Below the pieces are notes generated by a model. The model worked only from the letters and a program-made list of their open reading frames with translations. It searched no databases and was not told the origin of the DNA. The position numbers were made by a program, and so were the translations under genes. Below, in pieces: positions 1 through 20,000 of a stretch of 20,000 bases of DNA. The stretch comes from Piedraia hortae CBS 480.64 (lineage: Eukaryota), in NCBI GenBank assembly GCA_010093745.1, contig MU005991.1, forward strand, positions 47,728 to 67,727. Reading direction: 5' to 3'. How positions within the stretch are numbered: the stretch's first letter is position 1; each line of letters opens with the position of its first letter.

Positions 1-35
1 GTCCTTCACAACCATTCAAATCTGCCCGAGGCAAC

Positions 36-1557
36 CTAGGAGCCATTGCCGGGGCTCCCGTCAGAGTTCATATCAAAGTCCAATGCCAGCTGTGCCCATT
101 CCTCTTTCGCTTGATCCAGCAAGCGGAAATTGTCAAAGATGTATCCTGCCCGAGTTTCAGAAATGAGCAGACACTCCTTGCGACCATCCAACCTATCCTC
201 GTACCAGAAGACGAATAGGGAGCAACCATACCTGGCGAGACTTTCAGCTGTCTTGCGCGTGCTGCGCTTGATGGCTTCCATATATTGACTCGACTCCTCT
301 TGGCTAAAGAGGTAAAGAAACTTGGGGAATTTGGCCACAACATCAGAAAGTGTGGGAATGGTTGCGGAGAGTGCGGTGAGAATGTTTAGCTCATCGCGCA
401 TGCCCTGATTAGGGACCAATATGCTGCCACCGTCGAGGAAGAGCGTGTCCTCGAACCCCCTGAGAGTCATGCGTTTCAATTTCGGCGGCGGGGGGCACCC
501 GCGAAGGAAGATTGCGTCGAGGAATTGCGGGTCGTTGTTATTCTGAGCTCTTCGAGCTCGGTGAATGTATCCAGACTTTTCAGAGTAGGCTGAAGCTTGT
601 GGATATACACCTGTTCCTGCGGATTATACTGTAGAGCCTTGAGAGAAGATTTCTGCTGGCCAAGAATTGTGAAGAACCTGTGTAGATCTCCCCACATCAG
701 ATCATTGTATGGCTGCGTAGTATGTGTGATGTCTTCGGCGTCCGAAATATCCTCTGGATGCGATTGATCTTCTCCTTTTCCGTGCATTAGAATTTATACC
801 CATGCCATGTATATTATTTCTCTTGCTTAGCACGAGAGTCTCGAGCGCGCGCGGGAACGACAGAATAGCTTTTAGAGCTTTGTAGCTGATATTTGCCTCT
901 TCCAGCTTAAGATGCTTTAGCGGCGTTTTGATGGGTACCAGGGCGTCGCAGCAATTGTCTGACAGAATTGCATTTACGATCTCTAAACGCTCTAGCGTTG
1001 CGTGGGTGAAAAGAGCAGCGTGCCAGTCTTGCAAGGTAAAATAGGCACCATCGCTACCACTCAGATGCAAAGTAAGGTCAGTGAGGGTAAAGAGCGGCTG
1101 TTCCTTGAGGAATCGTGGACAATGGCCGAGGAGTAAAGTGGAGCTTATCAAAGGTGCGAACAGGAAGTAAGGGTCGCAGCCAATTGACTGGAGCTCCATC
1201 ATAGGAATGTCCAAGATAATGGTCAATATACGGGCTCGTGATGGTGAGGCATTTCAGCCTTGGCGTTCATGCCAGTAGTTCTCTCAGAAGGGCAAAATTG
1301 TTGCAGCCATCAATCTTCAAGCGAGCTTCGATCGACTTGATAGCGCTCTTTCGAGCGGGACGGGCTTGGAGTGCCTTCAGCAATGCATTAAGTTGCGCCG
1401 TAGTCGTTAACGAAATTGACTGGTAAGTCGTGGGTTCCGCAACTTCCTGGAAACGCTTGCAGGTGAGAAAGAGATTTCTCAATGTCTTGTCGTTGTGTAT
1501 GTATTTGGTAATATGCAGGGGTAATTCATTGGGTCGTGCCACCAGTATTGCGGCCAT
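36..1557 (-). pseudogene. Disrupted F-box domain protein with LRR/RNI-like C-terminal region
   Basis: ATG 1557 opens a degenerate F-box (MAAILVARPNELPLHITKYI..TLRNLFLTCKRFQEVAEPTTYQSI). After the in-frame TGA at 1269-1267 the frame continues as TPRLKCLTITSPY. A frame change between ~1080 and 1226 leads to LTDLTLHLSG..TPLKHLKLEEANIS..PRALETLVL. A 52-nt intron-like segment 826-775 has a GCAAGA donor, CTAAT branch and AAG acceptor. A further frameshift near 538 joins LEELRI to NDPQFLDAIFLRGCPPPPKLKRMTLR; stop at 38-36. This joins four ORF-track fragments. Confidence 0.7.
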
Positions 1558-2517
1558 TGTTGGTGGAACTAATGCGTTAAGCAGAAAAGGTTCAGGCGGC
1601 AATGCTCGTTAAGCGGCGTCTCGGCGCTATGACTGGAAACTGGTCGCCTGGTGACATGATTGGCAAACCAAGTTGCGGACCTCACAGGTTTTGGAAAGTT
1701 AATGTGTATGGCAGCTTGAAAAGCAATTGTGCACTAGGAAAACAATACTGTGCCCGCGCAAACGCACATGGATAGCTGAAGCGGGGCTTGGAACATGTAT
1801 CGCCGCCTTGCGCCATGATTGGCTACTGAATTGCACGCTAGCCGCCTAAACTTGTGATTGGCCGACAACACACTTTGCAGACAATCGTCGACTCGACTCG
1901 ATGCATTATAGCTATATACCCTTTGTGTGGTTTCCAAGGACTGTACAGCCTCTTATCGGCTTATTGAAGTACTTGAATTACGATGGACTTGAGCTCCTCT
2001 TCTAGAACCTTGGGAAGACGGGCTGATATCAGACCGTGAACCCGCCAGTACACCAAATGAGAAATCGGCGCAGAGAGATGATCTCAAAGACCAGAAAGCA
2101 CAAAGGATGATCTCTATCTAGGGACGCCTCCACGCCTATCAACCGCTATCTATGGCAAGAGGCGTCGACTCCGATAAAGCAGTGCTGTCTCATGTTTGGA
2201 GTCATGTCCGGAGACAAGCTGTTGAACACCTCCCCGTGAAGCTGAGCAGTTACAAACCCCCTGCCAAGCTACCCCAATGCGGATGATCGGCCGCACTCGC
2301 CGACGTCGCTATGCACGCACAAATGCAAGGGGTAGAGTGCCCGTGACTGATCGTCTCTGAAGCGTCCAAATTTTCGCGCTCGCGAAGGGATATCATGTCA
2401 TTTCCAAAGACGTTGAAGAAATCAATAGTCATGAATGTCCATACAACTACAAGTTAGAACTTGCTCACAAATATCTCAAGTTCCTCCACCTGCCTCATCC
2501 ACTTCCAAAGTGTAATC

Positions 2518-4065
2518 TCATTGAGACTTTAATCTCAATCCGTGCTTGAGCGTGCGCTTCCAAAGTACTGATAGGTAGTCACGGGCTCCAGGCTTTCGGC
2601 CAGGGTTCCCAAACATTTCCTTCCGCCACGCCTCTGTAACTGTCATCCTGAAGGGCCCGGGTTTGCCAAAAAGTGGAAATTTTGGGGGGTCCACTGGGTG
2701 TCCCCGCATGAATGTTTCCCAGTCGTTTTCGAAGTGCGCAATCACTGGGATGTAGCTTTCACTAAGATTGTCGAATGCTAGGTGGGCAAGGCGACGAATC
2801 CAACGTCCTCTCTCATATGCTTCGTCGTGGTAATCTTCCTTGGTGTAATTCCCGTAGATGTCCCCAAGTCCTAGGATTAATCGCTCTTCAAAGTGGTTGC
2901 GAATTTGCTGGTCGTCGGGCGAAAACCTTTCGTTTCCAGCGTCCTATCGCGAAGGATCAAGAAGGTCAATGTCCCGGCTAACGGCGAAGTCGCTTCTAAC
3001 ATTGGGCATCCTATAGATATCTTCCCGGTCCCATAACCAAAAGGGAGGCCGCCGCGTAAGTACCGCAGGTACAGCTTGCACATGATCCCAATCAATGACC
3101 ATATCAATCTTCCACTCCTGCTGAGGGCCCGATTTAGCGACCATGATGTTTCTCGGAAACAAATCCCATTGGTGCAATATGCTGCGCGAAGTCGATACAT
3201 TGTCCTTGTGTCGAAGATTAAAGATGCCATGTTGTTTCATCTCATTGCTAATTTTGCAAACATTCGCCAGTAAGCGGCTGCCCGTATCACGGTCTTCCCC
3301 CTCGAATCTGGCTTTTAGCATGCTGGGCAGGTAATCTCCCAACGAATCTTCCATATCGACGTTTCCAGGCACCCAAAACTCCTGTATGTAACGCTCGAAC
3401 TTGGGCAAGCCGATATCGAGAAAAAGCGAGCCCTTGATAGCCATGCCAGGCTCATGAGATGAAGTTATTATTCCAGTAAGAGGGAACGTAACGAGTTCCA
3501 TGATGAGCAGGAATTCCACTATTCCGTCGACGACATTTAGTTTCTCGGGTAGAGTCATACTGTCGTAAATATCATGAAGGCGACAACCGGACGAGAGGCT
3601 GGTCAAGATGTAGCGACAGTTCAAGGGGTTTCCCCTGCTTGCATCAAAGGCGAGGAGACGGGGCGCAGGAATGCTGCGCCTTGCCAGCAGCTGCAGCACC
3701 GTCACTTGATCCTGAATATCGTGGCCAAGAATCTTCTCTCTTGCGTCCAATTGTGGCTTCTCATCTGCCCGCGATATGCGGTAAACTCCCTCAATTTTCT
3801 GACCACGTGCTCTCAGATGGGCAACAACCACTCGGTTAAAGGTCCCTCCCTTGCGATGCTCCAGCAATATGCTCTCGAAGTTCCCAATGCTCTCGGTCAG
3901 TGCTTGCACCTTGGGCTGGAATGTCGCGTAAGGTTCGTAATTGGGCCTGTACCGATCTGTAGAGCGGGTCCTACGAGGTCTGCGGACGGGAGCAGCTAGC
4001 TTGTCTGCATCAGACTTGTTCCGCGTGAGACTCCCTCTCAAGCGCTCTATGATATTCATGGCCAT
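2518..4065 (-). pseudogene. APH/choline kinase-like (phosphotransferase family) protein with a single premature stop
   Basis: Motifs GGTFNRV, IPAPRLLAFDAS..NPL, HQWDLFPRNI and VIDWD. After the in-frame TAG at 2946-2944 the frame continues without stops (DAGNERFSPDDQQIRNHFEE..YHDEAYERGRWIRRLAHLAF..) into ORF 2518..2745, giving 516 codons in total. Confidence 0.75.
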
Positions 4066-4807
4066 GTCAGTTAATAAATCGCGGGGCTTTGTGAGAATCA
4101 GAGATGTTGATGAAGTCCGAAGTAAATCAACTAGGCTGGCAGGGATACCAAGGCAAGACCTGCTGGCAATAACTCGTAGACGGTACTGCTCTCTTGAAAT
4201 GTACGCCGGTGAACGTGAAGCTTCTCAATAAGATAACACTGGTTTGACGTCGAAAAGTAATAACTGTGAGGCTTTCACGGAAAGTTGTGATGTGTGCGGC
4301 GGCAGCCCCACATGCAGCTTCGTAAGGAAGGCGCATCCTTCGCATCATTTTGGCCCAAAGTAAACTGCAAGTCAGCAGCATTTAAGCATACATGTTTTCG
4401 ATGCAATTCCTACATTTCACGCAGCGAAGAAAAACGTGACTGTCGAATTTATGAATAATCATATCGCTGTTGTTTCCTGCATATAGAGCAAGGTCATCTG
4501 ATTACACAAAAAACATCTCCAAGTCCAGAGACCCTTTCCAGTATGCTCAATAGAAACAATCTCGATATTTGACGTTGAGTAACGACACTTGGCCTGTCCC
4601 AGGGCTTGGAGGTCGGTAAGCCAAGCCAGCTCGCTTCCGCGTACACACGCGAACATTTGTCATGCAAACACCCAGTTCACATCATTTCAATAACGAAACC
4701 ACCAGCCATGACGTAGGGCATTCATCTGGGCGACCCGCTTAACAGCTGACACCAAAACAACGTGAAGAAAAAAACCGAGAAAACATTTACGCATTACAAC
4801 CTCTCAA

Positions 4808-6146
4808 TCAAGCTCCTTCACTCCCAAACCCCTTTGTCCAAGCTTCATTCCTCTTGAGGTCCTCGCTACTAACCGTCGGCCTTGACGCCTTGATAGCTTT
4901 GACAAAATCCTTGAGCTGTAACGGCGGTTCCAGTAGCTTATCACTGTCGACCTGTGTCCAGTCCATTTCCATCGCATCTTTATCCCCCGGAGAGCACGGG
5001 GTAAGCTTCTCCTGCCCATTAACCACAACCTGCGTAGTACATCAGCTGTGCCAACCCCAACCAAAAAACTCCACAAACCTTTTTATAATGCGTCGCCATC
5101 TGTATTTTCCTTATAGGCTGCATAAGCGCATCCTGCACCGCAATCGTAATATCCGAGCCCGAATACCCCTCCGACAACTTCGCCAGAGCCTTAAAATCTT
5201 CCGGTTTAAGCTCACACGGCGTGGTCCCCACCGCAAGTTCCAACATCCTCGTCCTGGCCGGCATATCCGGGAGGGAAATATGCACTCTCCTCTGAAACCG
5301 TCTCCTAATTGCCGCATCAAGCTGCCACGGAATATTCGTCGCCCCCAGGATCAACACACCCGTCGAATCCCTCCCCACCCCATCCATCTGCACCAACAAC
5401 TCCGTCTTAATCCTCCTTGAAGCCTCCGATTCACCCTCCCCGCGCGGCCCACAAAGCGCATCAATCTCATCAATGAACACAATACTCGGCTTATTCTCCC
5501 TCGCCATAGCAAACAACTGCTTAACCAACCTCTCACTCTCCCCCATCCACTTCGACACGAGATCCGACGACGACACACTAAAAAAGGTGCTATTCGCCTC
5601 CGTCGCAACCGCCTTCGCCAGATAACTCTTCCCCGTCCCCGGTGGCCCATAGAGGAGTATCCCCTTCCAAGGCTGTCTCTTTCCCGCAAAAAGATGCGGA
5701 AACTTCACCGGCAAAATCACAGCCTCCTTTAAGGCCTCCTTCGCCCCTTCCAAACCCGCAACATCCTCCCACTTGATATTCGGCTTATCTGTCAAAATCG
5801 CCCCAGCCAGCGCGCCCCGGAGTTTCTTATTCTCTGCGTCGTCGTCTCCTTCATTACCCCCTGTCTTCCCTCCCACAGTAGCAGCAGCAGCAGCAGGAGT
5901 TTTCTTTTTGACATCCTGCTCATGGAGATGTTGTTTAAGTTTCTCCGCGCGCTCCATGTACTCTGCCGCTTTCTGGCGAATCATTTCTTTCGATTTGGCG
6001 TTTTTTTCCCATTTCAGGGCCAGCATAAAGAGTTCAAGGGCTTGGTAGTACAGCCGGTATGCGGAAGAGTAGTCGCCGGCCGTATCGTGTTCAATGGCTT
6101 TTTTGACTTGCTCAATCGCCCGGCCGAGGAAGTCAGTGTTGGACAT
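4808..6146 (-). CDS. VPS4: AAA+ ATPase Vps4 (ESCRT-III disassembly), 429 aa; exons 6146-5079 and 5029-4808
   Basis: N-terminal MIT domain ([11 protein letters not shown]..), Walker A GPPGTGKS, Walker [19 protein letters not shown], and Vps4 C-terminus [13 protein letters not shown]. One 49-nt phase-0 intron at 5078-5030 (GTTTGT..GCTGAT..CAG) restores ATHYKK|VVVNG. Confidence 0.97.
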
Positions 6147-6352
6147 GTTTGCTGAGGAGAACTACACGCTTGCGCGTGGGTTGGGTGTTGGCGTCGTCGT
6201 TGCCGGGTTCGTCGAGACTTGCTTGATTGGGTTAGCAGGGGAGGAGTAGGGTTAGGGCAGAATGGAAATAGGTGGATAGGGTTAGGATGAGAGCGTCACA
6301 TTGCATCACGTCAGGCAGTCAGAGATGAGCTGCCGACGATTTGAAGAGGACA
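6147..6352. promoter_or_regulatory. 206-bp divergent promoter/UTR region between VPS4 and prefoldin 6
   Basis: Head-to-head start codons. Contains three GGGTTAG motifs (6229-6286) and a CRE-like TCACGTCA (6306-6313). Confidence 0.6.
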
Positions 6353-6857
6353 ATGTCGCTACAAACAAAGTCGGAGGAATTTAACACTCTGCAGAATGGT
6401 ATATAATGCTCCAGATTGAAGTGGCATGTGGTTGATGTATTTAGAACAGTCAAATCTCATTCAAGCGCGGTCCAAACTTGACAGTCAGAGACAGGAGAAT
6501 CTTTCTGTGCAGAATGTACTCATACCAACAGAGATTTGTCTCAGCTATTCTGATTTTTGAAACTTTTTGCAGGAATTCAATGGATTAAACGAAGAAGCGA
6601 AGGTATTCAAGCTCGTCGGTCCGGTGCTGTTGAAGCAGGACTTGGACGAGGCGAAGACGACGGTTAGTGGACGGTTGGAGTTTATTGGGAATGAGATGTG
6701 TGTTCAACTATTTCTTTGGGGTGGGGTGCTGATGATTGATGGCAGAAAGAGAGTCGAGAGGGAGATTGAGGGGAATAAAGAGAAGAGTGAGACTCTGAGG
6801 GGCGAGATTATGAGTTTGCAGGCTCAGCAGCAGCAATATGAGGGTGGGACGGCCTGA
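6353..6857 (+). CDS. YKE2: Prefoldin subunit 6 (Yke2/Gim1), 117 aa; exons 6353-6398, 6445-6515, 6573-6697, 6746-6857
   Basis: Spliced product MSLQTKSEEFNTLQNEQSNLIQARSKLDSQRQENLSVQNEFNGLNEEAKVFKLVGPVLLKQDLDEAKTTVSGRLEFIGNEIKRVE.. carries the beta-prefoldin signature KLVGPVLLKQ. Three GT-AG introns of 46, 57 and 48 nt; the exons sum to 354 nt. Confidence 0.93.
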
Positions 6858-6953
6858 ACAGTAACGATGAAACTATGCAGATGATGAGCTAAATTTTGTG
6901 AGGATGGGTACTTCCCCATCAACCCACAGACTCCAAACCTGATGGCAGCCTCC

Positions 6954-7230
6954 GATCGACTGATTTGGCAGGGCACTGCCTCTAGCAGCCTGCTAACAGC
7001 CCTACAGACAACCAGACCTTCTGATGCCGGTCCCTCCCATCGGCACAGGTCATTCCCAATGCCTGTATTGCTGGAGACTTCAACCTCCATCATGAAAGGT
7101 GGGAGCCAGGTGTCGCGCGCATACGAGGGTCTCACTTGGATGTATCTGCACAGCTTAACAACAATTCTTCTCATCGGTAGGACATCAGATTGATCTCGTG
7201 TTCACCAACATATCTGGAGTTACAAAGGTT
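6954..7230 (+). mobile_element. Degenerate non-LTR retrotransposon (LINE, Tad-like) APE endonuclease fragment
   Basis: Ordered motifs in shifting frames: DRLIW (6954), YRQP (7003-7014), CIAGDFNLHHERWEPG (7064-7111), SHR followed by GHQIDLVFTNI (7180-7212). These match the recalled fungal LINE endonuclease motifs NVYRxP, xAGDFNxHHxxW and THxxGxxIDLxFSN. No reverse transcriptase domain follows. Confidence 0.72.
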
Positions 7231-7411
7231 TGGAGCGACAAAATATGCTGCACCCTGCTCACCACGGACATATGTTTGGCAATCGCCATGTCTAACAACA
7301 TGGTTACACTTTACTCGATTAACAACAGCAATGCAACTGTCGGAAACTCCTATCAATATCCATAACACCATGTCCGCATCTACTAAAACCCTCCCCCGTC
7401 CCTTCTAAAAA

Positions 7412-7654
7412 TGCAGCGAATGCGAAAAAGTCAAGGAAATCGCGAATATCCCTTTCACAAAACTAGCAAGAGGAGGACAACCTGCAGCGCCCATGGTGTG
7501 CGAGCGCATCTACCTCCGATTGTCCTGGATAACTGGGACAATCTTCACGACACCTTTTTCGACTCAAAAAGAAGCCTCAAGTCAAGATATTCAGTCATCG
7601 GAGAATAATAGCCTGGAAGAAGTGGTATACCCTCCAATTGACTGCGTTGAGCTC

Positions 7655-7700
<46 letters not shown>

Positions 7701-7860
7701 TGGGCTGTACCAAATGCGGCTTCGTATGTAAACACTTGACAACTATTCAGGGTCGGCTGAGTTTGGCACCTGGCAACGTGCGCATTATAAGCGCTTTTCC
7801 GGAACGAAACCTCTGATCCAGTCGATGTGCAAAGAACTTTTAGTTTGGAGGGTTTGCCTG
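7412..7860 (+). pseudogene. Possible DUF3505/OrsD-like zinc-finger gene relic
   Basis: CSEC (7412), GVRAHL in another frame, EEVVYPPIDCVELPF, LGCTKCGFVCKHLTTIQ, then stop/frameshift and PVDVQRTF (7818-7841). The order fits the DUF3505 motif series as I recall it. Interrupted by a homopolymer. Confidence 0.45.
7657..7698 (+). repeat. T7 followed directly by an A35 homopolymer
   Basis: Read directly: T at 7657-7663, A at 7664-7698. Confidence 0.95.
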
Positions 7861-8346
7861 TTGTTTTTTTCTCGCAGGCTCGGTTGAGAAGAACGCTGAA
7901 CGCGTGTTATACCGCGATGCCTCCTGCAAATATGTCCATGACGGGACACTCGTTATTCGTTCAATTCTCAGTATGATCGCTGGCAGTTCATCCGGCATGG
8001 CGGACAAGGACAACCATCTAAAGCCCCGCTTCATCGATTATGTCACCGAGGGGTTGTTTATGTTCAAGCCTCCTCCCAATTTCAGTTTAATTCGTCGAGT
8101 TGATCTGGAGCACGCCGATACCCAGTTGTCTTCGCCACGACTCATTTGGAAAGACAAGCATATCGTCAAATTAGTTTCATTTCCCAAATCAATAATACAA
8201 TTAATCAAACTCGTAGCTCATCACCACACTTACCGCCATAGAAACCCATCGTAAGCCCTTGCAGTCCCCTCAGGCTCATCAAGACCCAAGGAATCCCCCC
8301 CAAAGCCCTTGTAGTCCCCTCATCACTCATCAACCAAACCCACCCC

Positions 8347-11300
8347 TCATACTCCCGCTCCCTCCCGAACTTCATCCCGCCGATTAAAATCCCTATTTTC
8401 AACAGCCACGCTCCTCGTCTATCCCGTCAGTCCTGTCATCTTCTAAGATGTCAAAAAAACATACCATATGATTAACCTTCGACACACCAACCAACCTCGC
8501 AGCAAGCTCAAACATGTTATTCCGCAGCGAAATAACGATAAACTGCGCGTTTTTGGTGCGTTCTTTTATGTAAGCTGCTACGATTGATACCTGATCACGT
8601 TAGCCTAGGAGTTCCAAAAATTAAGCGGGTGGGTGGGTAAGAAGGGGGAGGGCGGGCTGTAGAAAGGTAAGGCGGTTGGCGAGCACTCGTTTAATGCGCA
8701 CTCACTCACTTCCTCCCTCCCTCCAGCCCCAGCCCAACACACTCCCTCCCCGCCGGTGCTAAAACTCACATTCCTATAATCCAACGCCGCATCAATCTCA
8801 TCCATGACATACACAGGCGTCGGCTTGAACAAATGCAGCGCAAAAACGAGCGCAAGCGAACTCAACGTCTTCTCACCGCCAGACAAATTCCCAATATTCT
8901 TCCACGACTTCTTGGGTGGCATGACGGAAAACAAAATTCCCTCCGCAAACGGATCAAGCGAATCAACGAGCTCCAACTCCGCATTCCCCCCCATCGTAAT
9001 CATCTGATACATTTCCTTTAGTTTCAGCGAAATATGGCTGAACCCTGCCATGAAGCCTTCAAGACGAAGCCGACGAAGGTCATCGAGACGACGCTTCGCA
9101 GTGTCTCGGGCGAGGAGGGCGGTGTTGAGGTCCGTGAGACGGGAGGTATGTTCGCTCACGCGGCGCTGGTATTCCGCTAGGACGGAAAGGTCGGTGGGGG
9201 AGGAAGAGAGGTGTTCTTCGAGGGTTGTGATCTCTAGTTTGAGGGAACTTTTGTTGAGGGAGGTTAATTCGTCTTTGGAAAGTTCGGGGACGGGGGATGG
9301 GAGGGAAGCTTCGCCAGTGGGGGCGTAGGTTTGTAGTGTTAACTTGGAGTGTTGGTCACGCCAGTGCGCTGAGCGCTTTGTGTTTTCGAGTAGGATGCGT
9401 TCAGATTCGGAGAGGCGGGTGCGAATTGAGAGGGTTGTGCTTCTTGCTTCGTTGAGGGAGGCGCGGAGGGTGTCGAGGGTTGATTTTAGGGCTGATAGTG
9501 AGGATTTTTTCTCTTCGAGGGTGAGAGCGGCTTCGTCGGCTTGGTCGCGAAAGTAGCGCGTGTTGGCGTTTTGCGAGGAGAGGTCGGATTCGATCTGGTC
9601 ACGCTCGGAGGAGGATTTCTCCAGCTCCACTGTCGCTTCTGCCAAGGCCTTTTCGTGCTTGGACTTGGATTTTAGGGCTTTGGTTTTGGTCACTTCGGTG
9701 GTGCTGAGGCTTTCGGTAAGGGTGGCGATTTGTTCTTTCAGAGAATCGACTTTGCTCTTCTGTGACCGTAACTTGACACCGCCAACTTCCATGATCTTGT
9801 CTTGGAGTTGTTTGATTTCCTCTTCGACTCCACCGGTTTCGGATTGGAGCTGCGAAACTTCGCTTTGCAGCTTTTCGATTTTGCCCTCTAGCTTTTCCAT
9901 TTCAGTCTTGTCGGTTTTGGAAGGCTGGGAAACGGCGCCGAGTTCTTGCATCCGTTTCTTGGCATCGGCAATGTTGCGTTCGATACTGTCCAGTTCCAGA
10001 TCGGCTTTTTGGGTCCGCGTCTCGAGCTTGGGTTGCTGCTCTTGGAGTTCGTGCAGTTGAGTCTCCAACTCGCGTTTGCTCTCTTGCAGTTCATCCAATT
10101 GCTTCTCCAGAACATGACGATCTTCGTCCATTTTGACAACTTGCTCCCTTGTGACGTCTGAAGCAAGTTTAGCCGACATGCCTCCCTTGGCCACTTTGGT
10201 TCCTCCACCGCTCATTGTTCCCGACTTGTCAATAAGCTGACCGTCCAACGTAACCACACGCCACTTCTTTGCCCCGTATGCAATACGGTTAGCCTGTTCC
10301 AGGTTTTTGGCCACCAGGGTATTCTGCAAAATACTGTAAAAAGCCGGCAGGAATCGATCATGTCTGCTCTTGATCAGATCAAACAGACGGGGCACATTCT
10401 CCGGCGTCTGAACAGCTGACAGATCCCGCTGAGGCAGCTTATCCAGCAAGATAAAATTTGCCCTCCCGAGATTGTTCTTCCGTAAGTACTCGATGCACTG
10501 CTGTCCAATCTCGACATTGTCAACCACCAAGTTGTCCAGCGAAGGACATGCCGTGGAGATAGCAACATCAAACTTTTGATCAATAGTTCCTAGGTTGCCC
10601 AATCTGCCATGGAAACCCTCAATACGACCAGACTCTTTCAGCCGAGTAAGCCCCGAGAGAACAGCACCTTGACTCTGCGCAGCAGCCAGACTAGCATGAG
10701 CTTCATCAGCCTTTTGTCTCGAATTAGACAATTTACTCTTCAACGCAGGTTCCTGAGCTGCGAGCATCTGAATCTGTTTCTTCACAGACGCCGCATTCTT
10801 AGCGACAGCCACCAACTTCTTCTTCGACTCTTCAAGCTCAGCGGAGGTAGCTTTCCGTTGTTCAACCAGACCCTCGATCTTGGCTTGGACCTCCGCAACA
10901 GCAGTAGCACCAGCGTTTTCCCTCTCGCGGAGCATGTCTAGCTCGCTCTGCGCAACGGCAATAGCAGATTGCTTCTCACTTATCTTCGCATTCCACGGTT
11001 CAAGCTGTCTCTGCTTGGCGGCAATCTTATCACTGAAACCCTGCGTCTTCCCTTTGAGCCCCTCAACAATAACACCAAGCTGCCTGTCCTCAACCGCCAT
11101 TTCCTTTTCCAACCCCTCAATCTCAGCCGTCAAGCGCACAAGATCATCACTCGCATTCTTAATCAACGTCTCCGACTCATGAATTCCAAACTTTGACGCC
11201 TCGAACGTCTTCTCCAACTTCTTGGCTTTATTTAGCAGAAATTTCTTCTTCTCCTCAAACTTGACCGTCTCCTTGTCGAGCCTAGCCATCTCTTTAAGCA

Positions 11301-12912
11301 CAGAAGCCGTCTCCTTCTCCAGACTCTGATACTCCTTCGACCCGGCATCATACAACTTCTCAAGCCTCTCCATCTCAGCCTCACTCCCACCATGCTTCTC
11401 CTCTTCCGCAACCAACTCCAGCTTAATCTGTTCAATTGCCTCAGTGGTAACCTGCATATTGTCCGCGCATTCAGCGATATACAGCTGGTATAGCGCAGAC
11501 TGTTTAAGCACAAGTTCATTCTCATCGTGAATGTACTTTAATGCCGCGTCCTTCTTGCTCTCTAGACTCGCCTTTTCCTTTTCTACATGTTGGACGCGAT
11601 TTAATTTCTCCTGACACACGTCATTGAGCGTCTCCGTCTCTGCTGCGGCTTCTTCGATGGGGGTTTTGTACTTCGACGTCCCGATAATGTCTTCTAGGTA
11701 TTCTAGTAGACCGTCGTCGTGCTCGTTTGCGGCTTTGGGTTTCATCTGGGCAATGGATTCGACTTCTCCCTGTAGGATGAGGAAGCGCTTGTGGTCGAGG
11801 TCGATGCCACGGCCTTTGAGGAGGGTTGTGACGGTTGTGAAATCGGAGGTTTTGTCATTGATGTAGTATTTGCTGCTGTTGTTTTTGAATGCGCGGCGGG
11901 AGACGACGAGTTGGGAGTTGGGGACGGGTATGCTTTCGCCGTTGGGTTGGTCCATGACTTCTTGGAAGTGGACTTCGACCTCACAGTGGTCTAGGTCGGG
12001 ATATTGGGCGGAGTTATGGATGAGAGCGGAGATTTTGCCTTGGCGCATTTTGCTTGCGCGGAAGCCGAAGACGAAGAGGAGGGAGTCGATGACGTTGCTT
12101 TTGCCGGAGCCGTTGGGTCCGACTACGGAGGAGAAGGTGGCATGGAAGGGACCGATGACTTGCCTTCCAGCGTAGGATTTGAAGTTTGAGAGGACCAGGT
12201 GGGTTATGACTAGACGGGGTCTGTTTTCTGCTGGTTCTTGGGACTGCGGGATGCCCAATGCTTTGGTCCGGACGACGATGTCCATTGGTCGTTCCATTTT
12301 TGTGGTTGTTGGATCGATTTTTTTGATTTCAGTCTTGACAATGGGTGAGCGAGCCCGCGGGGTTGGTATTCCAGCCTCGACAGCTGCCGTCTCTTCAATG
12401 GGAGGGGCGTCTTCCATTTCGACATCTTGGACTCCCGTCTGGACGTCCGTTGCGCCTACAGTAGTGTCTATCCTGACCTCCGTCATGACTGTAGCCTCCG
12501 TCTGATCCAGAACCTGCGTCTTCTCTACTCCAGTCTCTCCCTCCTCTGCCTTGCCATCCTCAGTGATTGTCGTCTCTTCAGCAGACGTCGATTGCGGCTG
12601 CTGCACTTCCTCCCTCCTCGCATTCCTCGCCAATCTCGCCGCTCTAGCCTCCTTCATCGTCCTCCTCTTAGGCGGAGCTTTCTTCTCCGGACTTTCAATC
12701 GCATGAGCCGGTTGACTGAAAATCTCTGGAGACTCAATCTTATCCGCAGCAGCAGTTGTCCTCGTTCGCCTGGTGGTATTCCTTGTTGTAGCTTTTCTCG
12801 GTGAGGATTTCACATCCTCCCTTTGGGTAGGAATTTCCGTCTCATCTTCGTCTTCAACAACTTTCCTCCGCGCCGCAACTCTCCTGGACGATCGAACTGG
12901 CGATGTTGGCAT
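8347..12912 (-). CDS. SMC4: Condensin subunit Smc4/Cut3, 1446 aa; exons 12912-8770, 8590-8465, 8418-8347
   Basis: Walker A GPNGSGKSNVIDS, Q-loop FLILQGEVESI, hinge GFHGRLGNLG..SGTMSGGG, signature LSGGEKT, Walker B VMDEIDAALD. Intron 1 8769-8591 (179 nt, GTGAGT..GCTAAC..CAG) and intron 2 8464-8419 (46 nt, GTATGT..ACTGAC..TAG) restore DYRN|VSIVAAYIKERTKNAQFIVISLRNNMFELAARLVGVSKVNHM|TRSVAVENRDF..; TGA at 8349-8347. About 230 aa of disordered N-terminus with S/T-P sites. Confidence 0.96.
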
Positions 12913-13049
12913 GACTATAGATTGCTACTGTCATCAACATCTACGATGTAAACAATGCGACCAAAAGGGTTTAGCGTGGCGCGTCTGTAAGCCAACCCAC
13001 AAAATCTGATATACAACCATAGCGTAGGAACTAAGCATATAGTAGGATA
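12913..13049. promoter_or_regulatory. 137-bp divergent promoter/UTR region between SMC4 and the uncharacterised gene
   Basis: Head-to-head ATGs at 12912(-) and 13050(+). One MCB-like core CGCGT at 12980-12984 (weak evidence). Confidence 0.55.
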
Positions 13050-14062
13050 ATGGTAAGCAGCCTATAGACTCCATAGCCCCCCCTAAGCGCATACAGACTC
13101 CGCACCGCTTTCTCACTTCCCATCCCAAACATGACACTTCACCACCCGCACCAAAGTTCCAGAAACCCTCCAACAAACGAAGCGCATCACCCCCATCAAC
13201 ACAAAATGCGCGGTTATTCCAAAAGCGAGCGGTTGAAGAGACAGTTCCGCAGCCACCACCCTTTCTCAGATCGACACAACCAAAACGACTGTCTGAGCAA
13301 TTCACTTCAACACCCAGGTTCGCAAGCAATAAGGAGGAGAAACGAGAAGTCGTAAATGCATTCCGCACATCGACTCAGGCTGAGGGTGTTGATGAAGACG
13401 CGGAAATGCTCCTAACAACCACACCCCTACACACCACCCTCCCCTTCTCCCCGAAACGACCTAGGCTGGCTTTCGAGGACGACATCTCACCCATCCACAG
13501 ATCCGTGTCTCCCACCCAAGAAACGGTCTCAGACGAACTCATCTCCCCCAAACCCTACCCCCCACAGACTCCCATCCCGTTCCACCTCCAGCCATCGCAA
13601 TCATCAAGGGCGCTATTCAAACACACCGAGTCAACCCACCCAGAACCGTCCTCGAGGGTATTGTTTAAACCACCCTCCCACCCTCCCCCTCCACCAATCA
13701 CAGACGCCTTCTCGCCCCGGAAGAGGGGCAGATTGGTGCCGGGGGGGATGGCAGCTACTGTGCAGACTTTCATCCTCGACGCACCATACCACTCTCACGA
13801 GGAGGTTGTGTTCAAAGTAAGGCAGGTGGAAAGGGGACCACCGCATTTTATTCGGACGATGGACGGGCGAGGGGTTTTGTTGGTTGCTGGGAGGGTTGAA
13901 ATTGGAGATTGGGTGGAATTAAAACCGCCAACGTGGGATGTTGAGGTTAATGGGGAGGGGTGGATTGTGGGGGTGGAGTATACTATTCAGGGGGGGAAGA
14001 TGACCATCGTGGATGGATATAGAATTCCGGAAGGACGTGAGATTCACAATGGGGAAAGATGA
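13050..14062 (+). CDS. Uncharacterised conserved-looking fungal protein, 322 aa; Pro/Ser-rich N-terminus and predicted beta-rich (OB-like) C-terminus; exons 13050-13052 and 13097-14062
   Basis: The frame of ORF 13406..14062 is open 103 codons further upstream, to 13097. ATG 13050 is followed directly by GTAAGC..CCTAAG..CAG (44-nt intron), giving M|TPHRFLTSH... Motifs QFTSTPRF, DAFSPRKRGRLVPGGMAATVQTFI and VEIGDWVELKPPTWDVEVNGEGWIVG. Confidence 0.8.
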
Positions 14063-14358
14063 TGCTTGGGATGATTTCTTACTGAGATGTGGGGGGCAGG
14101 ATGCCAAGCCGCCAAGCCACCCCACCGCAAAAAACGGGGCCAACACATCCCAACTCAAGTAAGTATACTCTAACAAAACCTCACATTGAGAAAAGAGGTC
14201 TGCCATTTGCACAACCAAACCCATCAAACTCACCAGTGCCCAACGCACCACCCATCGGTCAACAATGGAATCAAAAACATTACCTATCTAACTCCTAAAA
14301 AGCCTTGCAAAGCAGGTCTACTCCCACGCCATCCCTACTCCCCCCTTTCCTCTTCTGT

Positions 14359-17300
14359 CTACCCAGCAACCCTCTTCCTGCCCTCCCCCCACCCCACCAC
14401 AACCCCTGGCTTCGCATACGCACAGTACCTATCCCTAATCGCAACAACCTCATACGTCCCCTCCAACCCCGCCTTGACTCTAAGTATCTCCCCCTCCGAA
14501 ACCTCCTGTCTCATATCAAGCACAGCCCCCTTCTTCCCTCCCCTCTCCGTATTCCCCGATCTCGTATACACAAACTCAAACGGCGGGGTACCCGCAAACT
14601 CAAACAAAATCTCTGTTTCCCCGCCTTCATGCAGATCCACGTATCCCTCCCTCCCATGCGAGACCCTCACTGAAGGCATACCATGAATAACCCTCGAAAT
14701 ATTAACTTTCGCTTCGCAATTCGACGCTGCGTCCGCAATCGCGGTGATAGTCAATACTCCCGGCTTCTCCGCTAGTCGGCGGAACGTAGCGCCCTTCGCG
14801 ACCGCTTTCCTTTCACTATTCTGGAAGGTGTAGAAGATATTAAACGGCGCTGTGCCCGACAGGGCGAAATTTATACGTTCGCCAACGCAGTATTCCGATT
14901 TAGTGTCGAATGGTGTGATGGTAGGCGCATCGTGGACTGAGATCTGCACCCTCGACGTCGCACTATCTAAGAGTCGGCTGCAGCCGTTAGAGTCGCTTAC
15001 TCTTCGAAGCGAGAGCGACGACCTCCCCAGCTGGAGCCGACTATGCGGGATTCTAATCTCATGTTCCGTACTTGGAATATTCGGAATTCGGATCAACTCC
15101 GGCCGGCCGAGCTGGTGGTGGCGGATTTCGAGTTCGAGGGTGAATGGAGGTTGACCGTAGAGTTGGATAGGGATGACTTCTTCGCCGGAGGCTTCGTCGG
15201 TGCAGTAAGAGTATGATTTGCCGGGGTGGAGGAATGAGGCTGAGGGACGGGCATTGACGCGTTGGGTGATTTTTAAGGGGGAGAAATGCTTCGCATTGTG
15301 GTCGTAATTGGAGTCTTCGAGGGAGTCGAGGTGATAGGTGTAGAGGCCGGATTGGGCGGTGTCCATGCGGAGGGAGGCGGAGTGTAACGAGGCGCGGAGA
15401 CTGCGTTTTTTGGGAGCGATCGCTCCGCGGTCGAGTTTGGTGTGTTGCGTGTAGGAGAGTTGGAAGGGGGGTGTGCCGGTAAAGAGGACCTCGGCGCTGT
15501 CGTCCTCACCCTCGCAGATGTCGGATTTGGAGTAGGTATGGCCGCTTCGCTCGGGGAGGTCGGAGATGCGGACTGTGGGGCGGGTGATCCAGTTAATGTC
15601 GAAGTTTTGGGCGGGGGTGTCGACGATGCCCGGGCAGACGGAGTCGTGGACTTCGAGGAGTTGGTAGGTGCCCGCTTTGTCGACTCTGATGCGATGATTG
15701 GGCTGGGTGGCTTGGACGGTGTGCTCTTGACCCGTTGGGTCGGCGTATTTGATTGTCCAGGGACCCTCGCCTACCAGACGAAGCGGAAGTTCGACATTCT
15801 TGTCCTCGAGCGTGTCAATTGCCCGCTTGCCTTCGAGCTGACCGAAGCCAACCTTGGGCTTCTGATGTCGGACGTACAGTCGGCTCTGTTCTTGCAGAAA
15901 CTCGCTACAGCCCATGCCATCTGTAATGGACTTCAAGGCGAGAATGTATTCGCCGCCATCGTGCAGTGTCGGCGTATCAATCTGCACGCGAGGACTCGTC
16001 TGATTCTTCATCCTAAATTCCTCCCTCTTGCCGTTATGTATGAGCTCGTAATCTAGCGTAAACGGACCCTCACCGTGGAGGGAGACATCAAACTGGGCCG
16101 CTTCGTCAATGCAAGCAACCTTTGGATGTGAAGCACTGATAGACGCCGACGCAGCCGGCTTGACATTTTGCGTCAGCCGCTGGCCGGAAATCCTCTGTGC
16201 TTTGTAGACTGCATCGCTGACTTCGACAAAGTCGTACGTGTATTCACCCGCCTCTCTTGGTGTCAGTTCGATCTGACCACGCATGCCGTGGATCCGTTCA
16301 ATGGCACTTGTGTGGTACCGTTCGCCTTTTCTAGTCATCTGGTATTGGACATCAAACGGCGGCGTCCCAATGAGATCCAGATCAACACGAAGTCCGATAG
16401 AACTACCGGCACATTTGTCAAAAATCTCCTCTGCTGTAACCTTTAGCTGCGGCTCTGGCGGGTTCTCGATCAGACAGGCTGCCGGCTCAAGCACCTCTCC
16501 AGGGCAAAATTCCGTAGAAATGCCCGTGATGGTGTACATCCCGGCCTCGGCGACGGTGGGATTGGACTCGCCGCTCTTGATGGTAAATCGGTTGCTTTGG
16601 CCGGGTGTGCCTTTTTGATCTTTGACCGGAGTAAAGACATAGTCAATGTAATATGTCCCATCCGGCATGGCTTCACGACCGCTGGAACCGAATTCAACGG
16701 GCAGCTCAGTCGAGCGACCTTTGGCCACTTTGAGCGGGTTCTGGCCACTGCAGCCGCGGAGACTGATTAATGGACGCTCATGCACGGCAATAGACTGGTG
16801 CAGATGAGGCGCCTTGGACAAATGCCGCTCAGAATATTCGTGGTCGTGGTCAGTGTATTCGACTTTATTACCCAGGCCGTCAATGACTTCTGAGAGCGAA
16901 TACACCCAGCGTCCTGTCGTGCCTAAAGATTCACTTATGGGCACGGTAAGCTGGCGAGGTCTGACCCAATCTACCTCAATTTTCTGCGAAATCTTGACCA
17001 GAGTGTCAGTCTTCCCAAAAGGCGATGAAAAGTCATCGGGCTGAATGCTCTCGAATGTGGACTCTTGGACCTGGTGATTGACCATTCGCCTGTACTTTGC
17101 GCGCAGCGGAGGAGTTCCCGTCACCTGCAGCTCCACACTCGACAACTCTCCCTTGCACCGGTCAGCTTTTGCCTGTAAGAGACTGGCCTTTGGGCACGGA
17201 ACGACGACTGTTTGTCCTCTTCGTTTTCTGGCGACTTCCAAATTCGACTCGTCAATCACTTTAGACAGCGAATAAACACCGGGCTTCCTGACCGTATAGT

Positions 17301-18189
17301 AGAGCGTCTTGGGCTCGTTGGGCTTGTCACTGTACGTCGTCAATCTGGAAGCTTCCTTGTGCATCCTCTTAATCTGCGACTTGGAGATTGTCAGCGTCTC
17401 GTTTGCAGACGTGCCCAGATCCACGCGTTGGATTTCCATTAAAATCGGGTTAGTCGAGTTGATTGTGATGGGCAATTTGGCCTCTGGACGCGAAGAATCA
17501 AGACAAAAAGCCGCCCCGTGTGCATTCAAAACGGCGGACCCCTCAGGCAAAATGTGGATAATCTGCCGTCCCAGAATCAGCGATTCATTGAATTCAATCG
17601 TTCGCGGATTCACACGGTGTTCGTTAACCGCCAGTTCATACGCCCCCCATAAACTCCTCCCTACCAAGGCGAACCCAGCGCCGATCGGGATGGATACGCG
17701 GAACATCATGAGCGCATTGGCCACAGCATGGGCGCAGAACAGCAGAACAATCGTTGCGGAGCTCCATTCTAACCACGGAATGCGCAGTGACGGCAGACCA
17801 AACAGCCACAGGCCATCAATAGCCACCCATTTCATAAACAACCAAAGACTCTGCTCTTCCGACTCCTGCAAGTTCGAAAAATCGTAAATCTTCCACGACC
17901 ACAACGCGACCCAAATCGTGAACGCATACAACCTCTGCGTCGGGGCCTCAATCAACGACTCTGGGATATACGGTTCGTCCGGCGGCGGCAGGGGTTTCTT
18001 GTCCAACTCCGAAATATCTCTTACTTCTCTCCGTATCATCCTCCCCGATCGACTCAATCCATTGCTCCCGCCTGACCGACTCAAACCACCCGCACTCCGA
18101 TTCAGTCCCTCCCAATCTCTGTACTGTTGTCTCTGGGATCTGCTTGGAGTCGCGGGATACGCGCTTCTTAGCCGCGGCGTTCCCTCCAT
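14359..18189 (-). CDS. POM152: Nuclear pore membrane protein Pom152, 1276 aa, no intron needed
   Basis: First ATG at 18189 (the ORF track starts at an upstream TTG). MEGTPRLRSAYPATP; IEAPTQRLY; hydrophobic block WLFMKWVAIDGLWLFGLPSLRIPWLEWS; ILGRQIIHILPEGSA; repeated Ig-like luminal modules (C..G.PPF...Y...G.Y....V.D..C). Confidence 0.93.
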   Translation of the reverse strand: MEGTPRLRSAYPATPSRSQRQQYRDWEGLNRSAGGLSRSGGSNGLSRSGRMIRREVRDISELDKKPLPPPDEPYIPESLIEAPTQRLYAFTIWVALWSWKIYDFSNLQESEEQSLWLFMKWVAIDGLWLFGLPSLRIPWLEWSSATIVLLFCAHAVANALMMFRVSIPIGAGFALVGRSLWGAYELAVNEHRVNPRTIEFNESLILGRQIIHILPEGSAVLNAHGAAFCLDSSRPEAKLPITINSTNPILMEIQRVDLGTSANETLTISKSQIKRMHKEASRLTTYSDKPNEPKTLYYTVRKPGVYSLSKVIDESNLEVARKRRGQTVVVPCPKASLLQAKADRCKGELSSVELQVTGTPPLRAKYRRMVNHQVQESTFESIQPDDFSSPFGKTDTLVKISQKIEVDWVRPRQLTVPISESLGTTGRWVYSLSEVIDGLGNKVEYTDHDHEYSERHLSKAPHLHQSIAVHERPLISLRGCSGQNPLKVAKGRSTELPVEFGSSGREAMPDGTYYIDYVFTPVKDQKGTPGQSNRFTIKSGESNPTVAEAGMYTITGISTEFCPGEVLEPAACLIENPPEPQLKVTAEEIFDKCAGSSIGLRVDLDLIGTPPFDVQYQMTRKGERYHTSAIERIHGMRGQIELTPREAGEYTYDFVEVSDAVYKAQRISGQRLTQNVKPAASASISASHPKVACIDEAAQFDVSLHGEGPFTLDYELIHNGKREEFRMKNQTSPRVQIDTPTLHDGGEYILALKSITDGMGCSEFLQEQSRLYVRHQKPKVGFGQLEGKRAIDTLEDKNVELPLRLVGEGPWTIKYADPTGQEHTVQATQPNHRIRVDKAGTYQLLEVHDSVCPGIVDTPAQNFDINWITRPTVRISDLPERSGHTYSKSDICEGEDDSAEVLFTGTPPFQLSYTQHTKLDRGAIAPKKRSLRASLHSASLRMDTAQSGLYTYHLDSLEDSNYDHNAKHFSPLKITQRVNARPSASFLHPGKSYSYCTDEASGEEVIPIQLYGQPPFTLELEIRHHQLGRPELIRIPNIPSTEHEIRIPHSRLQLGRSSLSLRRVSDSNGCSRLLDSATSRVQISVHDAPTITPFDTKSEYCVGERINFALSGTAPFNIFYTFQNSERKAVAKGATFRRLAEKPGVLTITAIADAASNCEAKVNISRVIHGMPSVRVSHGREGYVDLHEGGETEILFEFAGTPPFEFVYTRSGNTERGGKKGAVLDMRQEVSEGEILRVKAGLEGTYEVVAIRDRYCAYAKPGVVVGWGEGRKRVAG

Positions 18190-18422
18190 TGCTGCCAACA
18201 CTCTCTACCAAACCCAGCGCGCTCTCAAATCCCAACGCGCCGTGCAGTTAATCTGGCGTTGTTGCTTCCCTACCCAATTGGGCGTAGCTTGTGACGTCAC
18301 ACAAACTGTAATAATTGACCCGTCCACATACAGCAACCCGTAACAATTAACCCACGTCAATCCGTAACATTACCCATCCAGCAATCAACAATGTCCCTCC
18401 CCCCAAAAAGCGCCAGCCCTCA
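18190..18422. promoter_or_regulatory. Divergent promoter POM152/UCH with a perfect ATF/CREB (CRE) palindrome
   Basis: TGTGACGTCACA 12-bp palindrome at 18290-18301 (core TGACGTCA); second palindrome CCCAATTGGG at 18273-18282. Confidence 0.6.
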
Positions 18423-19700
18423 ATGCCTCCCAAAAAACGAAAACCCTCCTCAAGCGAATATACCCACCCCTTCACCCCTTTCAACTTCCCCGGCTGGATC
18501 GAAATGGAATCCGAACCCGTCTTCTTCTCCGCAATCCTCCACGACCTTGGCGTTTGCGGCCTAAAATTTACAGAACTCTACAGTCTAGAAACCGACCATC
18601 TCCTTCCCCCCGTCTATGCACTTATATTCCTCTGTCGGTGGCGTCAGACAGACTCCCCCCGGCCTCAGGATGTTAATGATGATGATGATGATGATGATGA
18701 TGAAGGTGGTGGTCAAAATAAAATATGGTTCGCACAACAAACCCCCGAGTTCGCGTGTGCGACATTCGCGGTGCTGAATATCGTAATGAATCTTCAGGGT
18801 TTTGAGTTTGGGGAGGAGCTGGAGAGGTTTAAGGTTTTTACGGAAAATATGGGGTCGTTGGAGAGGGTTGATGCGATTGATAATTGGGAATTTGCGAAGA
18901 GAATTCATAATTCTTTTGCGAGGGGAAGGGAGGTTATGCTTGCGGATGCGCAGTACCTTCATAAATCCCGCATGATAAAACGACAGATGGCAGCGGAAAA
19001 AGCGTGTCAGACTCGTTTGAGGAAGAAACAGAAAGCGGGTGTTGGTGAGGAAAGGGAGGTGAAAACCTTCGTCAAATCCGGTAAACCTGGTGGACCTGCT
19101 TCGGCCGCTGAACCTGCTGCGTCTGCGCGTCGGTCGAAGAGGACTAAACCCAAACCTGAACTTCCTCTGGAAGAGGACGAGGGGGGTTTCCATTTTATTG
19201 CATACATGCCTATCTCTTCAGAGGTGTACATGCTCGACGGACTGCATCACTCGCCTGTTAGGCTTGGGTCGTTTGATGATAACTGGATGGCGGTAGCGCA
19301 GGAAGCGCTCAAGGGACGGATCGCGCAGTATGCGGAGGAGGATATCCAGTTTAATCTTATGGCTGTTGTTGATGATCCTTTGGTAAAAGCGGAGCAGAGG
19401 TTAGAGGGGATTGAGGCGCAGCTTAAGGAAAAACTGGGGGAGCAGTTCAAGGACGAGGAGGGGATTACAAATACAAGGGTAGAGGATTTGGAAAGCATGC
19501 CAGATGAGAAGGATGTCGTAGAAGCACTCCGCGCAGAGAGAGAGGAGCTTCTTAAACTGATTGATGAGTTGAAGAGGGAGGAGAGGGAAGAGATGATCAA
19601 AGTGAGGAATCGGAGACACGATTTTGAGGGGTTCGTAAGGATTTGGTTACGTGTCCTGGCGGAGAATGGAACGTTGGGGGAGTTGGTTAGGTGGCGTTAG
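18423..19700 (+). CDS. Ubiquitin C-terminal hydrolase (peptidase C12), UCH37/BAP1-like, 425 aa
   Basis: GWIEMESEP, VYALIFL, oxyanion Q and catalytic C in WFAQQTPEFACAT, HNSFAR, catalytic H in FHFIAY, D in LDGL, IQFNLMAV, coiled coil, and a C-terminal UCH37-like tail RRHDFEGFV..LAENGTL. N-terminal PPKKRK is NLS-like. Confidence 0.92.
   Translation: MPPKKRKPSSSEYTHPFTPFNFPGWIEMESEPVFFSAILHDLGVCGLKFTELYSLETDHLLPPVYALIFLCRWRQTDSPRPQDVNDDDDDDDDEGGGQNKIWFAQQTPEFACATFAVLNIVMNLQGFEFGEELERFKVFTENMGSLERVDAIDNWEFAKRIHNSFARGREVMLADAQYLHKSRMIKRQMAAEKACQTRLRKKQKAGVGEEREVKTFVKSGKPGGPASAAEPAASARRSKRTKPKPELPLEEDEGGFHFIAYMPISSEVYMLDGLHHSPVRLGSFDDNWMAVAQEALKGRIAQYAEEDIQFNLMAVVDDPLVKAEQRLEGIEAQLKEKLGEQFKDEEGITNTRVEDLESMPDEKDVVEALRAEREELLKLIDELKREEREEMIKVRNRRHDFEGFVRIWLRVLAENGTLGELVRWR
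18678..18701 (+). repeat. (GAT)8 coding microsatellite giving Asp8
   Basis: Eight perfect GAT units in frame within the UCH gene. Confidence 0.95.
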
Positions 19701-20000
19701 GCGGGGCAGAGTGGATAAACGCTGCGACATAGCGGGTGGTGGGGCGGAATGGAAGGGTGCTGAGAAAACAAGGCAGAGATTCTCATGAGTGTGTTGCTCA
19801 TTGCGTCTCGAGGACCACGAATGAACGGCGTAAGATGGTAGGTACGGTGAGCAATGGGTTGGTCATTTGGAGTGTAAACGTTATCTCCTACACAGAACAC
19901 CTCAGTACTGTCACCCCAGTACTGTCAGTGTTTTGAGCAAATATCAGGCGCAGTTTAGAGAATAATGTGATCAAGGTTACGGAGCTACTTGAAAGGCAAG

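Follow-up and report, generated by a model that had tools for sequence, protein, structure and literature searches.

According to the available part of PMC11377751, the N-terminus of SPIDR is disordered, and its globular center is an “inferred OB-fold,” which was detected weakly (E = 0.015). The C-terminal portion holds three RPA1-like OB folds, including a zinc ribbon, and these bind single-stranded DNA (ssDNA). Residues 1 to 515 of SPIDR mediate the interaction with SWS1-SWSAP1, and the same region binds RAD51, as stated in the accessible section of PMC6821187. Fungal Shu complexes are described in the available portion of PMC8275761 as Sws1/Shu2 plus Rad51 paralogues, without a SPIDR-like subunit. 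As far as the available parts of PMC11377751, PMC8275761, and PMC6821187 go, the work on SPIDR covers human and mouse only, and a literature search for a fungal SPIDR showed no such paper among those listed, which is weak evidence of absence.

The locus analyzed here is located in a stretch of 20,000 nucleotides of contig MU005991.1 from Piedraia hortae CBS 480.64, and this whole stretch is called the window. It contains a gene for a protein of 322 amino acids (aa), which had been named as a possible SPIDR-like recombination protein in a first-pass annotation that was made from the sequence alone. According to the evidence presented below, the protein is a member of an unannotated family. On the basis of predicted structures, this family may be remotely related to the central OB-like domain of SPIDR, in which case it would most likely provide an adaptor for recombination or replication-stress repair. 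A probability of about 0.5 is assigned to this reading.

Gene model and expression

The 322-aa protein is encoded by positions 13050-14062 (+), in an open frame that spans 13046-14062 (+). The protein database contained a single identical entry, also of 322 aa, which equals a methionine followed by the translation of 13097-14059. This places the ATG at 13050-13052 and an intron of 44 nt at 13053-13096 directly behind it (Table 1).

The transcript data were contigs of X1, one public run with this DNA, which were aligned to the whole window; the kind of this run was guessed. In addition to the joint of the 44-nt intron, the X1 contigs carried six more canonical splice joints and a poly(A) loose end. 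Because the canonical joints occurred on both strands and were accompanied by the poly(A) end, the contigs are considered to derive from RNA. One transcript-derived contig of 10,341 nt, covering 8768-18282 of the window, bridged the gene for the condensin subunit SMC4 (-), the OB-protein gene (+), and the gene for the nucleoporin POM152 (-). This indicates that the OB-protein gene was transcribed and that the transcripts of the adjoining genes overlap or abut. The divergent pair does so at its 5' ends, and the convergent pair, whose stop codons are 297 bp apart, at its 3' ends. The locus of the OB protein is a real, expressed gene.

Table 1. Positions of the OB-protein gene, its conserved elements, and the surrounding genes in the window
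Feature	Position	Strand	Evidence
Vps4-like MIT + AAA ATPase	5019-6161	-	AAA 1e-42, MIT 5.5e-24; one intron joint 5026/5076
Condensin SMC4, first large exon, head-to-head with OB-protein gene	8605-12912	-	Pfam SMC_N 2.4e-54, SMC_hinge 5.1e-26; first ATG 12912
Spacer of 137 bp, SMC4 ATG to ATG of OB-protein gene	12913-13049	.	10,341-nt contig runs through
Single CGCGT, “MCB-like core” (GCGCGT, 5/6 of ACGCGT)	12980-12984	.	Chance level
Exon 1, start codon only	13050-13052	+	Database protein M + 13097-14059; splice joint in run X1 contigs
Intron of 44 nt (GTAAGC ... CTAAG ... CAG) right behind ATG	13053-13096	+	Joint 13051/13096, “skips 44,” GT..AG, cut +1, RNA-derived contigs
Exon 2, residues 2-322 plus TGA stop	13097-14062	+	Contig colinear from 13096 to 18282, no further intron
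TPHRFL, family consensus SPHRFL: full CDK-consensus site (S/T-P-x-R), then R-x-L	13097-13114	+	35-row alignment; 67 rows reaching the column: S 60, P 59, R 61
LPFSPKRPRL, consensus LPxSPKRRRL: NLS-like basic cluster overlapping CDK site S-P-K-R	13439-13468	+	S 121/129, K 129/132, R 128/132
Most conserved stretch: RPxFL, PLPxAF-SP-[HR]-[RK]-RG-x-K-F-x-PGG-[ML]-A (third CDK-consensus site), pre-barrel helix (residues 219-228)	13655-13777	+	Alignment columns; models
Predicted OB-fold barrel, residues 238-299; strands 238-246, 251-255, 260-263, 273-285, 288-299	13805-13990	+	AF2 block pLDDT 87-94; listed PDB neighbors all OB folds
C-terminal tail of 23 residues, window copy	13991-14059	+	pLDDT 41-50; contig shows no intron there
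Nucleoporin POM152, tail-to-tail with OB-protein gene	14359-18201	-	Five POM152 Pfam domains, best E 5.3e-79
Ubiquitin C-terminal hydrolase	18351-19700	+	Peptidase_C12 5.1e-48

A fungal protein family outside Pfam

When 1.84 billion representatives were scanned exhaustively with HMMER, 34 proteins other than the query itself matched at E ≤ 1e-3. The top match had an E value of 1.0e-09 and 41% identity over residues 155-296. The profile of these relatives matched 142 proteins at E ≤ 1e-3 out of 7,999 scored candidates, and family alignments of 35 and 137 sequences were used. A word-indexed search with the single window protein found only this protein itself, which is an outlier of the family with 25-45% identity to the other members.

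The source names of the relatives were all hypothetical, uncharacterized, or unnamed, and a Pfam domain was on record for none of the 120 matches that were listed of the 142. Pfam scans of 35 and 137 members gave no convincing match to any Pfam family, and a search of the PDB sequences with phmmer and with the family profile returned nothing, the best E value of 0.49 being noise. The named members among the matches listed belonged to the Dothideomycetes, e.g., Friedmanniomyces and Venturia, plus one Candelariomycete, Candelina. Aureobasidium, with A. pullulans, and Zasmidium also carry the family. Two family members, P0103 and P0130, were labeled as Quercus suber in the source database, and all other named members were fungal; these two probably stem from fungal contamination of a plant assembly. 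When longer, fused, or SPIDR-length forms were searched for, only P0139 was found, an 886-aa model from Cercospora kikuchii joined to a serine carboxypeptidase (PF00450), which most likely represents two merged gene models and not a genuine fusion; by the standard of the tool, this search counts as weak evidence.

The OB-protein family is new as a family, being without a Pfam model, a name, or a known paper, with the literature search as weak evidence of absence; neither its fold nor its class of architecture is new. Even without a link to SPIDR, a conserved and expressed OB-fold family with the invariant motif FSP..RG..PGG[ML]A and no Pfam entry deserves a family definition.

The conserved series in the alignments consisted of an N-terminal SPHRFL, QFAxTPRF, an acidic D-E-M-L-D patch, LPxSPKRRRL, and RPAFLRPS. 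The strongest conserved block, EPLPEAFSPHRRGQKFVPGGMAAxVQQWV, was followed by a beta-rich domain that ended with GIRAPTWxVE..G..WxVGVDWxxL. Residues F206, S207, P208, and A220 were invariant in 137 of 137 rows, and the residue at position +3 of the SP was R or K in 136 of these rows. The first-pass annotation had singled out RKRGRLVPGGMAATV, VVFKVRQV, GVLL, GDWVELKPPTWDV, and WIVGVEY, and all of them were found in frame and in this order in the translation, at residues 204-301 or positions 13703-13995 of the window.

The full CDK consensus is S/T-P-x-K/R. Three full sites are present in the window protein, T2-P-H-R, S119-P-K-R, and S207-P-R-K, and three is also the median number in the family. 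Several S/T-P sites had been pointed out before, and the column counts of the alignment demonstrated their conservation, with all three sites of the full CDK consensus retained throughout the family. The most conserved motif, which lies at the entrance of the barrel, contains one of these sites. The KRRR cluster resembles a classical nuclear localization signal (NLS) and is a putative signal. A PIP box follows the consensus Qxx[ILM]xx[FY][FY], to which QFAxTPRF does not fit, and an assignment as PIP-box protein was dropped.

A single predicted OB barrel behind a disordered N-terminus

The models agreed with the earlier suggestion of a disordered N-terminus that precedes an OB-like fold. No secondary structure was predicted over the N-terminal 190 residues, for which the mean pLDDT values of 10-residue blocks were 43-61 in the full-length model. 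In this model, secondary structure was absent before residue 219, and the pLDDT of the barrel was 89-94. AlphaFold2 with the 137-row alignment gave a mean pLDDT of 75.6 for residues 185-322 and 87-93 for the barrel blocks. The fold is predicted by AlphaFold2, together with the comparison to PDB structures, as a single C-terminal, five-stranded, closed OB barrel. Foldseek found no match in the PDB at E ≤ 1e-3, and the best rows were OB folds, namely, the HIN domain of IFI16 and STN1 (both 6.3e-3) and chain 4gop_B of an RPA heterotrimer (7.9e-3).

Most members of the family end with the barrel. The tail behind it had a median length of 1 residue and exceeded 10 residues in only 6 of 137 rows. 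Two other assignments were dropped, that as a Ten1/RMI2-type subunit, due to the missing C-terminal helix, and that as a CDK inhibitor of the Sic1/Rum1 type, since the confidently predicted beta-barrel does not correspond to a domain that inhibits kinases.

On average, the barrel is slightly acidic, with a median pI of 6.06, a net negative charge in 78 of 137 members, and a pI of 4.98 in the window copy; basic residues are located in the pre-OB motif. An acidic barrel favors protein docking over a classical SSB-like role, and any binding of ssDNA would be weak at most. As an indirect hint from composition, it argues against strong ssDNA binding.

Evaluation of the kinship to SPIDR

The proposal of a SPIDR-like protein received partial support. 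A possible structural similarity to the DUF4502 portion of SPIDR spoke in its favor. The outcome was negative for a match to the SPIDR profiles and for the C-terminal block. In hmmscan, PF14950 (DUF4502) and PF14951 (DUF4503) matched none of 3 window fragments (E ≤ 10), none of 35 members (E ≤ 1), and none of 137 members (E ≤ 10). The DUF4503 block of three OB folds is absent: only one barrel is predicted, PF14951 had no match in the 137 members, and the protein ends 23 residues past the barrel. Since the profiles and the three-OB block of SPIDR were not found, the fungal protein cannot be filed as a member of the SPIDR family.

The structural similarity came from a search of the ESM Atlas with residues 196-302. 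Three unnamed clusters from Ascomycota were found first, and row 4 was a chordate cluster of the “DNA repair-scaffolding protein,” which is SPIDR. No row above this cluster carried a Pfam family; of its members, 100% contained PF14951 and 98% contained PF14950. The alignment was in the DUF4502 part, with a TM score by query of 0.65 and 98 residues aligned over 196-302, in a row under the bar of the tool for naming a family. Among the 10 rows listed, it had the highest TM score by query and the longest alignment, in a comparison of two predicted models. The generic OB rows reached TM scores of 0.49-0.53 with 66-81 aligned residues, mostly from near residue 230. The SPIDR alignment covered the invariant pre-OB motif and the helix, which the generic OB matches did not reach.

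Evaluation of this row needs to consider the quality of the models and the nature of the fold. The Atlas's own model of the window protein had a mean pLDDT of 0.50, and two unrelated OB folds can also reach a TM score of 0.65 over a length of about 100 residues. The Atlas structure search with the whole protein listed 10 rows with weak TM scores of 0.20-0.26, and SPIDR was missing from them. By features, only unnamed fungal clusters scored in the Atlas, with 0.91-0.92 for the whole protein and 0.84 for the part. A SPIDR chain was absent from the PDB fold lists, which is uninformative since the literature search turned up no solved SPIDR structure. The SPIDR row of the Atlas, as a comparison of predicted models, is a lead and not a test.

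A true remote homology to the central domain of SPIDR is plausible, if unproven, from these models. The odds are rated as about even because the Atlas lead coincides with the same rare family having been named beforehand from sequence alone.

The strongest competing explanation is that of a lineage-restricted OB-fold protein unrelated to SPIDR. This protein would be a fast-evolving nuclear factor, and the likeness to SPIDR would stem from the shared fold plus an N-terminal helix. It may be a small subunit that handles telomeres, replication, or ssDNA in the manner of Stn1, Ten1, or RPA32, or an adaptor in another pathway. This explanation is a serious contender that falls somewhat short of an even chance. 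It has to account for the DUF4502 part of SPIDR being ranked first among the Pfam-bearing rows of the Atlas, with the longest alignment and the top TM score of the 10 rows, and a coincidence with the prior naming of this rare family is unlikely. Moreover, OB folds of the Stn1, Ten1, RPA32, and RMI2 type pair via a C-terminal helix, whereas the fungal family ends at the last strand.

Possible function and consequences

If the protein and the central OB-like domain of metazoan SPIDR are remotely related, the mode of action of the fungal protein may be outlined as follows. The protein would be nuclear, imported via the KRRR cluster, and it may be regulated by CDK at the three conserved consensus sites SPHR, SPKR, and SPHR/SPRK. 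The pre-OB motif PLPxAFSP..RG.KF.PGG[ML]A and the following helix would lead into the small five-stranded OB barrel. Together, motif and barrel could form a docking unit for a partner protein, perhaps with weak ssDNA binding. The most likely role would be that of an adaptor in recombination or replication-stress repair. By analogy with the N-terminal half of SPIDR, the likeliest partners would be a complex of Sws1 and Rad51 paralogues plus Rad51, an assumption for which the structural lead is the sole basis. The fungal protein would be a one-OB form without the three C-terminal ssDNA-binding OB folds of SPIDR.

The link to SPIDR gains functional content from the location of the central domain within residues 1-515, the half that interacts with SWS1-SWSAP1 and RAD51. 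A more far-reaching and rather doubtful proposal is that the family is the fungal counterpart of this Shu-complex- and RAD51-binding half of SPIDR. In this case, Sws1-Rad51-paralogue complexes of the Pezizomycotina would possess an unrecognized, CDK-regulated scaffold subunit with one OB fold.

Should this doubtful proposal be true, SPIDR-type scaffolds would predate the split between animals and fungi, and fungi would have lost the three ssDNA-binding OB folds, unless these had never joined the scaffold there. A compact fungal relative, composed only of a disordered part plus the first OB-like domain, would show which module of SPIDR is the minimal conserved one and make the least understood domain of SPIDR accessible to genetics. 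A cell-cycle input via CDK would be added to the regulation of Rad51 in filamentous fungi.

Genomic neighborhood

The OB-protein gene was said to share a promoter of 137 bp with SMC4, and the ATG-to-ATG spacer, from 12912 (-) to 13050 (+), is exactly 137 bp long. This arrangement had been used as a clue to the function, together with an MCB-like core in the spacer and the S/T-P sites. The resulting alternative is a condensin-linked or cell-cycle-transcribed factor, tied to SMC4 by a bidirectional 137-bp promoter and an MCB-type element. The head-to-head arrangement is real, both genes are covered by the same transcript-derived contig, and the conserved CDK-consensus sites fit a cell-cycle control of the protein. 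Nevertheless, neither SMC4 nor POM152 was located beside a homologue in any of 26 related metagenome loci (tblastn, E ≤ 1e-5), of which 8 extended at least 2.5 kb upstream and 9 at least 1.5 kb downstream, some being close relatives of each other. Instead, the neighbors of the homologues varied and included a TauD dioxygenase, a PAN-domain protein, an aspartyl protease, a protein kinase, and MRC1. The MCB-like core did not hold up either: the spacer contains one CGCGT and no ACGCGT, and CGCG occurs 71 times in the 20-kb window, so that about 0.5 copies are expected per 137 bp by chance. The linkage to SMC4 as a conserved arrangement is largely refuted, the genomic context adds nothing on the function of the OB protein, and a condensin-linked factor is very improbable.

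The weakest alternative, no functional protein at all but a spurious open reading frame or untranslated or antisense RNA of the adjoining genes, might be suggested by the low-complexity, proline- and serine-rich first 190 residues and by the solitary self-match in the word-indexed search, but is already refuted by the canonical intron spliced in sense orientation, the 34 relatives with their invariant motifs, and the barrel that is predicted to fold with confidence.

The other genes in the window are housekeeping genes. Two 3' introns of SMC4 were visible at 8419-8464 and 8589-8767, with CT..AC joints at 8418/8465 and 8588/8768. This means that the open reading frame 8605-12912 represents only the first large exon and that the tail of its translation is intron read-through. 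Region 6300-7650 (+) of the window carries a spliced transcript with three GT..AG joints, 6397/6444, 6515/6573, and 6697/6746, and without an open reading frame of at least 150 aa.

In four related loci, an open reading frame of about 710-800 aa without a Pfam match was located roughly 1 kb downstream of the OB-family gene and on the same strand. These sites, L001:7722-8951, L007:7523-9925, L009:7536-9764, and L016:1394-3532, form two pairs of close relatives with 36-38% identity between the pairs. An open reading frame of this kind was absent from the window. It could reflect local synteny or encode a partner.

Comparison with known systems

HIN domains are tandem pairs of OB folds in vertebrate innate-immunity proteins, which bind double-stranded DNA. 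Only one barrel of the HIN-200 OB domains (p202, p204, IFI16, AIM2, and MNDA) aligned with the fungal protein, with an identity of 10-18%. The likeness is one of fold only, without a taxonomic or sequence link.

The N-terminal OB folds of RPA32 and STN1 and the small OB subunits of the Ten1/RPA14 type pair through a helix behind strand 5. In contrast, the fungal family ends at strand 5: a C-terminal helix after this strand was not found, nor did a Pfam match to Stn1, Ten1, or RPA appear. The long N-terminus of the fungal family, rich in CDK sites, is not a feature of these OB proteins.

A resemblance in architecture exists to HROB, SPATA22, SHLD2, and SPIDR, which combine a disordered N-terminal part with one or several C-terminal OB folds according to the available part of PMC11377751, and the fungal protein has the same layout. 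HROB, SPATA22, and SHLD2 did not appear in the PDB fold searches. These three proteins bind ssDNA, whereas the fungal barrel is on average acidic.

The comparison with SPIDR (KIAA0146; PF14950 plus PF14951) shows differences and a common plan. SPIDR is metazoan, whereas the OB-protein family is fungal. The fungal protein lacks the three RPA1-like OB folds and the zinc ribbon that are described for SPIDR in the accessible text of PMC11377751. In the same portion of that paper, SPIDR is reported with 915 aa (construct 623-915), and the fungal protein has about a third of this size. Both proteins possess a long disordered N-terminus that is followed by an OB-like domain.
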